Shown here: positions 1 through 64,000 of the stretch, piece after piece
Position numbering within the stretch: position 1 is the first letter of the stretch
How the letters are laid out: each line of letters starts with the position of its first letter
DNA from: Thermoanaerobaculia bacterium
GTDB taxonomy: Bacteria; Acidobacteriota; Thermoanaerobaculia; UBA5066; Gp7-AA6
Length of the DNA: 64,000 nucleotides
NCBI GenBank assembly: GCA_035498835.1
Contig: DATJZU010000158.1
Span: 5,778 to 69,777, forward strand
Direction: 5' to 3'
Translations under genes and position numbers: made by a program
Notes under the pieces: model-generated
Database searches by the model: none
What the model saw: the letters and a program-made list of their open reading frames with translations, nothing else
Told to the model about the DNA's origin: nothing

Positions 1-1574
1 CCAACCTGGCCGGACTGCTCCTCGTCCGGACCATCGGCCGCCGCCGCGAATTCGCCGTTCGGAGCGCCCTCGGCGCGACGCCCCGGCGTCTCGCGGCGCA
101 GCTCGCTGCCGAGGGGCTCGCGCTGGCGGCCTTGGGCGGCGGGGCCGGCCTGGTCGTCTCGCGCTGGGGCATTGAGCTGCTGGCGCCGATGCGTTCGGCC
201 ATGGGACTGCTGCCCGCTTCCCTCGAAGACCGTCTCAGCGGGACTTCGTTACCGGTCTCCGTCGCCGTGACCGCCGTCGCGGCGCTGCTCGTGAGCCTCC
301 TGCCGGCATCGCGCCTCGCGCGCTCCGCGCCGCAGGGGTTCCTGAAGGGCTCGACTGTCGGCCAGGCCGGGCAGACCGCGCGGCGCCGATCCCAGCACCT
401 GTTCGTCGCTCTCCAGATCGCGGGCGCCGTGATCCTGGTCAGCCTCGGCGGCGCCGCCGCGCGAAGCTACCGCGACTTCAACGGGCGGGACCGGGACGAC
501 ACCGCTCGCGTCGTGTACTCGAATCTCCGGATCCCTCGAAGAGGTGCCGCCGAAACGCCCGCCCGGTTCTTTGCGACCGTGCGGGAACGCCTTCTCGCCG
601 TGCCGGGAGTCGAGACCGTCGGCGCGGAACTTCGGGATTTCACGATGCGTCCGCGGGTCGGCGGCGAAACACCGGTCGTGACGGTGACGCGCGCCGCCGG
701 CGAAAGCGAGGCCGCCGGCAGCCGGGTCGGCGGGTTCGCCGTCGATCCGGGTTTCTTCCCGGCGACCTCGGCCGCGGTCATGCGCGGAAGGAACTTCGGC
801 TCCGCGGACGACGAGCCGGGAGCGCGGGTCGCGATCGTGAACGATCTCGCGGCGAAGACGTGGTGGCCGGGCGAAGATCCGATCGGCAAGCGCCTCAAGT
901 TCGGCCGCGCCGGTGAAGCGACCCCCTGGGCGACCGTGGTCGGCGTCGTCGAGAACGTCCGTGAGTCCGATCCGATCGACCTCTTCGAGGACCTGCGCCC
1001 GACAGTCTTCGTTCCGCTATCTCAGGGAACCGGCGATCTGATCGAGATCTTCTTCCGCACGAAGGGGCAAGCCTCCCCCACGGCGCTCGAGGCCGTCCGA
1101 TATGCCCTGCGCGAGATCTCACCGGAGGGCCATGCGTTCGTCGCGACGCAAAAGGGTGTGTATCGGCAGGTCCTCGATCCGATGCGGCGCAACGTCGTGG
1201 GCATCTTCGGCGCAGCCGTCTGCGGACTGCTGCTCGCGGCGATCGGCATCTATGGCGTCCTCTCCCATGCGGTCGAGCGGCGCCGGCAGGAGATCGGCGT
1301 GCGGATGGCGCTCGGCGCGAGCCGGGCGTCTCTGTCGGGCCTCGTGCTCGGCGAGGGCATCCGCATGGCGCTCGCCGGACTCGGCACCGGGCTCCTCGCG
1401 GCGTTCGCCGCGCTGCGGGTTCTTCAGGGGCTCTTCTTCGGTGGTCTTCGAGTGGACCTCGCGACGGTCGCCGCCGTTTGCGTCACGCTCGCCGCGTTGA
1501 CCCTGATCGCGGGCGCGCTGCCGCTGCGCCGAGCGCTCCGAGTGGACCCCCTGACCTCGATGCGGAGCGAGTGA
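1..1574 (+). CDS. ABC transporter permease, FtsX/MacB-like (5'-partial; frame open from window start)
   Basis: Reading frame is open from nt 3 with no stop. The translation shows an FtsX-type transmembrane segment, a large periplasmic MacB-like domain (..VAIVNDLAAKTWWPGEDPIGKRL..), and a C-terminal FtsX 4-TM domain (GIFGAAVCGLLLAAIGIYGVLSHAVERRRQEIGVRMALGA). Confidence 0.8.
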   Translation, partial: NLAGLLLVRTIGRRREFAVRSALGATPRRLAAQLAAEGLALAALGGGAGLVVSRWGIELLAPMRSAMGLLPASLEDRLSGTSLPVSVAVTAVAALLVSLLPASRLARSAPQGFLKGSTVGQAGQTARRRSQHLFVALQIAGAVILVSLGGAAARSYRDFNGRDRDDTARVVYSNLRIPRRGAAETPARFFATVRERLLAVPGVETVGAELRDFTMRPRVGGETPVVTVTRAAGESEAAGSRVGGFAVDPGFFPATSAAVMRGRNFGSADDEPGARVAIVNDLAAKTWWPGEDPIGKRLKFGRAGEATPWATVVGVVENVRESDPIDLFEDLRPTVFVPLSQGTGDLIEIFFRTKGQASPTALEAVRYALREISPEGHAFVATQKGVYRQVLDPMRRNVVGIFGAAVCGLLLAAIGIYGVLSHAVERRRQEIGVRMALGASRASLSGLVLGEGIRMALAGLGTGLLAAFAALRVLQGLFFGGLRVDLATVAAVCVTLAALTLIAGALPLRRALRVDPLTSMRSE

Positions 1575-1595
1575 CGCCTCCGATAAGCTCCCGCC

Positions 1596-2960
1596 GTGGC
1601 CCCGACGGCTAGCCGCATCCTCGTCGCCGACGACCAGAAGGACGTCCTCGAGGCCCTGCGCCTCCTCCTCAAGTCCGAGGGGCTCGAGGCCGAAACGGTC
1701 TCCTCCCCGGCGGCCGTGGTCGGCGCCGTCTCGGCGCGCGACTTCGACGCCGCCCTGATCGACCTGAACTATGCCCGCGACACGACGTCGGGTCAGGAGG
1801 GGCTCGACCTCCTCGCCCGCCTCCAGGAGCTCGACGCGACGCTGCCGGTCGTCGTCATGACGGCCTGGAGCAGCGTCGATCTCGCCGTCGAGGCGATGCG
1901 CCGCGGCGCGCGCGACTTCGTGCAGAAGCCCTGGGAGAACGCCCGCCTGCTCGCGACGCTGCGCACCCAGATCGCGCTCGGGCGGGCGCTCCGGCGCGGC
2001 GCGCGGCTCGAGGCGGAGAATCGCATTCTCCGGCCCGAGCCGGACCCCTCGATCCTGGGCGAATCCGCCGCCATGCGTCCCGTCCTCGAGCTCATTGCCC
2101 GCGTCGCCCCGTCGGACGCGAACGTGCTCATCGTCGGCGAAAACGGCACCGGGAAGGGGGTCGTCGCGCGGGCGATCCACGCGGCCTCGACGCGGCGGAA
2201 CCGGCCCCTCGTGACGCTCAATGCCGGCGGCGTTTCCGAGGGCGTCTTCGAGAGCGAGCTCTTCGGGCACGTCAAGGGCGCCTTCACCGACGCGCGCGCC
2301 GACCGGGTCGGGCGCTTCGAGCTCGCCGACGGGGGAACGCTCTTTCTCGACGAGATCGCGAACGTGCCGGCGAGCCAGCAGGGCAAGCTCCTGCGCGTCG
2401 TCGAGACCGGCGAGTTCGAGCGCCTCGGCTCCTCGCGCACGCGCAAGGTGGACGTCCGCATCCTCTCCGCGACCAACGCGGATCTCGCCGGCGAGGTCGC
2501 GGCCGGCCGTTTCCGCCAGGACCTGCGCTTTCGCCTCAACACCATCGAGATCACCGTCCCCCCGTTGCGGGACCGGCGCGAAGACATCCCGCTCCTCGCC
2601 CAACACTTCCTCGGCCTCCACGCCCGGCGCTACCGCAAGGACGTCGCCGGATTCGAGCCCGCCGCACTCCAGACGCTGCTCGACCATCCCTGGCCCGGCA
2701 ACGTCCGCGAGCTCGACCACGCGGTCGAACGCGCCGCGCTCCTCGCCTCCGGGCCGCGCGTGCGGCCGGCCGACCTCGGGCTGCGTCCGCTGCGCGACGG
2801 CGCGGAGCCGCCCCTCGAGGAGATGAGCCTCGAGGAGGTCGAAGGCGTCCTGATCCGCAAGGCGCTCTCGCGCTTCGGCGGCAACGTGAGCCGCGCGGCC
2901 GAGGCACTCGGCCTTTCGCGGAGCGCGCTCTATCGCCGGATGGAGAAGTACGGGCTCTAG
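1596..2960 (+). CDS. sigma-54-dependent response regulator (NtrC family enhancer-binding protein)
   Basis: N-terminal receiver domain (ILVADDQKDVLEALRLLL), AAA+ sigma-54 activator core (GENGTGKGVVARAIH, ESELFGHVKGAFTDA) and a C-terminal Fis-type HTH. GTG start 22 nt after the permease stop. Confidence 0.9.
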   Translation: MAPTASRILVADDQKDVLEALRLLLKSEGLEAETVSSPAAVVGAVSARDFDAALIDLNYARDTTSGQEGLDLLARLQELDATLPVVVMTAWSSVDLAVEAMRRGARDFVQKPWENARLLATLRTQIALGRALRRGARLEAENRILRPEPDPSILGESAAMRPVLELIARVAPSDANVLIVGENGTGKGVVARAIHAASTRRNRPLVTLNAGGVSEGVFESELFGHVKGAFTDARADRVGRFELADGGTLFLDEIANVPASQQGKLLRVVETGEFERLGSSRTRKVDVRILSATNADLAGEVAAGRFRQDLRFRLNTIEITVPPLRDRREDIPLLAQHFLGLHARRYRKDVAGFEPAALQTLLDHPWPGNVRELDHAVERAALLASGPRVRPADLGLRPLRDGAEPPLEEMSLEEVEGVLIRKALSRFGGNVSRAAEALGLSRSALYRRMEKYGL

Positions 2961-2969
2961 CGGCCGGCC

Positions 2970-3737
2970 ATGCTTCGCGAGGTCGCGCCGGACGGGCGCC
3001 GGGAGCTCGCCTCCTTCTTCCGCTCGCACCCGCCGCATCTGCGCGCGGGAATCGCCGCGGTGCTCGAGGGCCGGGCGGGCCGCGCCTGGATCTCCGGAGA
3101 CGGAGCCGCGGTCGCCGCGCGGCTTTCGGTCGGCTGCTACGACGTCTTCGGCGGCGACTCCGATTCGGCCGCCGCGGAGGACGTCTCCCGCGGCGTGGCC
3201 GGCCCGCGCGAGCTCGTCCACGGCAACGATCCCCGCTGGGACCGGCGGCTGCGCGAGATCTTCGGCGCCCGGCTGTCGGAGCGCCCCATGCGGTCCTACG
3301 ACGGCGAGGATCTGGCGACGGGGCCTTTGCGGGAGCTCGCCGCGGCGCTTCCGTCCGACGCCCTCCTGCGTCCCATCGAGGAGCGCTGCTCGGGACAGCT
3401 CGACGCGGAGCTCTCGCCGCACGCGCTTCAGGTCTATGCGAGCGCGGCGGAGTTTCTCCGAGAGGGCTTCGGCTTCGGCGTGTTTGTCGGCCATCGCCTC
3501 GCCTGCGCGGCGACCTCCTACGCCGTCGGCGGCGGCGCGGTCGAAGTGGCCATCGCGACCCGGACCGCGTTTCGCGGGCGCGGCTATGCGGCCGCCGCGA
3601 GCGCGCGTCTTCTGCTCGAAGCCGTCGCGCGCCGCCTGGCGCCGCACTGGAACGCGTCGAATCCCGTCTCGCAGCGGCTGGCCGTTCGCCTCGGCCTCCG
3701 GCCGGCCGGAATCTGCGAGGTGCTCTACCTCGGCTGA
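2970..3737 (+). CDS. GNAT family N-acetyltransferase-like protein
   Basis: C-terminal acetyl-CoA-binding-like motif (VEVAIATRTAFRGRGYAAAASARLLLEAV). Lies between the response regulator and kinase genes with 9- and 42-nt gaps. Confidence 0.55.
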   Translation: MLREVAPDGRRELASFFRSHPPHLRAGIAAVLEGRAGRAWISGDGAAVAARLSVGCYDVFGGDSDSAAAEDVSRGVAGPRELVHGNDPRWDRRLREIFGARLSERPMRSYDGEDLATGPLRELAAALPSDALLRPIEERCSGQLDAELSPHALQVYASAAEFLREGFGFGVFVGHRLACAATSYAVGGGAVEVAIATRTAFRGRGYAAAASARLLLEAVARRLAPHWNASNPVSQRLAVRLGLRPAGICEVLYLG

Positions 3738-3779
3738 CCTGCGACCGTATACTCGCCGCCGGACCAGGCGCGCCCCGCC

Positions 3780-5099
3780 ATGAAGCTCGCGCACGACAAG
3801 CGGGTGATCCTCCTCGCGAGCGCGGCCGCGCTGCCGGCTGCCGCCGTGGCGATCGCGATCCTCTGGAGCCAGGACTTCACCGACCGCACGCGCTGGACGC
3901 TGACGGCGCTCGTGCTGATCTCGGCGGCGGCGTTCCTGCGGGCGCTCTGGGAGCGAGTCGTCCGGCCTTTGCAGACGGTCTCGAACCTGCTCGCCGCGAT
4001 GCGCGAGGACGACTTTTCCATCCGGGCTCGGGGCGCGCGCGGAAACGACCCGCTCGGCGAGGTCCTGCTCGAGGTCAATGCGCTCGCGGACACTCTTCGC
4101 CGGCAGCGCCTGGGCGCCCTCGAGGCGACGGCGCTCCTTTCCCGGGTGATGGCGGAAATCGAGGTCGCGGTCTTCGCGTTCGACGAGGACGGCGAGCTCC
4201 GCCTCACGAACCGCGCGGGCGAGCGCCTGCTCGGCCAGCCCGAGCCGCGGCTGCTCGGCCGGAGCGCCGCGGAGCTCGGCCTCGAGGCCTGCCTGCGCGA
4301 GGAGACGCCGCGCGTTCTCGACGCGTCCTTCCCCGGCGGCGCGGGGCGCTGGGAGGTGCGCCGCAGCTCCTTCCGCCAGGGCGGCCGCCCGCACCATCTC
4401 CTCGTGCTCGCCGACGTGTCCCGTCCGCTGCGCGAAGAGGAGCGCCAGGCATGGCAGCGGCTCATCCGCGTGCTCGGCCACGAGCTGAACAACTCGCTCG
4501 CGCCGATCCAGTCGATCGCCGGCAGTCTCTCGGGTCTCCTCGGAAACGAAACGCCGCCCGCGGACTGGCGCGAAGACGCCGGCCGCGGCCTCGCGGTGAT
4601 CGCCTCGCGGGCGGAGGCGCTCTCGCGCTTCACCGGTGCGTATGCGCGCCTGGCGAAGCTGCCGCCCCCGCGTTTCGAGCGCATCGAGCTGTCGGCCCTG
4701 GTCGCCCGGGTCGCCGAGCTCGAGACGCGGCTTCCGGTCCGTGTCACGCCGGGGCCGCCGCTCTTTCTCTCGGCCGACCCGGACCAGCTCGAGCAGCTCC
4801 TCATCAATCTCGTTCGTAACGCCGCCGACGCCGCCCTCGAGACCCGCGGCGGCGTCACGGTCGGGTGGGAGCGGACCAACGGACGGCCGCCGCAGGTCGT
4901 CCTGCGCGTCGAGGACGAAGGACCGGGCCTGACGCGAACCGAGAATCTCTTCGTGCCGTTCTTCACGACGAAACCCGGCGGAAGCGGCATCGGCCTCGTC
5001 CTTTCGCGGCAGATCGCCGAGGCCCACGGCGGGACGCTGACCCTGGAGAATCGCCGCGGCGCGCGCGGCTGCGAGGCCGAGCTGCGGCTGCCTCTGTAG
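3780..5099 (+). CDS. sensor histidine kinase (TM + HAMP/PAS-like + HisKA + HATPase)
   Basis: N-terminal transmembrane helices, an H-box (GHELNNSLAPIQSIAG), and ATP-binding N/G boxes (LVRNAADAA ... GGSGIGLVLSRQIAEAHGG). Confidence 0.85.
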   Translation: MKLAHDKRVILLASAAALPAAAVAIAILWSQDFTDRTRWTLTALVLISAAAFLRALWERVVRPLQTVSNLLAAMREDDFSIRARGARGNDPLGEVLLEVNALADTLRRQRLGALEATALLSRVMAEIEVAVFAFDEDGELRLTNRAGERLLGQPEPRLLGRSAAELGLEACLREETPRVLDASFPGGAGRWEVRRSSFRQGGRPHHLLVLADVSRPLREEERQAWQRLIRVLGHELNNSLAPIQSIAGSLSGLLGNETPPADWREDAGRGLAVIASRAEALSRFTGAYARLAKLPPPRFERIELSALVARVAELETRLPVRVTPGPPLFLSADPDQLEQLLINLVRNAADAALETRGGVTVGWERTNGRPPQVVLRVEDEGPGLTRTENLFVPFFTTKPGGSGIGLVLSRQIAEAHGGTLTLENRRGARGCEAELRLPL

Positions 5100-5102
5100 G
5101 AA

Positions 5103-5921
5103 CTAGACCCGGAACCTCCTCAAGCGTTCGCGGTAGCTCTCCGAGAGTGTCAGCTCGGTGCCGTCCTTCAACGTGACGCGGTAGTCCCCGTTGAACCAGG
5201 GCACGAGCTCCCGGACCCGGTCGATCCGGACGATCGTCGACCGATGAATCCGCAGGAATCGGTTCGGCGACAGCCGCGCCTCGATGCCGGAGGTCGTCTC
5301 GTGGTGGACGTACTTTTCGGCGCCGACGTGGAGGATGACGTTGTTGCGCGCCGACTCGATCCAGTCGATGTCCGCGACGCGGACGAAGATCGAGCGGCCG
5401 TCGCGCTTGACGAGGAGCCACTCTTCGAGCCGCCGCTTCCCGGGAACCTCGAGATCGCTGCCGTTCGCCGCGTACGACCCGCGGGCCCGCGCGAGAGCCG
5501 CGGCGATCCGCTCCGAAGCGAACGGCTTGACGACGCAGTCGGCCGCGTCCGCCTCGAAGGCGCGAACCGCGGCCGTCTCTCGCGAAGTCAGCAGGACGAA
5601 AGCCGGGCGCGTCTCGAGCGGAAAGGAGGCGACGACGTCGAATCCCGAGAGGTCGGGCAGGTCCGCCTCGAGGAAGACGACGTCGGGGCGGAGCCTCCGG
5701 ACGGCCTCGATCGCACCGCCGCCGTCTTCGGACTCGGCCGCGATCTCGACGCCCGGCAGCCGCTCGAGCGCGCGCCGCAGAACCGCGCGCCACGAGCGAT
5801 CCGGATCGACGACCAGCACGCGGCAGCGCTCGGAAGGAACCGGAACGAGGCTCGCGGAAGGAACCGCCGCCCGAATGGTCCGCGGCGGCGCGAAGGACCC
5901 GAGGGCTTTGACGCTCGACAT
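5103..5921 (-). CDS. LytTR family response regulator
   Basis: Receiver domain (RVLVVDPDRSWRAVLRRALE ... DVVFLEADLPDLSGFDV) plus a C-terminal LytTR DNA-binding domain (FVRVADIDWIESARNNVILHV). Confidence 0.85.
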   Translation of the reverse strand: MSSVKALGSFAPPRTIRAAVPSASLVPVPSERCRVLVVDPDRSWRAVLRRALERLPGVEIAAESEDGGGAIEAVRRLRPDVVFLEADLPDLSGFDVVASFPLETRPAFVLLTSRETAAVRAFEADAADCVVKPFASERIAAALARARGSYAANGSDLEVPGKRRLEEWLLVKRDGRSIFVRVADIDWIESARNNVILHVGAEKYVHHETTSGIEARLSPNRFLRIHRSTIVRIDRVRELVPWFNGDYRVTLKDGTELTLSESYRERLRRFRV

Positions 5922-5930
5922 GCCGCGAAT

Positions 5931-6849
5931 CTACGCGGACCGGCCTCCGGCGTCTTGCAAGAATCCGACATCCCCCGAGCCCGTCCGGGCGGCCGCCGGG
6001 CAGACCCTCAGGCCGGACTCCCCGTCCAGCGTGAAGCCCGGATCGGCGCCCGCTCCCGCCGCCCGCCGCGCGGCGAGGCCGCGAGGCGTCAGGCCGGAGA
6101 GCCGCCGGACCTCGTTGACGAGATGGGCCTGGTCGCAGAAACCGAAGTCGGCGGCCATCCCCGCCCAGTCCGGCCGCGCTCCCCGGTCGAGGGCCCGCAG
6201 CATCGCCTGGAATCGCACGATCCGTGCGAGCGACTTCGGCGCGAGCCCGAGCGCGGTCGAGAACCGGCGCTCGAGCTGGCGGGCGGAGACCCCGGAGGCG
6301 CCGCACAGGTCCCCGATGCGGACGCGTCCCCGGCGACGCCGGATCTCGCCGGCGGCGGTTTCGACGGCGGCGTCGCGGCACGCGCCGTCCGCGAGCCGCG
6401 CGAGAAGGAACTCTTCCGAGATGCGCATTCGCGCGGAGTCATCGGGAGCGTCGAGGAGGCGCTCCTCGAAGCGGCGTCCGCCCGCGCCCCAGACCTCTTC
6501 GAAGGATGCGAGGCAGTCGGTGAGCGCGTCGAGAGAGAGGCCGAGAAACGGATAGGCGCCGCCGGGCCGGAAGCGGATGCCCATCGTCGCAATCGGACCT
6601 TCGGGCTGGATGTAGAGCGGACCGGTCAGCTGCCCCGCGACCACTCCGGGCGCGAGCCGCCGCGGCGCGCCCTCCGGCGACCATTGCCGGAAGGGGCTTC
6701 GGCGATGCAGGACCACCTCGATCGAGCCGATCGGGAGGAGCCGCTCGACCGGGCAGCCGGCACCCTTCGTTCCGGCCCCCTCCTCGAGAAACCAGAAACA
6801 CTCGACGTATCGGCCGAGCTCGCCGTGGGCGCGCAACTCTCGGTACATG
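5931..6849 (-). CDS. AraC family transcriptional regulator
   Basis: C-terminal HTH_18/AraC signature (IGDLCGASGVSARQLERRFSTALGLAPKSLARIVRFQAMLR). Start set at MYRELRAHGELGRYVE (ATG at 6849) rather than the longer upstream ORF extension. Confidence 0.75.
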
Positions 6850-6946
6850 AGGGATCGGCTCCTGCGGGAGATATACGGCGGGGCCGCCCGAAAGATTTGC
6901 GGGGAGGGCCGCCCAGGCCCCCGGACCGCACAAGATCGTGTCAGTC

Positions 6947-7306
6947 TCAGGCGCGCTGCGGCGCCGGAGCACGGTACCGCTGCGTCGCGTAGCCCACGAT
7001 CACGCCGACGATGGCGCCCGGCAGCATGATCTCGAAATAGTAGTGCTTGCCGTCCGGCTGGGGCATCGAGGCCACGAGCCAGGCGAGCAGCAGGCCGACC
7101 GATCCGCCGAAGAGGATGCCGAGCGGCAGCGAGTCGACCTTCCGGGCGAACCATCCGATCAGCACGCCCGCGATCAGCCCCTTGAACATCGAGCCGATGA
7201 CGATCATCACGATCTGCGAGCGCACCGCCGGCGTGAAGAGCGCCGTCAGCCCGTCGAAGATTCCGAGGACCCCCCCGAGAACGAGACCGAAGAGCGGTTT
7301 GCTCAT
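6947..7306 (-). CDS. small integral membrane protein (glycine-zipper TM helices), function unknown
   Basis: 119 aa with three predicted hydrophobic helices carrying GxxxG motifs. Good context with no competing same-strand gene. Confidence 0.5.
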   Translation of the reverse strand: MSKPLFGLVLGGVLGIFDGLTALFTPAVRSQIVMIVIGSMFKGLIAGVLIGWFARKVDSLPLGILFGGSVGLLLAWLVASMPQPDGKHYYFEIMLPGAIVGVIVGYATQRYRAPAPQRA

Positions 7307-7431
7307 TTCGCGATGCCTCCTCGAAGATCAATTTAACCGCTCGACCCGTTTTCCCGAGGCTCGCCCTCCGGTTTTCCGGTCACCGCTTCAGATTCCCGGA
7401 CCCTCGTCCTTCGACGGCTTCCGCGCGGCCG

Positions 7432-7450
7432 CCGCCGGTCACTCCGGCGG
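7432..7450 (+). promoter_or_regulatory. perfect 7-5-7 inverted repeat CCGCCGG-tcact-CCGGCGG; candidate enhancer (UAS) for a sigma-54 activator
   Basis: Seen directly in sequence, about 80 nt upstream of the -24/-12 promoter match. Confidence 0.3.
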
Positions 7451-7515
7451 TCGGCTCGCGACCCCGACGCCTCCCGCCGTCCAGGGGCCGCACGACCTGT
7501 CACGCCGTTGCGGCA

Positions 7516-7531
7516 TGGCAATCGCGTTGCT
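7516..7531 (+). promoter_or_regulatory. sigma-54 (-24/-12) promoter candidate TGGCAA-tcgcg-TTGCT upstream of the TonB-dependent receptor gene
   Basis: GG and GC elements are spaced exactly 10 nt apart. 11 of 12 consensus positions match TGGCACG-N4-TTGCW. The predicted transcription start is about 40 nt before the ATG at 7585, which has an AGAGGTGG ribosome-binding site. Confidence 0.45.
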
Positions 7532-7584
7532 CTCTCTTCGGCGACGCGGGGCGCGTCGCTCCGCGCAAACGAAGAGGTGGAAGC

Positions 7585-10500
7585 ATGACCGAGTCACCCG
7601 AAAGACGGGGCCGGAACTTGCCGCGATGGGTGGCGGGCGTTGCCCTGACCCTCGCGGCCGTCGCGGGTCTCGCGCAGCAACAGTCCGGAAACATCTACGG
7701 CCGGTGCGTGGACGAACAGCAGGCGGTCCTGCCGGGCGTCTCCATCACGCTCGAAGGCGGCGGCGCGCCGCAGACGACCTTCACCGACGCCAAGGGCGCG
7801 TTTCACTTCCTGAACCTCGCGCCGGGCAGCGAATACGTCCTCACGGCCGTGCTCCAGGGCTTCTCGACCGTGCGCCGCGAGCGCGTCTCCGTCACGCTCG
7901 GGAAGAACACGGACCTCACGATTCCGATGGCGCTCTCGGCCGTCGCGGCGACGGTCACCGTCTCGGGCGACACGCCGCTGCTCGACACGCGCAAGACCGA
8001 CAGCGGCCACACGTTCACGCAGTCGGAGCTCACGGAGATCCCGACGGCGCGCGACCCGTGGGTCATCCTGCAGCAGAGCCCGGGCGTTCTCGTCGACCGC
8101 GTCAACGTGGGCGGCAGCCAGGGCGGCCAGCAATCCAACTACGTGGGCAAGGGAACCGATGGATCGCAGAACTCCTGGAACGTGGACGGCGTCGTCATCA
8201 CGGACATGGCCGCGCTCGGCGCCTCGCCCACGTACTACGACTTCGACGCGTTCGAGGAGATGCAGGTCACGACCGGCGGAACGGATCCTTCCGTGTCCGT
8301 GCCCGGCGTCACGCTCAATATGGTGACCAAGCGCGGCACGAACACGGTCCACGGCTCGACGCGCGTCTTCATCACGGACGAGAAATTCCAGTCGACGAAC
8401 ATCCCTCAGGAAGCCATCGACCAGGGCATCACGAAGACCAATCGCATTTCCGGAATCCAGGACTACGGCGTGGAGGCCGGAGGACCCATCGTTCCCGACA
8501 AGATCTGGCTCTGGGGCAGCTACGGCCGCAGCCAGATCAATCTCCAGCAGACCGGCGGCGCGCTCGACCGGACGACGCTCGAGAACGAGAGCGGCAAGCT
8601 GAACATCCAGCCGATCTCCTCGAACTCGGCGACGCTCTTCTTCTTCCGCGGCGACAAGATCAAGCAGGGGCGCAGCGCCGGACCGACGCGCCCGCAGGAA
8701 ACGTCCTGGGACCAGAGCGGCCCGACGACGATCTGGAAGGGTCAGGACGAGCAGGTCTTCGGCACGACGTCCGTGCTCGAGGTGTCGTGGTCGTATCCCC
8801 GCAACACGTTCGCGCTCACGCCGGAGGGCGGACTGAACATCGATGCCTACCGCGACGCCAACCGCGTCTGGCACAATTCGTACCTCTTCTACTCGACCGA
8901 CCGGCCCTCGCACCAGGTCGCGGCGAACGGATCGTTCTTCGCGCACACCGGATCGCTCGGACACGAGATCAAGTACGGCTTCGGATATCGCACGCTCGGG
9001 CTCTCGTCGATCACGGTTTGGCCCGGAACGGGCAACGTCGTGCGCGAGAACCTGGGCCAGGTCTACCTCACGCGGCCGAAGATCCTCAATGCCTCAATGA
9101 CGTACTGGGACGGATTCATCGGCGACACGGTGACCGCGAACAACCTGACCGTCAACTTCGGCGTCCGCTACGACGAGCAGTACGGCCACAACGACCAGAG
9201 CATCGCGCCCGCCAACCCGCTCTTTCCCGAGCTCCTGGGACAGCTCGACTACCCGGGCGGCCCCTCGGAATTCAAATGGAAGAACTGGCAGCCGCGCGTC
9301 GGAGCGACCTACGCCTTCGGCAAGGGGAACAAGACCGTCGCGCGGGCTTCCTATTCGCGCTTCGCCGACCAGCTCGGGACGGCGCAGGTCAGCTTCGACA
9401 ACCCGAACGGCTATTACCCGATCCTTCGATACGAGTTCCACGACCTGAACGGCGACCACATGGTCGAGCGCGGCGAGCTCGGAAACTTCGTCGGCGCGAA
9501 CTACGTGGACCCGAGCAACCCCAATTCGGCGTCGTCGCCGAACATCACGGATCCCAACCTGAAAGCGCCCATCACCGACGAGTTCATGGCGGGGCTCGAT
9601 CAGGAGATCCTGCCGCAGTTCGTCGCCGGTCTGACCTACACGCACCGGATCCGCAAGGACCTCATCTACACGACCTTCCCGGGCTATACCTCGGCCGACT
9701 ACGTGCAGATCGACCCCGCAACGCTCGACCCGAGCGAGTGCACGCCCGGGACCCACGGCGGTTGCCTCGCCTACGACTACCTGGGCCACGTCATCGGCGA
9801 GTCCGGCCCGATCTACGGCGTCGCCAACTACACGGGAAACAGCGGCCTCTTCCAGACGAACCGTCCCGGTTATCGCCAGACCTACGACGGCGTCGAGCTC
9901 CAGGCGACCAAGCGCCTCTCGGACCGCTGGATGGCGCACGCGTCGTTCACGTGGTCTAACTGGCGCCAGAACAAGGGCGAATGCTTCGACCCGACGAACT
10001 CCGTGCAGGTCGGAAGCCCCGTCACCACGACGGGCAGCAACTCCTGCGCCGACGACATCGCCTACTACGGAGGGGCGGGCATCGGCGGGAACTTCGCGAA
10101 CGTGTACATCAACTCGAAATGGAGCTTCAACATCAACGGCCTCTATCAGCTCCCGCTCGGCTTCAACCTGGCCGCGAACTTCTTCGGGAGGCAGGGCTAT
10201 CCGATCCCCTACTTCGTCGAGGTCGAGACGGGCGACGGCACGCCGACGTCGCTCAAGGACGTGGCGGTCGGAAAAGCCGATGACTTCCGCAACAAGTCCG
10301 TCTATCAGCTCGACATGCGCCTCGAGAAGACGATCCCGCTCTTTTCCAACCAGGCGAACCTGACCTTTTCGGCGGACGTCTTCAACCTGCTCAACTCCGG
10401 CACGGTCCTCCAGGTCCAGAACGCCTCCGGCGTGGCCAACCAGATCTTCGAGATCCAGAGCCCGCGCGTGATCCGATTCGGAGCGCGGCTGTCCTTCTGA
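7585..10500 (+). CDS. TonB-dependent receptor with N-terminal carboxypeptidase-regulatory-like domain
   Basis: Signal peptide, a CarbopepD_reg-like fold (VLPGVSITLEGGGAPQTTFTDAKGAFHFLNLAPGSEYVLTA), a plug region, and a long beta-barrel ending in ...RVIRFGARLSF. Confidence 0.85.
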   Translation: MTESPERRGRNLPRWVAGVALTLAAVAGLAQQQSGNIYGRCVDEQQAVLPGVSITLEGGGAPQTTFTDAKGAFHFLNLAPGSEYVLTAVLQGFSTVRRERVSVTLGKNTDLTIPMALSAVAATVTVSGDTPLLDTRKTDSGHTFTQSELTEIPTARDPWVILQQSPGVLVDRVNVGGSQGGQQSNYVGKGTDGSQNSWNVDGVVITDMAALGASPTYYDFDAFEEMQVTTGGTDPSVSVPGVTLNMVTKRGTNTVHGSTRVFITDEKFQSTNIPQEAIDQGITKTNRISGIQDYGVEAGGPIVPDKIWLWGSYGRSQINLQQTGGALDRTTLENESGKLNIQPISSNSATLFFFRGDKIKQGRSAGPTRPQETSWDQSGPTTIWKGQDEQVFGTTSVLEVSWSYPRNTFALTPEGGLNIDAYRDANRVWHNSYLFYSTDRPSHQVAANGSFFAHTGSLGHEIKYGFGYRTLGLSSITVWPGTGNVVRENLGQVYLTRPKILNASMTYWDGFIGDTVTANNLTVNFGVRYDEQYGHNDQSIAPANPLFPELLGQLDYPGGPSEFKWKNWQPRVGATYAFGKGNKTVARASYSRFADQLGTAQVSFDNPNGYYPILRYEFHDLNGDHMVERGELGNFVGANYVDPSNPNSASSPNITDPNLKAPITDEFMAGLDQEILPQFVAGLTYTHRIRKDLIYTTFPGYTSADYVQIDPATLDPSECTPGTHGGCLAYDYLGHVIGESGPIYGVANYTGNSGLFQTNRPGYRQTYDGVELQATKRLSDRWMAHASFTWSNWRQNKGECFDPTNSVQVGSPVTTTGSNSCADDIAYYGGAGIGGNFANVYINSKWSFNINGLYQLPLGFNLAANFFGRQGYPIPYFVEVETGDGTPTSLKDVAVGKADDFRNKSVYQLDMRLEKTIPLFSNQANLTFSADVFNLLNSGTVLQVQNASGVANQIFEIQSPRVIRFGARLSF

Positions 10501-10564
10501 CCCTTCGCGGCTCCGCCTCTCGCCCGGTCCGCCGCCGCCGGCGGGCCGGGCTCCTCTCACCGCC

Positions 10565-11572
10565 TCAGCGGCCGAAGAAGATCAGGATCGCCGCGCGCAT
10601 CGCGAGATAAGCGAGAACGAGGGCGATCGGCGTCCGGTAGCGCCGGATGAATCGACCGACCCTCTCGAACGGCGTCTCACGGTGGGCCGATGGGACCTCG
10701 CCCTCCAGAAACCTCCCGACGTCGGCCGAGAGATCCGGCACGCTCGGGTAGCGATCCTCCGGACGCGGCGCCATCGCGCGGCGGGCCACGGCGCCGAGCG
10801 CCCGGGCGGCCGCGGCGTCGGGGGCGGGCGCCGCGGCAAGCAGATCGCGCAGGATGACCCCGAGCGCGTGGATGTCCGTCCGCGCGTCCACGAGGTCCGT
10901 TCGGCCGTCGGCCTGCTCCGGCGCCATGTATGCACGCGTCCCCACGACCGTGCCGCCCGGCTCGACGGGATCCTCGGTGCTCCGCGCCACTCCCCAGTCG
11001 AGGACGAGCACCTCGCCGAAGCCGCCGAGCATCACGTTCTCCGGCTTGAGATCCCGATGGACCACGCCGGCCGCGTGCGCGAACGCGACCGCGTCGCAGA
11101 TCTTCCGGAAGACGGCGAGGCGGTCGACGAGCGACGGGCCGGATCGCGCGTACTCGTCGAGCCGGCGGCCGCGCACGTGCTTCATCGCGTAGAAGACGCG
11201 GCCGTCGGGAAGCGTTCCTGCGTCGTGCACGGGCACGAGGCCGGGGTGCTCGAGGCGCGCCATGACCCGCGCCTCGCGGAGGAGACGCGCGGCCTCTGCG
11301 CCGGCGTTGCCGGAGCTCTCGAGCGTCAGGACCTTCAGCGCCACCGGCCGCTCGAGGGCCGCGTCTTCGGCGAGATACACGGTCCCCATTCCGCCGCGCC
11401 CGATCTCCTCGCGGATCGTGTAGCGCGTGCCCGAGAGGTCCGGCCGGTCCGCCGCGGCCCGCAGCCGCTCGAGCGCCTCGTCCGAGAGCCGTCGCACGAT
11501 GAGAAAATATGCCACCGGGGCGCCGGACGCGCGAACCCGGCCGCGGACGCCCCGTAGATACAGGAGCCCCAT
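10565..11572 (-). CDS. serine/threonine protein kinase (Hanks-type)
   Basis: G-loop GRGGMGTVYLA, VAIK-like ALKVL, catalytic loop HRDLKPENVML, DFG-equivalent DWG, and APE. Start taken at MGLLYLRG; an internal GTG start is also possible. Confidence 0.8.
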   Translation of the reverse strand: MGLLYLRGVRGRVRASGAPVAYFLIVRRLSDEALERLRAAADRPDLSGTRYTIREEIGRGGMGTVYLAEDAALERPVALKVLTLESSGNAGAEAARLLREARVMARLEHPGLVPVHDAGTLPDGRVFYAMKHVRGRRLDEYARSGPSLVDRLAVFRKICDAVAFAHAAGVVHRDLKPENVMLGGFGEVLVLDWGVARSTEDPVEPGGTVVGTRAYMAPEQADGRTDLVDARTDIHALGVILRDLLAAAPAPDAAAARALGAVARRAMAPRPEDRYPSVPDLSADVGRFLEGEVPSAHRETPFERVGRFIRRYRTPIALVLAYLAMRAAILIFFGR

Positions 11573-13730
11573 GAGCGTCGAGCCCCGCGAGCGATTCGCC
11601 GCCTTCCCGCCGCCGGACCGCGGGGCGCCTGCGTCGGACTTCCGTCTCGCCGGCCGGCTCGTGCGCCCGGCGTTGAACCGCGTCGAGACGTCCGAGGCAG
11701 CGGTGTCGCTCGAGCCGAAGGTCATGCGCGTGCTCCTCGCGCTCGCGCGTCGGCCCGGCGAGGTGGTGACGAAAGAAGAGCTCTTCCGCGACGTCTGGGA
11801 CGGCGCCTTCGTCTCGGAGGACGTCCTGACGCGCGCGATCGGCGAGCTCCGCCGGCTCTTCGGCGACGACGCGGCGAGTCCCCGCGTCATCGAGACGATC
11901 CGCAAGTCCGGCTATCGGCTGATCGCGCCGATGGCCCCGCCCGCCGCCGCGGAGCCGGCCGACGTCCCGGTGGTGGCGGCGCCGACCGATCGCCGAGGCG
12001 TCGTCGCCGCTGCAGCGATTGCGGTCGCGGCAGCCATCGGCGTCGCATTCCTCCTCCGAACTTCGCCCCGGCGCGACGCCGCGCCGCTCCGCGTCCGGCC
12101 GCTCACGACTTATCCGGGAAACGAGCGCGACCCCGCGCTCTCGCCCGACGGCACGCGTGTCGCCTTCGCGTGGAACGGCGGTTCGGGCGAGGCCATGAGC
12201 CTCTACGTCCAGATGGTCGGCGGCGAGAATCCGCTGCGCTTGACGCGCGACCCGTCCGTCGAGGACCGAACGCCGGCGTGGTCTCCCGACGGCAAGCGCC
12301 TCGCCTTCACGCGCGCGACGCGAAGCGATTGCCGGATCTTCCTCGTTTCCGCGCTCGGAGGCGAGGAGCGGCCGCTCGCGCCGTGCGGCGACGCCGAGTA
12401 CCGCCGCGTGGCCTGGTCTCCCGACGGCCGGTGGCTTGCCCTCTCGCGGCGCGACACGCGCGGCGTGCTCGCTCTCGAGCTCCTCTCTCCCGAGACGCTC
12501 GAGCGCCGCCCGGTCACGCGCGCGCCCGACGGCTTCCTCGGCGACACGTCGCCGGCCTTCTCCCCCGACGGCCAAACGCTCGCCTTCACGCGCAACCGGA
12601 CCGACGGCGTCAACGACATCTATCGCGTGGCGATCTCGGGCGGAGATCCCGTGCGCCTGACCTTCGACGACCGCGACACGATGGGCAGCGACTGGTCGGC
12701 CGACGGCCGGAGCATCCTGTTCTCCTCGAGCCGCGCCGGGATCTATAGCCTGTGGCGCGTTCCTTCGAAGGGCGGCGGCGAGCCGTCCTGGGTTGCCGGC
12801 GGCGGCATCAAGATGAAGCACCCCTCGGCCTCACGGCAGGGGAATCTCGTGGCGTTCGAGAACTGGCTCTACGAGATCAACCTCTGGCGCGTTCCGGCGC
12901 GGTCCGACTCCGGCGCGGGGCCGCCGCGCCGGCTGACCGAAGCGACGGACGAGTGGAACTTCGGCCCGAGCCTCTCGGCCGACGGCGCGCGCGTCGTCTT
13001 CGTCTCGACCCGTTCGGGAAGCGAGGAGATCTGGATCGCCGGCTCCGACGGCGCCGGCGCGAGACGGCTGACGTCCTTCGGAGGAGCGCGGCTCGAGTCG
13101 CCGCGCCTCTCTCCCGACGGGCGGCGCATCGTCTTCTCGGCGCGGGCGCCGGCCCGGTCGAGCCTGTACCTCGTCTCCGCCGACGGCGGGGTGCCGGAGC
13201 GCCTGACCGACGACACCTCCGACGCTCTCGCGCCGCGCTGGTCGCGCGACGGGCGCGCGATCTACTTCGCATCGCGGCGCAGCGGCGCGTGGCAGGTCTG
13301 GCGGCTCGCGCTCGACGGGCGCGGCGTCTCGCCGATGACCACGGCGGGCGGCTACGCCGCGCAGGAGTCGCCGGACGGGCGGTCCCTCTACTTCACGCGC
13401 GCGGACGCCGCCGGCATCTGGCGAATGAGCCTGCCCGCGGGCGAACACGAGGGCGAGGCTCTCGAGCGCGTGACCGATCGGCTCGCCCCCGAGGACTGGG
13501 CCAACTGGGAGATCGGCGCGGCCGGCATCTACTTCCGCGAGCTGTGCCCCCGGCACGAAGGACCCGCGGTCGCGCTGCTTCCCTGGGGCGCTCCCGCGCC
13601 GCGCGACCTCGCCCCGCTCGTGGACCAGGGCTGGTCCGGTTTCGCGGTGTCGGCGGACGGCGAATGGATCGTCTATCCGCGCGTCGACCGCCACACCTGC
13701 GACATTCGCGCGATCGAGAACCCGGCCTGA
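11571..13730 (+). CDS. winged-helix (OmpR/CadC-type trans_reg_C) transcriptional regulator fused to a TolB-like beta-propeller (PD40 repeats)
   Basis: N-terminal region KVMRVLLALARRPGEVVTKEELFRDVWDGAFVSEDVLTRAIGELRR, one TM segment, then repeated WSPDG/ SPDG beta-propeller blades. Confidence 0.85.
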   Translation: MSVEPRERFAAFPPPDRGAPASDFRLAGRLVRPALNRVETSEAAVSLEPKVMRVLLALARRPGEVVTKEELFRDVWDGAFVSEDVLTRAIGELRRLFGDDAASPRVIETIRKSGYRLIAPMAPPAAAEPADVPVVAAPTDRRGVVAAAAIAVAAAIGVAFLLRTSPRRDAAPLRVRPLTTYPGNERDPALSPDGTRVAFAWNGGSGEAMSLYVQMVGGENPLRLTRDPSVEDRTPAWSPDGKRLAFTRATRSDCRIFLVSALGGEERPLAPCGDAEYRRVAWSPDGRWLALSRRDTRGVLALELLSPETLERRPVTRAPDGFLGDTSPAFSPDGQTLAFTRNRTDGVNDIYRVAISGGDPVRLTFDDRDTMGSDWSADGRSILFSSSRAGIYSLWRVPSKGGGEPSWVAGGGIKMKHPSASRQGNLVAFENWLYEINLWRVPARSDSGAGPPRRLTEATDEWNFGPSLSADGARVVFVSTRSGSEEIWIAGSDGAGARRLTSFGGARLESPRLSPDGRRIVFSARAPARSSLYLVSADGGVPERLTDDTSDALAPRWSRDGRAIYFASRRSGAWQVWRLALDGRGVSPMTTAGGYAAQESPDGRSLYFTRADAAGIWRMSLPAGEHEGEALERVTDRLAPEDWANWEIGAAGIYFRELCPRHEGPAVALLPWGAPAPRDLAPLVDQGWSGFAVSADGEWIVYPRVDRHTCDIRAIENPA

Positions 13731-13745
13731 GGCCGGAGGCGGCCG

Positions 13746-15908
13746 TCAGGCGCGCAAATCTTCGGGCCGGATCGGAAGCTTCCGCACCCGCTTCCCGGTC
13801 GCCGCGAAGATCGCGTTGGCGACGGCGGGCGCGACCGCCGGGACCGGCATCTCGCCGAACCCCGACGGCCGGTTGAGCCTGTCCGAGGCGACGGCGTAGA
13901 CCTCGACCTCCGGCATCTCGGCGAGCGCCAGTACGGGAAACTCGCGGTAGCTCGTCTCGGCCACGCGGCCCCTGGCGATCGTGATCTCGCCCTTCAGTGC
14001 GTAGGAAAGCGCCCAGGCGACGCCGCTTTCGACCTGCCCCTCGAGCCCGAGCGGATTGACGACCTGGCCGCAGTCGGTCGCGGTCACGACCCGGTGCACG
14101 CGCACGTCGCCCGCGTCTCCGACCGATACCTCGGCCACCTGCGCGATGAGCGTCCGCCCGTGGTACACGTTGCAGGCGATTCCCCGGCCCGACCGCCGGC
14201 CCGGGACTTTCGCCAGAGGCGACGACCAGCCGGACTTCTCCGCGGCAAGATCGAGCACGGCGCGCAGCTCCGCGCGATCCACCTCGCGCGTCGCGAACGG
14301 GAACTTGCCTTCGAGGTGCCGGCGACGCAGCGCCAGAGGATCCTCGCCGAGATGGTGCGCGATCTCGTCGATCAGGCTCTCGCGCGCGAAGACATTCGGC
14401 GGGTAGAACACCGAGCGCCACGCGCCGGTCGCGACGGGAGACTCCACGTCCGTCCACTCGACGCGCAAGTTGTCGATGGCGTACGGGTTGTCGTAGCCGC
14501 CCCAGGGATTCACGTCCGGATCGTCCACGGCGTTCGGGTCGAACGCGCCGAACATCGTGAGGTGGAACGTCGTGAAGCGGTGGGTCCAGGCGACAATTCG
14601 TCCCGACGCGTCGACTCCCGCCGCGATGTCCGCGCGGCCGGCCGGGTGCAGGAAGTCGTGCCGGAACTCGTCCGGGCGCGACCAGACGACCTGCACCGCC
14701 CGTCCCGCAGCGCGCGCGACCTCGACGGCCTCGACGGCGTAGTCCGCTCCGAGGCGCCGGCCGAAGCCGCCGCCGATGAGCGTGACGTGCACGCGGACGT
14801 TCTCCGGGGCGATGCCCAGGAGCTTTGCCGCCTCCCGGCGGACGCGCTCCGGGTTCTGCGTGGGCGTCCAGATCTCGCAGCGGCCGGACGACACCCGCGC
14901 GATCGTGCTCCCGGGCTCGACCGAGGCGTGCGCCTGGAACGTGTCGCGGTACGTCGCCGAGAATCGCGCCGTCGCTCCCGCGAGCGCCGCTTCGACGTCG
15001 CCGGACTTGCGCGACACGCGACCGGGACGGGCGGCCGCCTCGTCGAGGCGGCGCCAGAGATCCTCGGTCGAGAGCGCCGCGTTGCGCCCCTCGTCCCAGA
15101 CGACGTCGAGCGCGTCGCGGCCTTCGAGCGCCGCCCAGGTGTCGTCGGCGAGGACCGCGATGCCGTTCGAGATCGCCACGACGCCGCGCACGCCGGGCAC
15201 TTTCTTCGCCTTCGCGGCGTCGAAGCGCACGAGTTTTCCGCCGGCCACCGGGCACCGCGCGATCGCGGCGAACAGCATATCCGGAACACGCGTGTCGAGG
15301 CCGTACTTCGCGCGCCCCGACACGATCGCCGGCCCGTCGATTCGCGGCACGCGCGTCCCGACGATCCGGAAGTCCTTCGGGTCCTTGAGCGGCGGATCCT
15401 TCGGCACCGGGAGCTTCGCGGCATCGGCCGCGAGGGCGCCGAAGCCGAGCCGCCGGCCCGTCGGCGCGTGCACGACGAAACCTCTCTCCGCGCGGCACTC
15501 GCCGGCCGGAGACCCCCACCGTCGCTCGGCCGCCGCGACCAGCATCTCCCGCGCCGACGCCGCGGCCTTGCGGAGCACGGGCCACGAGGAGATCACGCTG
15601 TCGCTCCCGCCCGTGTTCATGTCCGGGTAGTCCGGCGACGGCGACGCCTGCTCGATCGAAATGGAGGACCAGTCGGCCTCGAGCTCCTCGGCGAGGATCA
15701 TCGCGAGGCTCGTACGGACGCCCTGCCCCATCTCGGAGCGCGCGACCACGAGCGTGACGCGCCCGTCGGCTCCGATGCGCAGCCACTGGTTCGGCGCGAA
15801 CGGGGAAACGCCGGCCGCCGTCTCCGCCAGCAGCGGGAGACGCAGCGCGGCGCCCGCCGCGCCGGCGAGCGCCCCGTACCGCAGGAAATCCCGCCGGGTG
15901 GCGCTCAT
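13746..15908 (-). CDS. xanthine dehydrogenase-family molybdopterin-binding subunit (IorB/aldehyde oxidoreductase large subunit), Tat-exported
   Basis: Twin-arginine signal [20 protein letters not shown]. Aldehyde oxidase/xanthine dehydrogenase Mo-binding domains follow. The start overlaps the stop of the 2Fe-2S subunit (ATGA). Confidence 0.85.
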
Positions 15909-16375
15909 CGCGCGCCTCCGAGCGCGCCGGCGCGCCGCACGGCCCGGCGAACCCGCGCATACGTGCCGCATCGGCAGACGTGGCCGTCGAAGGCGCGGTC
16001 GATGTCCGCGTCGGTCGGACGGGCCGTCCGGGCGAGCAGCGCCGCGGCCTCCAGAATCATTCCCGGCTGGCAGTAGCCGCACTGCGCGACGTCCTCCGCG
16101 AGCCAGGCCTTCTGGCAGGGATGGCCGCCGTCGGGCGAGAGGCCTTCGATCGTCGTGAACCGCCGCCCCGCCGCCGCCGAGACCGGCGTCTGGCAGGACC
16201 GGACGGCCTCGCCCGCCATGAGCACCGTGCAGGCGCCGCAGGCGCCCATGCCGCAGCCGAATTTCGTTCCCGTCAAGCCGAGCCGGTCCCGCAGGACCCA
16301 GAGGAGCGGCATGTCCGGGTCCGCCGCCTCGACCTCGCGAGGCTGCCCGTTGACCGTGAATCGGTAGCGCGCCAT
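15905..16375 (-). CDS. (2Fe-2S)-binding subunit of molybdenum hydroxylase (IorA-like)
   Basis: Cysteine motifs [11 protein letters not shown] and CGYCQPG...CRCGTY. Confidence 0.9.
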
Positions 16376-16464
16376 GGAGTCCCTCCTCGACGTTTCTTAC
16401 GGCGGAATCCGGCCGGAGGTCCCGAGGTCCTGCCGAGGTTCTCCCGAGGATCGATGCCCGTAGC

Positions 16465-17211
16465 CTACGGAGCGCCGCGGCCGAGAATCGTCCGAACCTC
16501 CTCGCGGTATTCCCGTTCGCTCCCCGTCACGCGGCGGAGCCGTTCGAGCACGATCCGCCGGAAGGTCCGCCGCGCGAAGGCGAGCTGGTTGGTGACCTCG
16601 GTGACGGACAGCGACAGCTCCCGGCCGAGCTCCGCGTAGGTCGGCGCGCCTTCGGGAGGGTCCAGGTCATAGGCCTCGAAGAGCCGGAAGGCCGGGGACT
16701 TCCCGCGGCGGCGGCACTCGGCCTCGAGCTCGGTGAGCGCGGCCGAGAAGAGCCCGCGCACGAACTCCTCGTGGAAGACGTCTTCGGGCGCCTTCCCGGC
16801 GGGCAGCGGGCGCTCGGAGATCTCCCCTTCGGCGCTCGCGAAGTCGAGCGAGAGGAGCGGCGCGCCGGGATCCCGCTTCAGACGTCGGGAGGCCTTGCGC
16901 TCGTTGGCGACGTACCCGTCGAGGCAGGTCCGCAGGAACGTCCGGAAGCTGCCCTTGCGCGCGTCATACGCCGAAAGCCACGACTTCTCGAAGGCGCGCG
17001 CGAAGAAACCCTGCGTGAGATCCCGCGCGCCCTCGCCGTCCTCGCGCCAGCGCAGACGCAGGTACTTGTAGGCCGGCTTCCAGTACGCCTCGACCACGGC
17101 GGAGAAGCCCCGTTCGCGGGTGTCGGGATCGGAGCTTCCCGCCTCGCGCACCGCAGACAGGCGCGTCGTCGGGAACCGACCCCGGCCGCCGGTGACGGCG
17201 TCCTCGCGCAT
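16465..17211 (-). CDS. RNA polymerase sigma-70 family (ECF-like) sigma factor
   Basis: Region 2-like segment (AYWKPAYKYLRLRW ... LTQGFFARAFE) and region 4-like segment (TYAELGRELSLSVTEVTNQLAFARRTFRRIV). Confidence 0.7.
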   Translation of the reverse strand: MREDAVTGGRGRFPTTRLSAVREAGSSDPDTRERGFSAVVEAYWKPAYKYLRLRWREDGEGARDLTQGFFARAFEKSWLSAYDARKGSFRTFLRTCLDGYVANERKASRRLKRDPGAPLLSLDFASAEGEISERPLPAGKAPEDVFHEEFVRGLFSAALTELEAECRRRGKSPAFRLFEAYDLDPPEGAPTYAELGRELSLSVTEVTNQLAFARRTFRRIVLERLRRVTGSEREYREEVRTILGRGAP

Positions 17212-17247
17212 CCGGCGAAGGATATGCGACCGGCGGGCCGGACGATC

Positions 17248-17697
17248 TCAGCCCCGCCGGACGGGCGGGAGCCCCAGGCGCTCGAAGGTGTCCCGCGTCT
17301 CCGAGTTCAGGTCGTAGTCCGCGAGGCGGTCGGCGGGAACCCACGCCGCGGCTTCGAACTCCTCGTTCAGAACGATCTCTCCCGGCCGCGCCCGGCATTC
17401 CGAGACGAGGAAGATCATGTGGAGCCTTCGGCGCGATCCGTCGGGAAAGAGCTTCTCGCCCACGCGCTCCTTGAAGAAGAGCGGCCGGGTCTCCGAGATC
17501 TCGAGGCCCGTCTCCTCCCGAATCTCGCGTGCGAGAGCCTGCTCCAGACTCTCCCCCGGCTCGACGCCTCCCCCCGGCAGACCCCATTGCCCAGGGAAGA
17601 CGCCACGATGCTTCGGCATCCGGCAGATCAGGTACGACCCGGCGGCGTCGCGCAGGACCCCCGCGACGACGAGCCGCTGCGGCGCGGGTTCGCTCAA
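17248..17697 (-). CDS. NUDIX hydrolase
   Basis: Nudix box GGGVEPGESLEQALAREIREETGL. Probable TTG start. Confidence 0.85.
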   Translation of the reverse strand: MSEPAPQRLVVAGVLRDAAGSYLICRMPKHRGVFPGQWGLPGGGVEPGESLEQALAREIREETGLEISETRPLFFKERVGEKLFPDGSRRRLHMIFLVSECRARPGEIVLNEEFEAAAWVPADRLADYDLNSETRDTFERLGLPPVRRG

Positions 17698-17725
17698 GGA
17701 CCGCGGACTCCGAGCCGGCCCGAGC

Positions 17726-18559
17726 CTAGGACCCTTCGAGCCGGAAGGGCAACCCGAGCAGCCGGGAACGCAGCGCCGACGGCGTGACGCCGAAAGCCCG
17801 GCGGAAGAAATGCGTGAAGTGGCTGTGGCTCGCGTAGCCGAGCTCCAGCGCGAGGTCGATCAGTCGCTCGCCGGGATCCGTCACGCGCTCGAGCGACCGG
17901 CGCAGCCGGATCTGGTGCTGGTACTCGGACAGCGTGAGGCCCGTCTGCCGGCGGAAGACGTGGCAGAGATGAAACGCGGAGCAGCCGAGCTCACCCGCGA
18001 GCTGCGCGAGATCGAGCGGGTCTCGCGCGCGCAGAGCGAGGATCGTCTTCGCGTCTTCCGTGAGCTGGGCGTGGCGGGCCTCCGCGCGCTGCCCCGGACG
18101 CTCCCGGCCCGAATGCGCCGCCACGGCGCCCGATACGACGCGGTCGAGGATCCAGACCATGGTCTCCTCGAGATAGAGCCGGTCGGGCTTCTCGGACGTG
18201 GCGGCGTGCAGGAACGCGCGCCTTTGCTCGAGATAGGTGCGCGGATCGCTCGGGCCCCACGCGAACCGGAAGGGCCGCTCGGTCTCGGCCGCGGCAGGGT
18301 CGTACCGCGCGAGCACGTGACGAAGCGTCTCCGGCTCGATCCAGTACCAATCGCTGTCGTCGCCTTCCGGCCAGACGCGCTGGCGCCGGAAGACCTGCCC
18401 CGCGTTGTAGAACGTGACGAGGTTCGGCCCCGAGACAAACGGCGTCGAGCCCTCGTGCTGGATCTTCACGACGGTTCGCGGGAAGACGAAGATCGCGTTG
18501 CGCGTCGGCCCCGAATCGACGAAGAGCGGGTCGTCGGCCGGGCAGCGGAAGGTCGCCAT
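17726..18559 (-). CDS. AraC family transcriptional regulator
   Basis: C-terminal HTH_18 (LAGELGCSAFHLCHVFRRQTGLTLSEYQHQIRLRRSLE ... LGYASHSHFTHFFRRAFGVTPSALR). Start at MATFRCPADD. Confidence 0.8.
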   Translation of the reverse strand: MATFRCPADDPLFVDSGPTRNAIFVFPRTVVKIQHEGSTPFVSGPNLVTFYNAGQVFRRQRVWPEGDDSDWYWIEPETLRHVLARYDPAAAETERPFRFAWGPSDPRTYLEQRRAFLHAATSEKPDRLYLEETMVWILDRVVSGAVAAHSGRERPGQRAEARHAQLTEDAKTILALRARDPLDLAQLAGELGCSAFHLCHVFRRQTGLTLSEYQHQIRLRRSLERVTDPGERLIDLALELGYASHSHFTHFFRRAFGVTPSALRSRLLGLPFRLEGS

Positions 18560-18789
18560 CGCGAGCAGCGGGCTCCGGAACACCAGGTGGTCGACGCGCG
18601 TGATCGCGCGGTCGATCGGGTCGCCGGCCCGCTCTCCCTCCGCGAGGGCCGAAACCGACAGCGACGCCGGCGGAAAAGACCGGATCACTTCCACGGAGGA
18701 AACAGTACTCCTTCGGGGGCGAGTTCGACTATCAAGACGTTGCGCAGCGCCGGCGGGACGGGTTCGGCGGACGGCTTCCCCGGGCATTC

Positions 18790-19497
18790 TCAGACCTCGA
18801 TCGCGCCGCCGACGGCCTTCAAATGCTCCCGGAAGGTGAGGCCCGGACGCGCCGCCCGGCCTTCCAAGAAATCGGCGAAACGAAACTGTTCGGACAGGGT
18901 CCGGCCCTCCCGGACCCGCCGGGCCTGCTCCCTTTCGGTCCGGGCGATCCGCGAGGCCGTCTCGAGGACCTCCGCCGCGCGCAGGCCGTCGAGAAACACG
19001 GCGCCGTCTTCGTCGGCGAACACGAGGTCGCCCGCGCCGACGCTCTCGTCTCCGAAGCGCGCGCGCGTCAACGCGTTCGCCGGCCGCGGGTCGACGCGGC
19101 GGGGACCGACGGGCGTCGCGCCGTAGCTCCACACCGGAGGGCCCAGGGCGGCGAGCTCCGACGTGTCGCGGTGAAGGCCCCAGACGAGGATGCCGGAGAG
19201 TCCCGCGGCCTTCGCCTCGAGCGCGACGAGATCTCCGATGCACGCCTCGTCCGACCGCGCCGCGTTGTCGATGACGAGGACGTCGCCGGGCCGCGCGTCG
19301 ACGAGGGCCTCGAGAAAGACGTCCACGCTGCCGGCGTGCCGCGCGGGCAGCGCGCGTCCCGCGGCGCGAGTCCCGGGCAAGACGGGACGCAGGCCCGGCG
19401 GCGCGAGGCGCGGCGGCATGCCGATCCGCAAGCACGCGTCCGCGAGCGCCGGCGTCGAAAGGGTCGCGAAGGCCTCGGCCGTTTCTCGGGAATCCAC
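18790..19497 (-). CDS. RraA family protein (RNase E regulator / 4-hydroxy-4-methyl-2-oxoglutarate aldolase-like)
   Basis: RraA-like fold motifs (GDVLVIDNAARSDEACIGDLVALEAKAAGLSGILVWGLHRDTSEL). Confidence 0.75.
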   Translation of the reverse strand: MDSRETAEAFATLSTPALADACLRIGMPPRLAPPGLRPVLPGTRAAGRALPARHAGSVDVFLEALVDARPGDVLVIDNAARSDEACIGDLVALEAKAAGLSGILVWGLHRDTSELAALGPPVWSYGATPVGPRRVDPRPANALTRARFGDESVGAGDLVFADEDGAVFLDGLRAAEVLETASRIARTEREQARRVREGRTLSEQFRFADFLEGRAARPGLTFREHLKAVGGAIEV

Positions 19498-19506
19498 GGC
19501 GGCTCC

Positions 19507-20070
19507 TCAGTACAGTCTCTCGGGCAGAAGAGCGTCGATCGCGAGCGGCCGGCCGATCGCGCGGCGGCGCTCGAGAATCTGGGAGAGGTGCCGCTCGCCG
19601 TGGTCCGCGTACAGCTCGAGGAGCTGTCGCAAAGTCACCTCGCCCCACTGCGCGTGGCGGCTCGCGAGGCTCCATGCCGGCTCCGGCGCGCGGGAGAGGA
19701 GCCGCCCCGAGACCGACCGCAGCCGCGCGAAGAGATCGAGCGTCTCGCGGACGAGCGCCTCGTCGAAGCGCGCGTACTCGAGCGCGACGGCGAAACGCTC
19801 CTGATCGTAGGCCGGCAGCGGGCCGCCGGGCTGCGCGAGGGTCAGGCGAAGGCGCAGCGCGCCACAGGTCTCCGAGTCCGCGACGTGGCAGACGATCTCC
19901 TGAATGCTCCACTTCCCGGGAACGATGCGGGCGGAGAGCTCCTCCGGGCCGAGGCCCTCGATCGCGCGCGCGATCCGCGACGGCGCCGCGCCGAAGGCCG
20001 CCAGCAGCCGGTGGGTCGGGATGTCGCGGTAGACGCGGGGAAAGGCTGAAACCGAAGCCGGCGGGGTCAT
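19507..20070 (-). CDS. DinB family protein (DinB_2 four-helix bundle)
   Basis: Conserved His positions of the DinB/YfiT family (WSIQEIVCHVADSE ... YADHGERHLSQI). Confidence 0.75.
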   Translation of the reverse strand: MTPPASVSAFPRVYRDIPTHRLLAAFGAAPSRIARAIEGLGPEELSARIVPGKWSIQEIVCHVADSETCGALRLRLTLAQPGGPLPAYDQERFAVALEYARFDEALVRETLDLFARLRSVSGRLLSRAPEPAWSLASRHAQWGEVTLRQLLELYADHGERHLSQILERRRAIGRPLAIDALLPERLY

Positions 20071-20735
20071 GCGATCTCCCCGGAGGCGGCCGCGAACCGA
20101 CCGACACCCGCGGCGCGCAGCAGACCGAACGCGACGCCCGCCGCCGGATGGCCCTGGCCCTCGACGAGCGCGACCGCGAGCTGCGCGAGGGGCTCGAGGT
20201 ACCGGGCGATGGAGAGCGGGCCCGCGAGGACGGCCTCGAAGCCGAGGCTCTCGATGAACCGGCCGGCGAGATCGTTCGCAGCGGCGTCGTCGCCGCCGTA
20301 GAAGACCGCGGGTCGCGGGCCGCCGAAGCCGCCGGGATTCTCGACGACCTCCGCATAGACGTGGTTGAACGCCTTCACGACGCGGGCGCGCGGCACGGCG
20401 CGCGCGATCTCCTCCGCGCCGGACGTGTCATGCCCGAGGACGAGCGAAAGGCCGTCGGGCGCCGCCGGGTTCGTCGTATCGAGGAGAATGCCGCCCGTCC
20501 CCGATCCCGCGACCGCGCGCAGCGCGTGGGGCCACCGCATCGCGAGGAGCGCGAGATCGCCGTACGCGAGGGCCTCGGCGTAGGTGCCCGCGGATGCGGC
20601 CGGCCCGGCCTCGCGCGCGGCGTCGAGGGCGTTCGAAGGCCGCCGCGACCCGAACAGGACCTCGTGGCCGCGCGATGCGGCGCGGCGCCCGAGCGCCCGT
20701 CCCATCCGGCCGCATCCGAGGACCCCGAGCTTCAC
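20067..20735 (-). CDS. NADP oxidoreductase, coenzyme F420-dependent family (NPD-like)
   Basis: Rossmann motif KLGVLGCGRMGRALG. Overlaps the DinB start by 4 nt. Confidence 0.75.
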   Translation of the reverse strand: MKLGVLGCGRMGRALGRRAASRGHEVLFGSRRPSNALDAAREAGPAASAGTYAEALAYGDLALLAMRWPHALRAVAGSGTGGILLDTTNPAAPDGLSLVLGHDTSGAEEIARAVPRARVVKAFNHVYAEVVENPGGFGGPRPAVFYGGDDAAANDLAGRFIESLGFEAVLAGPLSIARYLEPLAQLAVALVEGQGHPAAGVAFGLLRAAGVGRFAAASGEIA

Positions 20736-20744
20736 GATGCCAAG

Positions 20745-20790
20745 CTAGCGCCGCGTCTACTTCAAAACAATCTCTTTGTATTCAACGTAT
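20745..20790. promoter_or_regulatory. AT-rich divergent promoter region with palindrome ACAAtctctTTGT (candidate LysR box) between the F420-type reductase and LysR genes
   Basis: A roughly 45-nt stretch of about 30% GC in a genome of about 70% GC, containing a dyad. Confidence 0.3.
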
Positions 20791-20792
20791 CC

Positions 20793-21764
20793 ATGAGCTA
20801 TGTTCATCGAAATGGACTGCGGCCGGAGGCGCCCGTGACCCTCGAAGTGCGTCATCTCCGGCTCGTCCTCGCCGTCTGCGAGGAGGGCTCGCTGACGGCG
20901 GCCGCGCGGCGACTGCACCTGACGCCCTCGGCCCTCTCCCATCAGCTCCGCGACGTCGAGTCCGCGACCGGCCAGCCCCTCTTCCTGCGCGAGGGCCGGC
21001 GGATGCGGCCGACGGCCGTCGGCGAGCGGCTCCGGCAATCGGCCGAGCGCGTTCTTTCCGAGCTCGACGCGGCCGAGCGCGAGATGCGGGACGGCGAGCC
21101 GCGCCTCGAGGGCTCGCTCCGCATCGCCACCGAGTGCAACACCTGTTATCACTGGCTCCCGGCGGCCCTCGAAGCCTTTCAGCGGCGCTATCCGGGCATT
21201 GGAATCGACATCGTCGTCGAGGCGACGCGCGAGCCGATCCCCGCGCTTCTGGACGGGCGGATCGACATCGGCATCGTGACCGACCCGGTGAAGGGCCTGC
21301 GGATCGAGACGCAGCCCCTCTTCGAAGACGAGCTCGTCGCGGTGCTGTCCTCGGACCACCCGATGCGGAAAGCGCCCTATCTCTCGGCCGAGCATCTCGC
21401 GGCCGGCACGGTCATCACATACGCCGCGCCGAAGGAAGAGCTCACGATCTTCCGAGACGTCCTGAAGCCCGCCGGCCTGCGGCCGCGCCGCTGGCTCCCC
21501 ATGCAGCTGACCGAAGCGATGGCCGAGATGGCGCGCGCGGGCCAGGGGATCGCCATCATGGCGCGCTGGGCGGCGCAACCGTACGTGAAACGCGGCGGCC
21601 TCGCCGTGAAGAGCGTCACCCGCCGTGGTCTTCCGCGGCAGTGGCGGGCGGCCTGGCTGCGCCGCCGGGCGCAGCCGCCCTACCTGGCGGAGTTCGTGCG
21701 TGTCCTCTCGCGGACGTCGAATCCGACGGTCGCGGCTCTTTCGCGCAGCGGGACACTCGGTTAG
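20793..21764 (+). CDS. LysR family transcriptional regulator
   Basis: N-terminal HTH (LEVRHLRLVLAVCEEGSLTAAARRLHLTPSALSHQLRDVE) plus a LysR substrate-binding domain. Confidence 0.85.
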   Translation: MSYVHRNGLRPEAPVTLEVRHLRLVLAVCEEGSLTAAARRLHLTPSALSHQLRDVESATGQPLFLREGRRMRPTAVGERLRQSAERVLSELDAAEREMRDGEPRLEGSLRIATECNTCYHWLPAALEAFQRRYPGIGIDIVVEATREPIPALLDGRIDIGIVTDPVKGLRIETQPLFEDELVAVLSSDHPMRKAPYLSAEHLAAGTVITYAAPKEELTIFRDVLKPAGLRPRRWLPMQLTEAMAEMARAGQGIAIMARWAAQPYVKRGGLAVKSVTRRGLPRQWRAAWLRRRAQPPYLAEFVRVLSRTSNPTVAALSRSGTLG

Positions 21765-21825
21765 GGCTAGCGGCGCGGCCCCGGATGGCCTGCTTCTTGC
21801 TCCTTCCCCGGAGCGAGGAGTCGTC

Positions 21826-22587
21826 ATGGAACCCGTCGTCGGAATCTTCACGACCCGGAGCGCCGCAGGCCGCGCGGCGAGATCGCTGCGAAAGGCCGGT
21901 TTCTCGGAGGATCAGGTGCAGTTTCTGCTGCCGGAAGCGGGCGACCGCGAGATCGCGGAGATCCCGACCGAGGAGACGGAAGCGGGTGGTGTCGCGCCGG
22001 CGCTCGGCGCCGTCGTCGGCGGGGCCGCGGGCGGAGCGCTCGGCCTCGGCCTCGGCGCGGCCGCTGCGAGCGTGCTGGTGCCGGGGGCGGGCATGGTGAC
22101 CGCCGTCGGACTCCTGGCGGCCGGACTCTTCGGTGCGGGCGGAGCCGTCGGCGGTGCCGCCGTGGCGGAGAAGCTCGAGGAGGAGAGCATGCGCGGGCTC
22201 CCGCGCGACGAGATCTACCTGTACGAGGACGCCCTCTCTCTCGGGCACACGATCGTCTTCGCGCTGCCGGAGAACGCGTCCCAGAGCCATGCCGCGCGAG
22301 CCATCTTCGACTCCGGGGGCGCCGAATCGGTCGACGCGGCCCGCGAGCGCTGGTGGATCGGCCTGCGCGAAGCGGAGAAGACGCACTACGAGGAGACGAC
22401 GCCGGGCTTCGACGAGGTCGAGGAATCCTATCGGCGGGGCTTCGTCGCGGGCCTGCATCCCGACGCCGAAGAGTCCGCCGCGCAGAGCGGCGCGGACGTC
22501 CCCGACCCGGAGGCCTATCGCCGCGGCCATGCCCGCGGACGCGAGCGCCGCGCCGCGGCCGCGGAAGTCCCGGCCGGGAGGGTCTAG
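21826..22587 (+). CDS. hypothetical protein with central glycine-zipper/Gly-Ala-rich hydrophobic segment (general-stress-like)
   Basis: GAGGAG ribosome-binding site 6 nt before the ATG. Low-complexity GxxxG segment GAVVGGAAGGALGLGLGAAAASVLVPGAGMVTAVGLLAAGLFGAGGAVGGAAVA flanked by acidic regions. Confidence 0.5.
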   Translation: MEPVVGIFTTRSAAGRAARSLRKAGFSEDQVQFLLPEAGDREIAEIPTEETEAGGVAPALGAVVGGAAGGALGLGLGAAAASVLVPGAGMVTAVGLLAAGLFGAGGAVGGAAVAEKLEEESMRGLPRDEIYLYEDALSLGHTIVFALPENASQSHAARAIFDSGGAESVDAARERWWIGLREAEKTHYEETTPGFDEVEESYRRGFVAGLHPDAEESAAQSGADVPDPEAYRRGHARGRERRAAAAEVPAGRV

Positions 22588-22594
22588 CGCCCGC

Positions 22595-22959
22595 TCAGAT
22601 CCGGTCGAGCACGGCGACGGTCCGGTCGCTCTTCGCGTCCCCGGTGTTCAACGTCGTCCGCGGCTCGAAGAGCACGACCTGCGCCTCTTCGCGGGCCGAC
22701 GGCTTGTGCTCCACCCCGCGCGGCACGACGACGAACTCGCCCGGATCGAGGACGACGTCTCCGTCGCGGAAATGGATCGTGAGGCGCCCCCCGACGCACA
22801 GGAACATCTCGTCCTCCGCGTCGTGCTTGTGCCAGACGAAGTCTCCCTGCAGCTTGACGAGCTTGACCAGATGGTCGTTGACGTCCGCCACGATCTTCGG
22901 CTTCCACTGGTCCGAAAAGAGCCCGAGCTTCTGCGACAGGTTGACCTTCTCGACTCTCA
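22595..22959 (-). CDS. cupin domain protein
   Basis: Cupin motifs (GDFVWHKHDAEDEMFLCVGGRL ... PGEFVVVPRGVEHKP). Confidence 0.7.
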
Positions 22960-23475
22960 TGTCGTCTCCTCCTCGATCGGCAGACTTCGCGCGCGGACCT
23001 CCTCGGACGTCAGACCGTAGAGCGGAGGCGTCTCGACCCCGAGCATCGCGAGCGACAGGTAGATCTGTCCCCGGTGGTGCACCTCGTGCTCGACCATGAG
23101 CCGCAGCCACTTGCCGACACCGATCTCGGCGCCGCCCGGCGTCACGCACCGCGCGGCGAGGTCGGCGTCCGAGAGACCGCGGAAGATCTCCATGGACTCG
23201 GCGTGGAGGCGCTCGAAGTAATCGCGCACCGCCCGCAGCCCGCTCGCGAGCTCCCGCGCGTGCCCGGGATAACGCGACGGGCGCCGCATCGCGTTCTCGG
23301 CGTACATCCATCGCTCGATCCCGGCGAGGTGCCGCACGGAGTCGCCGAGCGTGAAGCGGCCCGGCTTCCAGCTCCACTCGAGGTGTTCCTCGGGAATGCG
23401 GTCCACGACGCGGCGCGTGCGTCCTCGCACCTTCTCCCAGTAGTCGAGCAACGGCGCGACGCGGGTCGGCTCCAT
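22957..23475 (-). CDS. DinB family protein
   Basis: DinB_2-like (LGDSVRHLAGIERWMYAE ... MVEHEVHHRGQIYLSLAMLG). Confidence 0.75.
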   Translation of the reverse strand: MEPTRVAPLLDYWEKVRGRTRRVVDRIPEEHLEWSWKPGRFTLGDSVRHLAGIERWMYAENAMRRPSRYPGHARELASGLRAVRDYFERLHAESMEIFRGLSDADLAARCVTPGGAEIGVGKWLRLMVEHEVHHRGQIYLSLAMLGVETPPLYGLTSEEVRARSLPIEEETT

Positions 23476-23479
23476 CGAA

Positions 23480-24448
23480 CTAAGCGCTCCCGCCGGCCAC
23501 GCGCCGCAGGACGTCCTCGGCCTCGGCCACGACGCGCCGCACGATCTCTCCGGCCGGCTCGATCGCGTCGATCAGGCCCGCGTCCTGCCCCAGGAAGAGC
23601 GGCGCGTATGACCGGTCGCCGGCCTCGAACGCGCGCCGCATGCGCGCCCCGACCTCCGCGCGCCGGGCGCGCAGCTCCCCTTCCCGGCCGCTCCATTCCT
23701 CGATCAGCCGGTTGCGCGCGACGCGGGAGAACGCGCCGGGCCAGACGCGCGCGTTGGCGATGTCCGGGATCTCCGTCAGGAGCGTGTCGTGGCCGTCGCT
23801 GTCGAGAATCGCCTGCTTGTACGCCGCGGCAATCGGCGCCTCCGGCGTCGCGAGGAACCGCGTCCCGAGGAGCGCGCCCTCGGCGCCGAGCGCCAGCGCC
23901 GCCGCGAGACCCGCTCCCGTCGCGATCCCGCCGGCCGCGAGCACGGGGACCGGCGCGACCGCCCGGACCACCTGCGGCACGAGCGCCATCGTTCCCATGA
24001 GACCGACGTGCCCCCCGCCTTCGGTGCCCTGCGCGACGACCGCGTCGGCTCCCGCCCGCGCCGCGCGCCGCGCTTCGCCCACGGTCGCCGCCATGTGGAC
24101 CACCTTCGCGCCGGCCGCATGCGCGCGGGAGAAGAGCGGCTCGAGATCCTGTTCCGGCCACGGCCACGCCGTGGAGAAGACCGGCGGCGCGGCCGCGAGC
24201 ACGGATGCGATCGCCTCCTCGTCGGCGCGGAAGAGGAGCAGGTTCATGCCCCAGGGCTTCCGCGTGCGGGCCCGCATCTCGCGCCCGAGCGCCGCGATGC
24301 GATCGGACGGCAGCCCGGCGCACCCGAGGACCCCGAGCCCGCCGGCCTCCGAGACGGCGGCGGCGAGCTCGCTTCCCGTCGCGCCCCCCATCCCGCCGAG
24401 GACGACGGGATGCGCGACGCCGAAGAGGTCGCAAATCCGCGTGCGCAT
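23480..24448 (-). CDS. nitronate monooxygenase (NMO / 2-nitropropane dioxygenase family)
   Basis: FMN-binding TIM-barrel motifs (HPVVLGGMGGATGSELAAAVSEAGGLGVLG ... VVAQGTEGGGHVG ... VLAAGGIATG). Confidence 0.85.
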   Translation of the reverse strand: MRTRICDLFGVAHPVVLGGMGGATGSELAAAVSEAGGLGVLGCAGLPSDRIAALGREMRARTRKPWGMNLLLFRADEEAIASVLAAAPPVFSTAWPWPEQDLEPLFSRAHAAGAKVVHMAATVGEARRAARAGADAVVAQGTEGGGHVGLMGTMALVPQVVRAVAPVPVLAAGGIATGAGLAAALALGAEGALLGTRFLATPEAPIAAAYKQAILDSDGHDTLLTEIPDIANARVWPGAFSRVARNRLIEEWSGREGELRARRAEVGARMRRAFEAGDRSYAPLFLGQDAGLIDAIEPAGEIVRRVVAEAEDVLRRVAGGSA

Positions 24449-24459
24449 CGCTTCGCCGC

Positions 24460-25575
24460 CTAGTTCGGGAACGCCGACGGGTCGAGCCCCGGGATCACCC
24501 CGAGCGCGTTCTTGTAGTAGAGCTTCTTCAGCACGTCGTCCGGCAGGTCGAGTCCGTACATCTTCCAGAACGCGTGCCGCTTGCGGTAGTAGTCGAAATA
24601 TTCGTCGGAAGTCTCGAGCACGCGGAAATACACCGGATACTCCGACGCCTCCCAGACGTCCTTGCCGAACATCACGCGGTCCTGGTACCGCACGAACCAG
24701 TCGTGCGCGAACCGGGGCTGCCGCCCGAGCTCCGCGAGCACGGCGCCGATCTCGGAATAGACGTTCGGGAGCGCGTCGAAGAGGCGGCCGAGCCGCGCCA
24801 GGTCTCCGCCGAGCCATCCGAGGTGCGCGTCGATGAACTTCGTCCGGGGATGCTTCGCGAAGAGCCGGTGCTGCTCGGCGATGAGCTGCTCCCAGGGCGG
24901 ATACCGGTCGGGCGGCCGTGCGCGTTGCGGGAACTGCTTCAGCTCGAGCCACCGCTCGTTGAAGCGGTCCTGCGGGTCGAAGAAAGACCTCGGCTCCGCC
25001 GTGTGGATGAGCACCGGAATGCCGAGCGCCGCGCACTTCTCGAAGACGGCGTCCAGGCGCGGGTCGTCGACGGAGACGCGCTTGCCCTGACGGTCCTTCA
25101 CCGTCATGCCGAAGTTCTTGAAGATCTTGAGGCCGGAGGCGCCGTGCTTCACGTCCTCGGCGAGCTGCGCCGCCGCGCGGTCGCCCCATCCCGGATCGTC
25201 GATGCCCGAGAAGTCCAGGTTGGCGAAGACGGCGAAACGTTTCGGGTAGCGCCCCTTCAGGCTCGCGACGCCGCGCTCGAGCTCGGCGCCCTGCCCGCCC
25301 GAGAGGTTGACCATGATCTGCAGGTTGATCGAGTCCATCTCGCGCACCATCTTCGCGACGGCCTCCGCCGAGAGGTCCGTGTCCTGGTGGTTGTGGACGT
25401 CGATGAAGGGATACCGAGCCCGCGGCACCGGATGCTGCGGGACGACGAGCGTGGATTTCGGCTCGTAGTCCTCGATCGACATGGTCGAAGAGGAGGAGGT
25501 CTGCGCCGAAATGGACCGCGCGAGAAGCAGCGCCGCACCGAGTGCGAGCCTCCCGAAGCGTCTGGGTAGAGTCAT
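24460..25575 (-). CDS. amidohydrolase family protein (Amidohydro_2), secreted
   Basis: Signal peptide, metal-binding HxH (FIDVHNHQD), and TIM-barrel hydrolase features. Confidence 0.75.
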   Translation of the reverse strand: MTLPRRFGRLALGAALLLARSISAQTSSSSTMSIEDYEPKSTLVVPQHPVPRARYPFIDVHNHQDTDLSAEAVAKMVREMDSINLQIMVNLSGGQGAELERGVASLKGRYPKRFAVFANLDFSGIDDPGWGDRAAAQLAEDVKHGASGLKIFKNFGMTVKDRQGKRVSVDDPRLDAVFEKCAALGIPVLIHTAEPRSFFDPQDRFNERWLELKQFPQRARPPDRYPPWEQLIAEQHRLFAKHPRTKFIDAHLGWLGGDLARLGRLFDALPNVYSEIGAVLAELGRQPRFAHDWFVRYQDRVMFGKDVWEASEYPVYFRVLETSDEYFDYYRKRHAFWKMYGLDLPDDVLKKLYYKNALGVIPGLDPSAFPN

Positions 25576-25689
25576 CACGGAAGACTACGTCCGAAAGCGT
25601 TGCGGGGTTGCACGCTCGTCCCGGGAAGGATCGGTCCACCCGCCGCCGGAGTGGCCCTTCCGGCGACGCGGCGCTTGCCGTAAAAGGGA

Positions 25690-26499
25690 GTGATGAGCTC
25701 TCGTCTCTTCGTCGTCGACGCGTTCACGGACCGCCCGTTCGCCGGAAATCCCGCCGGAGTCTGCGTGCTCGCGCAAGATCGTGATGACCGGTGGCTCCAG
25801 AACGTGGCTCGGGAGATGAACCTCTCCGAGACGGCCTTTCTGTGGGGCGGCCCGCGCGCCTGGAGACTGCGGTGGTTCACGCCGACCGTCGAGATCGATC
25901 TCTGCGGCCACGCGACGCTCGCGTCGGCGCACGCGATCTGGGAGTCGGGCCTGGCGGATCCCGGCGCGCCCCTCACCTTCGCGACGAAGAGCGGCGAGCT
26001 GCGTGCCGACGGGCGGCCGGGCGCGATCGAGATGGACTTCCCGGCCGTGCCCGCCGTTTCTGCGGCGCCGCCTGCGGGACTGCTCGAGGCGCTCGGGGTC
26101 GGCGCCGGGCAGTGCCGGTACACGGGCCGCAACCGGATCGACTCGCTCCTCGAGATCGACTCCGAGTCCGCGCTGCGGGCGCTGGCGCCCGATTTTCGCA
26201 AGCTGGCCGCGGCCACCCGGCCGGATCGCGGCGTCATCGTCACGGTGCGCTCCGAGTCGCCCTCCTGCGACTTCGTCTCCCGCTTCTTCGCTCCCGCCGC
26301 CGGGATCGACGAGGATCCGGTGACGGGCTCGGCGCATTGCTGCCTCGGCCCGTACTGGGCCGGGCGGCTCGGCAGGACGAATCTGACGGGGTATCAGGCC
26401 TCGGCCCGCGGCGGGACGGTGGGCGTTGCCGTGGGCTCGAACGGCCGGGTCACCCTGTCCGGCGCCGCGGTCACGGTCTCGCGGGGCGAGCTCGTCTAG
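25690..26499 (+). CDS. PhzF family phenazine-biosynthesis-like isomerase
   Basis: PhzF hallmarks (VVDAFTDRPFAGNPAGV ... NLSETAFL ... DPVTGSAHCCLGPYWA). Confidence 0.85.
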   Translation: MMSSRLFVVDAFTDRPFAGNPAGVCVLAQDRDDRWLQNVAREMNLSETAFLWGGPRAWRLRWFTPTVEIDLCGHATLASAHAIWESGLADPGAPLTFATKSGELRADGRPGAIEMDFPAVPAVSAAPPAGLLEALGVGAGQCRYTGRNRIDSLLEIDSESALRALAPDFRKLAAATRPDRGVIVTVRSESPSCDFVSRFFAPAAGIDEDPVTGSAHCCLGPYWAGRLGRTNLTGYQASARGGTVGVAVGSNGRVTLSGAAVTVSRGELV

Positions 26500-26568
26500 A
26501 GTCCGTCGCCTCACCGGCGCCGCGGCGTTCCGCGCGAGCCGCATAGAATCTGGCGCCCGGGAGGCGCC

Positions 26569-27867
26569 ATGAGACGAATTGCCCTGCCCGGGATCCTCGC
26601 GGGACTTCTCTCCCTCGCCGCCGCCGGAGACGAGCCGCCGATCGCGGTGCGCGCCGCGCGGCTTCTCGACGTGAAGTCCGGACACTACGTGCCGGGCGCC
26701 GTCGTCGTCATCCACGGCGACCGCGTCGAGAGCGTCGGGACCGGAGCTTCGGCGGCGCCGCCGGGCGTGAAGGTCATCGATCTCGGCAACCGCACGCTCC
26801 TGCCCGGGCTCATCGACGCGCACACGCACGTGCTTCTCCAGGGCGACGCGACGGCGCCCGAATACGAGGAGCAGATCCTCAAGGAGTATCCGGCGCACCG
26901 CGTGGTCCGCGCCGTGCGCGCCATGCGCATCGCGCTCGAGCACGGCTTCACCGGCCTTCGGGACCTCGAGACCGAAGGCGCCGGCTACGACGATGTGGCG
27001 CTGCGGGACGCGGTGAACGAAGGCGTGGTGCCCGGCCCCCGCATGCAGGTCGTCGGGCCCGGGCTCTCGACGACGGGAAGCTACCCGATCACCCATTTCC
27101 GGCCCGACTGGAAGTTTCCGACGGGCGTCATGATCTGCGACGGCGCCGATCCCTGCCGCCGCGCCGTGCGCGAGCAGCTCTCCTACGGGACGAACTGGGT
27201 GAAGATCTACGCGAACACGGGCGGCCTCGCGCTCACCCCCGACGGCTACGTGGACTCGCCGCCCAACTGGACGAAGGAGGAGATCGCCGCCATCGTGTCC
27301 GAGGCGCACGCGCACGGCGTCAAGGTGGCGGCGCACGCGCGCTCGGACTCCGGCGTCCGGATCGCCGTCGAGGCGGGCGTCGACTCGATCGAGCACGGCG
27401 ACTCGATCCGCCCCGAGATGGCGGCCGAGATGGCGCGCAAAGGCATCTTTCTCTGCCCGACTCTAACCGTCGTCCATTACGTCTCGGGCCCGCGCACGGC
27501 GGCCGGCTGCGCGATCTGCGCCGAGTCGGAGAAGATCCAGGCGAAGTCCTTCGCCAACTGCCGCAAGGCGGGCGTTCGAGTGGTCTTCGGCACGGACGCC
27601 GGCGGCTTCCCGTGGACCGACCTCAACGAGGCGCAGGAGTTCGAATGGGAGGTCAAGCTCGGAATGACGCCGCTCGAAGCGATCCGCAGTGCGACGACGA
27701 CTGCGGCCGATCTCCTCGGCTGGCAGGGCAAGGCCGGGTCCGTCCAGCCCGGCGCCTGGGCGGACCTCGTCGCCGTCGAGGGCGATCCGCTCGCCGACGT
27801 GTCCGTCCTCCAGAAGATCGACTGGGTGATGAAGGGCGGCCGTGTGGTTCGGTCCCCGGCTCCCTGA
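26569..27867 (+). CDS. amidohydrolase family protein (imidazolonepropionase/Xaa-Pro dipeptidase-like), secreted
   Basis: Signal peptide. Metal ligands GLIDAHTHV, ...HAHG..., and DSIEHG. Confidence 0.85.
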   Translation: MRRIALPGILAGLLSLAAAGDEPPIAVRAARLLDVKSGHYVPGAVVVIHGDRVESVGTGASAAPPGVKVIDLGNRTLLPGLIDAHTHVLLQGDATAPEYEEQILKEYPAHRVVRAVRAMRIALEHGFTGLRDLETEGAGYDDVALRDAVNEGVVPGPRMQVVGPGLSTTGSYPITHFRPDWKFPTGVMICDGADPCRRAVREQLSYGTNWVKIYANTGGLALTPDGYVDSPPNWTKEEIAAIVSEAHAHGVKVAAHARSDSGVRIAVEAGVDSIEHGDSIRPEMAAEMARKGIFLCPTLTVVHYVSGPRTAAGCAICAESEKIQAKSFANCRKAGVRVVFGTDAGGFPWTDLNEAQEFEWEVKLGMTPLEAIRSATTTAADLLGWQGKAGSVQPGAWADLVAVEGDPLADVSVLQKIDWVMKGGRVVRSPAP

Positions 27868-27870
27868 CCG

Positions 27871-28479
27871 ATGCTGCGCGTCGGGCTGACCGGCGGCCTC
27901 GCGTCCGGCAAGTCCACGGTGGCCCGGATGCTCCGCGAGGAGGGCGCCGTGGTCTTCGACGCGGACGAGATCGTGCGCGGGCTCTATGCCCCCGGCAGCG
28001 CCGGCGAGGCGGCGGCGCGCGACCTCTTCGGCGGCGAAGTCCTGGACGGGGCGGGCCGCGTGGACCGCGCGAAGATCGCCGGCATCGTGTTCGCCGACCC
28101 CGCGCGGCGACACGCGCTCGAGGCGCGCATCCATCCGCTCGTCGCGGCGGAGCGCGACCGGCTCTTCCGGGAGGCCGAGCGCCACGGCGCCGCGGTCGCG
28201 GTCGGCGAAGCCTCGCAGCTGCTCGAAGCAAAGAGCGAGAGGGACTACGATCGGATCCTCCTCGTCGTCGCGCCGGAGGCGGAACGTCTGCGGCGCTGGG
28301 AGGAGAAGGGCGGCGACGTCGAGGACGCGCGTCGGCGCATGGCGTCGCAGCTCGCGCCGTCGGAAGCTTTCGACCGCGCCGACGACGTCCTCGTCAACGA
28401 CGGCTCCGTCGAGGAGCTTCGCCGGCGCGTCGCGGCGCTCTATCGCCGCTGGACGGAGCTCGCGGCGCCACCGGGGTAA
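27871..28479 (+). CDS. coaE: dephospho-CoA kinase
   Basis: P-loop VGLTGGLASGKST and CoaE family features. Confidence 0.9.
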   Translation: MLRVGLTGGLASGKSTVARMLREEGAVVFDADEIVRGLYAPGSAGEAAARDLFGGEVLDGAGRVDRAKIAGIVFADPARRHALEARIHPLVAAERDRLFREAERHGAAVAVGEASQLLEAKSERDYDRILLVVAPEAERLRRWEEKGGDVEDARRRMASQLAPSEAFDRADDVLVNDGSVEELRRRVAALYRRWTELAAPPG

Positions 28480-28489
28480 GCTGCCCGCG

Positions 28490-29059
28490 ATGCTCCTGCG
28501 CTCCCCGACGCCCGCCGCCTGGGTCCGGACGGTGATGGCGGACTTCGACGCGTTCCTCCTCGACCACGCGGCCTGCGAGCGCAAGGCCTCGGCGACCGCG
28601 ATGGGCCTCGTCGCGCACTATCCGGACCGCGCCGAGCTCGTGCGCGCGTGCGTCGCGGTCGCGCGCGAGGAGCTCGAGCACTTCGAGCGCGTCTGGGAGC
28701 TCCTCCACGAGCGCGGGCTCGTCCTCGGGCCCGACCGGCCGAACCCCTACGTGGCCCGCCTCTCTCGCGAGTTCCGCCAGGGAAGCGACGCGTATTTCCT
28801 CGATCGGCTGCTCGCGACCGCGCTCGCGGAGGCGCGCGGCTGCGAGCGCTTCGGCCTCGTGGCGGCCGCCCTGCCGGAGGGACGACTCCAGGACTTCTAC
28901 CGCGAGCTCGCGCGCACGGAGGTGCGGCACCGTGAGCTCTACGTGGATCTCGCGAAGACGTACTTCGACGCGGCGTCGGTCGCCACCCGGCTGGACGAGC
29001 TGCTCGCCGCGGAGGCCCGGGTCGTGGCCGAGCTCCCGGTCCGGTCGGCGATCTACTGA
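28490..29059 (+). CDS. miaE: tRNA-(ms2io6A)-hydroxylase MiaE family (diiron)
   Basis: MiaE-like ferritin fold with paired EExH motifs (ACERKASATAMGLVAHYPD ... ARGCERFGLVAAALPE ... TEVRHRELY). Confidence 0.75.
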   Translation: MLLRSPTPAAWVRTVMADFDAFLLDHAACERKASATAMGLVAHYPDRAELVRACVAVAREELEHFERVWELLHERGLVLGPDRPNPYVARLSREFRQGSDAYFLDRLLATALAEARGCERFGLVAAALPEGRLQDFYRELARTEVRHRELYVDLAKTYFDAASVATRLDELLAAEARVVAELPVRSAIY

Positions 29060-30444
29060 TGGCCGCTGCGGGCGATCTCGACGGCAAGGCGGCGCGACAG
29101 TACCTCGCGCGCCACGCGGAGCCGGAGTCCCGCGCCGCCGACCTTCTCCCGGGCACGTTCGGCCATGCGCTGATCATCCCGGCCTACGGCGAGCGCGAGA
29201 GCCTGTTCGCGCTCCTCGCCTCGGTGCCGGGCGGGCCCTCCGGTCCCGTCCTCATCGTCGTAGTGCTGAACGCCCGTGGCGACTCGCCCGAGGAGGTCCA
29301 CGCCGCCAACGCGGCGGCGCGCGATCGCTTGGCGCGCGAACTGCCCGAGACCGCCGTCCTCTCCGACGCCCCCTCCATACGCTCCTATCGCATCGAGGGC
29401 GGGTCGCTCGTCCTCGTCGACCGGGCGCGCCCGGGCGCCTTCCTCCCCGAGGGCCAGGGCGTGGGCCTCGCGCGCAAGATCGGCAACGACCTCGCGATGC
29501 GCCTCTCTTCGCTGGGGCGCGTCGCGTCGCCGTGGCTGCACAACACGGACGCCGACACGCTCCTGCCGCGCGACTACTTCGAACAGACCCGGTTGTTGGA
29601 TCCTTCCATAACGGCGGCGGCCGTCTACTTCTACGCGCACCGGTTCGAGGAGGACGAGGACCTCGCGCTCGCCGGCCGCCTCTACGAGATCTCGCTGCGC
29701 TACTACGTGCTCGGCCTCGCCTGGGCGGGATCGCCCTACGCGTACGAGAGCATGGGAAGCTGCCTCGCCATCCCCGCCGGTTTCTACGCGGCCGTGCGCG
29801 GCTTCCCGAAGAAGAACGCCGCAGAGGATTTCTACGTCCTCGACAAGCTCGCGAAGACCGGAGCGATCGCGCGGCTCTCCGGCGCCCCGGTGACGCTCGA
29901 GGGGCGACCCTCCGACCGCGTTCCCTTCGGCACGGGGCGCGCGCTGCGGGACCTCGTCGGCAAGAAGCGTTCGCTCGCCGGCTTTCGCCTGTACCATCCG
30001 CTCGTCTTCGCGCATCTCGCGGCCTGGCTCGCCGTGCTCGACCGCGTCGCCGCCACGGGGAATCCCGCGCGCGCGCTCGAGACGCTGCCGCCCTCCGGCC
30101 CCTTCTTCCGCACCGACCTCCTCCGCGAAGCGCTCGAGAAGCTCGGCGCCGGGCCGGCGATCGCCGGGGCGCGGGAACGGTCGTCCGACGCCGCGACGCT
30201 TCGCCGGCACCTCCACACCTGGTTCGACGCGTTCCGCACGCGGAAGCTCGTGCACGCCCTCCGCGACGGCGGCCTCCCCTCGCTGCCATGGCGGGAAGCG
30301 CTCGCCGAGGCGCCGTTTACCGGGCTGGCGGCGACGACCGACGACGAGCCGGAGGCCCTGCGGGAGGCGCTCGCCGAGCGCGAACGGGAGCTCTCGCAGT
30401 CGCCCGCGGGAGTGCCCGCGATGCTGCCCGCGCCCGACGCCTGA
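29059..30444 (+). CDS. GT-A fold glycosyltransferase-like protein (family 2-like N-terminus) with long C-terminal extension
   Basis: HALIIPAYGERESL and a DxD-like NTDAD. The ATG overlaps the miaE TGA (TGATG). Confidence 0.5.
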   Translation: MAAAGDLDGKAARQYLARHAEPESRAADLLPGTFGHALIIPAYGERESLFALLASVPGGPSGPVLIVVVLNARGDSPEEVHAANAAARDRLARELPETAVLSDAPSIRSYRIEGGSLVLVDRARPGAFLPEGQGVGLARKIGNDLAMRLSSLGRVASPWLHNTDADTLLPRDYFEQTRLLDPSITAAAVYFYAHRFEEDEDLALAGRLYEISLRYYVLGLAWAGSPYAYESMGSCLAIPAGFYAAVRGFPKKNAAEDFYVLDKLAKTGAIARLSGAPVTLEGRPSDRVPFGTGRALRDLVGKKRSLAGFRLYHPLVFAHLAAWLAVLDRVAATGNPARALETLPPSGPFFRTDLLREALEKLGAGPAIAGARERSSDAATLRRHLHTWFDAFRTRKLVHALRDGGLPSLPWREALAEAPFTGLAATTDDEPEALREALAERERELSQSPAGVPAMLPAPDA

Positions 30445-30447
30445 GAA

Positions 30448-33441
30448 TCAGAACGGAAACCCGATCGAAACGAAGAATTGTCCGGCGCTTTCGCGCGTCG
30501 TGGGCATGGGAGAGATCGGGAGGACGACCGGGTTCTGGGGATCCGTCACGTTGATGACCTCGTACGGGATGGTGCGCCGCGTGACCTTCCAGGCGTACTC
30601 GGCGCGGAGCGGGCCGATCGGCAGCATGTAGAAGAGTCCGAAGCCGACGCTCTGGCGCAGGCCGTCATCTCCCTCGAACTTGAGCTTCACCTGCGAAAAA
30701 CTCCTCCACACCTGCGAAGCATCGTAGAAGACCGTGCCGCCGAGATTGCCGTAGATCGGGAATCGGAGCTCGGCCGAGAGTGAGAGGAACCCGTTTCCTC
30801 CGAGGATCCGCGGCCCGCTGCTGCAGTCGAAGTTCACGAGGGTCGGGTAGGTGTTCTGGCAGTTGCCCTGTCCGGGCACGGCGCTCTCGCGGGCCTGCGT
30901 CGAATAATCGACCGTCGCGTTCGACAGGGACCCGAGCGTGCCGCCCGGGATACCGAGGAGGTCCGTCTCGAACGCACGCCCCGTCGAGCGTCCGCCCACG
31001 AAGAATCGCTCGGCGATCGGAACCGGCACCTCGGCGTGGCCGTAGGGAAACACGCCGCCGAAGCGGCCCGACCCGACGAGGACCGCCCGGCCGATCGGCT
31101 GGAACCAGGTGCCCTGCATCGCGAACTTCGTGAATTGCGCCTCGGCGGAGAACACGGGAAAGGCGTACTTGCCCGCGAGCGACACGTAGTAGCCGCGGTG
31201 CGGGTCGATGACGTCGTCGCGCCGGTCGTAGAAGAATGCCGGGCCGATGGTCGCCTCCTCGATCGGCTGGTCCGCCCGGGGAAACTCCTCGATCTCGATG
31301 ATTGAAAGATCCTCGGGATTGATCGGCCGGATGCGCTGGTACTCGAGGCGAAACGACGTGCGGAGATATTTACCGAAGACGTGCGCCACCTCGCTGACGA
31401 AACCGAGCCGCTCGAGGTCCACGTTCTGGATCGTCTCGCGCGCGGCGAAGAGAACCGAGGTCAGCGGATAGTCCGTTCCGATCAGGAAGGGATCCCGGTA
31501 GCTGACCTGGATCCGATAGCGTCCCGAGAGCGCGATCTGGCCTTCGAGCCCCGTCGTTCGGAGGCCGCCGAAGAGATTGTGGTTCGTGACGCCGCCGACG
31601 ACGAACGGGTCGTTGCGATTCTCGCCGGCGTCGGGCACGTACTGGTAGCCGAAGCCGTAGAGGAGCGAGAGCGGCTGGGCCTCCTGGACTTCCATCTGGA
31701 CGTTGCGCTCCCGGTCGGAGGGGTCGGCCGGCTCGGGCCGGATGTCCACGCGACGGAAGGCTCCGGTTCGCGAGAGCCGGCGCTGCGCCTCGAGGATCTT
31801 CTCCTCGGAGAACGGCGCCCCTTCCTTCCAGGTGGCGAGCTGGCGGATGCGGTCGGTCTTCGTCGTGGTGTTGCCCCGGACGATCGTCTTGCCGAAGAAG
31901 GACCGCAGGCCCTCCGTGATTCGGTAAGTGACCTCGGCGCCGCCGCCGTCCGGCGAGAGGACGTACTCGTCGCGCACCGCCACCTCGAGCCAGCCGTGAT
32001 CCTGGTAGTAGCCCTGGATCGCCGAGACGTCCGCCCGGAGCGCGTTCGGATTGAGCGGCTCGCCGGCGCGAACCGAGAGGAGCTTCTCGAGGGCCGCCGT
32101 GTCCGTGTGCTCGGCGCCCACGAGCTCGCGCTTCGCGACCATGGTTCGGGGCCCCTCGACGATCGGAATCCGCACCACGAGCCGGTTGGGGCGCGAGCCG
32201 TCCTGCACGTCGGCGGGCCCGACCTTCGCCGCAATCCAGCCATGGGACTGATACCAGCCGAGGATCGCGTCGAGATCCCCTTTCAGGTCCCGGTCGGTCA
32301 GCTTGCCGGCGCGGACGAGCGGCAAGCCCTTCGGCGAAACCACCATCAGCTTGCGCAGCGTCGCGTCCGGAGCGGCGGCGTTCCCCTCGAAGACGATCTT
32401 CTCGACGGCGTAGTGGGGGCCGGGCTCGACGTCGATCGTGACCACGACGCGGTCCGGCTGCGTGTCGAACTTGTAGTCCACCTTCGCCCGGTAATAACCC
32501 TTGCTCTGGAGCACACGCCCCTCGTTCTCGGCGTACTGGAGCACGAGGTCCTCGTCGAAGACCTGACCCTCGAGCAGGTCGTCGAGCGCCCGCCGCACCT
32601 TCTTCTCCTTGACCCCGGTCGTCTGGAGCACGACTTCGGGCCCCACGGCGACGCGGTAGACCGGAGCGATGCGGCCGTTCGGCTCGGGCTGGGCGGCGAT
32701 GAGCTCCACCTGCGCCTTCAGGCGGCCCTCCGCATGCAGGAACCCGCGGATGCGGGCCGCGTCGGCGGAGGCCTTGGCCTCGCGGTATCGCTGCCCCGCC
32801 TTCAACTTCGCCTTCGAGAGGAGCTGCTCCGCGGTGTACGGCGCGATCGGGCCGAGAAAGATCGCCGGATCGACGCGCGCCCGCTCACCCGCGTCGATGC
32901 GGTACGTGACCCGGGCGTCGAAGCGTCGCCGATCGAACTCGGTTTCCGCCTTCACCTTCGCCCTGGGGAACCCCTCCGCCAGAAGGCGCCGCTCGATGGC
33001 CTCCGTTCCGTCCGCGACGTCGTCGGCCGAGTAGACGCTCCCCGCGAAATACGGCAGGACGCGGCGCAGCTCGTCGCGCGAGAGCCCGCGTTTCCCGGCG
33101 AACTTGATCGTGTAGATGCGAAACGCGCGCAGGAGGACGACGCGAACGGCGACGCCCTCGCCCGCCGCCGTCACCTCGATCTGTACGTCGGCGAACTGCC
33201 GGGTTCCGAAGAGATTGCGCACCGTCTGCGCGGTGGCCGCCTCCGTGAGGGCGTCCCCGGCCTCGATCGCGAGCAGCCGCGAGAGGTCCGACCTCTCGAC
33301 CGCGCCGTCGCTCGTATAGGAGATCGACACGACGACGCGGCCGTAGAGGTCTGCCGGCGTCTGGGCGACGGCGGGCGCGTCCGCCGCGGCGAAGCCGAGC
33401 CACAGGCCGCCCACGAGCGCGGCGCCGCGCGCAAGCCTCAC
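30448..33441 (-). CDS. BamA/TamA family outer membrane protein (Omp85; POTRA repeats + beta-barrel)
   Basis: Signal peptide VRLARGAALVGGLWLGFAAADAPAVAQ (GTG start), multiple POTRA domains, and a C-terminal Omp85 barrel ending ...FFVSIGFPF. The start overlaps the tamB stop (GTGA). Confidence 0.85.
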   Translation of the reverse strand: MRLARGAALVGGLWLGFAAADAPAVAQTPADLYGRVVVSISYTSDGAVERSDLSRLLAIEAGDALTEAATAQTVRNLFGTRQFADVQIEVTAAGEGVAVRVVLLRAFRIYTIKFAGKRGLSRDELRRVLPYFAGSVYSADDVADGTEAIERRLLAEGFPRAKVKAETEFDRRRFDARVTYRIDAGERARVDPAIFLGPIAPYTAEQLLSKAKLKAGQRYREAKASADAARIRGFLHAEGRLKAQVELIAAQPEPNGRIAPVYRVAVGPEVVLQTTGVKEKKVRRALDDLLEGQVFDEDLVLQYAENEGRVLQSKGYYRAKVDYKFDTQPDRVVVTIDVEPGPHYAVEKIVFEGNAAAPDATLRKLMVVSPKGLPLVRAGKLTDRDLKGDLDAILGWYQSHGWIAAKVGPADVQDGSRPNRLVVRIPIVEGPRTMVAKRELVGAEHTDTAALEKLLSVRAGEPLNPNALRADVSAIQGYYQDHGWLEVAVRDEYVLSPDGGGAEVTYRITEGLRSFFGKTIVRGNTTTKTDRIRQLATWKEGAPFSEEKILEAQRRLSRTGAFRRVDIRPEPADPSDRERNVQMEVQEAQPLSLLYGFGYQYVPDAGENRNDPFVVGGVTNHNLFGGLRTTGLEGQIALSGRYRIQVSYRDPFLIGTDYPLTSVLFAARETIQNVDLERLGFVSEVAHVFGKYLRTSFRLEYQRIRPINPEDLSIIEIEEFPRADQPIEEATIGPAFFYDRRDDVIDPHRGYYVSLAGKYAFPVFSAEAQFTKFAMQGTWFQPIGRAVLVGSGRFGGVFPYGHAEVPVPIAERFFVGGRSTGRAFETDLLGIPGGTLGSLSNATVDYSTQARESAVPGQGNCQNTYPTLVNFDCSSGPRILGGNGFLSLSAELRFPIYGNLGGTVFYDASQVWRSFSQVKLKFEGDDGLRQSVGFGLFYMLPIGPLRAEYAWKVTRRTIPYEVINVTDPQNPVVLPISPMPTTRESAGQFFVSIGFPF

Positions 33442-36400
33442 GAACGCGTCCGTCGCCGCAGGTCGATCAGGTAGACGTTGTTCTCGTCGTGTCGCAAGCG
33501 CAGGACCCAGGTCTGCGAGATCCGGCCCTCGACCTCCACCACCGGCTCGCGGCTGCCCGCCTCGAAGAGCGGCTGCGAGTAGGTCACGGACCAGTTCGGA
33601 GAGATCTGCTTGCCGACGGTGGTCGTCGCGCCGGCGAGGCCGCTCGACGTGAAGATCGGGTCGATCTGGAAGCGCTCGAGATTGAAAAGCTTCTGCGCGG
33701 GCCGCGTGAGCACGCCGGTCGCGGCGCTCCCGACGATCGAGCCGGCCGTCGAGGCGAGCGTGCCGGAGACGTCGGTCGACGTCGATCCGCCGGGCGCCGC
33801 GCCGGTCAGCAGCAGGTTGACGAGGTCGGCGTCCGGCAACGGGGGATCCGAGGAGAAGGTCGTCTCGAGGCGCGGCCAGCTGCCGGCGACGTTGACCGCG
33901 ATGTCGTAGCCCCGCACCTCGGCGCGCGCCCGGACGTCCAGGATCGGCGCGAGCCCGTGCGCGCTCGCGAAGGTCACCGTGCCCGACTCGATCTCGTACC
34001 GCACGTCGCGGAACGTGACGCGGCCTCCCTCGTCGAGCGTGACCTGTCCGACGAGCGTCGGATCCGCGATGGTGCCGCGCGCCACGAGATCCACGGTTCC
34101 GGTCAGAAGCGCCAGGTTGTTCCGCACCTCGAGCGCCTGCGACGACACGACGTGGATTTCCAGGCGCGTCCGGTCCTTCCACGGCTCGCGCGCGGCGGCG
34201 CCGGTCGGACGGCTCTTGGCGAGGAGATCGGTCAACGTCAGGTCGAAGTCGCGCGAGTACGTTCCGCGCTGGAGGACGACCTCGCCGCGCACGAGATTCC
34301 CCGTCGGACCGCCTGTCGCGACGAGGTCCGCGTCGACGACGAGCCGGAGATCCTCCGGATAGCGCAGCGTCACGCGGCGGCCCTGCACCGTCAGGCGAAA
34401 GTCCTTCAGCGCGAGCCCGTCGAGGCCGAACGTTCCCGCGACGGAGGCGTCCCCTCCCCCGACCTTCGCGCGCGCCTCGAGGGAGCCGGTGCCGGCGGCC
34501 TCGAATCGGATCGTGCCCTCGATGTTGTCCATGAGCTGGGAGATCCCGGACATGCGGTACTTGCCGTCCGCGAGCGACACCTCGCCGGTGAGCCGGGGCC
34601 GCGCGATCGGGCCGGTTGCCGTGACGGCGAGCCGCAGCCGCCCGTTCAGGGGCAGATCGGGAAAGGCGAGGGCGACGAGCGCCGGATCCATCGGCCCCGA
34701 GGCGGTGACGCTCATCTCCGCGGGGTCTCCCAGCCCGATCCATCCCTGCAGCGCGATCGCCGTGCCCTCTCCCTCGATGGAGAACGGGGAGAGCGTCAGC
34801 CGCCGTCCGTCGAGGGTCGCCACCTCCTCGTCGGCCATGTGGAGCGCCGCCGCCCGGCCCGGCAGGTCGATCACCGCCCTGGTGACGCGGATGCGCCCGC
34901 TCGGCCACTCGCCTTCCTTCGTCGGCAGGACGATCGTGCCGGCCGCATCGACGGCGCCGCCGTATCCTTCGGGCAGCTCCAAGGGGGTGAACCGCAGGAG
35001 CGCGGCGAGGCTCGAAGCCTCGAGACGGACGTCGAGGGGCGCCCCTTCGCGGAAGATCTCGCCGGACGCGGTCAGGCGAAACCCCTTCGCGACGACGAGC
35101 TCTCCTTCGAGCTTCCCGTCCTCGACGCGAGCCGAGACGGCAGGCTGCGCGTCTTCGGAAATCGAGCGCCCGAAGAGCACCGTCTGCGCGAGCGACGCGG
35201 TGAGCGTCAGATCGGGCCGGTCGAGCGTTCCCGAACCCGACACCTGGAACGACAGCTTCCCGGCCGCGTCCTTCCCGAGCGTATGGAAGGCGTCGATCGC
35301 GTCGAGCGGCACGCCGTCGCCGGCCATCCGGACCTCGAATCGCTTCTCCTGAAAAGCGTAGGTCCCGCCGCCGCCCACCATGCCGCCCCCGATCGGGGCG
35401 CGGATCTCCTCCAGAGCGAACCGGCCCGGCGTCAGGGCCGCGCGTCCCGTGACGCGCTCGAACGCCTGTCCCCAGACGTGCGCCGCGTCGAGCTCCGCGG
35501 GGCCCCCGCCCGTGAGCGCCGTCTTCGATCCGGAGAGCGGGAAGCTCCCGGTCAAGCGCCCGTCGATCGGCAGATCGAGGTCGAGATACTTGAGCAGGCG
35601 CGGCAGCGGGAACTCCTTCGCCGAGACCACGAGATCGAGATCCGGCTTTCCCGGCTGGGACCGGTAGGCCGCGCGCCCCTCGAGCGAGAGCGTCGCGTCG
35701 CCTTCATAGACGCGCAGGGGACGGAAGAGGAACGCGCCGTCGGACATGTCCACGGTGCCCCGCGCGCTCCCGAACAGCACGCCTCCATAGCGGGCGTCCT
35801 CGGCCGTGACCTGCACCGTCGCTTCGGGATCCGACCAGGACCGGCCGAGATGTCCGGCGACCTCGCCGGTGCCGCCGAGACCGAGCGGCCCCGCTTTGCC
35901 GCCGCTCGCCGCGACGAAATTCTGGAAGAGTCGGTCGGTCTCGGTGAAGTCGCGGGATCGGAGGTGGAAGTCGAAATCCGGCTGCCAGTCCCCGATGGGA
36001 ATCCCTCCGGTGAACTCGAGCGTGCCGTGCGGAAAGCGCAGCGCGCAATTCTCGAACCCGACGCGCCCGCGCGTCACCACGAGCGGGCCGCCGCCCTCCG
36101 TCGGGATGCCGAAACGCCCGCGGACCTGCGAGACGGCCGGGCCCGCGCGGACATCCAGCCGGCCACCGCCCGAGGCGCGGGTGATCCCTTCCTCTCCCCA
36201 CCGCAGCGCGAGGCGGAGCGCGGCGTCGCCCGAGAGCCCCGTACCGGGGAGACCCAGGTCGGCGAAGAATGCTTCGAGCGAAATGCCGTCCCCGTCGATG
36301 GCAATCGTCATCGGCTCCTGCGCCGTCGTGAGCGCGGCGATGCGGAACACCCCCTGCGCCTGCCCCCCGGCGTAGCGCGCGCGCTCGATCTTGGCGACGA

Positions 36401-37400
36401 GCGCCTCCGGCTCCGCGACGACCGACGCCGCGACGTCCTGGATCAGGAACGGCGGGCGCCGCGCCCGAGGCACGCGCAGGCTGCCGGTCACCCGGAAGCC
36501 GCCCGAGGGCGGGACCTCGAGCCGCGCGCGCACGGACGCCTCGCCCTCGAAGCCGAGCCCCGAGTGGAACAGGCGTTCGACCTCGGCGATCTGGAAGTCG
36601 CCCGAGACGAGGAGGCCGATCCGCGGGCTTGCCGGGTCCTCGATCGCACCCGAAGCAACGAGGCGCCCGAAGGGCCCCTCGAGCCGGAAGTCGTCCACCG
36701 TGATGCTTCGCGGCAGGTCGATCGCAAAGCGCAGCGACATCGCCGCGACGATCGGCTCCTTCCGCGGCAGGCGCAGCGTCGAGCGGCGCGCGACGAGCAC
36801 GCCGCGATACCGATCCGGGCCCGTGGACGTCACTTCCGCCGCGAAGTCCTCGAGGCTGCCGTCGAGATCGATCTTCCGGCCGTCGAATTCGAGGATGCCC
36901 TCCTGAACGAGCAGCGAGTCGACGCGCACCTTGACGCCGCCGGCGTTCCGGGTCGGCCGGGCGAGCCCGGGCGGCAGGTTCCAGCGACCGTCCGGCAGCT
37001 GCGCCAGGAAGATCTTCGGACGGAGCGCGCGGATGCGGCCGAGGCGCAGCTCGCCCTCCGCGAGCGAGCGTCCGCCGCCGATCGAGATCTGCTCGGCCGT
37101 CAACAGGGGGTGATCCTCGGGAAGCCCGAGCTTCGGATCGTTTCCGACCTTCACGTTCACGAGCGAGACCGAGGGCGGAAGGAGGCGAAGGTCCACCGTC
37201 TCGAAATCCACCGGAACGCCGAGCGCCTCCGAGAGACGCGCTTGCGAGACGCCGTGCACGAGGCTCTGGAAGCGCTCGGACTTCCAAACCGAGTAGCCCG
37301 CCAGGATCAGGAACAGGACGATGATGGTGAAGAGCCGGAGGGTCGAGAGCCGCTTCAGGAGCGGCGTCGCGGTCTCCGGCGGCGATTTCGGGTCCGACAC
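33438..37400 (-). CDS. tamB: translocation and assembly module protein TamB (DUF490 C-terminus)
   Basis: N-terminal signal-anchor, long beta-helical repeat region, and a C-terminal TamB/DUF490 segment (DPIFTSSGLAGATTTVGKQISPNWSVTYSQPL). Confidence 0.8.
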   Translation of the reverse strand: MSDPKSPPETATPLLKRLSTLRLFTIIVLFLILAGYSVWKSERFQSLVHGVSQARLSEALGVPVDFETVDLRLLPPSVSLVNVKVGNDPKLGLPEDHPLLTAEQISIGGGRSLAEGELRLGRIRALRPKIFLAQLPDGRWNLPPGLARPTRNAGGVKVRVDSLLVQEGILEFDGRKIDLDGSLEDFAAEVTSTGPDRYRGVLVARRSTLRLPRKEPIVAAMSLRFAIDLPRSITVDDFRLEGPFGRLVASGAIEDPASPRIGLLVSGDFQIAEVERLFHSGLGFEGEASVRARLEVPPSGGFRVTGSLRVPRARRPPFLIQDVAASVVAEPEALVAKIERARYAGGQAQGVFRIAALTTAQEPMTIAIDGDGISLEAFFADLGLPGTGLSGDAALRLALRWGEEGITRASGGGRLDVRAGPAVSQVRGRFGIPTEGGGPLVVTRGRVGFENCALRFPHGTLEFTGGIPIGDWQPDFDFHLRSRDFTETDRLFQNFVAASGGKAGPLGLGGTGEVAGHLGRSWSDPEATVQVTAEDARYGGVLFGSARGTVDMSDGAFLFRPLRVYEGDATLSLEGRAAYRSQPGKPDLDLVVSAKEFPLPRLLKYLDLDLPIDGRLTGSFPLSGSKTALTGGGPAELDAAHVWGQAFERVTGRAALTPGRFALEEIRAPIGGGMVGGGGTYAFQEKRFEVRMAGDGVPLDAIDAFHTLGKDAAGKLSFQVSGSGTLDRPDLTLTASLAQTVLFGRSISEDAQPAVSARVEDGKLEGELVVAKGFRLTASGEIFREGAPLDVRLEASSLAALLRFTPLELPEGYGGAVDAAGTIVLPTKEGEWPSGRIRVTRAVIDLPGRAAALHMADEEVATLDGRRLTLSPFSIEGEGTAIALQGWIGLGDPAEMSVTASGPMDPALVALAFPDLPLNGRLRLAVTATGPIARPRLTGEVSLADGKYRMSGISQLMDNIEGTIRFEAAGTGSLEARAKVGGGDASVAGTFGLDGLALKDFRLTVQGRRVTLRYPEDLRLVVDADLVATGGPTGNLVRGEVVLQRGTYSRDFDLTLTDLLAKSRPTGAAAREPWKDRTRLEIHVVSSQALEVRNNLALLTGTVDLVARGTIADPTLVGQVTLDEGGRVTFRDVRYEIESGTVTFASAHGLAPILDVRARAEVRGYDIAVNVAGSWPRLETTFSSDPPLPDADLVNLLLTGAAPGGSTSTDVSGTLASTAGSIVGSAATGVLTRPAQKLFNLERFQIDPIFTSSGLAGATTTVGKQISPNWSVTYSQPLFEAGSREPVVEVEGRISQTWVLRLRHDENNVYLIDLRRRTRS

Positions 37401-37403
37401 GCC

Positions 37404-38288
37404 TCAGACGCCCCAGTTCAGCTTTTCGGAAAGCTTGCGGAAGTGGTCCGCCTCGGGCGCGCGCAGGAGCGTCACGGGAGAGCGGCTCGAGCGGATCTCG
37501 ATCGGCGTGCCGGCGCGCACGGGCACTCCCTCCTGCCCGTCGAGCGTCAGATGGAGTCCCTCAAGCCGCCCGCGGTCGAGCACGACGAGGCCGATCGGGT
37601 CCGCGTCGCGCACGACGAGGGGCCGCTGCGCGAGCGAGTGCGGGCAGATCGGCGTCACCACGAGGGCCGGCAGCTGCGGATGGAGAATGGGACCGCCCGC
37701 CGAGAGGTTGTAGGCCGTCGAGCCGGTCGGCGTCGCGACGATGACGCCGTCCGCCCGGAAGCGCGCGACCGGCTGGCCGCCGACCGAGATGGAGAAGGTC
37801 GAGATGCGCGCGAGAGCTTCCTTGCTCAACACGGCGTCGTTGAGGGCGCGATAGGTCCCGCGTCCCGGGCCTTCGAGGATCTCGACGTCGAGACGGCGGC
37901 GCTGATCCTCGCGGAAGCCGCCCGAGAGGACCTCGTCCAGCCGCGAGAGCGCCTCGTCTCGGCGGAGACCCGCCAGGAACCCGAGCACGCCGACGTTGAT
38001 GCCGAGCACGGGCGTCGCGGGAGGCGCTGCGCGGGCCACCGAGAGGAGCGTTCCGTCGCCGCCGAGGACGAACACGACGTCCACCTCCCGGGCGATCCGG
38101 CCACGCGAGATCCCGTTCGATGCGCGGCCGAGCGCGACCGCCGTCTCGGCATCGAGCGTCACGAGGCGCCCGCGGCGGCGCAGCGCCCGTTCGAGAGCGA
38201 CCGTCAGGCGCAGGGCTTCGCGGACGGGCTTCGCGACGAGCCCGACCCGCCGGAAACGAGGACGGCCCCGGCCGCGCAATCCCTTCAC
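37404..38288 (-). CDS. nadK: NAD kinase
   Basis: GGDGT motif, NDxxxS, and GSTAY motifs (VIVATPTGSTAYNLSAGGPI). GTG start. Confidence 0.9.
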   Translation of the reverse strand: MKGLRGRGRPRFRRVGLVAKPVREALRLTVALERALRRRGRLVTLDAETAVALGRASNGISRGRIAREVDVVFVLGGDGTLLSVARAAPPATPVLGINVGVLGFLAGLRRDEALSRLDEVLSGGFREDQRRRLDVEILEGPGRGTYRALNDAVLSKEALARISTFSISVGGQPVARFRADGVIVATPTGSTAYNLSAGGPILHPQLPALVVTPICPHSLAQRPLVVRDADPIGLVVLDRGRLEGLHLTLDGQEGVPVRAGTPIEIRSSRSPVTLLRAPEADHFRKLSEKLNWGV

Positions 38289-38297
38289 ACGGAGAGT

Positions 38298-39047
38298 TTA
38301 AGGGGATTCTCGCGAACCGGGAACGCGAAACGCCAGCAGAAACTCCTGGTTGCCCGAAGCCCCGCGGATCGGCGAGGGGATCGCCTCCCCGGGCCGGAGG
38401 CCGAGGCCCTCGCCGAAGCGGCGCACTTCTTCGACGACGCGCCGCCAGACGGCCTCGGACCGGACGACGCCGCCACGCGGAACCTCGCCGCGGCCGGCCT
38501 CGAACTGGGGCTTCACGAGCACGACGATCGCGCCCCCGGGCGCGACGAGCGGGACGACGGCCGGGAGCACGAGCCGAGCGGAGATGAACGACAGGTCGAG
38601 CACCGCGAGCGCCGCCGGCTCCGGGACGTGGTCGCGCGAGAGGAATCGCGCGTTGACCTTCTCGCAGAGGACGACGCGCGGATCGGCGCGCAGCCCGGCA
38701 TCGATCTGGCCGGCGCCCACGTCCACCGCATACACGCGCGCAGCGCCGCGCTGGAGCAGACAGTCCGTGAACCCGCCGGTCGAGGCGCCCACGTCCAGGC
38801 ACACGGCGCCCGAGGGATCGAGCCCGAACGCGTCGAGCGCCGCCGCGAGCTTGACGCCGCCGCGCGACACGTAGGGATGTTCCGGACCGGCCGCTCGGAT
38901 CTCCGCGTCGTCGGCAACCGGCGTCCCCGCCTTGTCGACGCGCTTCCCGTCCACCTCGACGCGGCCGGCGAGGATGAGCGCCTGCGCCTTCTCGCGCGTC
39001 GGTGCGATGCCGCGCGCGACGAGCAACCGGTCGAGCCGCGTCTTCAC
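38298..39047 (-). CDS. tlyA: TlyA family rRNA (cytidine-2'-O)-methyltransferase
   Basis: S4 domain ([34 protein letters not shown]) plus FtsJ-like MTase ([28 protein letters not shown]). Confidence 0.9.
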
Positions 39048-40069
39048 GGGAACGTCAGGAGCACCTTCACCGAACCCTCCGGCTCGCGCGCCCGCGCGAA
39101 CGCCTCTTTCGCGCGATCCACCGGAAACCGATGCGTCACGAGGTCCTCGACGGCGACCCGGCCTTCGGACAGGAGCGTCAGCGCCAGCTTCATCTCGACG
39201 GGGCCGCAGGAGTACGAGGGCACGACCTCGACCTCGCGGAAATAGAGCGCGTTGCCGTCGAAGGAGAGCCGGTCGCCGGGCGCCGGCATGGTGAAGAGGA
39301 GAAGAGTGCCGCCGGGAGCCACGGTCGCGAAGGCCTCGGCGATGACCTCGCTCCTGCCGGGACAGACGAGCACGAAGTCGAATCCCTCGCCGTCCGAGAT
39401 CCGGCGGGCCCCTTCGGCGAGGGTCTCGCGCGAGACGTCGATCGTCTCCGCGGCGCCGGAGACCTGCGCCATCGCGCGCCGCGATGCCACGCGGTCCGCC
39501 CCGGCGATGCCGGTTGCCCCGAGGCGCGCCGCATAACGGACGGCGAGCTGGCCCGCGGTCCCGAGCCCGACCACGAGCAGACGGTCGTCATGATGAAAAC
39601 GCCCCTGGCGGAACGCCTTCACGACCGTCGCGAGCGGCTCGGTGAAGCTCGCGGCCTCGTCCGACAGGCCGTCCGGGATCCTCTGCGTGTCCTTCGCGAG
39701 GTTTCCGGCGGGAATCCGCACGAGCTCCGCCATCGCGCCCGGATCGAGCCGCGAGGACCGCCAGGCCGCACAGTGGACGAAGCGGCCGCGCCGGCAGGCC
39801 GAACAGTCGAGACACGGCGCGTGGTGGTGCGGCACGACGCGCTGCCCCGGCCGGAATGCGGTCACGCCCTCGCCCACCGCCGCGATCTCTCCGGCAATCT
39901 CGTGCCCGGCGATCGTGCCCGCCTTGCCGGCGGCGTACCAGCCGAGGAGGTCCGAGCCGCAGATTCCGACCGCGCGCGTCCGCAGGAGCGCCTCTCCGGG
40001 TCCGATCCGCGGCTCGGGCACTTCGACGACCGCAACGTCTCCGCCGGCGACGAACCGGACGGCCTTCAT
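39044..40069 (-). CDS. zinc-dependent alcohol dehydrogenase family (MDR)
   Basis: GHEIAGEI zinc ligand region, structural-zinc C-x2-C-x2-C-x7-C, and a Rossmann GLGTAG motif. Confidence 0.85.
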
Positions 40070-40082
40070 CGGATCGTCTCGG

Positions 40083-41111
40083 TCACGGCGCGCCTCCGGC
40101 CGGCCGCACGGCGTAGCGCACGCCTTCGCCGCGCCCCTGCGCCTCGAGAAAGCGCGGGAGATCCGAGAGCGTTCCCACCTCCGTCACGAGCGGCCGCGGG
40201 TCCACCTCCCGTGCGGCGAGCATCGCCATCGCGGCGCGCGCCTCCTCGGGCGTGTAGTGGAAGGAGCCGATGAGCGCCATTTCCGCGTAGTGGAGGCGCG
40301 CGGCGTCGAAGGAGACCTGCACCCCCGGGGCGCAGCCGCCGAAGAGGAGGACGCGCCCGCCGTGGCGCACGAGGTTGGGCAGGCGCATCCACACGCCCGG
40401 GTCGCCCGTGCAGTCGACCGCGGCCGCGGGGAGCGCGCCCGTGCGCGAGAAGAGATCCTCCGGTTCGTGCCGGCCGAGGTCGAGGACCTCCGCGCCGCAT
40501 CCCGCCGCGAGCGACAGCCGATCGGGCCGCCGTCCCGCGACGATCGCCGGTACGCCGCGGGCACGCGCGGTGGCAGCCCAAAGGAGGGCGAGGCCGCCCG
40601 ATCCGTAGATCAGGAGCCGTTCGGGAACCGGGGCGCCGAGACGGTTCCAGCCGTGAAGAACCGACGCGAGCGGGTCGAGAAACGCCGCGGCCTCGTCCGA
40701 CAGCGAGGCCGCCGGCCGGTGCAGACTCGCCGCGACGACGCCGGCCGGCACGCGGACGAATTCCGCGAAGGCGCCCCACGTCCGGTCGGCTTGGCCGGCC
40801 GCGCAGAGGTTCCCGAAACCGTGGCGGCAGTCCGCGCACGCTCCGCACGGCCCGGTGACGCCGGGCACGACGCGTTTGCCGAGGAGGTCCGGCGCGACGC
40901 CTTCCCCCAGCTCCACGACGTCGCCGCAGACTTCGTGTCCCATCGTGACGGGATACGAGATCCGGGCGTGTCCGCGCCGCAGCAGCTTCAAGTCCGTCCC
41001 GCAGGTCAGCGCCAGACGGACGCGCAGGACCACCTCGCCTGCCGCGGGCCGCGGCACGGGAAGGTCGCGCTCCTCGAACCGGCCGAGCGCGGTCTGGACG
41101 TAAGCCCTCAT
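40083..41111 (-). CDS. zinc-dependent alcohol dehydrogenase family (MDR), tandem paralog
   Basis: GHEVCGDV, GPCGACADCRHG, and GSGGLA. Confidence 0.85.
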   Translation of the reverse strand: MRAYVQTALGRFEERDLPVPRPAAGEVVLRVRLALTCGTDLKLLRRGHARISYPVTMGHEVCGDVVELGEGVAPDLLGKRVVPGVTGPCGACADCRHGFGNLCAAGQADRTWGAFAEFVRVPAGVVAASLHRPAASLSDEAAAFLDPLASVLHGWNRLGAPVPERLLIYGSGGLALLWAATARARGVPAIVAGRRPDRLSLAAGCGAEVLDLGRHEPEDLFSRTGALPAAAVDCTGDPGVWMRLPNLVRHGGRVLLFGGCAPGVQVSFDAARLHYAEMALIGSFHYTPEEARAAMAMLAAREVDPRPLVTEVGTLSDLPRFLEAQGRGEGVRYAVRPAGGAP

Positions 41112-41132
41112 GTGCCGGCCTTCACGCCGGCC

Positions 41133-42071
41133 TCAGGAACGGCGCTCGCCGACGTAGCGCGCGAGGCCGGGAAGCAGCCCGCCGCCTCCCGGCAGCTCGC
41201 CGGCGGCCGCGAGCGCCTCCTCGAGCGTTTCCGCGAGCATCCGGCGCGAGCGTTCCACGCCCCAGACGGCCGGGAACGTGGCCTTTCCGGCTGCGGCGTC
41301 CTTGCCCGGCGTCTTGCCCAGGGTCGCGGCGTCCGACTCGACGTCGAGCAGATCGTCCTTGATCTGGAACGCCAGGCCGACCGCCCGTCCGTAGCGGTCG
41401 AGCCGCGCGAGATCTTCGTCCGACGCGAACGAGAGGATTCCCCCGACGGCGAGCGACGCGCGGATGAGGCGCCCGGTCTTGCTCTCGTGGATCGAGCGCA
41501 CGAGCTCCTCGGATACGGCCGCGGCGGCCGGCGCCTCGAGGTCCGCGACCTGGCCGCCGATCATGCCCGTGGTCCCGATGGCGTCGACGACCGCGTCGAG
41601 CGCCCGGAGCTTGGCCGCGTCGTAGATCTCCTCGCGCGGATACCGCGCGAATGTCCCGAGCCCGTGCGTCAGGAGCGCGTCGCCCGCGAGGATCGCCATC
41701 GCTTCGCCGAAGACGACGTGGCAGGTGGGCACGCCGCGCCGCAGGTCGTCGTTGTCGAGCGCCGGAAGGTCGTCGTGGATCAGCGAGTACGTGTGGATCA
41801 TCTCGAGACCGCAGGCCGGCTCGAGCGCGGGACGCGTCTCGCCGCCGACCGCCTCGGCCGCCGCGAGCGCGAGGATCGGGCGCAGGCGTTTGCCGCCCGC
41901 GAAGAGTGAATGGCGGATCGCGCGGTGCAGCGTCGCCGGCCAGGTGTCGGCCGCTGGCACGAGCCCCTCCAGCGCGGCGTCGATCTCGGCCTTGCGGCGC
42001 GCGAGCTCGGCCGAGATCCCCTTTTCTTCAGCCGCGATCGTCGTTCCCTTCCTCGTCGACGGATTCCTCAT
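41133..42071 (-). CDS. ispA: polyprenyl synthetase (farnesyl/geranylgeranyl diphosphate synthase)
   Basis: FARM LIHDDLPALDNDDLRRG and SARM FQIKDDLLD. The N-terminus overlaps xseB by about 44 nt if the first ATG is used. Confidence 0.85.
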   Translation of the reverse strand: MRNPSTRKGTTIAAEEKGISAELARRKAEIDAALEGLVPAADTWPATLHRAIRHSLFAGGKRLRPILALAAAEAVGGETRPALEPACGLEMIHTYSLIHDDLPALDNDDLRRGVPTCHVVFGEAMAILAGDALLTHGLGTFARYPREEIYDAAKLRALDAVVDAIGTTGMIGGQVADLEAPAAAAVSEELVRSIHESKTGRLIRASLAVGGILSFASDEDLARLDRYGRAVGLAFQIKDDLLDVESDAATLGKTPGKDAAAGKATFPAVWGVERSRRMLAETLEEALAAAGELPGGGGLLPGLARYVGERRS

Positions 42072-42303
42072 CGGCGCCGAATGGCGCGGTCTTCCACTCG
42101 CCGGCCGCCTCCTTCAGAACGATCTCCACGGACTTCTGAACCTCCGAGAGCTTCCCGTCGCAGAAGCGCGCGAGCGTCATTCCTTCGCGGAAGAGCTCGA
42201 ACTGGCGCTCGAGCCCGAGCTCCTCGGACTCGATCTCGGCCACGATCTCCTCGAGGCGCGCCATCGCGTCCTCGAAATTCTTCTCTTTCGGGCGGGCGGT
42301 CAT
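42028..42303 (-). CDS. xseB: exodeoxyribonuclease VII small subunit
   Basis: XseB signature FEDAMARLEEIVAEIESEELGLERQFELFREGMTLARFC. Confidence 0.85.
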   Translation of the reverse strand: MTARPKEKNFEDAMARLEEIVAEIESEELGLERQFELFREGMTLARFCDGKLSEVQKSVEIVLKEAAGEWKTAPFGADEESVDEEGNDDRG

Positions 42304-43748
42304 GATTTCTCGTCCTCCGTCTCGGGAAAGAGCGAGGGCGCCGCCGGAGGCTCCTCGCGGAAGAGCGGCGCGTCCTCCCGGATCCGGCCCCCCTCGCGGA
42401 CGACGGCGCCGAGCTCCCCTTCGTGCAAGCGCACCCGGATGCGCTCCCCCGCCCTGACCTCCGAGGAGGAGAGAAGCGGACGCTTGGTCCCCGGCTTGTA
42501 GGCGACGGCGTATCCGCGCGCGAGGACCGCAAGCGGGGAAAGCGCGTCGAGCTTCGCCGCCATGCCGGCCAGGCGCTCGCGACGGCGCTCCATGACGCGG
42601 CCCATTCGCGCCTCGAGCCGGTGCGAGGCGTGCGCCAGGCGCGCGCGGCGTTCGGCGAGGCGCGCGACGCGGGCGAACGCCTGAAAGGTCCGATGCGCCT
42701 GGGTCAGGCGGGAGCGCTCGGCCGCCGGCCGGCGGGCCAGCGCATCTCGGAGCGTCTCCCGCGACTGCGCGACGCGGTCGCGCCACTCTCGCAGGCGATA
42801 GCGCAAACGCAGCAGGCCTTCCGCCCGCGACAGCGCCGACAGCCGCGCGCGCTGGAGCGACAGACTCGCGGCCAGGGCGCGCTCGGCGCGGCGCCGCGCG
42901 TCGGAGACGCGGCGCGCAAGGCCGTCCTTCCGCTCGACGACGAGCTCGGCAGCCGCGGACGGCGTCGCGGCGCGAAGGTCGGCCACGAGATCGCAGATCG
43001 TGACGTCCGTCTCGTGCCCGACCGCCGAGATCGTCGGAATCCGGCACTCCGCCAGCGCTCGGGCGACGCGCTCGCTGTTGAAAGGCGCGAGGTCCTCGAC
43101 CGAGCCGCCGCCGCGCGCGACGATCAGGACGTCGAACGCCCCGCGGGTGCTGCACGCGCGGATGCCGGCTGCGATCTCTCCGGCGGCGAGCTCTCCCTGC
43201 ACGCGGACCGGGTAGATCGTGATCGCGAGGCCGTCGAACCGGCGGCGCAGGATCGAGAGGATGTCTCGCACGGCCGCGCCTTCGGGCGAGGTCACGACCG
43301 CGATCGCGCGGGGAAGGGTCGGAATCGGGCGTTTGCGCGCCCTGTCGAACAGCCCCTCGGCCTCGAGCTTCTTCTTCAGCTGCTCGAAGGCGAGCTGCAG
43401 GGCACCCGCGCCGATCGGTTCGAGCGTCCAGGCCTTGAGCTGAAACCGGCCCTGCGGCGCCCAGAGATCGAGCGTGCCGCGCGCCACGATCTCGAGCCCC
43501 GGCTCCGGGCGGAAGGGCACGCGCGCCAGCTCCGACGCGAAGATCACGGCGTTGAGGGTCGCCGCGCGGTCCTTGAGGGTGAAGTAGCCGTGGCCGCCGC
43601 GCAGATCGAAGCGCCCGATCTCGCCCGCGACGGAAACGTCGCGCCAGCCGCTCTTCAGGCTCGAGCCGACCTCGGACAGAAGCTCCGACACCGTATACGG
43701 CCGGGGCGGCGCGGCGGCGGGGACGGGCTTCGGAAACATCCGCGACAT
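42300..43748 (-). CDS. xseA: exodeoxyribonuclease VII large subunit
   Basis: OB-fold N-terminus (VSVAGEIGRFDLRGGHGYFTLKD) and catalytic core (VVTSPEGAAVRDIL ... IVARGGGSVEDLAPFN). Overlaps the xseB start (ATGA). Confidence 0.9.
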   Translation of the reverse strand: MSRMFPKPVPAAAPPRPYTVSELLSEVGSSLKSGWRDVSVAGEIGRFDLRGGHGYFTLKDRAATLNAVIFASELARVPFRPEPGLEIVARGTLDLWAPQGRFQLKAWTLEPIGAGALQLAFEQLKKKLEAEGLFDRARKRPIPTLPRAIAVVTSPEGAAVRDILSILRRRFDGLAITIYPVRVQGELAAGEIAAGIRACSTRGAFDVLIVARGGGSVEDLAPFNSERVARALAECRIPTISAVGHETDVTICDLVADLRAATPSAAAELVVERKDGLARRVSDARRRAERALAASLSLQRARLSALSRAEGLLRLRYRLREWRDRVAQSRETLRDALARRPAAERSRLTQAHRTFQAFARVARLAERRARLAHASHRLEARMGRVMERRRERLAGMAAKLDALSPLAVLARGYAVAYKPGTKRPLLSSSEVRAGERIRVRLHEGELGAVVREGGRIREDAPLFREEPPAAPSLFPETEDEKS

Positions 43749-43749
43749 T

Positions 43750-44826
43750 CTAAACGGACGCCCCTTCCCGGCCGGGCGCGGTCGCCGCCGAGAACGGCAG
43801 CGCCCAGAGAAGGAGCGTCGCCATCTCGACTTCGGTGTCTCCGAAGTTGTATTCGAAGAAGCCGGCGACGAAAAGCGCGATCGAGGCGAGGAGCACGGCG
43901 GCCAGCGGCGCCGCGACCTCGGGTCGCTGCTCGCGGCGCAGGCGCCGCGCGGACGCGGCGATCGGAAGAATGGCCATCCCCAGATAGGTGGCGGCCGCCG
44001 GAACTCCCGAGGCCGCGGCGATCTGGACGGCGTTGTTGTGCAGGTGCGCGACGGACCAATGAACGGAGTCGGCGTCCCTGTAGAGCGGGTAGTAGTACTT
44101 CACCATCTCCGGCCCGAGGCCGAGGATCGGAAAGTCGCCCACCATCCGCATCCCGGCGTGCCACATCGACACCCGGTCCCGGTTGCTCGGGTCGGAGAGG
44201 TCGCCGATCGAGCGCATGCGGCTCCGAATCTCCAAGGGAAGCAGAGCGACCACGAGAACGAGGGCGGGGAGAAAAATGAGCAGCCCGCGCGGCCGGCGCC
44301 AGAGGAGGTATCCGAGGAGCGCAGCGAGCATTCCGACGTAGGCGTTGCGCGTGAAGGTCAGGAGCATCGCTGCCAGCGGTACTGCGGCAGCGAGGCCGAT
44401 CCAGCGGCCCCGGCCGCGCCCCTCGAAGAGGATCGCGAGAAGGATGCAGCTCGCGATCATGACGATCGCCGAGAAGGTCATGTAGGTCGAGAGGGTCGCG
44501 TGGATGCGGTTCTCCAGATCGTCGCCGCCGTGCGCGAACTGCCAGAGCCCGGCCATTGCGATCGCCGTTCCGCTCGCGGCGAGGGCCAGGGTCAGCAGTC
44601 GCCCGCGGCGGGCGTCGTCCGCGAGATCCATCGCGATCGGCAGCGCGAGCATGAGGAGGACTCCGGCGAGGTGTCTTCCGCTCGTCCGCACATCGGCGGC
44701 GAAGACCGTCGCGAGCGCCGTCCACGCGGCGAGCAGGGCCGCGAGCGCCGCCGGCCAGGATCCGAGGGAAGGCGGAATCCGTCTCCGCCGGATCGCGTCC
44801 GCGACCCATAGGAGAGCGAGCAGCAC
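43750..44826 (-). CDS. O-antigen ligase family protein (Wzy_C)
   Basis: Multi-TM protein with a Wzy_C-like periplasmic loop (TFTRNAYVGMLAALLGYLLW...). Confidence 0.7.
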   Translation of the reverse strand: MLLALLWVADAIRRRRIPPSLGSWPAALAALLAAWTALATVFAADVRTSGRHLAGVLLMLALPIAMDLADDARRGRLLTLALAASGTAIAMAGLWQFAHGGDDLENRIHATLSTYMTFSAIVMIASCILLAILFEGRGRGRWIGLAAAVPLAAMLLTFTRNAYVGMLAALLGYLLWRRPRGLLIFLPALVLVVALLPLEIRSRMRSIGDLSDPSNRDRVSMWHAGMRMVGDFPILGLGPEMVKYYYPLYRDADSVHWSVAHLHNNAVQIAAASGVPAAATYLGMAILPIAASARRLRREQRPEVAAPLAAVLLASIALFVAGFFEYNFGDTEVEMATLLLWALPFSAATAPGREGASV

Positions 44827-44911
44827 GAAGGCGATGTAGGCCGGAGCGATGAACGGAGTCAGGACGGCGAAGAGGAGAAGGAGGCCGAAGAGGAGATTGC
44901 GGATCGTCGCC

Positions 44912-45166
44912 TCAACGCGTGAGCGCCTCGGAGCCCGGCAGCGCTTCGTCCACGAGCATGACCGGGATGTCCGAAACGATCGGATAGACGAGGTCGGCCT
45001 GCTTCGAGTAGAGGCCCTGCGTCACGACGGGCTCCTCGTCGCGGAACTTCTCGCGATACTTCTCGACGAGCTTGCGGCGCGTTTCGTCCTTCAGCTCGAC
45101 GAGCTCGAGCGGCCCTTTCGTCTTGGGGCAGACCAGGATGGCGAGCAGCTCCGGATCCACGGACAT
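44912..45166 (-). CDS. Trm112 family protein (UPF0434)
   Basis: LLAILVCPKTKGPLELVELKD...LVYPIVSDIPVMLVDEA. Confidence 0.7.
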   Translation of the reverse strand: MSVDPELLAILVCPKTKGPLELVELKDETRRKLVEKYREKFRDEEPVVTQGLYSKQADLVYPIVSDIPVMLVDEALPGSEALTR

Positions 45167-45234
45167 GGCGGCCTCCGCCCGAAAGAGTATCAGGGGTCGG
45201 GGCGGCCGGAAGGCCGCCCCTTCCCGCGAAAGAG

Positions 45235-45756
45235 TTACTTGGCTGCGGCGCCTTCGATCGGGATCGGCAGGTTGCTCAACAGGTGAAGCCGTCCGGCCGT
45301 CGTCACGAAGTCGTCGATCAGTGCGAAGTGGCCCGCGGCCCGGACGTCGAGCTTCTGGCTGTAGATCCCGAAGTACTTCACGCGGAGGTCGGTCGTCTTC
45401 TTCTGTGCCTCGGCAGACTCGTTGATGAGCGACGTAATCTGCGCGTCGGTCAGAGCGTCGATGTTCTGGATGTAACGGCGGACGAGCTCCATGCGCGACG
45501 CCATGATGGCGTCCTGTTCCTTTTCGAAGTCCGCGTAGACGCCCCAGAACGTCTGGAGCTGGCTCGCCGACAGATAGCTCATTCCCGAGGCGAAGAGCTT
45601 GCGCCGCTCCTCGCTGACGGCGGCCTGGTACTTCGCCATGTCCGAGGCGACGGAGCCGGAGGGGGCGGGCTTTCCCGAGCCGGACTGCGGCTGTTGGGCC
45701 GCGGCGGTGGCTGCCAGGCCGGCGGTGAGGACGAGGGCGATCAGGGGTTTTCTCAT
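45235..45756 (-). CDS. hypothetical secreted protein
   Basis: Clear signal peptide MRKPLIALVLTAGLAATAAAQQ. No recognisable domain. Confidence 0.45.
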   Translation of the reverse strand: MRKPLIALVLTAGLAATAAAQQPQSGSGKPAPSGSVASDMAKYQAAVSEERRKLFASGMSYLSASQLQTFWGVYADFEKEQDAIMASRMELVRRYIQNIDALTDAQITSLINESAEAQKKTTDLRVKYFGIYSQKLDVRAAGHFALIDDFVTTAGRLHLLSNLPIPIEGAAAK

Positions 45757-45847
45757 TCGAACTCTCCTTCTTCTGCGGTCTTGGAACCGCGCATCGTATA
45801 CCGAAGGCGCGGACCCGCCCGTTCGCCCCCTCTGCTAGCTTTCGCCC

Positions 45848-46969
45848 GTGCGCATCCTGCAAATCGTCGACGGCGACCGATGGACGGGAGCGGCGGCGGT
45901 CGTCTTCGATCAGACGGCCGCCCTGATCGCCGCCGGCGTCGAGGCGCAGTTCGGCTACTTCGGCGACAGCCTGCTGTCCGAGCGCCTCGGCCCGCTCGGC
46001 TGGGCACGGCCGCTGCTTTCGCGCGTGCGCGCGCCCGTCGGCTACGCGCGGGAGGCGCGGCGGCTTCGCGAGACGCTCGCCCGCGAGAAGATCGACGTCG
46101 TCCACGCGCATCGGTCCTACGATCACACCCTCGCGGCGCTCGCCGTTCGGGGAACTTCGGCGCGCCTCGTCCGCACCCTGCATCACGTGCGGACGACGCG
46201 GCCGGATCCCCTCACGCGCCTCGTCTTCTCCCGTACCGACGCGTTCGCCTACTCCAACCGCGAGATCGCGCGGCGCTTCGGGCGGGGCGGCCCCATCCTG
46301 CCCCCCGTCGTCGATGGGGGCCGCTTCCGTCCGCGGGACGAGGGCGCCGCTCCGCCGGATCCGCGGAAGGGCTTCGTCGTCGGGACCGTGGGCAAGATGT
46401 CCCCGGGACGCGGCCACGAAGAAGCGATTCGCGCGGGAGCGCGGATCGCCGCGGTGCGCCTCGCGCACGTCGGGCACGGCGAGCACGAGCCGGAGCTCCG
46501 GCGCCTCGCCGCCGCGCTCGGGGCCGCGGATCGCAACGAATTCCTCGGATACCAGGAAGAGACGCTGCCCGATCTCTATCGCTCGTGGGACGCCTTCCTC
46601 TTCCCCGCGTCCGGCGCCGACCAGGGGCAGCGCGCGATCCTCGAGGCGATGGCGTCGGGCCTGCCCGTCGTCGCCGTGGACGTTCCGGGCGTCCACGACC
46701 TCGTGACCGACGGCGCGGACGGCTTCGTCGTCGCCGGATCGGACGGGCTCGTCTCCGCGCTGGCCCGGCTCGCGGGCGACGCCGCGCTCCGCCGCCGGCT
46801 CGGTCTCGCCGCGCGGGCCCGGGCCCTCGAGTTCACGTCGGATCGCTACGCGCCGGGTGCGCGCGCGTTCTACGAGTCGGTGCTCAGAGGATCGACAGCA
46901 CCTCGGACGGATGGCTCTTCGGCGAGACCTCCGGGTATGCCTGGCGGATCCGGCCGTCCGGGCCGATGA
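45848..46969 (+). CDS. glycosyltransferase family 4
   Basis: GT4 C-terminal motif (EAMASGLPVVAVDVPGVHDLVTDGADGFVV). The 3' end overlaps the convergent bcp-like gene. Confidence 0.8.
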   Translation: MRILQIVDGDRWTGAAAVVFDQTAALIAAGVEAQFGYFGDSLLSERLGPLGWARPLLSRVRAPVGYAREARRLRETLAREKIDVVHAHRSYDHTLAALAVRGTSARLVRTLHHVRTTRPDPLTRLVFSRTDAFAYSNREIARRFGRGGPILPPVVDGGRFRPRDEGAAPPDPRKGFVVGTVGKMSPGRGHEEAIRAGARIAAVRLAHVGHGEHEPELRRLAAALGAADRNEFLGYQEETLPDLYRSWDAFLFPASGADQGQRAILEAMASGLPVVAVDVPGVHDLVTDGADGFVVAGSDGLVSALARLAGDAALRRRLGLAARARALEFTSDRYAPGARAFYESVLRGSTAPRTDGSSARPPGMPGGSGRPGR

Positions 46970-47321
46970 GGTAGGTGATGCGCTTCGCGAACCGGGCCGT
47001 CGGCGAATCGCACGCCGCGTAGGCGAGGCCGATCGCGCGGTCCGTGTCGCAGAGGAGCGGGAACGGGAAGCCCTGCTTCGCCGCGAATTTCGCGTTCTTC
47101 TCGACGGAGTCGAAAGAGACGCCGAGGATCTCGGCGTTCTTCCTCTGGAAATCCGCGTAGAGGTCGCGGAACCCGCGACCCTCGGTCGTTCAGCCCGGGG
47201 TGTCGGCCATCGGGTAGAACCAGAGCACGACGTTCCGGCCGCGGAAGTCGTCGAGCCGGCGCGCCGCGCCCGTGTGGTCCCGGACCTCGAACCCGGGCGC
47301 CGGATCTCCCGCGTTCAACAT
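46869..47321 (-). CDS. bcp: peroxiredoxin Bcp-like with in-frame TGA at the peroxidatic Cys codon (selenoprotein candidate, or pseudogene)
   Basis: N-terminal ORF MLNAGDPAPGFEVRDHTGAARRLDDFRGRNVVLWFYPMADTPG stops at TGA (47190-47192). The same frame continues TTEGRGFRDLYADFQRKNAEILGVSFDSVEKNAKFAAKQGFPFPLLCDTDRAIGLAYAA...LIGPDGRIRQAYP. The TGA sits in the T-P-G-[C] Prx active-site motif. GGAGAGAGGAG ribosome-binding site upstream of the ATG. Confidence 0.6.
47161..47181 (-). ncRNA. SECIS-like mRNA hairpin (GGUCGCGG-GUU-CCGCGACC) beginning 8 nt 3' of the in-frame UGA
   Basis: Perfect 8-bp stem with an additional G-U pair. The apical loop contains G and U. The UGA-to-loop distance is 16 nt, the lower bound of the range described for bacterial SECIS elements. 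Confidence 0.4.
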
Positions 47322-47353
47322 CGGCCGCTCCTCTCTCCAGAAGAAAAATCGCA

Positions 47354-48181
47354 TCACGCCCGCGCCGCTTCCGGCGGGGCCGCGTCCGGCTCGAACGCCG
47401 GCAGCGGGACTTTCTCGCCGCGCCGCTCCATCCGCGTCCATTCCCAGAGGCGCGCGTACTTGAGAAACGTGCAGTAGCCCTGCAGCCCGCAGACCGCGAG
47501 CCCCGCGCCCCCGTCGAGGAACCCCGCCTGGAGGACGTACATGCGGAAGAAGCGCCAGGCGGGACGCAGGGCGATGGCGAGGGCGCCGGCGCGCCGCCCG
47601 CGGCGGAATCGGTCGGCGGCGCCCCATTCCGCGTATCGCTGGAGCTTCGCGACGTAGTCGCCGAACGAGCGGTAGGTGTAGTGCGTCAGCCGGTGCCGCA
47701 GGTACGGCGCCGGGCCGCGCGTCTCGACGTCCGCGTGCACGCGCTTGTTCGGGTACCAGGCGGCGCCCTTGCGGAGCAGCCGCACGAGGCCGTGCGCGCC
47801 GAGGCCGCCGTGCCGCACGACGCGAGCGAAGAAGACGTCGTCGCGCCGGATGCGGTAGTGCGGCGCCGACGGCCCGCTCGCGAGGAGCTCGCGGATCTCG
47901 CGCCCGAGCTCCGGCGGGACCCGCTCGTCCGCGTCCACGACGAGCACCCAGGGATTCACGGCGCGCTCGATCGCCCAGTTGCATTGCGGGCCGTTGCCGA
48001 GGTACTCGTGCTGCAGAACGCGCGCCTTCGGGAATGCGGCGGCGATCTCCGAAGTCCCATCGGTCGAGAAGGAATCCACGACGAGGATCTCGTCGGCGAA
48101 CGCCAGGGTCTCGAGGCACTGCCGGACGTTGCCCTCCTCGTTGAAAGCGGGAACGATCGCGGTCAGGCCCGTGTCGGTCAC
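47354..48181 (-). CDS. glycosyltransferase family 2
   Basis: AIVPAFNEEGNV and a DxD motif (VDADERVP). Confidence 0.8.
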   Translation of the reverse strand: MTDTGLTAIVPAFNEEGNVRQCLETLAFADEILVVDSFSTDGTSEIAAAFPKARVLQHEYLGNGPQCNWAIERAVNPWVLVVDADERVPPELGREIRELLASGPSAPHYRIRRDDVFFARVVRHGGLGAHGLVRLLRKGAAWYPNKRVHADVETRGPAPYLRHRLTHYTYRSFGDYVAKLQRYAEWGAADRFRRGRRAGALAIALRPAWRFFRMYVLQAGFLDGGAGLAVCGLQGYCTFLKYARLWEWTRMERRGEKVPLPAFEPDAAPPEAARA

Positions 48182-48189
48182 GGCCGTCG

Positions 48190-48969
48190 CTAGTCCACCC
48201 GGACCTGCACCCGTTCGATCCCAGTGGCCTTGCCCGTCGCCTCGTCCACGGCGACGATCGCGCCCGAGAGCCGGATGTCGCGCTTCGCCGTCTCGAACGA
48301 CCGCGGCGTCTGGGACAGGAACTTCTCGATGATCCGGTCCTTCGAGAAGCCGATGATGCCTTCGTACGCGCCCGTCATTCCGACGTCGCTCTGATAAGCC
48401 GTGCCGCCCGGCAGGACCGTTTCGTCGGCCGTCGGCACGTGCGTGTGCGTGCCGAGAACGGCCGAGACGCGCCCGTCGAGATACCAGCCCATGGCCATCT
48501 TCTCGGAGGTGGCCTCGGCGTGCATGTCCACGACGATGACCTTCGCCTTCAGGCGCGCGAGCTCCTCGTCCGCGACGCGAAACGGCGAGTCGGCGTTGGC
48601 CGGCATGAAGACCTGGCCCTGCAGGTTCACGACCCCGACGGGAATGCCGGCGGCCGTCTGCTGGACCGTCACACCGCGCCCGGGGTTGCCGGGCGGGTAG
48701 TTGGCGGGCCGCAGCAGCCGGTCCGAGGAGTTCAGCGAGTCGTAGATCTCCTTCTTGTCCCAGATGTGGTTGCCGGAGGAGAAGACGTCGATCGGCATCT
48801 TCGAGAGCTCGGCGAAGAGCTCGACGGTCAGGCCGAAGCCGCCGGCCGCGTTCTCGACGTTGACGATCGTGAAGTCGATCTTCTTGCGGTCGATGACGGA
48901 AGTTAGTGCGTCCTGAAGCGCCCGGCGTCCAGGAGAACCGACGACGTCGCCGACGAAGAGGATGTTCAA
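48190..48969 (-). CDS. ymdB: TIGR00282/YmdB family metallophosphoesterase
   Basis: MNILFVGDVVGSPGRRAL ... GNHIWDKKE ... GTHTHVPTAD. Conserved position downstream of rny. Confidence 0.85.
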   Translation of the reverse strand: MNILFVGDVVGSPGRRALQDALTSVIDRKKIDFTIVNVENAAGGFGLTVELFAELSKMPIDVFSSGNHIWDKKEIYDSLNSSDRLLRPANYPPGNPGRGVTVQQTAAGIPVGVVNLQGQVFMPANADSPFRVADEELARLKAKVIVVDMHAEATSEKMAMGWYLDGRVSAVLGTHTHVPTADETVLPGGTAYQSDVGMTGAYEGIIGFSKDRIIEKFLSQTPRSFETAKRDIRLSGAIVAVDEATGKATGIERVQVRVD

Positions 48970-49004
48970 GTGAAGAACCCTTGCTCCTTGGTCCGTTGTT
49001 CCCG

Positions 49005-49095
49005 ACCGAGGACTGTGGACTTGGGACTGAGGACTTTACTGGCTTGAGCCACTTGAGTCATCGGTCCTCTGTCCTCTGTCCTCTGTCCTCAGTCG
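49005..49095. repeat. structured intergenic element: (NNGGACT)x4 - 27 nt spacer - (GTCCTCT)x4 inverted heptamer arrays
   Basis: GAGGACT GTGGACT TGGGACT GAGGACT ... GTCCTCT GTCCTCT GTCCTCT GTCCTCA, ending 2 nt before the rny stop codon. Confidence 0.7.
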
Positions 49096-50664
49096 TTACC
49101 TCGCGTACTCGACCGCCCGCGTCTCGCGGATGACCGTCACCTTGATCTGTCCCGGATACTGCAGCTCAGCCTCGATCTTCTTGGCCACGTCGCGCGAGAG
49201 CCAGAGCGCCTCGTCGTCCGTGACACGGTTGGCCTCGACCACGATGCGCAGCTCGCGGCCGGCCTGGACGGCGAACGCCTTCTGGACCCCCTTGAAGCTG
49301 TCCGCGATGTGCTCGAGCTTCTCGAGGCGCTTGACGTAGGTCTCGAGGATCTCGCGCCGCGCGCCCGGCCGCGCCGCCGACAGTGCGTCCGCACCGTTGA
49401 CGAGGACCGCCTCGAGCGACCGCGGCTCGTAGTCGCCGTGATGGCACTCCATCGCGTGGATGACCTCGTTCGACTCGCCGAACTTCTTCAGGACCTCGCG
49501 CCCGAGCTCGAGGTGCGTGCCTTCCATCTCCCGGTCGATGGCCTTGCCGATGTCGTGGAGGAGTCCCGCGCGCTTGGCCACCTCGACCTTGCCGCCGAGC
49601 TCCGAGGCCATGTTCGTCGCGAGCCAGGAAACTTCCTTCGAGTGCTGAAGCACGTTCTGTCCGTAAGACGTCCGGAACTTCAGGCGTCCGAGGAGCTTGA
49701 TGAGCTCCGGGTGGAGGTCGGCGATGCCGAACTCGAGCGCGCACGCCTCGCCCTCCTGCCGGATCCGCTCCCAGAGCTCCGAGCGCACCTTCTCGACGAT
49801 CTCCTCGATGCGCGCCGGGTGAATGCGGCCGTCCACGATCAACTTCTCGAGCGCCAGGCGAGCCACCTCGCGGCGCAGCGGCTCGAAGGCCGAGATGACG
49901 ATCGCCTCCGGAGTGTCGTCGATGATGAGGTCCACACCGGTCGCGGCCTCGAGCGCGCGGATGTTTCGGCCCTCGCGCCCGATGATCCGACCCTTCAGGT
50001 CGTCCGACGGCAACTCGACGACCGAGACCGTCGCTTCGACGACCACGTCGGAAGCCAGTCGCTGGATCGCCATCCCGATGATGTGCCGCGCCTTCTGCGT
50101 GGACTGCTCGAGCGCCTCTTCCTCGATGCGCCGCATGAGCCCCGCGCCCTCGACGCGCGCCTCGTTCTCGATCGAACGGACGAGATCCCGCTTCGCGTCC
50201 ACGGCGGTCATTCCGGAGATCTGCTCGAGGCGCTTCTTCTGCTCCTCTACCAGCCGCGAAGCCTCGGTCTGCGTCTCCTCCACCTTGCGCTGCTGGTCGG
50301 AGAGCGCGCGCTCCTTGCGCGTGAACTCTTCCTCGCGCCGCTCCTGGGTGGCGAGCTTCCGGTCGAGGTTCTCTTCCTTCGCGACGACGCGGCTCTCGAG
50401 CGCCGCGACCTCCTGGCGCCGGGCGGCGATCGACTTCTCGAACTCGGCCCGTGCCGCCAGCACCTTTTCCTTGGCCTCGACGGACGCCTCGCGGAGTTTC
50501 CCCTCGGCGGACTTCGCGGCCTCGGCGCGGATCCGCTCGGCCTCGGTGCGCAGCGCCGAGCGCTCGCCCGAGAGACTCCTCCGGGCCATGACGAACGCAA
50601 TCGCCCCAAAGACGGCGGCCACGGCCAGGCCCGCCGCGATGGCGATCGCCAGAGATGTACTCAT
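49096..50664 (-). CDS. rny: ribonuclease Y
   Basis: N-terminal TM, coiled coil, KH domain ([17 protein letters not shown]), and HD domain ([12 protein letters not shown]...HH). Confidence 0.9.
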
Positions 50665-50827
50665 GTCGGCTCCCCCTCTGCCCGGGGGACGCCGAAGACC
50701 GCGACGGCTACACGATGAGGTGCAAGTCTCTCCCCGACGGAGGGTTCGATCTTGCCGGCACCAGGAAATCCATTTCGACCGATCGCTTCAATTCGTGCCC
50801 CTTTTCGGGGTTGCCGACGCGTCGCCT

Positions 50828-51178
50828 TCAGGCGCCCAGGGCGTCGTCCAGTCTCCGGATGAGGCGTTCCGCCCGCGCCAGCGCGTCTGACGGATCGTCC
50901 ATCCGGTTTTCCCTCACCCGTTGCAAGTCATCGGAGATGTTGAGAGCGGCGAGGATCGCGATCTTCGTCGTGTCCACCGTCGCCGTCTGCTCGGCCACCT
51001 CTTTCATCCGGGAATCCACGAAGCGGGCCAGATCGTGGATGTACGAGCTATCTCCTTCGGCCCGAACGTTGTACGTCTGGCCGAAGATCTCCACCTGAGT
51101 CACGCTGCCCCGCTTGTCCAAGGCAGTAAACGACTCCTTTCGAGGCTGGAGTCTAGCAGAGACGGCAACGGCCCTCAC
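50828..51178 (-). CDS. zapA: cell division protein ZapA
   Basis: VTQVEIFGQTYNVRAEGD ... IAILAALNISDDL. The true start may be internal, because the ORF has an N-terminal extension. Confidence 0.7.
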   Translation of the reverse strand: MRAVAVSARLQPRKESFTALDKRGSVTQVEIFGQTYNVRAEGDSSYIHDLARFVDSRMKEVAEQTATVDTTKIAILAALNISDDLQRVRENRMDDPSDALARAERLIRRLDDALGA

Positions 51179-51184
51179 GCACGG

Positions 51185-51427
51185 TTATTTCGACGTTTCC
51201 GCCGCCTCGAGGGATTCGATCAGTTTCTGCAGGCGCTGGCGGACGCCTTCCTGCTCCTTCTCCAGCCGCTCGACGGCGCCCCGGGATTCCCCGGCGTCCT
51301 TCTCCGCGCGCCGCGCCGCGGCGAGGTCCGACTTCAGCCTTTCGTTCTCCTGCTCGAGGCTCCGCAGCCGCCCGAGCAGCTTCTCCACCTTCTTCTCCAA
51401 CGTGTCGAAGATCTTCGTGTTGTCCAT
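51185..51427 (-). CDS. ZapB-like coiled-coil protein
   Basis: 80-aa all-coiled-coil protein (LEKKVEKLLGRLRSLEQENERLKSDL) with a strong GGAGGTGA ribosome-binding site. Sits immediately upstream of zapA. Confidence 0.55.
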   Translation of the reverse strand: MDNTKIFDTLEKKVEKLLGRLRSLEQENERLKSDLAAARRAEKDAGESRGAVERLEKEQEGVRQRLQKLIESLEAAETSK

Positions 51428-51449
51428 CCGTCACCTCCGCGGCCGATGC

Positions 51450-53540
51450 TCAGAGCTCCGCTCCCAGATTCTGTGCGAGCGCTCGCGCGAGACGCTGCAC
51501 TCCCTCGTTGACCTCTCCCTGCTCCAGAGTGCGATCCGCGGCGCGGAACGCCAGCCGGATCGTCGTCTTGACCTTCCCCTCGCCAACCCCCGGCCCCTCG
51601 TACCGGTCGAGGAGGCGCAGGGATTCCAGGTTCGCGAGACCCTGACCTCTCACGAACCATGCGATCTCCGCCCAGGGCAGATCGCGCCGCTGGACGAACG
51701 AGAGGTCCGCCTCGATCGCCGGGTATTCGGAATAGGGGCGGAACTTCGCGGGACTGCCCGCGGCCGGCAGCGCGTCGAGAAGGATCTCGCCCGCGAATGC
51801 GGGCGCCGGAAGACGACGCTTCTCGCGTTCGCCGTCCGAGACCGCGCCGACGACCGCCACCACCGCGTCCGCGGAATTCTTCGCCAGGGCCGCCTGCCCG
51901 CGCGCGAAGCCGTCGGCGGAAAACGGCGCCCAGACCAGCGATTCGGCCGGGAGAAACGGCGCCAGGATCGCCTCGGCAATCCCCTTGGCGTCGAAGAAGT
52001 CGGCCTCGCGTCGCGCGGGCGGCTCGCTCCAGTCGCCGCGCCAGGACCCGGCGACCGCGAAGGCCAGCCGGCGCGCCTCGAAAGACTCGGGCGCCTCGGG
52101 CTGACCCGCCCGGCCGAACGCGCGTCCGATCTCGAAGAGGCCGCTGCCCGAGCGCCCGTGACGCAGGTTGCGCGAGGCGGCATCGATCACGCCGGGCAGG
52201 AGCGTCTGCCGGAGGCTCCGCCGGCCTTCGTCGAGCGGGTTGGAGAGATTCAGGCGTTCCTTCGCGGCGCCGGAAGCCGCGAGCCAGTCGCCGAACGGGA
52301 CCTCCTCCTCCGCGGCGGCGAAGGGAAAGCTCACCGTCTCGAAGAGCCCGGCGGCCGCGGCCGCGTCGGCGGCGCGCTCCTCGACCACGCGGAGCGGCTC
52401 CAGTACCGCGCCCGGGCCGCGCGCGGCCGGCAGCCGCGACGGCAGGCGGTCGTAGCCCCAGACGCGGAGAACCTCCTCGACGAGATCCTCCTCGCGGCGC
52501 ACGTCCACGCGAAAGAACGGGATCGAGACGTTCAAGTGTTTGCCGCGGCGCTCGACGGAGAAACCGAGCCGTGCGAGCGCCTCCGCGGCGAACTCGAGCG
52601 TCAGCCGCTCGTCGCCGGACAGCTCGCGCAGGCGGACCAGGCGCAGCGTCGTGCGGCGCGTGCGAAACGGCGCTCCCGGCGCGTCGAGCAATCCCGGCGC
52701 GAGCGCGCCGCCCGAGCCCTCGACGACGAGAGCCGCCGCGAGCTCGAGCGCCGCCGGGATCGCCTCGAGATCCGCGCCACGCTCGAACCGGTGCGAGGCG
52801 TCCGTGTGGAGGCCGTGCCGGCGGGCCGTGCGTCGGACCGACACGGGATCCCACCAGGCCGCTTCGAGAAGAACGTTTCGGGTGTGTTCCGTCACCGCGG
52901 TGTCGAGCCCGCCCATGACGCCGGCGAGCGAGACCGCGCGCTCGGCGTCCGCCACGACGACGTCGGAGACCGCGAGCTCGCGCTCCACGCCGTCGAGCGT
53001 GACGAGCTTCTCGCCGCGGTGTGCCTTGCGCACGATGAGCAGCCCGCCCGCCAGGCGGTCGAAGTCGAACGCGTGCAAGGGCTGCCCGGTGTCCCAGAGG
53101 CCGTAGTTCGTCGCGTCCACCGCCGAGGAGATCGCTTTGGCGCCGAGCCGCTGGAGGCGGGAGCGGACGCGCTCGGGCGCCGGTCCGTTGCGGATGCCGC
53201 GGACCAGGCGCACGCCGAAGCGCCGGCAGAGGCGCGGCACCTGGTTCACGACGGACGTGAGCTGCTCGACCGATTCGCCGGAGACGGGCGTCGCGGCCGT
53301 CGCCGACTTCTCGCGGCGCGCGATGCCGGCCAGCGCCGCGATGTCGCGCGCCAGCCCGCGATGCCCCATGGCGTCGGGACGGTTCGGCGTGATCTCGACG
53401 TCGAAGATCGTGTCGGAGCCCGAGGCCGCGGCCGACTCCGCGGGAAGGCCGCCCTGCTCGAGCAGATGGCGCACACCCGCGGCGCCGCCCGCCGCGGCGA
53501 CATCCACGTAATCGTCCAGCCACTCGAGGGAGAACTTCAT
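51450..53540 (-). CDS. pheT: phenylalanine--tRNA ligase beta subunit
   Basis: MKFSLEWLDDYVDV..., B3/B4, B5 and FDX-ACB domains. Overlaps pheS (ATGA). Confidence 0.9.
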   Translation of the reverse strand: MKFSLEWLDDYVDVAAAGGAAGVRHLLEQGGLPAESAAASGSDTIFDVEITPNRPDAMGHRGLARDIAALAGIARREKSATAATPVSGESVEQLTSVVNQVPRLCRRFGVRLVRGIRNGPAPERVRSRLQRLGAKAISSAVDATNYGLWDTGQPLHAFDFDRLAGGLLIVRKAHRGEKLVTLDGVERELAVSDVVVADAERAVSLAGVMGGLDTAVTEHTRNVLLEAAWWDPVSVRRTARRHGLHTDASHRFERGADLEAIPAALELAAALVVEGSGGALAPGLLDAPGAPFRTRRTTLRLVRLRELSGDERLTLEFAAEALARLGFSVERRGKHLNVSIPFFRVDVRREEDLVEEVLRVWGYDRLPSRLPAARGPGAVLEPLRVVEERAADAAAAAGLFETVSFPFAAAEEEVPFGDWLAASGAAKERLNLSNPLDEGRRSLRQTLLPGVIDAASRNLRHGRSGSGLFEIGRAFGRAGQPEAPESFEARRLAFAVAGSWRGDWSEPPARREADFFDAKGIAEAILAPFLPAESLVWAPFSADGFARGQAALAKNSADAVVAVVGAVSDGEREKRRLPAPAFAGEILLDALPAAGSPAKFRPYSEYPAIEADLSFVQRRDLPWAEIAWFVRGQGLANLESLRLLDRYEGPGVGEGKVKTTIRLAFRAADRTLEQGEVNEGVQRLARALAQNLGAEL

Positions 53541-54607
53541 CGCGCCGCCTCCCGCGCGAACTGCGACAGAAAACGCTCGTCGCCCTCGAAGAGCAGGCGC
53601 AGGTCCGGGAACTCGTAGAGGAGCAGCGCGACGCGGTCGAGCCCCAGTCCGAACGCGAAGCCCGAGTACGCTTCGGGATCGATGCCCGCGCCCGACAGGA
53701 CCTTCGGGTGCACCATGCCGGCGCCCATGATCTCGATCCAGCCCGAGTCCTTGCATTTCCGGCAGCCCTTGCCGCGGCAGAAGATGCAGCTCATCGCGAT
53801 GTCTACGCCGGGCTCGACGAACGGGAAGAAAGTGGGGATCAGGCGAATCCGCGTGCCGCGCCCGAAGAGCTCCTCGAGGAACGCGCCGACGGTGCCCTTC
53901 AGGTCCGCCATCGAGATCCCGCGGTCCACGACGAGCCCCTCGGCCTGGTGGAAGACCGGCGAGTGCGTCGCGTCCACCTCGTCGTTCCGGTAAACGCGGC
54001 CGGGCACGATCAGCCGCAGCGGCGCGCCGCGCTTGCGCATCTCGCGGACCTGGACGGGCGAGGTGTGCGTGCGCAGGAGCAGCGGCGACGGCGCCGCCTT
54101 TTCGAGGAGCAGCGTGTCCTGCGTGTCGCGCGCCGGATGCTCCGGCGGAAAGTTCAGCGCCTCGAAGTTGTGGTGATCGTTCTCGAGCTCCGGCCCGTCG
54201 GCGATCGAGTAGCCCATGCGCAGGAAGATGCCCTCGATCCGCCGCCGCACGATCGTGATCGGGTGCAGGCCGCCGGATCGCGGGCGCCGCGCCGGAAGCG
54301 TCGGATCGACGGCCGCGCCGGCCTCGCGCGCCTGCGCCTCCTTCCGATGGAGGGCCTCCCCCATCTCCTCGATCGCGCGCTCGATTTCGCGCTTGGCCTC
54401 GTTCGCGCGCGCGCCGAACGCCGCGCGCTCGGACGCCGGCAGCTCACGCAGCCCGGCGAAGAGCGCCGGCACGAGTCCCTTGTCGCGTCCGAGGAAACGG
54501 CCCTTCAGCCGCTCGAATTCGCCGCGCGAGGACACACCCCGGCCGCGTTCCTCGCGAAACGCCGCGAGGACCCGAGCGACCGGGTCTTCCGAGACTGCCG
54601 GAGACAA
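53537..54607 (-). CDS. pheS: phenylalanine--tRNA ligase alpha subunit
   Basis: Class II motifs (FPPEHPARDTQDTL ... GRVYRNDEVDATHSPVFHQAEG ... GFAFGLGLDRVA). Confidence 0.9.
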   Translation of the reverse strand: MSPAVSEDPVARVLAAFREERGRGVSSRGEFERLKGRFLGRDKGLVPALFAGLRELPASERAAFGARANEAKREIERAIEEMGEALHRKEAQAREAGAAVDPTLPARRPRSGGLHPITIVRRRIEGIFLRMGYSIADGPELENDHHNFEALNFPPEHPARDTQDTLLLEKAAPSPLLLRTHTSPVQVREMRKRGAPLRLIVPGRVYRNDEVDATHSPVFHQAEGLVVDRGISMADLKGTVGAFLEELFGRGTRIRLIPTFFPFVEPGVDIAMSCIFCRGKGCRKCKDSGWIEIMGAGMVHPKVLSGAGIDPEAYSGFAFGLGLDRVALLLYEFPDLRLLFEGDERFLSQFAREAAR

Positions 54608-54617
54608 ACCCGAACCG

Positions 54618-54980
54618 CTATGCCGAACCGAGGGCCTGTTTGGCGACGCCCACGAGCTGCGAGAAGGCGCCGGGATCCGAGACGGCGAGCTCGGCGAGCA
54701 TCTTGCGGTTGATGTCGTTGCCGGCCTTGCGGAGGCCGTCCATGAGGCGGCTGTACGTGATCTCGTTCTGCCGGGCGGCGGCGTTGATCCGGACGATCCA
54801 GATCCCGCGGAACTCGCGCTTTTTCGCCTTGCGGTCGCGGTAAGCGTAGACGAGCGACTTCTCGACCTGGAGCTTCGCCATCCGGTACGACTTGGACTTC
54901 GTCCCGTAATAGCCCTTCGCCAGGCCGAGCGTCTTTGCCCGGCGGTTCTTCCTCTTGGGTCCCCTCTTGACGCGTGGCAT
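54618..54980 (-). CDS. rplT: 50S ribosomal protein L20
   Basis: [26 protein letters not shown]... Confidence 0.95.
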
Positions 54981-55033
54981 CTCTCTCTCCTTGGCCCTCC
55001 GGGGCCGGTGCGCCTCCCCGACGCGGGCGCCTT

Positions 55034-55231
55034 CTAGGCGTAGGGCAGCATCTCCCGCACGCGGCGGATGTCCGCCGAGGAGACGGTGGTCGACTGCGCG
55101 AGCCCGCGCTTCCGTCCGGCCGCCTTCTTCGTGAGGATGTGGCTCTTGAAGGCCTTGGCTCTCTTGAATTTGCCGGTCGCGGTCTTCTTGAACCGCTTCG
55201 CGGCTCCCCGATGGGTCTTCAGCTTCGGCAT
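55034..55231 (-). CDS. rpmI: 50S ribosomal protein L35
   Basis: [36 protein letters not shown]... Confidence 0.9.
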
Positions 55232-55281
55232 GGCCGATTCCTTTCGTGGTCCGACGGCACTGCGCCTTGACCGATCAACGC

Positions 55282-55848
55282 TCAACGTTCCGCGGCGCGC
55301 GCGGTCGCGGGAGCGGGCTTGCCGCCCTTCTCGTGCACGCGCACCGGCGCGAGGATCTGGTAGAGGCGGTTGCCGAGCATCTCCGAGCGCGACTCGGCCA
55401 CGGCCTTTCCGGCGAGGTCCTGCAGCAGACGGTCGAGGACCTTCTGCCCGTTCTCCCGGCGCGCCATCTCGCGGCCACGGAACTGGACCGTCGCTTTCAC
55501 TTTGTCGCCGTGCGAGAGGAACTTCACGATGTTCTTCACCTTGAAGTCGTAGTCGTGATCGTCGATGTTCGGACGGAACTTCACTTCTTTGACCTGGGTC
55601 GTCTTCTGTTTCTTCTTCGAGTCCTGCTGCTTCTTCTTCTGCTGATAGATGAACTTCCCGAAGTTCATGATCCGGCAGACCGGCGGGTTGGCCGTCGGCG
55701 CGATCTCGACGAGGTCCAGCCCCGCCTCCCGCGCCTTCTGGAGTGCGTCGGCCATCGCGACCACGCCAAGCGCATCTCCCGATTCGCCGATCAGGCGAAC
55801 CTCCTTCCACCGAATCTGTTCGTTGACGCGAATGCTCTTCTTATCGAT
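55282..55848 (-). CDS. infC: translation initiation factor IF-3, non-AUG (AUC) start
   Basis: The conserved IF-3 N-terminal region ([30 protein letters not shown]) is encoded upstream of the first AUG/GUG. An in-frame UGA lies 2 codons upstream of the AUC. GGAGGUGA Shine-Dalgarno 5 nt before the AUC. Confidence 0.85.
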
Positions 55849-57796
55849 TCTTCACCTCCGCGACGAAGTCGTTCTTCCTTCCCTCGGCCGCCCGGCGGGC
55901 GGCCGCTACGAAATCTTCCACCGCCATGGTGCCGGCGTCCCCGCCGTGGCGCAGGCGCACGGAAACCGAATCCGACGCGGCCTCCTTCTCCCCGATGACG
56001 AGCATCGCCGGGACCTTCTGGAGCTCCGCGCGGCGGATGCGCGCGCCGAGCTTCTCGTTCTTGTCGTCGGTCTCGACGCGGATCCCGGCGGCCGACAGCT
56101 TCCCGGCCGCAGCGCGCGCGGCCGGCGCGAACCGGTCGGAGACCGGAAGCACGACCGCCTGCACCGGAGCGATCCAGAACGGGAAGTCGCCCGCCGTGTG
56201 CTCGGTGAGGATCCCGATGAAGCGCTCGAAGGAGCCCAGGATCGCGCGGTGCATGACGACCGGGCGGTGGTGCTGGCCGTCCTCCCCGATGTACGTCAGG
56301 TCGAAGCTCTCCGCGTGCTCGAAGTCGCACTGGATCGTTCCGAGCTGCCACGGCCGGCCGATCGCGTCCTTCACCCGGAAATCGATCTTCGGGCCGTAGA
56401 AGGCGCCGTCTCCCGGCGTGACGACGTGGGGCCGTTTCGCCTTCTCGAGCGCGGAAGCCAGAGCCTTCTCGCCGCGGTCCCATTGATCGTCGGTGCCGAT
56501 CCGTTTGTCGGGGCGCAACCCGAGCGAGATCTCGACGTCCGTGAACCCGAAGGCGCCGTAGACGGCGTCCGCGAAGTCGAGGAACCGGAAGATCTCCTCC
56601 TCGACCTTGTCGAACGGCGTGAAAATGTGGGCGTCGTCCTGGGAAAACGAGCGCACGCGCGTCAGGCCCGCCGTCACGCCCGAGAGCTCGTAGCGGTGGA
56701 GGCGGCCGAAGTCCGCATACCGCACCGGCAGGTCGCGGTAGGACCAGAGCTGCGCCTTGTAGAGGAGAAAGTGCCCCGGGCAGTTCATCGGCTTGACGCC
56801 GAACTCCCGCTCGTCGATCTCCGTCCAGTACATGTTCTCGTGGTAGTTCTGGTAATGGCCCGAGAGCTTGAAGAGCTCGGCGTCGAAGATCTGCGGCGTC
56901 AGGACCTCCTGGTAGCCCCGTTTGGCGTATTCGTCCCGAAGGTACTCGAGCAGTCCGTTGTAGAGCACCGCGCCCTTCGGCAGGAAGAACGGCGATGCCG
57001 GCGCCCACGGGTGAAACAGGAAGAGGTCGAGCTCCTTGCCGAGCTTGCGGTGGTCGCGGGCCTTCGCCTCCTCGAGCTGCTTCAGATGGTCGTCGAGCTC
57101 CTTCTGCGTGAGAAACGACGCCCCGTAGATCCGCTGGAGCATCGGGTTCTTCTCGTCGCCCTTCCAGTACGCGCCGGCCGTGTGCGTCAGCTGGAACACG
57201 CCGAGGCGGCCCGTCGATGCCACGTGGGGACCGCGGCAGAGATCGACGAACTCGCCCTGCCGGTAGCAGGTGACGCGCTCCCCGGCCGGGATTCCCTTCG
57301 CGATCTCGACCTTCAGCGCGTCGTTCTGACCCTCGAAGATCGCGATCGCCTGCTCGATCGGCATCTCCTCGCGGACGATCGGGAGATCTTCGCGGATGAT
57401 CCTGCGCATCTCCGCTTCGATCGTCGCGAGATCTTCGGGCGTGAACGGACGCGCGGGGTTGAAGTCGTAGTAGTAGCCATTCTCGATCGGCGGACCGATG
57501 CCGATCTGCACGTCGGGAAAGAGGCGCTTGACCGCCTGTGCCGTCAGGTGCGCCGTGGAGTGGCGATAGATCGGCGCCGCGTCCGGCGACTTCGCCGTGA
57601 TGATCTCGAGCGTCCCGTCGTCCTCGAGGGGGAGGACGAGGTCCACGACCTTGCCGTTCCACTTGCCCGCCCAGGCGTCCCGGGCGAGGCGCGGACCGAT
57701 CGACTCGGCGACCTGGCGCACGGTCGAGCCCCGCGGCACGACCTTCGTCGAGCCGTCCGGGAGCGTCACCTTCACCGTTTGCGCCAGCGCTTCCAT
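55841..57796 (-). CDS. thrS: threonine--tRNA ligase
   Basis: TGS, editing, class II core (HRDLGKEL-like HRKLGKELDLF ... FGRLHRYE), and anticodon-binding domains. Confidence 0.95.
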   Translation of the reverse strand: MEALAQTVKVTLPDGSTKVVPRGSTVRQVAESIGPRLARDAWAGKWNGKVVDLVLPLEDDGTLEIITAKSPDAAPIYRHSTAHLTAQAVKRLFPDVQIGIGPPIENGYYYDFNPARPFTPEDLATIEAEMRRIIREDLPIVREEMPIEQAIAIFEGQNDALKVEIAKGIPAGERVTCYRQGEFVDLCRGPHVASTGRLGVFQLTHTAGAYWKGDEKNPMLQRIYGASFLTQKELDDHLKQLEEAKARDHRKLGKELDLFLFHPWAPASPFFLPKGAVLYNGLLEYLRDEYAKRGYQEVLTPQIFDAELFKLSGHYQNYHENMYWTEIDEREFGVKPMNCPGHFLLYKAQLWSYRDLPVRYADFGRLHRYELSGVTAGLTRVRSFSQDDAHIFTPFDKVEEEIFRFLDFADAVYGAFGFTDVEISLGLRPDKRIGTDDQWDRGEKALASALEKAKRPHVVTPGDGAFYGPKIDFRVKDAIGRPWQLGTIQCDFEHAESFDLTYIGEDGQHHRPVVMHRAILGSFERFIGILTEHTAGDFPFWIAPVQAVVLPVSDRFAPAARAAAGKLSAAGIRVETDDKNEKLGARIRRAELQKVPAMLVIGEKEAASDSVSVRLRHGGDAGTMAVEDFVAAARRAAEGRKNDFVAEVKNR

Positions 57797-57821
57797 GGTC
57801 GTTTCCTCTTTCCCGTCCCCA

Positions 57822-57856
57822 GAAAAAGAAAGACGCGGGTCGCCCCGCGTCTTTCG
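57822..57856 (-). terminator. intrinsic terminator after the tRNA-Val pair: GACGCGGG-GCGA-CCCGCGUC + UUUCUUUUUCU
   Basis: 8-bp GC stem, tetraloop, and a U-rich tail on the minus strand. Located 35-40 nt upstream of the thrS ATG. Confidence 0.6.
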
Positions 57857-57865
57857 GTCCGCCGT

Positions 57866-57941
57866 TGGTAGGCGCTAACGGGTTCGAACCGTTGACCTCT
57901 ACCGTGTGAAGGTAGCGCTCTACCAGCTGAGCTAAGCGCCT
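57866..57941 (-). tRNA. tRNA-Val (anticodon CAC)
   Basis: 76-nt cloverleaf folded by hand. 7-bp acceptor stem, anticodon loop UUCACAC, T-loop TTCGAAC, and an encoded CCA. Confidence 0.9.
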
Positions 57942-57957
57942 TCGTGTCGAACGAAGT

Positions 57958-58032
<75 letters not shown>

Positions 58033-58152
58033 AACGTCGTCCCGGAGCGCACGTTGCGCGTTCCGGGGGGCTACGGGCCGGGAGCCTGCGGGGCTTTCCG
58101 GGAGACCGGCGTTTCGATCGAGATCGCCGCTCTCCTTCCCGGCCTTCGTCCC

Positions 58153-58187
58153 TGTTTGAAAAAGATCCGCCCGGCGAAACCGCCGGG
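58153..58187 (-). terminator. orphan intrinsic terminator (CCCGGCG-GUUU-CGCCGGG + CGGAUCUUUUUC) on minus strand upstream of the tRNA genes
   Basis: 7-bp GC stem with a U5 tract. No annotated minus-strand gene lies upstream of it. Confidence 0.45.
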
Positions 58188-58295
58188 AAAGCGCGAAATC
58201 TAGCACAAAGACGTGAGGGCGCGGGAAACGGCCCCGCCGCGGCCCGGCCCCGGGGATGATGTTAGCGTGAAGCGCCGATCGCGGGCGGGAGACCG

Positions 58296-59282
58296 ATGAA
58301 GCTCGTCATCCAACTGCCGGCCTGGAACGAGGAGGAGTCGCTCCCCCGGACGCTCGCTGCCCTGCCGCGCCGACTGGCTCCCTTCCGCGAAATCGAGATC
58401 CTCGTCGTGGACGACGGATCGAGCGACGCGACGGCGGAGGCGGCCCTCGCCGGCGCCGACCGGGTCGTGCGGCTCCCCGCCCACGCGGGCCTCGCCGCGG
58501 CGTTCCGCGCCGGGCTCGAGGCGGCACTCGCCGCGGGCGCCGACGTCATCGTCAACCTCGACGCCGACGGCCAGTACGACCCGGGCGACATTCCGGCGCT
58601 CGTCGCGCCGATCCTCGCGGGGCGCGCCGACCTCGTCATCGGCGACCGCGGGCCGGGGACGCTCGCACACTTCTCCGCCTCCAAGCGCCTCCTGCAGCGG
58701 CTCGGCAGCTGGGTCGTCGAGCAGGCGGCCGGCATCGAGGTGCCCGACGCGACGTCGGGCTTCCGCGCTTTCTCGCGCGAGGCGGCGCGGAAGGTCAACG
58801 TCTTCTCGCGGATGACGTACACGCTCGAGACGATCATCCAGGCGGGATCGAAGGGCCTGCGCGTCGCCTCGGTCCCGGTGCGAGCCCACGAGACGCACCG
58901 CCGGTCGCGCCTCCTCTCGTCGGTCCCGCACTACGTGGCGGTTCAGGCGGCGAACATCCTGAGGATCACGGCGCTCTACAAGCCGCTGAAGCTCTTCTCG
59001 GCGGCCGCGGCCGTCTTCCTGCTCGGAGGCGTCGCGCTCGGCGCGCGCTTTCTCTACTACTTCTTCTTCACGCCACGCGCCGCCGGGCACGTCCAGTCGC
59101 TCATCCTCGCGGCCGTCCTGATCCTGGTGGGCGCCCTGACGTTTCTCATCGCGCTGCTCGCGGACCTCGTCTCGATCAACCGGACCCTGTTGGAAGAGTT
59201 GCGCTTGAGTGGTGGGCCGTCAGCCGTCGGCTCTCAGCTCTCAGCCAGAAAGACCGAAACCACGCCTCCGGCTGACAGCTGA
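58296..59282 (+). CDS. glycosyltransferase family 2 (polyprenol-phosphate sugar synthase DPM1/GtrB-like) with C-terminal TM
   Basis: LVIQLPAWNEEESL, DDGSSD, and DADGQYDP. The C-terminal 25 aa are encoded by the palindromic repeat element. Confidence 0.8.
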   Translation: MKLVIQLPAWNEEESLPRTLAALPRRLAPFREIEILVVDDGSSDATAEAALAGADRVVRLPAHAGLAAAFRAGLEAALAAGADVIVNLDADGQYDPGDIPALVAPILAGRADLVIGDRGPGTLAHFSASKRLLQRLGSWVVEQAAGIEVPDATSGFRAFSREAARKVNVFSRMTYTLETIIQAGSKGLRVASVPVRAHETHRRSRLLSSVPHYVAVQAANILRITALYKPLKLFSAAAAVFLLGGVALGARFLYYFFFTPRAAGHVQSLILAAVLILVGALTFLIALLADLVSINRTLLEELRLSGGPSAVGSQLSARKTETTPPADS

Positions 59283-59313
59283 AAGCTGACAGCCGATAGC
59301 TCCTCTCAGGCCC
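59211..59313. repeat. REP-like imperfect palindromic element, copy A
   Basis: Left arm GGCCGTCAGCCGTCGGCTCTCAGCTCTCAGCC and right arm GGCTGACAGCTGAAAGCTGACAGCCGATAGC are near-reverse-complements. The element is built from CAGC/GCTG-containing 7-mers. Confidence 0.6.
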
Positions 59314-59884
59314 AATCCCCCGCCTTCCGCGACAGAACCGGCGCCCCCTCGAGGAGCGTCAGAATCGCCTTTGTGCTGTCCGCGACCGCGAAAATGATCC
59401 GGTCTTCTCCGCGCACGTAGTTGTTCCGGATCGCCGCCTCGAACTGCGCGAGCAGCGGATCGAAATAGCCGCCGATGTTCGCGATGACGATCGGTTTGCC
59501 GTGGATCCCCATCTGCTTCCACGTCAGCATCTCGATGATCTCTTCCATCGTCCCGAAGCCGCCCGGAAAGGCGACGAACGCGTCGGAGAGCTCGAACATC
59601 CGCTGTTCCCGCTCGTGCATCGTCGAGACCAACTGAAGCTCCGTCAGCCCTCGATGCGCCGACTCCCGGCCTTCGAGCGCCTTCGGGATCACGCCCGTGA
59701 CTTGCCCGCCGGACGCGAGCACCTCGTCGGCAATCGCGCCCATGAGGCCCCTGCTCGAGCCGCCGTAGACGAGACCGACGCCGCGTTTCGCGAGCTCGCG
59801 CCCGAAAGCGCGGATTTCCTGTTCGACGGCGGCGTTCCTGGAGTCGCTGCTGCTGCAGTAGACGCAGACGCGTTTCAAATCCAT
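59306..59884 (-). CDS. LOG family protein (TIGR00730; nucleotide 5'-monophosphate phosphoribohydrolase)
   Basis: PGGFGTMEE motif and the GGxxGxMG Rossmann signature. Confidence 0.85.
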   Translation of the reverse strand: MDLKRVCVYCSSSDSRNAAVEQEIRAFGRELAKRGVGLVYGGSSRGLMGAIADEVLASGGQVTGVIPKALEGRESAHRGLTELQLVSTMHEREQRMFELSDAFVAFPGGFGTMEEIIEMLTWKQMGIHGKPIVIANIGGYFDPLLAQFEAAIRNNYVRGEDRIIFAVADSTKAILTLLEGAPVLSRKAGDWA

Positions 59885-59893
59885 GCGCGGATC

Positions 59894-60469
59894 TTACCCG
59901 GCCCGACGCACGAAGCGGCTGCCCGGAGTGTCGAGCGGCACTCCTTTCCGGCACAGCGGACACTCCGCCTCCGGCCACGCCGGAACCGAGAGCGGGAGAA
60001 GCGACCGTGCCGGAACCGCGAAGGCGCCCGCCGGGAGACCCCGATCCACGACCGAGCCGACGGCGACGACGGCTCCTCCCGCGTTCTCGACGGCGGCCGC
60101 CGCCTCGCGCGTCGACTTGCCCGTCGTGAAAACGTCCTCGACGACGACGGCGCGCTCGCCCGAATCGAGCGCGAAGCCGCGGCGGAGCACGAAGGCGTCT
60201 TCCGGACGCTCGACGAAAACGAACCGCGTCCCGAGCGCGCGCGCCGTCTCGTGCCCGATGATCAATCCGCCCAGAGCCGGCGAGACGACGACCTGCGGCG
60301 CGAACTCGCGCAGCTTGTCCGCGAGCTCGCGCCCCGCGGCCTCGGCGCGCGCCGGCCACTGGAGAAGGCGCGCACACTGCAGGTACGTGTCCGAGTGAAG
60401 GCCGCTCGAGAGGCGGAAGTGGCCGCGCAGCAGCGCGCCCGTGTCGAGAAAGTCCTGGAGGGAGAGCAC
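59894..60469 (-). CDS. pyrE: orotate phosphoribosyltransferase-like (type I PRTase fold) with C-terminal CxxC
   Basis: GHFRLSSGLHSDTYL N-terminal OPRT-like motif and a PRPP-binding loop (VVVEDVFTTGKST). GTG start. A 9-nt gap separates it from the LOG gene. Confidence 0.7.
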   Translation of the reverse strand: MLSLQDFLDTGALLRGHFRLSSGLHSDTYLQCARLLQWPARAEAAGRELADKLREFAPQVVVSPALGGLIIGHETARALGTRFVFVERPEDAFVLRRGFALDSGERAVVVEDVFTTGKSTREAAAAVENAGGAVVAVGSVVDRGLPAGAFAVPARSLLPLSVPAWPEAECPLCRKGVPLDTPGSRFVRRAG

Positions 60470-60475
60470 GAAAAG

Positions 60476-60558
60476 AAGTTATCAGCTATCGGCTATCAGC
60501 TATCAGCTATCAGCCAGACTCCGAGCTGATGGCTGAGAGCTGACGGCTGACGGCCCAT
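60476..60558. repeat. REP-like palindromic element, copy B (inverted relative to copy A); contains (ATCAGCT)x5 tandem heptamers
   Basis: The reverse complement of B aligns with A over both arms (ggccgtcagccgtc[a/g]gctctcagc ... ggctga[t/c]agctga[t/a]agctga[t/c]agccgatagct). Confidence 0.6.
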
Positions 60559-61923
60559 TCACCCGTCGCTCTCTTTGGAGATCTTGTGGTGCTCGATCTT
60601 CTTGTAGAGGTTCGACCGCGGCGTCTGGATTACCTCGGCCGTGCGACTGATGTTCCAGCCGTTCTCGCGCAGCTTGGCCACGAGAAACTGCCGCTCGGCG
60701 AACTCCTTGAACTCGGAAAGCGTCGCGAGGCGGGCGCTCTTCTCCGAGATCTCCGCCGGAGAGACCCGCGCCTCCGGCGGCAGGTCGCGCGCCTCGATCG
60801 GTTCCGCGTCGGTCATGATCAGGACGCGCTCGATCAGGTTGCGCAGCTCCCGCACGTTACCGGGCCAGGCACGCGCGGCGAGCATCTCGAGCGCGCTCGA
60901 TCCGAACCGGCGCGGACGGCGATGGTCACGCTCCGAGAACACGCGCGTGAAGTGCTCGATGAGATCCGGGATGTCCTCGGTTCGCTCGCGAAGCGGGGGC
61001 GTGCGCACCGGCACGACGTTCAGCCGGAAATAGAGGTCCTCACGGAATCGGCCTTCGCGGATCCAGACGGTCAGGTCGCGGTTGGTGGCCGCGAGCGTCC
61101 GCACGGCGACCTGGCGGACGCGCGCCGCGCCGACGGGCTCGACCTCGCCGGCCTCGAGGACCCGCAGGACCTTCGCCTGCGCGCGGGCGGACATGTCCCC
61201 GATCTCGTCGAGAAAGATCGTGCCGCCGTCGGCCTCCACGAACTTGCCGACCTGCCGTCGCACGGCGCCGGTGAACGAGCCCTTCTCGTGGCCGAAGAGC
61301 TCCGACTCGATGAGCTCTTCGGGGATGGCGGCGCAGTTGACCTGGATGAACGGGCCGGACGCGACGCGGGAGCCCCGGTGGATTTCGCGGGCGACGAGCT
61401 CCTTGCCGGTGCCGCTCTCGCCCTGGATGAGAACCGTCGCGCCGGTCGGCGCCGCGCGCGCGATCTCCTCGCGGAGGCGCTGCATCGGGGCGCTGCGGCC
61501 CACGAGAACCGAGTCCTCGTCGAGGCGGCGCCGGAGGCGCAGGTTCTCCGCCGCGAGCGTGTCGCGCGAAAGCGCGTTCGCGAGAGAGACGAGGATGCGC
61601 TCGCGCTGCGGCGGCTTCTCGAGGAAGTCCACGGCGCCGCGCCGCGTGGATTCGACCGCCGTCGCGATGTCGCCGTGGCCCGAGATCATCAGCACGGGCG
61701 GCGCCCCGTCGCGCGCGACGATGCGGTCGAGCACCTGGAGACCGTCCATTCCGGGCATCTTGATGTCGAGGAGCACGGCCCCCGGCGGATTCGACTCGAT
61801 CTCCTGGAGCGCCGACGGCCCGTCGCCCGCCGTCGTGACGGTATACCCCTCGTACTCGAGGATCATCCGAAGCGCGTCCCGAATGTCGGGTTCGTCGTCG
61901 ACGACGAGGATCGGTCGGCCCAT
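60559..61923 (-). CDS. sigma-54-dependent Fis family response regulator
   Basis: Receiver domain (ILVVDDEPDIRDALRMILE), AAA+ core (GESGTGKELVAREIH, ESELFGHEKGSFTGA), and a C-terminal HTH. Confidence 0.9.
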   Translation of the reverse strand: MGRPILVVDDEPDIRDALRMILEYEGYTVTTAGDGPSALQEIESNPPGAVLLDIKMPGMDGLQVLDRIVARDGAPPVLMISGHGDIATAVESTRRGAVDFLEKPPQRERILVSLANALSRDTLAAENLRLRRRLDEDSVLVGRSAPMQRLREEIARAAPTGATVLIQGESGTGKELVAREIHRGSRVASGPFIQVNCAAIPEELIESELFGHEKGSFTGAVRRQVGKFVEADGGTIFLDEIGDMSARAQAKVLRVLEAGEVEPVGAARVRQVAVRTLAATNRDLTVWIREGRFREDLYFRLNVVPVRTPPLRERTEDIPDLIEHFTRVFSERDHRRPRRFGSSALEMLAARAWPGNVRELRNLIERVLIMTDAEPIEARDLPPEARVSPAEISEKSARLATLSEFKEFAERQFLVAKLRENGWNISRTAEVIQTPRSNLYKKIEHHKISKESDG

Positions 61924-62028
61924 GCGGCTTGGCGTCAGTCTAGAGGCGCGAGGCCCGCCCGCGCCACTTCGATCTCCACGCGTTTCTCAACTTCCGGCCT
62001 CGGGCTTTCCTTCCCCCGAAAACGGGTG

Positions 62029-62059
62029 CGCCCGCCGGAGGGCGGGCGCGGAGCCGTTC
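62029..62059 (-). terminator. candidate intrinsic terminator after degP (GCGCCCGCC-CUCC-GGCGGGCGC + ACCCGUUUUC)
   Basis: 9-bp GC stem. The U tract is short and interrupted. Confidence 0.4.
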
Positions 62060-62078
62060 CGGGGAGTTCCCGGGAAGA

Positions 62079-63602
62079 TCAGTCGATCTTGACGAGCGCG
62101 AAGAAGGAGACCTTGCCTTGCGGACGATAAACGTAGAGGCGCAGGTAATCGCCCGATTTGGCCGCCTTCACGAGCCGGCCGAAGTCGTCGGTCGAAGTCA
62201 CCGTCTGGCCGTTCACCTGCGTGATGATGTCGCCGTCGGCGAGACCCGCGTCCGCGGCCGCCGAGACTTCCTTGACGTGCACGACGAAGAGGCCCTGCAT
62301 TGAGGGCTCGATGCCGGCCATCTGCCGCACCTGAGAGGTCAGCTCCTGGACGGTCACGCCGATCTTGCCGCGCGAATCCTCGGAGCTCGCCTTGCCCTTC
62401 TCGTCGTCGCCGGAGCCTTCGGCGCCCCGCTCGGCGAGCGTCGCGTTGACGCTCACGTCCTTGCCGTCGCGCACGAGATCGATCCTGACCTTGGCGCCGG
62501 GGGGACGCGCGGAGACGTAGCCGATCAGGTCGCGGATCTCCTTGACGGGCGTGTTGTCCACGCGCACGATCGTGTCGCCCGGCTTGATGCCCGCCTTGTC
62601 GGCCGGTTCGCCCGGCATGACCGACTGCACGAACGCGCCCTCCTGCGTCTTCAACTTGAACGCGGCCGCCTTGTCGCCGTCCACGTTCTGGATGTTGATG
62701 CCGAGGTACCCGCGCACCACCTTTCCGTGCTCGCGCAGCTGCGGCAGGATGCCCTTGAGCGTGTTCACGGGGACCGCGAAACCGATGTTCTGCGCCGGCC
62801 GGTACATCGCCGTGTTGATCCCGATGACCTCGCCGCGCGTGTTCAGGAGCGGACCGCCGGAGTTGCCGAAATTGATCGCCGCGTCCGTCTGGATGAAACT
62901 CTCGAACGAGCGCGTCGTCGTGTCCGCCGTCAGGCCGGAACGATCCTTGGCCGAGACGACGCCGACGGTCACGGTCTTGTCGAAGTTCAGCGGGTCGCCG
63001 ATCGCCATGACCCACTCGCCGACGCGGAGGCGATCCGAATCGCCGAGCGGAAGGACGGTCAGCTTCTTCTTGGGGTCGATCTTGAGCAGCGCGAGGTCCG
63101 TGGCCGTGTCGCGGCCGATGACCTTCGCCGTGTAGCGGTCGCGGCCGACGCGGACTTCGATCTTGTCGGCGCCGTCGATGACGTGATTGTTCGTCACGAT
63201 CTCGCCGTCGTCGGAGATGACGAAGCCGGTGCCGCCCTGGAGCTCCTTGTGATCCTCCTCGTCCCCGCGGCCCTGGCCGCGCCGGCCGAACGGCTGGCCG
63301 AAGAAGAACTGGAACGGATCGTCGCCGCCGTCCCCCTGGTAGGGGCTGACCCGGTAGCGGTTCGATCCACCCTTCACGATGTCGGTCGACGTGATGGACA
63401 CCACCGAGCCCATCGCCTCGTCGGCGATGTCGGCAAACGAGGGAAGCGCCACGGACGTCGCCCGGGACGGCGCCGGGCTCGATTCGCGCTGGGCCTCCGA
63501 GCGCGGCGTCAGATTGACTGACCCGGCGACCACCATTCCGAAGGCGACCGCCGCCGCAATCAGCGCCGAGAACGAAAGGGCGCGTTTTGTGGACTTCTGC
63601 AT
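62079..63602 (-). CDS. degP: Do/DegP/HtrA family serine protease with two PDZ domains
   Basis: Catalytic triad context (HV...D...GNSGGPL), two PDZ domains, and a signal peptide. Start at MQKSTKRALSF with an AAGAGGAGTGAG ribosome-binding site. Confidence 0.9.
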   Translation of the reverse strand: MQKSTKRALSFSALIAAAVAFGMVVAGSVNLTPRSEAQRESSPAPSRATSVALPSFADIADEAMGSVVSITSTDIVKGGSNRYRVSPYQGDGGDDPFQFFFGQPFGRRGQGRGDEEDHKELQGGTGFVISDDGEIVTNNHVIDGADKIEVRVGRDRYTAKVIGRDTATDLALLKIDPKKKLTVLPLGDSDRLRVGEWVMAIGDPLNFDKTVTVGVVSAKDRSGLTADTTTRSFESFIQTDAAINFGNSGGPLLNTRGEVIGINTAMYRPAQNIGFAVPVNTLKGILPQLREHGKVVRGYLGINIQNVDGDKAAAFKLKTQEGAFVQSVMPGEPADKAGIKPGDTIVRVDNTPVKEIRDLIGYVSARPPGAKVRIDLVRDGKDVSVNATLAERGAEGSGDDEKGKASSEDSRGKIGVTVQELTSQVRQMAGIEPSMQGLFVVHVKEVSAAADAGLADGDIITQVNGQTVTSTDDFGRLVKAAKSGDYLRLYVYRPQGKVSFFALVKID

Positions 63603-63619
63603 GGGATTTCTCACTCCTC

Positions 63620-64000
63620 TTAAGCCGGGTCTCGCCCCGGGCAAAAATTAGGAACGCTCATCGGTGCGGACGAATTCCGAGTTCGCGACAGTCCGAGGCG
63701 GCCATGTTCGACCGCGATGCACCGATCCATCGCGACCGGAATGCCCGCCTCTTCCAGGAGCCTCGCGGACCCCGGGTCCACGACGCCCTGCTGCATGAAG
63801 AAGAATCCGACGCCCCGCGCGACGGCCTCCCGCGCCGTCGGCGCGACCTCCGAGGAGCGGCGGAAGACGTCCACGATGTCCAGAGCGACATCCGGCGGAA
63901 TCTCGGACAGATTTCGGTAACACGGCTGCCCGAGGATCTCTCGATGGCCCGGATTGACCGGCACGACCCGGTAGCCTGCCGCCATGAGGTAGCGCGCGAT
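63620..64000 (-). CDS. CoA-binding domain protein (YccU/YneT-like), 5'-partial at window end
   Basis: GYRVVPVNPGHREILGQPCYRNLSEIPPDVALDIVDVFRRSSEVAP. Confidence 0.6.
   Translation of the reverse strand: MARYLMAAGYRVVPVNPGHREILGQPCYRNLSEIPPDVALDIVDVFRRSSEVAPTAREAVARGVGFFFMQQGVVDPGSARLLEEAGIPVAMDRCIAVEHGRLGLSRTRNSSAPMSVPNFCPGRDPA

Follow-up and report, generated by a model that had tools for sequence, protein, structure and literature searches.

What is a periodic palindrome doing between rny and ymdB, the genes for RNase Y and a YmdB-family metallophosphoesterase, in an acidobacterium of the Thermoanaerobaculia: does it serve these two genes, or does it belong to a repeat of wider distribution? 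The element, of about 90 bases, consists of facing complementary arms with four heptamers each. We consider it likely that it is one copy of a genome-wide, slippage-prone class of intergenic heptad palindromes and was not built for rny-ymdB; this class is widespread, fast-changing and found at gene ends in this acidobacterial lineage.

Anatomy of the rny-ymdB element

Within the window, the whole 64-kb stretch of DNA that was analysed, the element and its surroundings are laid out as follows.

48190..48969, minus strand: ymdB, YmdB-family metallophosphoesterase (259 aa, TTG start; ORF list and Pfam YmdB, 3.6e-104)
48970..49002, minus strand: ymdB leader, outside the big stem, with a Shine-Dalgarno-like AAGGAG at 48989-48984
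49003..49007, minus strand: outer stem base; CGAC (49003-49006) pairs with GTCG (49092-49095), then one unpaired C (sequence, inverted repeat and MFE structures)
49008..49035, minus strand: heterogeneous left arm; on the plus strand GAGGACT (49008-49014), GTGGACT (49015-49021), TGGGACT (49022-49028) and GAGGACT (49029-49035)
49036..49063, minus strand: loop of 28 nt, with the near-palindrome TGGCTTGAGCCA at 49040-49051
49064..49091, minus strand: homogeneous right arm; on the plus strand GTCCTCT three times (49064-49084), then GTCCTCA (49085-49091)
49092..49095, minus strand: second side of the outer stem base, GTCG, adjoining the rny stop codon (sequence and fold)
49096..50664, minus strand: rny, RNase Y (522 aa; stop TAA at 49098-49096; ORF list and Pfam RNase_Y_N, KH_1 and HD)

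In the rny-sense RNA the homogeneous arm becomes the 5' arm (UGAGGAC, then AGAGGAC three times) and the heterogeneous arm the 3' arm (AGUCCUC AGUCCCA AGUCCAC AGUCCUC). The G-rich arm comes first, and among the heptad units of the element (GAGGACT, GTGGACT and TGGGACT) a GGG run occurs in one only. TRF reports period 7 with 4.4 copies and 95% matches at 49064-49094, and the arms of the inverted repeat, 32 nt each, are complementary at 78%; GAGGACNGAGGAC, allowing at most one mismatch, has 7 matches against 1.19 expected, a number reached in 0 of 100 shuffles. In the loop, TGGCTTGAGCCA (49040-49051) is palindromic at 10 of 12 positions and is predicted to form a small inner hairpin. The sequence thus agrees with the heptamer arrays in opposed orientation set out in the preliminary description, with two corrections: the spacer measures 28 nt (49036-49063) instead of 27, and the last heptamer ends 4 nt instead of 2 nt before the rny stop (TTA on the plus strand, 49096-49098). 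With the palindrome extended by CGAC/GTCG, the stem abuts the stop codon, with a gap of 0. On the other side, the ymdB leader looks like a decayed third heptad array (AACGGAC CAAGGAG CAAGGGT), and the equivalent position in L013 reads AAGGACT AAGGACT AAGGACA in the sequence and as a TRF row.

Predicted folding

Folding bears out the long periodic stem, with GGAC cores paired with GUCC cores, that had been proposed from the letters alone. The minus-strand (rny-sense) RNA reaches −51.7 kcal/mol (z = −4.33; equal stability in 0 of 200 shuffles), with a predicted stem of about 26 pairs, four internal mismatch loops and a longest unbroken run of 11 bp. For comparison, RNase III or RNase Y substrates have some 20-24 bp of dsRNA. 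The plus-strand RNA reaches −56.7 kcal/mol (z = −5.25), so that antisense is slightly better than sense in this strain, and single-stranded DNA of either strand comes to about −23 kcal/mol (z about −5).

The absence of a U tract 3' of the stem is confirmed, the flank there being GGGAACAACGG, and the view that the 7-nt periodicity reflects neither coding nor a canonical terminator is supported: a canonical hairpin-plus-U terminator exists elsewhere in the window, after tRNA-Val at 57855-57828, and the terminator consensus scan of the window that found it did not report the rny-ymdB element. We set aside an intrinsic (Rho-independent) terminator, the stem being present but the loop being 28 nt (versus 3-8 nt) and the U tract missing. 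Rfam 15 at gathering thresholds returned two tRNAs for the whole window and nothing at the element; at a permissive E-value, 48800-49300 gave only sub-threshold microRNA-precursor matches, as expected by chance with a long hairpin.

Further copies in the window and in relatives

The window holds three heptad palindromes, namely the rny-ymdB element and two others.

59216..59301, strand not applicable: element B; CGTCAGC CGTCGGC TCTCAGC TCTCAGC, a 24-nt loop, then GCTGACA GCTGAAA GCTGACA GCCGATA
60478..60556, strand not applicable: element C; five TATCAGC-type units, a 10-nt loop, then four GCTGANN units

Element B lies between convergent genes for a GT2 glycosyltransferase (plus strand), whose ORF runs 24 codons into it, and a LOG-family protein (minus strand). 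Two minus-strand genes flank element C, which occupies their whole spacer: one for a sigma-54 response regulator, with its stop at 60559, and one for a phosphoribosyltransferase, which starts at 60469. Elements B and C each lie 2-5 nt from a stop codon. They have in common the unit order of the arms and a non-periodic end (TGGGC) but differ in their loops, and element C reads as a copy of the same element as B. Heptamers differ within the one genome (GAGGACT at rny-ymdB versus GCTGANN in C). The preliminary description had treated the structure as a possible device of the rny-ymdB pair; against this stands the same architecture at two unrelated gene ends in the window and at dozens of loci in relatives.

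A census of 925 kb, comprising 80 Thermoanaerobaculia loci and the window, was made for arrays of at least 3.5 copies with at least 80% matches. Period 7 accounts for 65 of the 109 strong tandem arrays; arrays of periods 6 and 9 lie in ORFs, in no case with an inverted partner, and period 8 is a minor variant of the heptad type, a minority of elements being built on 8-nt units. An inverted partner (at least 70%, within 130 nt; null 99th percentile 0.68) accompanies 47 of the 82 heptamer arrays, the other 35 being partnerless single arrays. The typical arm has about four units, or 30 nt, and copy number is 4.x in 50/82 arrays, a peak partly inflated because imperfect 3-unit arrays fall under the TRF score used. 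Many elements begin 0-25 nt past a stop codon, with a median of about 10 nt in relatives, on rough gene calls from a crude GC3-based ORF caller that missed some genes.

One rule holds across many unrelated heptamer families: the G-rich arm lies 5'. This is so in 25 of 31 independent palindromes (17 of 18 among the strongly skewed) and in 29/35 pairs of the rny-locus set; the metagenome set has 53 pairs, one of them without G/C skew, and 45 of the other 52 follow the rule. The preliminary description had suggested a search for other (GAGGACW)n arrays, and these were found: at least 120 metagenome contigs, spanning 35-73% G+C, carry (GAGGACN)3, many as GAGGACT...AGTCCTC palindromes. The rny/ymdB neighbourhood did not come with them, however, neither gene being encoded by any of these contigs when they were searched for both. 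One metagenome contig (L112) mixes GGGGACT and GAGGACT units in one array; heptamers without GG runs (GCTGACA, GTAAGCC, TTAGCTC) form arrays too; and among relatives L004 carries GGGAATC, the Xanthomonas heptamer, and L022 carries AATCACA heptads. Heptad arrays also coincide with contig ends, and are therefore a practical cause of breaks in MAG assemblies.

Turnover of units, arms and loops

Comparison of strains and orthologues reveals how these palindromes change. Whole units are gained and lost, fitting replication slippage: among strain contigs found by exact match to window proteins, one (L202, by Rny and YmdB) has three units instead of four in the homogeneous arm of the rny-ymdB element, an exact 7-nt loss, and another (L213, by the LOG-family protein) has six units instead of five in element C. 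The two arms change in concert, with complementarity kept. Between the orthologues L073 and L076, whose flanks are nearly identical, one position of the unit has gone from G to C throughout the four units of one arm, and from C to G throughout the four of its partner. Loops turn over faster than arms, as in a second orthologous pair with almost unchanged arms and differences mostly in the loop.

The whole palindrome can flip relative to the flanking genes. In L001, known from one MAG assembly, the element matches that of the window at 83% as reverse complement and 75.5% directly, and that of L013 at 89.5% and 79%, respectively; the unit order of the heterogeneous arm is kept in L013 and, reverse-complemented, in L001, and the loop core GTGGCTCRAGCCAG is common to all three. 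Finally, same-genome copies at separate loci carry identical arm-specific unit order: L073 and L039 have it in common across loci with different loops, as B and C do, and an arm related to that of B and C occurs in another genome (L004).

The rny-ymdB junction across relatives

Comparison of the rny-ymdB spacer, proposed at the outset as a check, gave a divided answer: the structure recurs in relatives, but its sequence is not conserved and 11 of 25 close relatives lack the element, with a spacer of 0-27 nt. Heptad arrays occupy the spacer in 11-13 of the 25, built from at least nine different heptamers, and in most element-bearing relatives the stem base lies 0-10 nt from the rny stop. The junction sequences are not homologous, and sister lineages may differ in the presence of the element (L007 versus L003, for example). 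Nor are junction heptamers more alike than background, nearest-neighbour distance being 1.67 versus 1.39 in background sets, which argues against descent in situ from one ancestral array. Folding energies of sense and antisense strands at 16 junction elements show no consistent bias (9 versus 6), which speaks against directional selection at the RNA level. In relatives of lower G+C content, junction heptad hairpins are followed by T runs (TTTTTT in L044, T-rich in L029).

Elements are nonetheless more frequent here than elsewhere: 9 of 25 rny 3' junctions carry one, versus 20 of 216 other gaps (odds ratio 5.5, p = 8e-4), and across the class the junction element is present in 19/80 loci, 8-nt variants included. 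The preliminary description would have fallen back on simple slipped-strand expansion had neither recurrence nor other copies been found. Both exist, and despite this recurrence a slipped-strand change is seen directly, as one exact 7-nt unit gained or lost between strains with identical proteins.

A probable generic repeat and its proposed role

If the element is a copy of this repeat class, it probably acts only as a generic intercistronic stem-loop. It may sit between rny and ymdB because a short, non-essential spacer after a stop codon tolerates, and perhaps mildly favours, such an element. In the co-transcript it would form a long imperfect stem-loop from the first base after the rny stop, breaking the 0-27 nt spacing of element-free relatives, so that translational coupling is likely lost. 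By analogy with enterobacterial REP/BIME, the stem-loop would present a barrier to 3'-to-5' exonucleases that stabilises the upstream rny segment and leaves rny and ymdB levels free to differ, with no sequence-specific recognition; it is from this analogy that we infer an exonuclease-barrier and uncoupling role. The enrichment at the rny 3' junction (9/25 versus 20/216; 19/80) makes a purely neutral model insufficient, and pure slippage does not explain the common arm unit order across loci or the 5' position of the G-rich arm.

Alternative explanations

Among the alternatives, we give the best chance, although still a low one, to mobility: a transposase encoded elsewhere would have placed a non-autonomous element of a REP/BIME-like or MITE/foldback-like kind behind the rny stop, and the heptads would be units in its terminal inverted repeats to which that enzyme binds. 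Presence and absence between sister lineages (L007 versus L003), the existence of both orientations, arm lengths sharply near four units, and the unit order and non-periodic ends common to same-genome copies (B and C; L073 and L039), with a related arm in L004, all fit insertion; yet loops differ wholly between copies and even orthologues, the sequence contains no target-site duplication at the rny-ymdB element, B or C, partnerless arrays are common (35/82), and arbitrary terminal repeats would not predict a G-rich-first rule spanning unrelated heptamer families. A MITE with conserved interior was rejected, copies having arms but not loops in common, and flanking direct repeats, expected of a MITE or foldback transposon, are absent at all three elements; the weaker claim, that arms as a whole are copied from locus to locus, stands. 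We regard as unlikely a dedicated RNA processing determinant, in which the stem either directs RNase Y to the rny stop, a few nucleotides upstream, or serves as an RNase III substrate; the cistrons would thereby be separated and their ratio set, and rny might be autoregulated. It stays a rival because the junction is about fivefold enriched for heptad elements. The stem base abuts the stop codon, or lies within 0-10 nt of it in most relatives, and a 24-bp intergenic dsRNA in S. aureus directs an RNase Y cut 6 nt upstream (PMC5449607); in B. subtilis, rny and ymdB are co-transcribed, with a polar effect reported (PMC3542257). However, the identical architecture occurs at unrelated gene ends, the element is missing in 11/25 close relatives, its sequence is unrelated between relatives, its orientation flips, its stability lacks a sense-strand bias, and where B. 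subtilis RNase Y is known to regulate itself, it does so through the 5' UTR and the ORF's 5' portion rather than the 3' junction (PMC10303841). Similarly doubtful, and if anything more so, is a factor-independent, U-tract-free transcription terminator or attenuator suited to a high-G+C host. A very stable G+C-rich hairpin directly after a stop, and the T runs after junction hairpins in lower-G+C relatives (L044, L029), would suit it, but the U tract is missing, the loop measures 28 nt, hairpin-plus-U terminators of canonical form exist in the organism (such as that at 57855-57828), the element separates two genes whose pairing is conserved and which adjoin at 0-27 nt in relatives, and element C also fills an intra-operon spacer.

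The remaining readings concern the heptad itself. It is very improbable that the palindromes are not slippage debris but the product of a dedicated templated process, such as G-strand extension from the two 3' ends of a break, or repair where a hairpin tip has been cleaved, with joining afterwards; in a milder version, copies at the rny junction would have been co-opted as RNase Y guides. Templated writing, if true, would account for a 7-nt (rarely 8-nt) unit across phyla, arms of about four units, genome-specific unit sets reused at many loci with unrelated loops, and a G-rich arm that is 5' on both strands. WATCACW heptads, arrayed directly or inverted, are the binding sites of the omega protein of plasmid pSM19035, and an array of 7-bp half-sites for a DNA-binding protein, such as a ribbon-helix-helix repressor of omega type, would suit the 7-bp periodicity, the four units, the direct and inverted layout and the AATCACA heptads of L022. 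It is nevertheless highly improbable: an omega-type operator has the same heptad at all sites and lies at promoters, but here one genome has different heptamers at different loci, relatives have different ones at a given locus, the elements lie at gene 3' ends, and unit number varies between strains. Least probable of all is a repeat that forms G-quadruplexes, the proposal made for Xanthomonas GGGAATC and Nostoc GGGGAYT; a quadruplex needs no fewer than four units per array (PMC4692102), but units here have GG runs at most or none (GCTGACA, GTAAGCC, TTAGCTC), and about four units and the same anatomy persist regardless. At the rny-ymdB element, where at least four runs of three or more G would be needed, one GGG unit is present, and this candidate was rejected.

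The generic heptad palindrome thus remains our preferred reading, and it carries a warning for annotation, as a periodic hairpin beside an RNase gene mimics a bespoke riboregulator yet is a generic repeat copy. Why heptamer repeats build up in bacteria is an old question, for which the lineage offers a useful natural experiment; it sets rules for any mechanism: a G-rich arm first, about four units per arm, concerted arms with loop turnover, single-unit polymorphism and a post-stop position. Elements are modestly but significantly enriched at the rny 3' junction, which makes it a concrete test site for an effect on operon expression.

Comparison with known systems

The S. aureus saePQRS RNase Y guide (PMC5449607) resembles the element in being a long intercistronic dsRNA (24-bp there, predicted here). 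That guide changes operon stoichiometry, is confined to one conserved locus and has been proved experimentally; it is neither made of repeats, nor dispersed, nor free in orientation. The TAACTGA direct repeats of marine Beggiatoaceae, cyanobacteria and Bacteroidetes, present in 2-6 copies (MacGregor 2015, PMC4679880), are likewise intergenic heptamers of scattered phylogenetic distribution, but they lie just upstream of start codons, are inverted in 1 of 170 sets and show one dominant heptamer per genome.

REP/BIME elements are pairs of imperfectly complementary inverted units with variable linkers, found after gene ends and inside operons, with proposed roles in mRNA stabilisation and differential expression within operons (PMC3733652). 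The elements here are similarly dispersed extragenic palindromes after genes and in operons. REPs, however, are not made of tandem 7-nt units, and have a conserved GTAG or CGTC end and a link to RAYT transposases, whereas the rny-ymdB element ends in CGAC/GTCG and has neither GTAG nor CGTC at an end of its palindrome; in the window's palindromes the CGTC tetranucleotide occurs in outer units of B and C only.

The STRR1 heptamer of cyanobacteria is CCCCAGT (STRR repeats of Calothrix and Nostoc), and STRR elements were reportedly described in 1990. Like them, the arrays here are tandem heptamers scattered in intergenic DNA, and NNGGACT resembles GGGGACT; the Nostoc heptamer is GGGGA(C/T)T (PMC4692102). 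Long STRR arrays are frequent, and most descriptions are of direct ones; inverted 4+4 arrangements beside stops are not their hallmark, and their hosts have low G+C content, unlike here.

The rny-ymdB element belongs with the intergenic heptanucleotide simple-sequence repeats of the Xanthomonas/STRR type, all five features of which were found: at least three head-to-tail units, dispersed non-coding arrays, a place near where the upstream ORF ends, many arrays paired in convergent inverted orientation with the G-rich one leading, and unit-number variation between strains. In many bacteria, heptamers outnumber every other kind of long simple-sequence repeat, with polymerase slippage proposed as their origin, according to the account of Mrazek (2007) given in PMC4679880. 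The GGGAATC arrays of Xanthomonas have a mode of four units, with 70 of 186 in convergent inverted pairs (Rehm et al. 2015, PMC4692102); about 90% are intergenic, the upstream ORF lies 28 nt away on average, and length varies between species (PMC4692102). The elements described here have in common with them stem-loop-capable inverted pairs with the G-rich arm first, variable length and sequence, and no link to gene function. The two systems differ in host, Acidobacteriota (Thermoanaerobaculia) here and Gammaproteobacteria there, and in that many heptamers occur here, mostly not G-quadruplex-capable. G-quadruplex formation has been proposed for both the Xanthomonas GGGAATC and the Nostoc GGGGAYT repeats (PMC4692102), and dozens of heptamers within one architecture argue against that explanation for either. 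Two observations are new: the 5' arm is nearly always the G-rich one, and the heptamers here, judged by their letters, should be unable to form G-quadruplexes. A further difference from Xanthomonas GGGAATC is that concerted arm change, inversion and single-unit strain polymorphism are documented here.

A repeat palindrome at the rny–ymdB junction

The spacer between the RNase Y gene (rny) and ymdB holds a slippage-prone, concertedly evolving and invertible repeat palindrome (the rny–ymdB element) that belongs to a dispersed family. Its parts and the flanking genes, with the element read on the + strand, are:

48190–48969, minus strand: ymdB, TTG start, Pfam-confirmed
CGAC-C before the first heptamer: outer stem base, 5' side
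49008–49035: left arm, GAGGACT GTGGACT TGGGACT GAGGACT
49036–49063: spacer, 28 nt, containing TGGCTTGAGCCA
49064–49091: right arm, GTCCTCT three times, then GTCCTCA
49092–49095: outer stem base, 3' side, GTCG
49096–50664, minus strand: rny, stop codon at 49096–49098, Pfam-confirmed

The arrangement exceeds chance by TRF, inverted-repeat finder and pattern search alike. The co-transcript reads UAA-CGAC-(UGAGGAC AGAGGAC AGAGGAC AGAGGAC)-loop-(AGUCCUC AGUCCCA AGUCCAC AGUCCUC)-GGUCG, and 3' of the stem the ymdB start is preceded by a 33-nt leader with AAGGAG. The element folds to −51.7 kcal/mol as sense RNA (z = −4.3), to −56.7 kcal/mol as antisense RNA (z = −5.3) and to about −23 kcal/mol as DNA on either strand. 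Sequence reading and RNA folding bear out the preliminary description of heptamer arrays forming a periodic hairpin; its layout holds with two corrections, the spacer being 28 rather than 27 nt and the last heptamer lying 4 rather than 2 nt from the rny stop, which the stem itself abuts (0 nt). The ymdB leader (48970–49002) resembles the worn remains of a third heptad array, AACGGAC CAAGGAG CAAGGGT, and a clear array, AAGGACT AAGGACT AAGGACA, stands in the leader position of a relative (locus L013, 7655–7686), so that the ymdB Shine-Dalgarno sequence seems to derive from a repeat.

The junction in relatives

We retrieved 80 loci with the Rny protein, all from Acidobacteriota metagenome-assembled genomes, mostly of class Thermoanaerobaculia, the closest at 98% identity. 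In a close-relative set of 25 genomes (Rny at least 81% identical), 11–13 have heptad arrays in the rny–ymdB spacer, built from at least nine heptamers (for example GCGGGAT, GGGAGTC, GTAAGCC, CGGGACT, GGAAGTC, GTAAGAC, GTAGGTG and CTGTCAG), and 11 have a gap of 0–27 nt and no element. Presence and absence are scattered across the Rny tree; locus L007 has a 132-nt junction element and its sister L003 none. Junction heptamers resemble one another no more than do random sets of arrays from elsewhere. Heptad elements occupy 9 of 25 rny junctions versus 20 of 216 other gaps (odds ratio 5.5, p = 8e-4), and 19 of the 80 loci have a period-7 or period-8 array no further than 150 nt from the rny stop: the junction is a preferred site. 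The earlier interpretation, a possible processing or stability determinant, was partly right; the periodic hairpin is genuine and recurs at the junction of relatives, with differing heptamers.

Among the relatives, the window's own element was found only in L013 and L001. The L001 copy is reverse-complemented relative to rny, with 83% and 89.5% identity to the window and L013, respectively, versus 75.5% and 79% in direct alignment, and the degenerate arm AGTCCTC AGTCCCR AGTCCAC AGTCCTC matches L001 at 32 of 33 positions only as reverse complement. Junction elements show no bias in stability towards the sense strand. Two lower-G+C relatives carry a post-rny heptad hairpin followed by a T run (L044 3409–3474, with TTTTTT; L029 3089–3175), shaped like a canonical intrinsic terminator.

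Dispersed copies

TRF on the whole window returned two further sites of the same design:

59216–59301: element B, between convergent GT2 glycosyltransferase and LOG-family protein genes
60478–60556: element C, filling the spacer from a sigma-54 response regulator stop to the next gene

Both fold into 6-bp helices with a single mismatch every seventh base (z from −3.3 to −6.7). B (+) and C (−) have in common the 5' arm TGGGCCGTCAGCCGTCRGCTCTCAGC, the 3' arm unit order GCTGAYA GCTGAWA GCTGAYA GCCGATA and a non-periodic TGGGC end; their loops (24 vs 10 nt) are unrelated. They are copies of one element, in opposite orientation and flanking the LOG-family and phosphoribosyltransferase genes (59306–60469). 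The GT2 ORF (58296–59282, +) runs 24 codons into element B, ending in GGPSAVGSQLSARKTETTPPADS and a stop, so the repeat seems to encode the C-terminus of this glycosyltransferase. Nearby, the downstream of two tRNA-Val genes (57866–58032, −; anticodons CAC and GAC) is followed by a canonical hairpin-plus-U terminator (57828–57855, −), which shows that the organism does use ordinary intrinsic terminators.

Across the 80 loci and the window (925 kb), 65 of 109 good tandem arrays have period 7. Period-6 and period-9 arrays lie within ORFs, none with an inverted partner, and period-8 arrays form a minor version of the period-7 non-coding type. An inverted partner lies within 130 nt for 47 of 82 heptamer arrays; 50 of the 82 have 4.x copies, a count in which imperfect three-unit arrays are under-detected. 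Many elements start no more than about 25 nt from a stop codon, as placed by rough gene calls. Heptamers are highly diverse among relatives' arrays, and within a single genome one heptamer, even one variant-unit order, reappears at several loci.

An 8-nt variant of the class exists, given an octamer inverted pair directly after rny in L036 (7526–7629) and arrays of about 4–5 octamers near the expected end of ymdB, some 900 nt past the rny stop, in L007 (8547–8584), L012 (8485–8519) and L006 (8489–8518); octamer CCGATCAC is common to L007 and L012. Arrays of GGGAATC, the Xanthomonas heptamer, occur in L004 (1–55 and 315–418) and L003 (10695–10727). The AATCACA heptads of L022 (9260–9303) fit the WATCACW heptads bound by the plasmid omega repressor, which may be coincidence. 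Several metagenome contigs end inside arrays (L004, L211 and L213 at their start, L098 at its end), so arrays probably cause assembly breaks.

A search for further GAGGAC arrays found (GAGGACN)3 in at least 120 metagenome contigs of 35–73% G+C, many with the layout GAGGACT(n)-loop-AGTCCTC(n). No Rny or YmdB is encoded on any of the matches listed, so the motif is common and has no tie to the operon.

Unit changes and arm order

Rny, YmdB or both are identical to the window's proteins in four short-read contigs; the spacer is identical in three, and that of strain contig L202 lacks exactly one GAGGACA unit. In seven contigs with an identical LOG-family protein, element C has gained a GCTGATA unit in L213 and shows a unit-level change in L212; element B is essentially constant, with single-base substitutions in L210 and L212. 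Loci L073 and L076 offer two orthologous pairs (4302–4392 vs 3474–3554; 3840–3935 vs 3010–3108) with flanks about 95–97% identical. One of the pairs keeps its arms almost intact and differs mostly in the loop, where identity is down to about 50%; the other shows a single unit position turned from G into C throughout the four 5'-arm units, and from C into G throughout the four 3'-arm units. These complementary changes indicate that homogenisation acts jointly on the units of an arm and on both arms of an element, through templating or selection for pairing.

Arm order is intrinsic to a palindrome and reads identically on both strands. In the rny-locus set, 29 of 35 pairs have the G-rich arm on the 5' side (25 of 31 with orthologues removed, p = 9e-4; 17 of 18 with strong skew), as do 45 of 52 in the metagenome set, including 16 of 18 from other heptamer families; overall, this holds for about 85–95% of palindromes of many families (L001–L200 and the window). 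The order may reflect selection against transcribing first a C-rich arm that stays unpaired and would load Rho, fold-back template switching by nascent G-rich strands, or dedicated G-strand synthesis. A rare C-rich-arm-first GAGGACT palindrome (contig L183, about 9259–9400) has a separate G+C-rich hairpin (GGCGCCTCGCGGCGCC) in its loop.

Possible consequences for the operon

In the transcript, a stem-loop would begin at the first base after the rny stop codon, its base having to be opened by the terminating ribosome, and would set rny and ymdB 126 nt apart versus 0–27 nt in relatives. If REP stem-loops are a guide, it would hold back 3' exonucleases and allow Rny and YmdB to be made in different amounts. 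Nothing indicates sequence-specific recognition, since half of the relatives do without the element, it occurs in both orientations and its stability is not biased towards the sense strand. Less likely is the main alternative, that the hairpin guides RNase Y, which the enrichment of the junction for heptad elements supports. In S. aureus an intercistronic 24-bp duplex makes RNase Y cut 6 nt upstream of it (PMC5449607), and a cut of that type would here land on the stop codon of rny. The autoregulation of RNase Y known from B. subtilis works at the 5' end instead (PMC10303841). The locus itself is of moderate to low interest; worth following are the lineage-wide rules: G-rich arm first, quadruplex-incapable heptamers, concerted arm change and the junction hot spot.

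Relation to known repeats

The element lacks the G-quadruplex feature of G-quadruplex repeats, as well as the traits that define intrinsic terminators, REPs, MITEs and any Rfam family. As a dispersed imperfect palindrome after gene ends and inside operons, it would act most like REP/BIME. Rehm et al. (2015) described GGGAATC arrays in Xanthomonas: about 185 per genome, with a mode of four units, about 90% intergenic, at a mean 28 nt from the upstream ORF, 70–75 in convergent, stem-loop-capable inverted pairs, varying between species and with no link to gene function (PMC4692102). As cited there and by MacGregor (2015, PMC4679880), Mrazek found heptamers to be the most abundant long simple-sequence repeats of many bacteria, perhaps through polymerase slippage, and heptanucleotide repeats occur in Calothrix and Nostoc; Chloroflexus has (GATAGRA)n satellites (PMC6749651). 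The rny–ymdB element shares every descriptive feature of the Xanthomonas type, whose "convergent" arrangement corresponds to the G-rich-arm-first order seen here, and is an ordinary member of this known bacterial heptamer-repeat class, here documented in Thermoanaerobaculia.

Follow-up and report, generated by a model that had tools for sequence, protein, structure and literature searches.

Two long palindromes bracket a LOG-family gene and a phosphoribosyltransferase (PRT) gene in a 64,000-nucleotide stretch of Thermoanaerobaculia DNA (the window), in inverted orientation, and raise the question of what they are: the ends of a cassette, a structure acting as a pair, or neighboring members of a dispersed family. 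A preliminary description, made from the letters of the window, had named both palindromes, placed them around the two genes, and identified these and an adjacent GT2 gene. ORF calls and domain searches confirmed the GT2, LOG, and PRT genes, and sequence, repeat, and folding analyses found both palindromes at the positions given, as long hairpins. The features of the locus are:

58296–59282, plus strand: GT2 glycosyltransferase gene (ORF calls, PF00535)
59211–59315: element A, a heptamer-repeat hairpin between the converging GT2 and LOG 3′ ends (sequence, repeats, folding)
59213–59218 and 59309–59314, plus strand: closing stem of A, in which TGGGCC pairs with GGCCCA
59219–59246, plus strand: A 5′ arm of NNTCAGC-type units, GTCAGCC GTCGGCT CTCAGCT CTCAGCC
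59247–59270, plus strand: A loop, about 24 nt
59271–59301, plus strand: A 3′ arm, GCTGACA GCTGAAA GCTGACA GCCGATA GCT
59306–59884, minus strand: LOG-family gene (TIGR00730 / Lysine_decarbox), its stop codon within the base of hairpin A
59894–60469, minus strand: PRT (PyrE-like) gene (PF00156)
60476–60558: element B, a heptamer-repeat hairpin and inverted copy of A (sequence, repeats, folding)
60480–60514, plus strand: B 5′ arm, TATCAGC TATCGGC TATCAGC TATCAGC TATCAGC
60525–60557, plus strand: B 3′ arm, GCTGATG GCTGAGA GCTGACG GCTGACG GCCCA
60559–61923, minus strand: sigma-54-dependent, NtrC-like response regulator gene (ORF calls, domain search)

A and B fold into long stems of 6-bp blocks with single mismatches between them, at –43 to –64 kcal/mol (z –3.8 to –6.2 vs dinucleotide shuffles). 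TRF reports period-7 arrays at 59271–59301, 60480–60514 (5.0 copies, 92% matches), and 60525–60554; of the five ATCAGCT units previously read in B, four are perfect and the fifth is a TCGGC variant. B is indeed an inverted copy of A: a repeat search matched 59267–59301 with 60484–60518 (35 nt, 89% complementary) and 59213–59245 with 60525–60557 (33 nt, 91% complementary), vs poorer direct-orientation matches (65–81%). The reverse complement of the B 3′ arm (60525–60557) agrees with the A 5′ arm at 25/26 positions, TGGGCC included, and the sequence common to the A and B 5′ arms, TGGGCCGTCAGCCGTC[G/A]GCTCTCAGC, contains a non-repeat hexamer. The loops differ from each other. Set against random pairings of same-type elements taken from other genomes (mean 40.4, SD 10.8), the A/B alignment score of 64 ranks within the highest 3.7%.

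Each hairpin adjoins a stop codon. B starts 1 nt past that of the NtrC-like gene (60559–60561) and fills the spacer up to the PRT GTG start (60467–60469), which lies 11 nt downstream of the hairpin on the minus strand; only CUUCUUUUC stands between them. A lies between converging ends, and the GGCCCA half of its stem is the complement of the last two LOG codons. From the other side the GT2 ORF enters A, as had been noted, so that its final ~24 codons (SGGPSAVGSQLSARKTETTPPADS) are read from the element and its TGA stop (59280–59282) is supplied by a GCTGA unit of the 3′ arm. When GT2 C-termini were compared with orthologs, the tails past LEELRL proved mutually unrelated and the tail not conserved; the GT2 frame has run into element A.

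A and B are the only CAGC-type copies in the window, which holds one further hairpin built of another heptamer:

49008–49095: third heptamer-repeat hairpin, unit GGACTNN / GTCCTCT (TRF, folding)

It has folding energies of –46.5 and –53 kcal/mol (z –4.7 and –7.1), a TRF period-7 array at 49064–49094, and a start directly past the stop codon of an RNase Y gene (49096–50664, minus strand). A search of the whole window with Rfam 15 at gathering score returned two tRNAs and no match at A or B; at a permissive threshold the elements matched only generic miRNA-precursor hairpin models, far under the cut-offs. We found no Rfam family for the CAGC heptamer hairpin type and no published description of it, and a promoter scan gave no match at A or B.

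A and B belong to an architecture with 7-nt periodicity and fixed polarity, and not merely to one sequence family. Arms of the CAGC type consist of 3–5 tandem units of 7 nt, each a constant pentamer core plus two free N positions; read on either strand, the 5′ arm is built of NNTCAGC and the 3′ arm of GCTGANN. Sequences totaling 902 kb contain 475 period-7 arrays vs 35 of period 8 and 23 of period 9, and 89 inverted pairs of period-7 arrays (33 without the CAGC type) vs 0–5 at other periods; the period-7 excess recurs in viral, metagenome, and relatives sets (four sequence sets in all). Polarity is equally marked. Viral sequences hold at least 120 stretches in the forward arrangement vs 5 in a reversed control of equal composition, and a second count gave 47 forward (4+4 units) vs 2 reversed stretches (3+3 units). 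Half of the arrays are single arms; where an array was found by one arm only, a partner lay downstream in 29 cases and upstream in 0. Hairpin stability does not account for the strict order of TCAGC before GCTGA, which points to oriented protein recognition or a transposon-like origin. The preliminary description had missed this periodic, polar architecture as the definition of the family.

In unbiased outer units the core bases are 64–91% conserved and the NN positions carry 0.07–0.13 bits. NN is near random across the family, with CG in 27/365 left-arm units; the CGTC in A and B arises only because NN happens to be CG there. Adjacent units have the same NN in 12% of cases vs 9% by chance, a result that simple slippage does not fit. 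Sense-strand mismatches of the G·U type (67) equal those of the A·C type (66) and give no RNA-strand signature; inner free positions pair in 44% of cases vs about 37.5% by chance, and covariation at free positions was not found.

Heptamer-repeat hairpins, which have hardly been described, are widespread in the intergenic DNA of phages and of many bacterial phyla. The CAGC type occurs at >120 genome loci from >15 phyla, 77 metagenome loci match even a 22-base arm pattern, and at least 120 viral stretches match the type, bearing out the earlier suggestion of a family of REP-like extragenic palindromes on a scale far larger than the window could reveal. One bona fide tailed phage, a compact one, carries 12 hairpins in 14.4 kb and gives about 7% of its 14 kb to them; some genomes and phages have about one hairpin per gene, and this genome has 3 in 64 kb. 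The hairpins are intergenic in 131/132 cases, the median distance to the stop codon being 8 nt and that to the following start 15 nt. They occupy 76 stop/start, 14 convergent, and 7 divergent contexts, and are mildly depleted from divergent promoter regions (7/97 classified vs 13% background). In L118 and L119 the spc/alpha ribosomal-protein operons have one in almost all their spacers, the stem leaving the Shine-Dalgarno sequence free, and equivalent hairpins stand between almost all genes of phage head operons. Because they lie inside operons, these hairpins are not terminators; a terminator scan likewise gave no U-tract terminator-like site at A or B. Many unit types coexist in L118, L119, and L130, with six or more cores in L118.

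Comparison with relatives separates the genes from the hairpins. The NtrC-PRT-LOG-GT2-thrS order is kept in four Thermoanaerobaculia relatives (L128–L131; LOG identity 84–93%), with identical orientation whether or not hairpins are present; two of the four lack A and one lacks both. At site A the window and L128 have homologous hairpins (score 92, loop about 77% conserved), L130 has GTCGACA units, and no hairpin is present in L129 or L131. At site B the homologous CAGC hairpin of L128 has the same 3′ end, GATAGCTGATAACTTCTTYTC-GTG, L129 retains just a 35-nt spacer with a ACAGCTGATAGCC remnant, L130 has a hairpin again built of GTCGACA units, and L131 has CGGATCC/CGAAATC arrays. Thus A and B are not the ends of a mobile cassette, since NtrC-PRT-LOG-GT2 synteny holds with or without them, and the bracketed cassette or MITE-like insertion pair that had been proposed is not supported. 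The bracketing has a simpler cause: each hairpin adjoins a stop codon, and neighboring hairpins in one genome tend toward homogenization. As close relatives (L129) do without the hairpins, any function is not essential.

The same turnover is seen elsewhere. Hairpins in orthologous spacers are altered, absent, or differently built, and copies within a genome resemble each other: hairpins at one locus have the same unit type in 15/66 pairs vs 5% of random pairs, and same-locus CAGC pairs score 64 on average vs 40 for random pairs. Unit number changes between orthologs (L319/L325, L284/L298). Loops differ between copies in most genomes, a common loop motif occurring in one phage only. In the single clean filled/empty case, L245 has a 92-nt hairpin 4 nt past a TAA stop where L273 has a single base; the hairpin replaces that base with no clear duplication.

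On balance we favor, with about even confidence, the explanation that A and B are neighboring copies of dispersed, fast-evolving extragenic palindromes that sit by stop codons, play a REP-like intercistronic role, and are copied within the genome. The anatomy, distribution, periodicity, polarity, position, turnover, and conserved synteny are observed; the mode of copying and the role at the RNA level are inferred from them. The missing RNA-strand signature and covariation, the strict order of the arms, the poor fit of simple slippage, the lack of hairpins in L129, and a view of this genome confined to 64 kb with 2 CAGC-type copies weigh against this explanation. The most likely role is that of an intercistronic or 3′-end stem-loop. 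Transcribed within an operon, the hairpin would form a highly stable stem-loop where cistrons meet and act as REP/BIME elements or phage intercistronic hairpins do, possibly shielding the upstream cistron from 3′ exonucleases, offering a processing site, or insulating neighboring cistrons, rather than serving as a classical terminator. Copying or ectopic gene conversion may keep copies in one genome alike and would explain the 25/26 arm identity, the common arm having probably passed from A to B by copying. On a slightly longer time scale, a spacer may gain, lose, resize, or swap its hairpin.

Four other explanations were weighed against this one. The hairpins could be non-autonomous mobile foldback elements, MITE- or REPIN-like, whose arrays are oriented sites for an HUH/RAYT-like or other trans-acting transposase, A and B being two insertions with any function incidental. 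Fixed arm polarity is what transposon ends would show, and the one clean filled-vs-empty site in related phage contigs, the different unit types in the same spacer of relatives, the genome-specific repertoires with loops common to copies within one phage, and the presence in phages as a route between phyla all agree with mobility. We nevertheless consider it unlikely, if worth serious thought: the sole empty/filled pair shows no clear target-site duplication, loops differ between copies in most genomes (A vs B included), single arms make up half of the arrays, a unit of 7 bp would be a very short site for transposase binding, and orthologous hairpins vary by point substitution and unit number, resembling in-place evolution. 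Nor did the genes flanking the elements, which were the ones inspected in the window and the sampled flanks, include a transposase; the sequence covered was the 64-kb window of this genome and pieces of 8–20 kb from other genomes. A, B, and their kin might instead be functionless by-products of mutation, produced by 7-nt replication slippage (an idea of Mrazek) and by template switching on existing intergenic hairpins, and tolerated only where a repeat that is not a multiple of 3 is harmless. Conserved cores beside saturated NN positions, neighboring units that are rarely identical, a 25- to 50-fold polarity bias, recurrence of one core across phyla, and the space that a compact phage devotes to hairpins make this distinctly doubtful, even though orthologs differ in unit number, B has local runs of identical units, close relatives differ in presence and absence, and an RNA-strand signature is absent. 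Among long simple repeats, heptamers are also the commonest in many bacteria, by the account of Mrazek 2007 cited in PMC4679880.

Action of the arrays on double-stranded DNA, as dyad tandem sites for a nucleoid-associated or regulatory protein or as cruciform or topological elements, appears improbable. Seven base pairs are two-thirds of a B-DNA turn, and three units span two turns; this geometry, the strand-symmetric mismatches, the fixed dyad polarity, and the combination of constant core and free spacer bases usual in repeated protein sites are what such an action would produce, and Geobacter metallireducens offers a published precedent with the same layout (PMC2700814). However, the many cores per genome or operon would need many proteins or recognition of structure only, the hairpins are mildly depleted at divergent promoters, and they hug stop codons inside operons, where no obvious DNA-level regulatory target lies. 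That A and B work as a pair, bounding a recombinogenic or invertible two-gene cassette or joining the 5′ and 3′ ends of the PRT-LOG mRNA, we regard as very improbable. The two are inverted copies 1.16 kb apart, and similar twin hairpins flank rpsN in L119. The complementarity within one minus-strand RNA on which end-to-end pairing had been proposed is real: B and A pair in the MFE fold of the 1361-nt transcript, and in silico their duplex reaches –142 kcal/mol vs –108 kcal/mol for the two local hairpins. The pairing itself is kinetically doubtful, as transcription still has about 1.2 kb to go to A when B folds. Local hairpins are favored by folding during transcription and by translating ribosomes, and pairing needs read-through from the NtrC-like gene. 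Gene order and orientation in the relatives are constant with or without hairpins, and the two sites of L130 carry direct, not inverted, copies.

Among known systems, the REP/BIME and REPIN elements of Enterobacteria and Pseudomonas share much with the hairpins described here. Both are imperfect palindromes located in intergenic DNA that is transcribed, whether at the 3′ end of a gene, within an operon, or between convergent genes; both have many copies, genome-specific sequence classes, and neighboring inverted copies, and REPINs are of comparable size (about 70–110 nt). REPs near stop codons affect the upstream cistron. Unlike REP/BIME elements, the heptamer hairpins have arms of tandem 7-nt units with free positions, no conserved GTAG/CGTC head, and the same core across phyla and in phages. 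RAYT-associated REPs are palindromes of 20–40 nt with a GTAG/CGTC end, and the present elements measure 60–110 nt. The inverted arms recall the terminal inverted repeats of MITEs, but a common internal sequence and a parent IS are missing, as loops differ (A vs B and across loci) and no parent element was seen. Phage intercistronic processing hairpins, such as the T7 RNase III sites, are likewise long and imperfect, occur at most gene junctions of long polycistronic operons with high expression, and are not terminators; they lack the 7-nt periodicity and common repeat unit of the present hairpins. The class of intrinsic terminators does not accommodate A and B, whose equivalents stand between ribosomal-protein and phage head genes.

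STRR and other long simple sequence repeats are likewise non-coding arrays of 7-nt units in head-to-tail tandem, and one genome has several families of units. Published heptanucleotide repeats (cyanobacterial STRR, Xanthomonas GGGAATC, Nostoc GGGGAYT and TTTTGAA, Beggiatoaceae TAACTGA) are also intergenic, phylogenetically sporadic, and often close to start or stop codons, and CTGA-containing heptamers, there as here, put stop codons in all three frames (PMC4679880, PMC4692102, bioRxiv 10.1101/2022.06.06.494920). In most of those cases near-identical units form one direct array, whereas here two opposed arrays of fixed polarity form a hairpin, its units combine a common core with two variable positions, and the type spans many phyla and phages. 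The ‘class 3’ paired sites of Geobacter metallireducens, five tandem MTYCTGA heptamers on opposite strands, differ in their core (TYCTGA vs GCTGA here) and in being limited to eight pairs in one genome; Aklujkar et al. guessed, without a test, that these arrays bind IHF/HU (PMC2700814). Like the hairpins described here, they consist of two outward-reading, CTGA-containing heptamer arrays that face each other, in multiple intergenic copies, for example between proB and proA (PMC2700814).

Elements A and B are best read as local members of a dispersed family of heptamer-repeat hairpins that turns over rapidly and sits in stop-codon-proximal spacers. Each arm of such a hairpin comprises 3-5 tandem 7-nt units; in the TCAGC/GCTGA type (CAGC type), these are NNTCAGC in the 5' arm and GCTGANN in the 3' arm. 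Both elements exist as the preliminary description had it, and its gene calls at the locus are right:

58296-59282, plus strand: GT2
59211-59315: element A, between the converging GT2 and LOG 3' ends
59306-59884, minus strand: LOG
59894-60469, minus strand: phosphoribosyltransferase (PRT)
60476-60558: element B
60480-60514: period-7 array, 5.0 copies (Tandem Repeats Finder)
60559-61923, minus strand: NtrC-like regulator
49008-49095: third window hairpin, units GGACTNN/GTCCTCT x4, beginning right after the RNase Y stop codon

A repeat search found two inverted matches between A and B, one of 35 nt (89%) and one of 33 nt (91%); matches in direct orientation are poorer (65-81%). Tandem Repeats Finder detected period-7 arrays in all four arms. 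On both strands, A and B form an extended stem in which single mismatches separate blocks of 6 bp, with energies of -43 to -64 kcal/mol and z-scores of -3.8 to -6.2 relative to dinucleotide-preserving shuffles. Between the NtrC-like and PRT genes, B takes up the spacer from 1 nt past the stop codon of the former to 11 nt ahead of the start codon of the latter. The base of A encloses the LOG stop codon, its closing stem, TGGGCC/GGCCCA, drawing on the last two LOG codons, and ~24 GT2 codons read through A to a stop (TGA 59280-59282) that comes from a GCTGA unit. The tract TGGGCCGTCAGCCGTC[G/A]GCTCTCAGC is common to A and B and absent from both orthologues in L128, the Thermoanaerobaculia relative with the highest LOG identity; TGGGCC pairs with the LOG terminal codons in A and is partnerless in B. 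The A/B alignment score of 64 falls in the top 3.7% of random pairs. From these sequences, we infer that A was probably the source of a conversion or copy event into B once the lineages of the window and L128 had separated. Seven other contigs that encode an identical LOG protein are 99.6-100% identical over the locus and hence uninformative on strain variation. By the names on LOG homologues, the organism belongs to Thermoanaerobaculia, phylum Acidobacteriota. Two tRNA genes on the minus strand between thrS and GT2 (57869-57941 and 57961-58032; Rfam 68.5 and 66.9 bits) bear no relation to the hairpins.

The order NtrC-like, PRT, LOG, convergent GT2, thrS, infC, rpmI, rplT, pheST, zapA, rny is kept in all four relatives (L128-L131), and on this ground the proposal that LOG and PRT form a two-gene mobile cassette is rejected. 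Both spacers, in contrast to this order, differ sharply.

Spacers at sites A and B in the window and in four relatives (LOG identity in brackets); site B runs from the NtrC-like stop to the PRT start, site A covers the LOG end/GT2 end
Window: site B, CAGC-type hairpin; site A, CAGC-type hairpin
L128 (93%): site B, homologous hairpin, 3' end identical, units differ; site A, homologous hairpin, conserved loop (score 92)
L129 (90%): site B, 35-nt spacer with ACAGCTGATAGCC remnant; site A, none, 4-nt gene overlap
L130 (87%): site B, GTCGACA-unit hairpin; site A, GTCGACA-unit hairpin
L131 (84%): site B, CGGATCC/CGAAATC arrays; site A, none, 4-nt gene overlap

In L130, GTCGACA units also form a third array, which lies upstream of GT2. 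The GT2 tails past LEELRL are unrelated across all genomes compared, which upholds the idea that the window tail is encoded by the element. A possible coding homology between the A loop and the L129 GT2 tail (ARKTET vs ARTEET) is suggestive and too short to rely on. End-to-end pairing of the LOG-PRT mRNA, also put forward earlier, is thermodynamically possible, as the minimum-free-energy fold of the 1361-nt transcript joins B with A (-142 vs -108 kcal/mol), but it is kinetically doubtful and unneeded to explain why the pair exists. Within the syntenic region of L130 (7795-18796), heptamer arrays occupy nearly all spacers and comprise at least seven unit types, namely GATTCCG, CCTTGAG x6, GTCGACA (three sites), TCGATTT, CGTGAAC, GGAATCG, and GACTACC x5; L129 and L131, unlike L130, have almost none, so array abundance is lineage-specific. 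At the infC end, the window holds a weak 3-unit period-7 array (55270-55290; ACCGATC AACGCTC AACGTTC) overlapping the stop codon (55282), and L130 a full CGTGAAC/ACGGTTC hairpin (14739-14817).

The CAGC type is widespread. The pattern TCAGCNNTCAGC-N(5-35)-GCTGANNGCTGA, run against one-genome-per-species contigs, matched at least 120 loci, and the type occurs in more than 15 phyla; matches include Acidobacteriota, Nitrospirota, Planctomycetota, Gemmatimonadota, Chloroflexota, Verrucomicrobiota, several 'Deltaproteobacteria', Bacteroidota, Chlamydiota, Elusimicrobia, Rubrobacter, Methylomirabilota, Omnitrophota, and Calothrix. A 22-base arm pattern derived from A and B found 77 metagenome loci (GC 0.37-0.72) with unrelated loops and flanks. 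Polarity is strict: IMG/VR viral contigs contain at least 120 forward stretches vs five for the reversed pattern of equal composition, and 47 forward stretches with four perfect units per arm vs two reversed ones with three-unit arms. Two reversed stretches (L331 4147-4201 and L333 206-275, GCTGA arm first and TCAGC arm second) are genuine rare exceptions and might be used as natural polarity controls. When 61 arrays were ascertained by the TCAGC arm only, a GCYGA array lay downstream in 29 and upstream in none; 32 were single. BLAST recovered no copies from cultured phages and one from plasmids (Microcystis), although the low-complexity filter may hide some.

Nearly all elements (131/132) are intergenic, with a median distance of 8 nt after the upstream stop codon and 15 nt before the next start codon. 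Stop/start, convergent, and divergent contexts number 76/14/7 vs a background of 461/102/86, a mild depletion from divergent promoter regions. Across the unit positions that the search pattern leaves free, the core is 64-91% conserved, whereas the two N positions carry 0.07-0.13 bits. The outer N is paired in 59% of units, mainly as T:A, giving the unit RGCTGAN; the inner N is paired in 44% vs ~37.5% by chance, neither enriched nor depleted, which speaks against selection for periodic mismatches. Adjacent units share an identical NN in just 12% of cases vs 9% by chance, arguing that the arrays are not fresh slippage copies and that something maintains the cores. Sense-strand mismatches of G·U and A·C type are equally common (67 vs 66), giving no sign of selection on one RNA strand.

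The 7-nt period extends beyond the CAGC type. A generic period scan of 902 kb (the window plus 120 loci of other genomes), with looser thresholds at periods 4-6, singled out period 7; the viral, metagenome, and relatives sets show this excess too.

Tandem arrays and inverted array pairs by repeat period
Period 4-6: 125-160 tandem arrays; 0-1 inverted pairs
Period 7: 475 tandem arrays; 89 inverted pairs (33 without the CAGC type)
Period 8: 35 tandem arrays; 5 inverted pairs
Period 9: 23 tandem arrays; 3 inverted pairs

The third window hairpin (49008-49095) lies upstream of the next minus-strand gene (48190-48969) and has four GAGG motifs in the 5' arm of its sense strand. Ribosomal-protein operons of an Acidobacteriaceae (L118) and a Pyrinomonadaceae (L119) genome, with genes for L18, S5, L15, SecY, Adk, S13, S11, L14, L5, and L6, bear a heptamer hairpin in nearly all intercistronic spacers, each with its own unit, in the layout stop codon, 0-8 nt, hairpin, Shine-Dalgarno, start codon. 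In the minus-strand operon of L119 (~3940-4290), near-identical CAGC-type hairpins, both terminating in GGCTGAAGGCTGATTGCTGAGAGCTGATTGCT, stand on both sides of the small rpsN (S14) gene and are paired across it by RNAfold, a twin arrangement like that of A and B except that the copies are in direct orientation. By eye only, hairpins within one genome seem to have a common arm polarity in purine and stop-codon content, the stop-containing, purine-rich arm being 3' in L118 and 5' in L119; a universal purine/pyrimidine polarity across unit types is not seen on comparing L118 with L119. Nor do stop codons in all frames fit as the selected feature, as other unit types, the window GGAC/GTCC among them, lack them and the stop-containing arm is the 5' arm in L119.

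Phages carry the hairpins as well. On tailed-phage contigs (L282, IMGVR_UViG_3300045933_000102, with L224, L235, and L236, IMGVR_UViG_3300045936_000120), a CAGC-type hairpin follows nearly each gene (12 in 14.4 kb, ~20 in 34 kb), also within the terminase-portal-protease-capsid block; these hairpins have the loop motif GCGTTT in common. The contig with 12 in 14.4 kb has terminase, portal, protease, and major head protein genes.

Orthologous hairpins of related viral contigs vary in unit number and NN (L319/L325, L284/L298). The hairpin at L325 5790-5856 forms an almost perfect palindrome without a loop, with TCAGCTGA at its centre and NN fully complementary between arms; in its L319 orthologue, one arm has grown to four CG units. 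One filled/empty pair was found, L245 holding 92 nt located 4 nt past a TAA stop codon and L273 being empty, with no clear target duplication at this one site. An orthologous spacer (L260 10877-10964 vs L318) differs in core between the contigs (TCAGC/GCTGA in one, TCAGT/ACTGA in the other), and the difference affects every unit in both arms; it would reflect a concerted change or, alternatively, a swap for a different member of the family. Hairpins from the same locus have a common unit type in 15/66 pairs vs 5% of random pairs, and same-locus CAGC pairs reach a mean alignment score of 64 vs 40 for random ones.

Heptanucleotide repeats have been an unexplained oddity of bacterial genomes since ~1990, described genome by genome and mainly as direct arrays. 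In the account of Mrazek 2007 given by PMC4679880, heptanucleotides are among long simple sequence repeats generally. Other described cases are TAACTGA arrays in Beggiatoaceae and cyanobacteria; GGGAATC and GGGGAYT arrays, some inverted, in Xanthomonas and Nostoc; Nostoc arrays near recF and recO; and eight paired MTYCTGA arrays in Geobacter metallireducens (PMC2700814). The literature searched, by literal sequence strings too, yielded no description of hairpins of the TCAGC/GCTGA type, nor of their polarity, their spread across phyla and phages, or their presence in ribosomal-protein operons; one match was to PCR primers only. In practice, the hairpins lengthen ORFs, as in the GT2 tail, may fragment assemblies built from short reads, and can lead gene callers and repeat/cassette detectors astray.

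What the hairpins do can be narrowed down. A terminator role is disfavoured by operon-internal hairpins in L118, L119, and a phage, and a consensus scan found no terminator or promoter match at A or B. Sequestration of the ribosome-binding site or translational coupling via the stem does not fit L119, where Shine-Dalgarno and start codon lie outside the stem, and Rfam returned nothing relevant at gathering and permissive thresholds. Three rivals to a role in RNA stay in play, since the mismatches show no strand asymmetry, close relatives dispense with the hairpins, the polarity is strict, and the period is 7 nt. These rivals are a foldback element driven by a transposase, protein sites on duplex DNA of the kind proposed for Geobacter (PMC2700814), and slippage products without function. 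The low NN sharing of adjacent units speaks against young slippage arrays. Slippage alone also hardly explains why opposed arrays commonly form 60-110 nt hairpins, why TCAGC/GCTGA recurs, strictly polar, across more than 15 phyla and tailed phages, why hairpins fill the space between stop and start codons even in operons for ribosomal proteins and phage heads, or why spacers swap types between close relatives alongside likeness within genomes. With these four features, the old heptamer question becomes testable in the form of what reads a 7-nt period, as does whether, in lineages poor in classical terminators and REPs, the hairpins determine mRNA stability or processing cistron by cistron.

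A bolder reading, which we consider rather improbable, is that the hairpins are a distinct cross-phylum, phage-borne element class. A dedicated factor that reads heptamers would write or maintain their fixed-polarity arrays and would target the space past stop codons; it would be a transposase/recombinase or an oligomeric RNA/DNA-binding protein. If true, Acidobacteriota, Nitrospirota, Planctomycetota, many other uncultured lineages, and their phages would possess a general layer of operon punctuation.

For function, we favour a role by analogy, in which the hairpins would be transcribed as stem-loops that stabilise, process, or insulate cistrons. This preference follows from a location like that of REP/BIME elements and phage intercistronic hairpins, which they resemble in sitting inside long, highly expressed operons, in leaving the ribosome-binding site free, and in being mildly depleted from divergent promoter regions.
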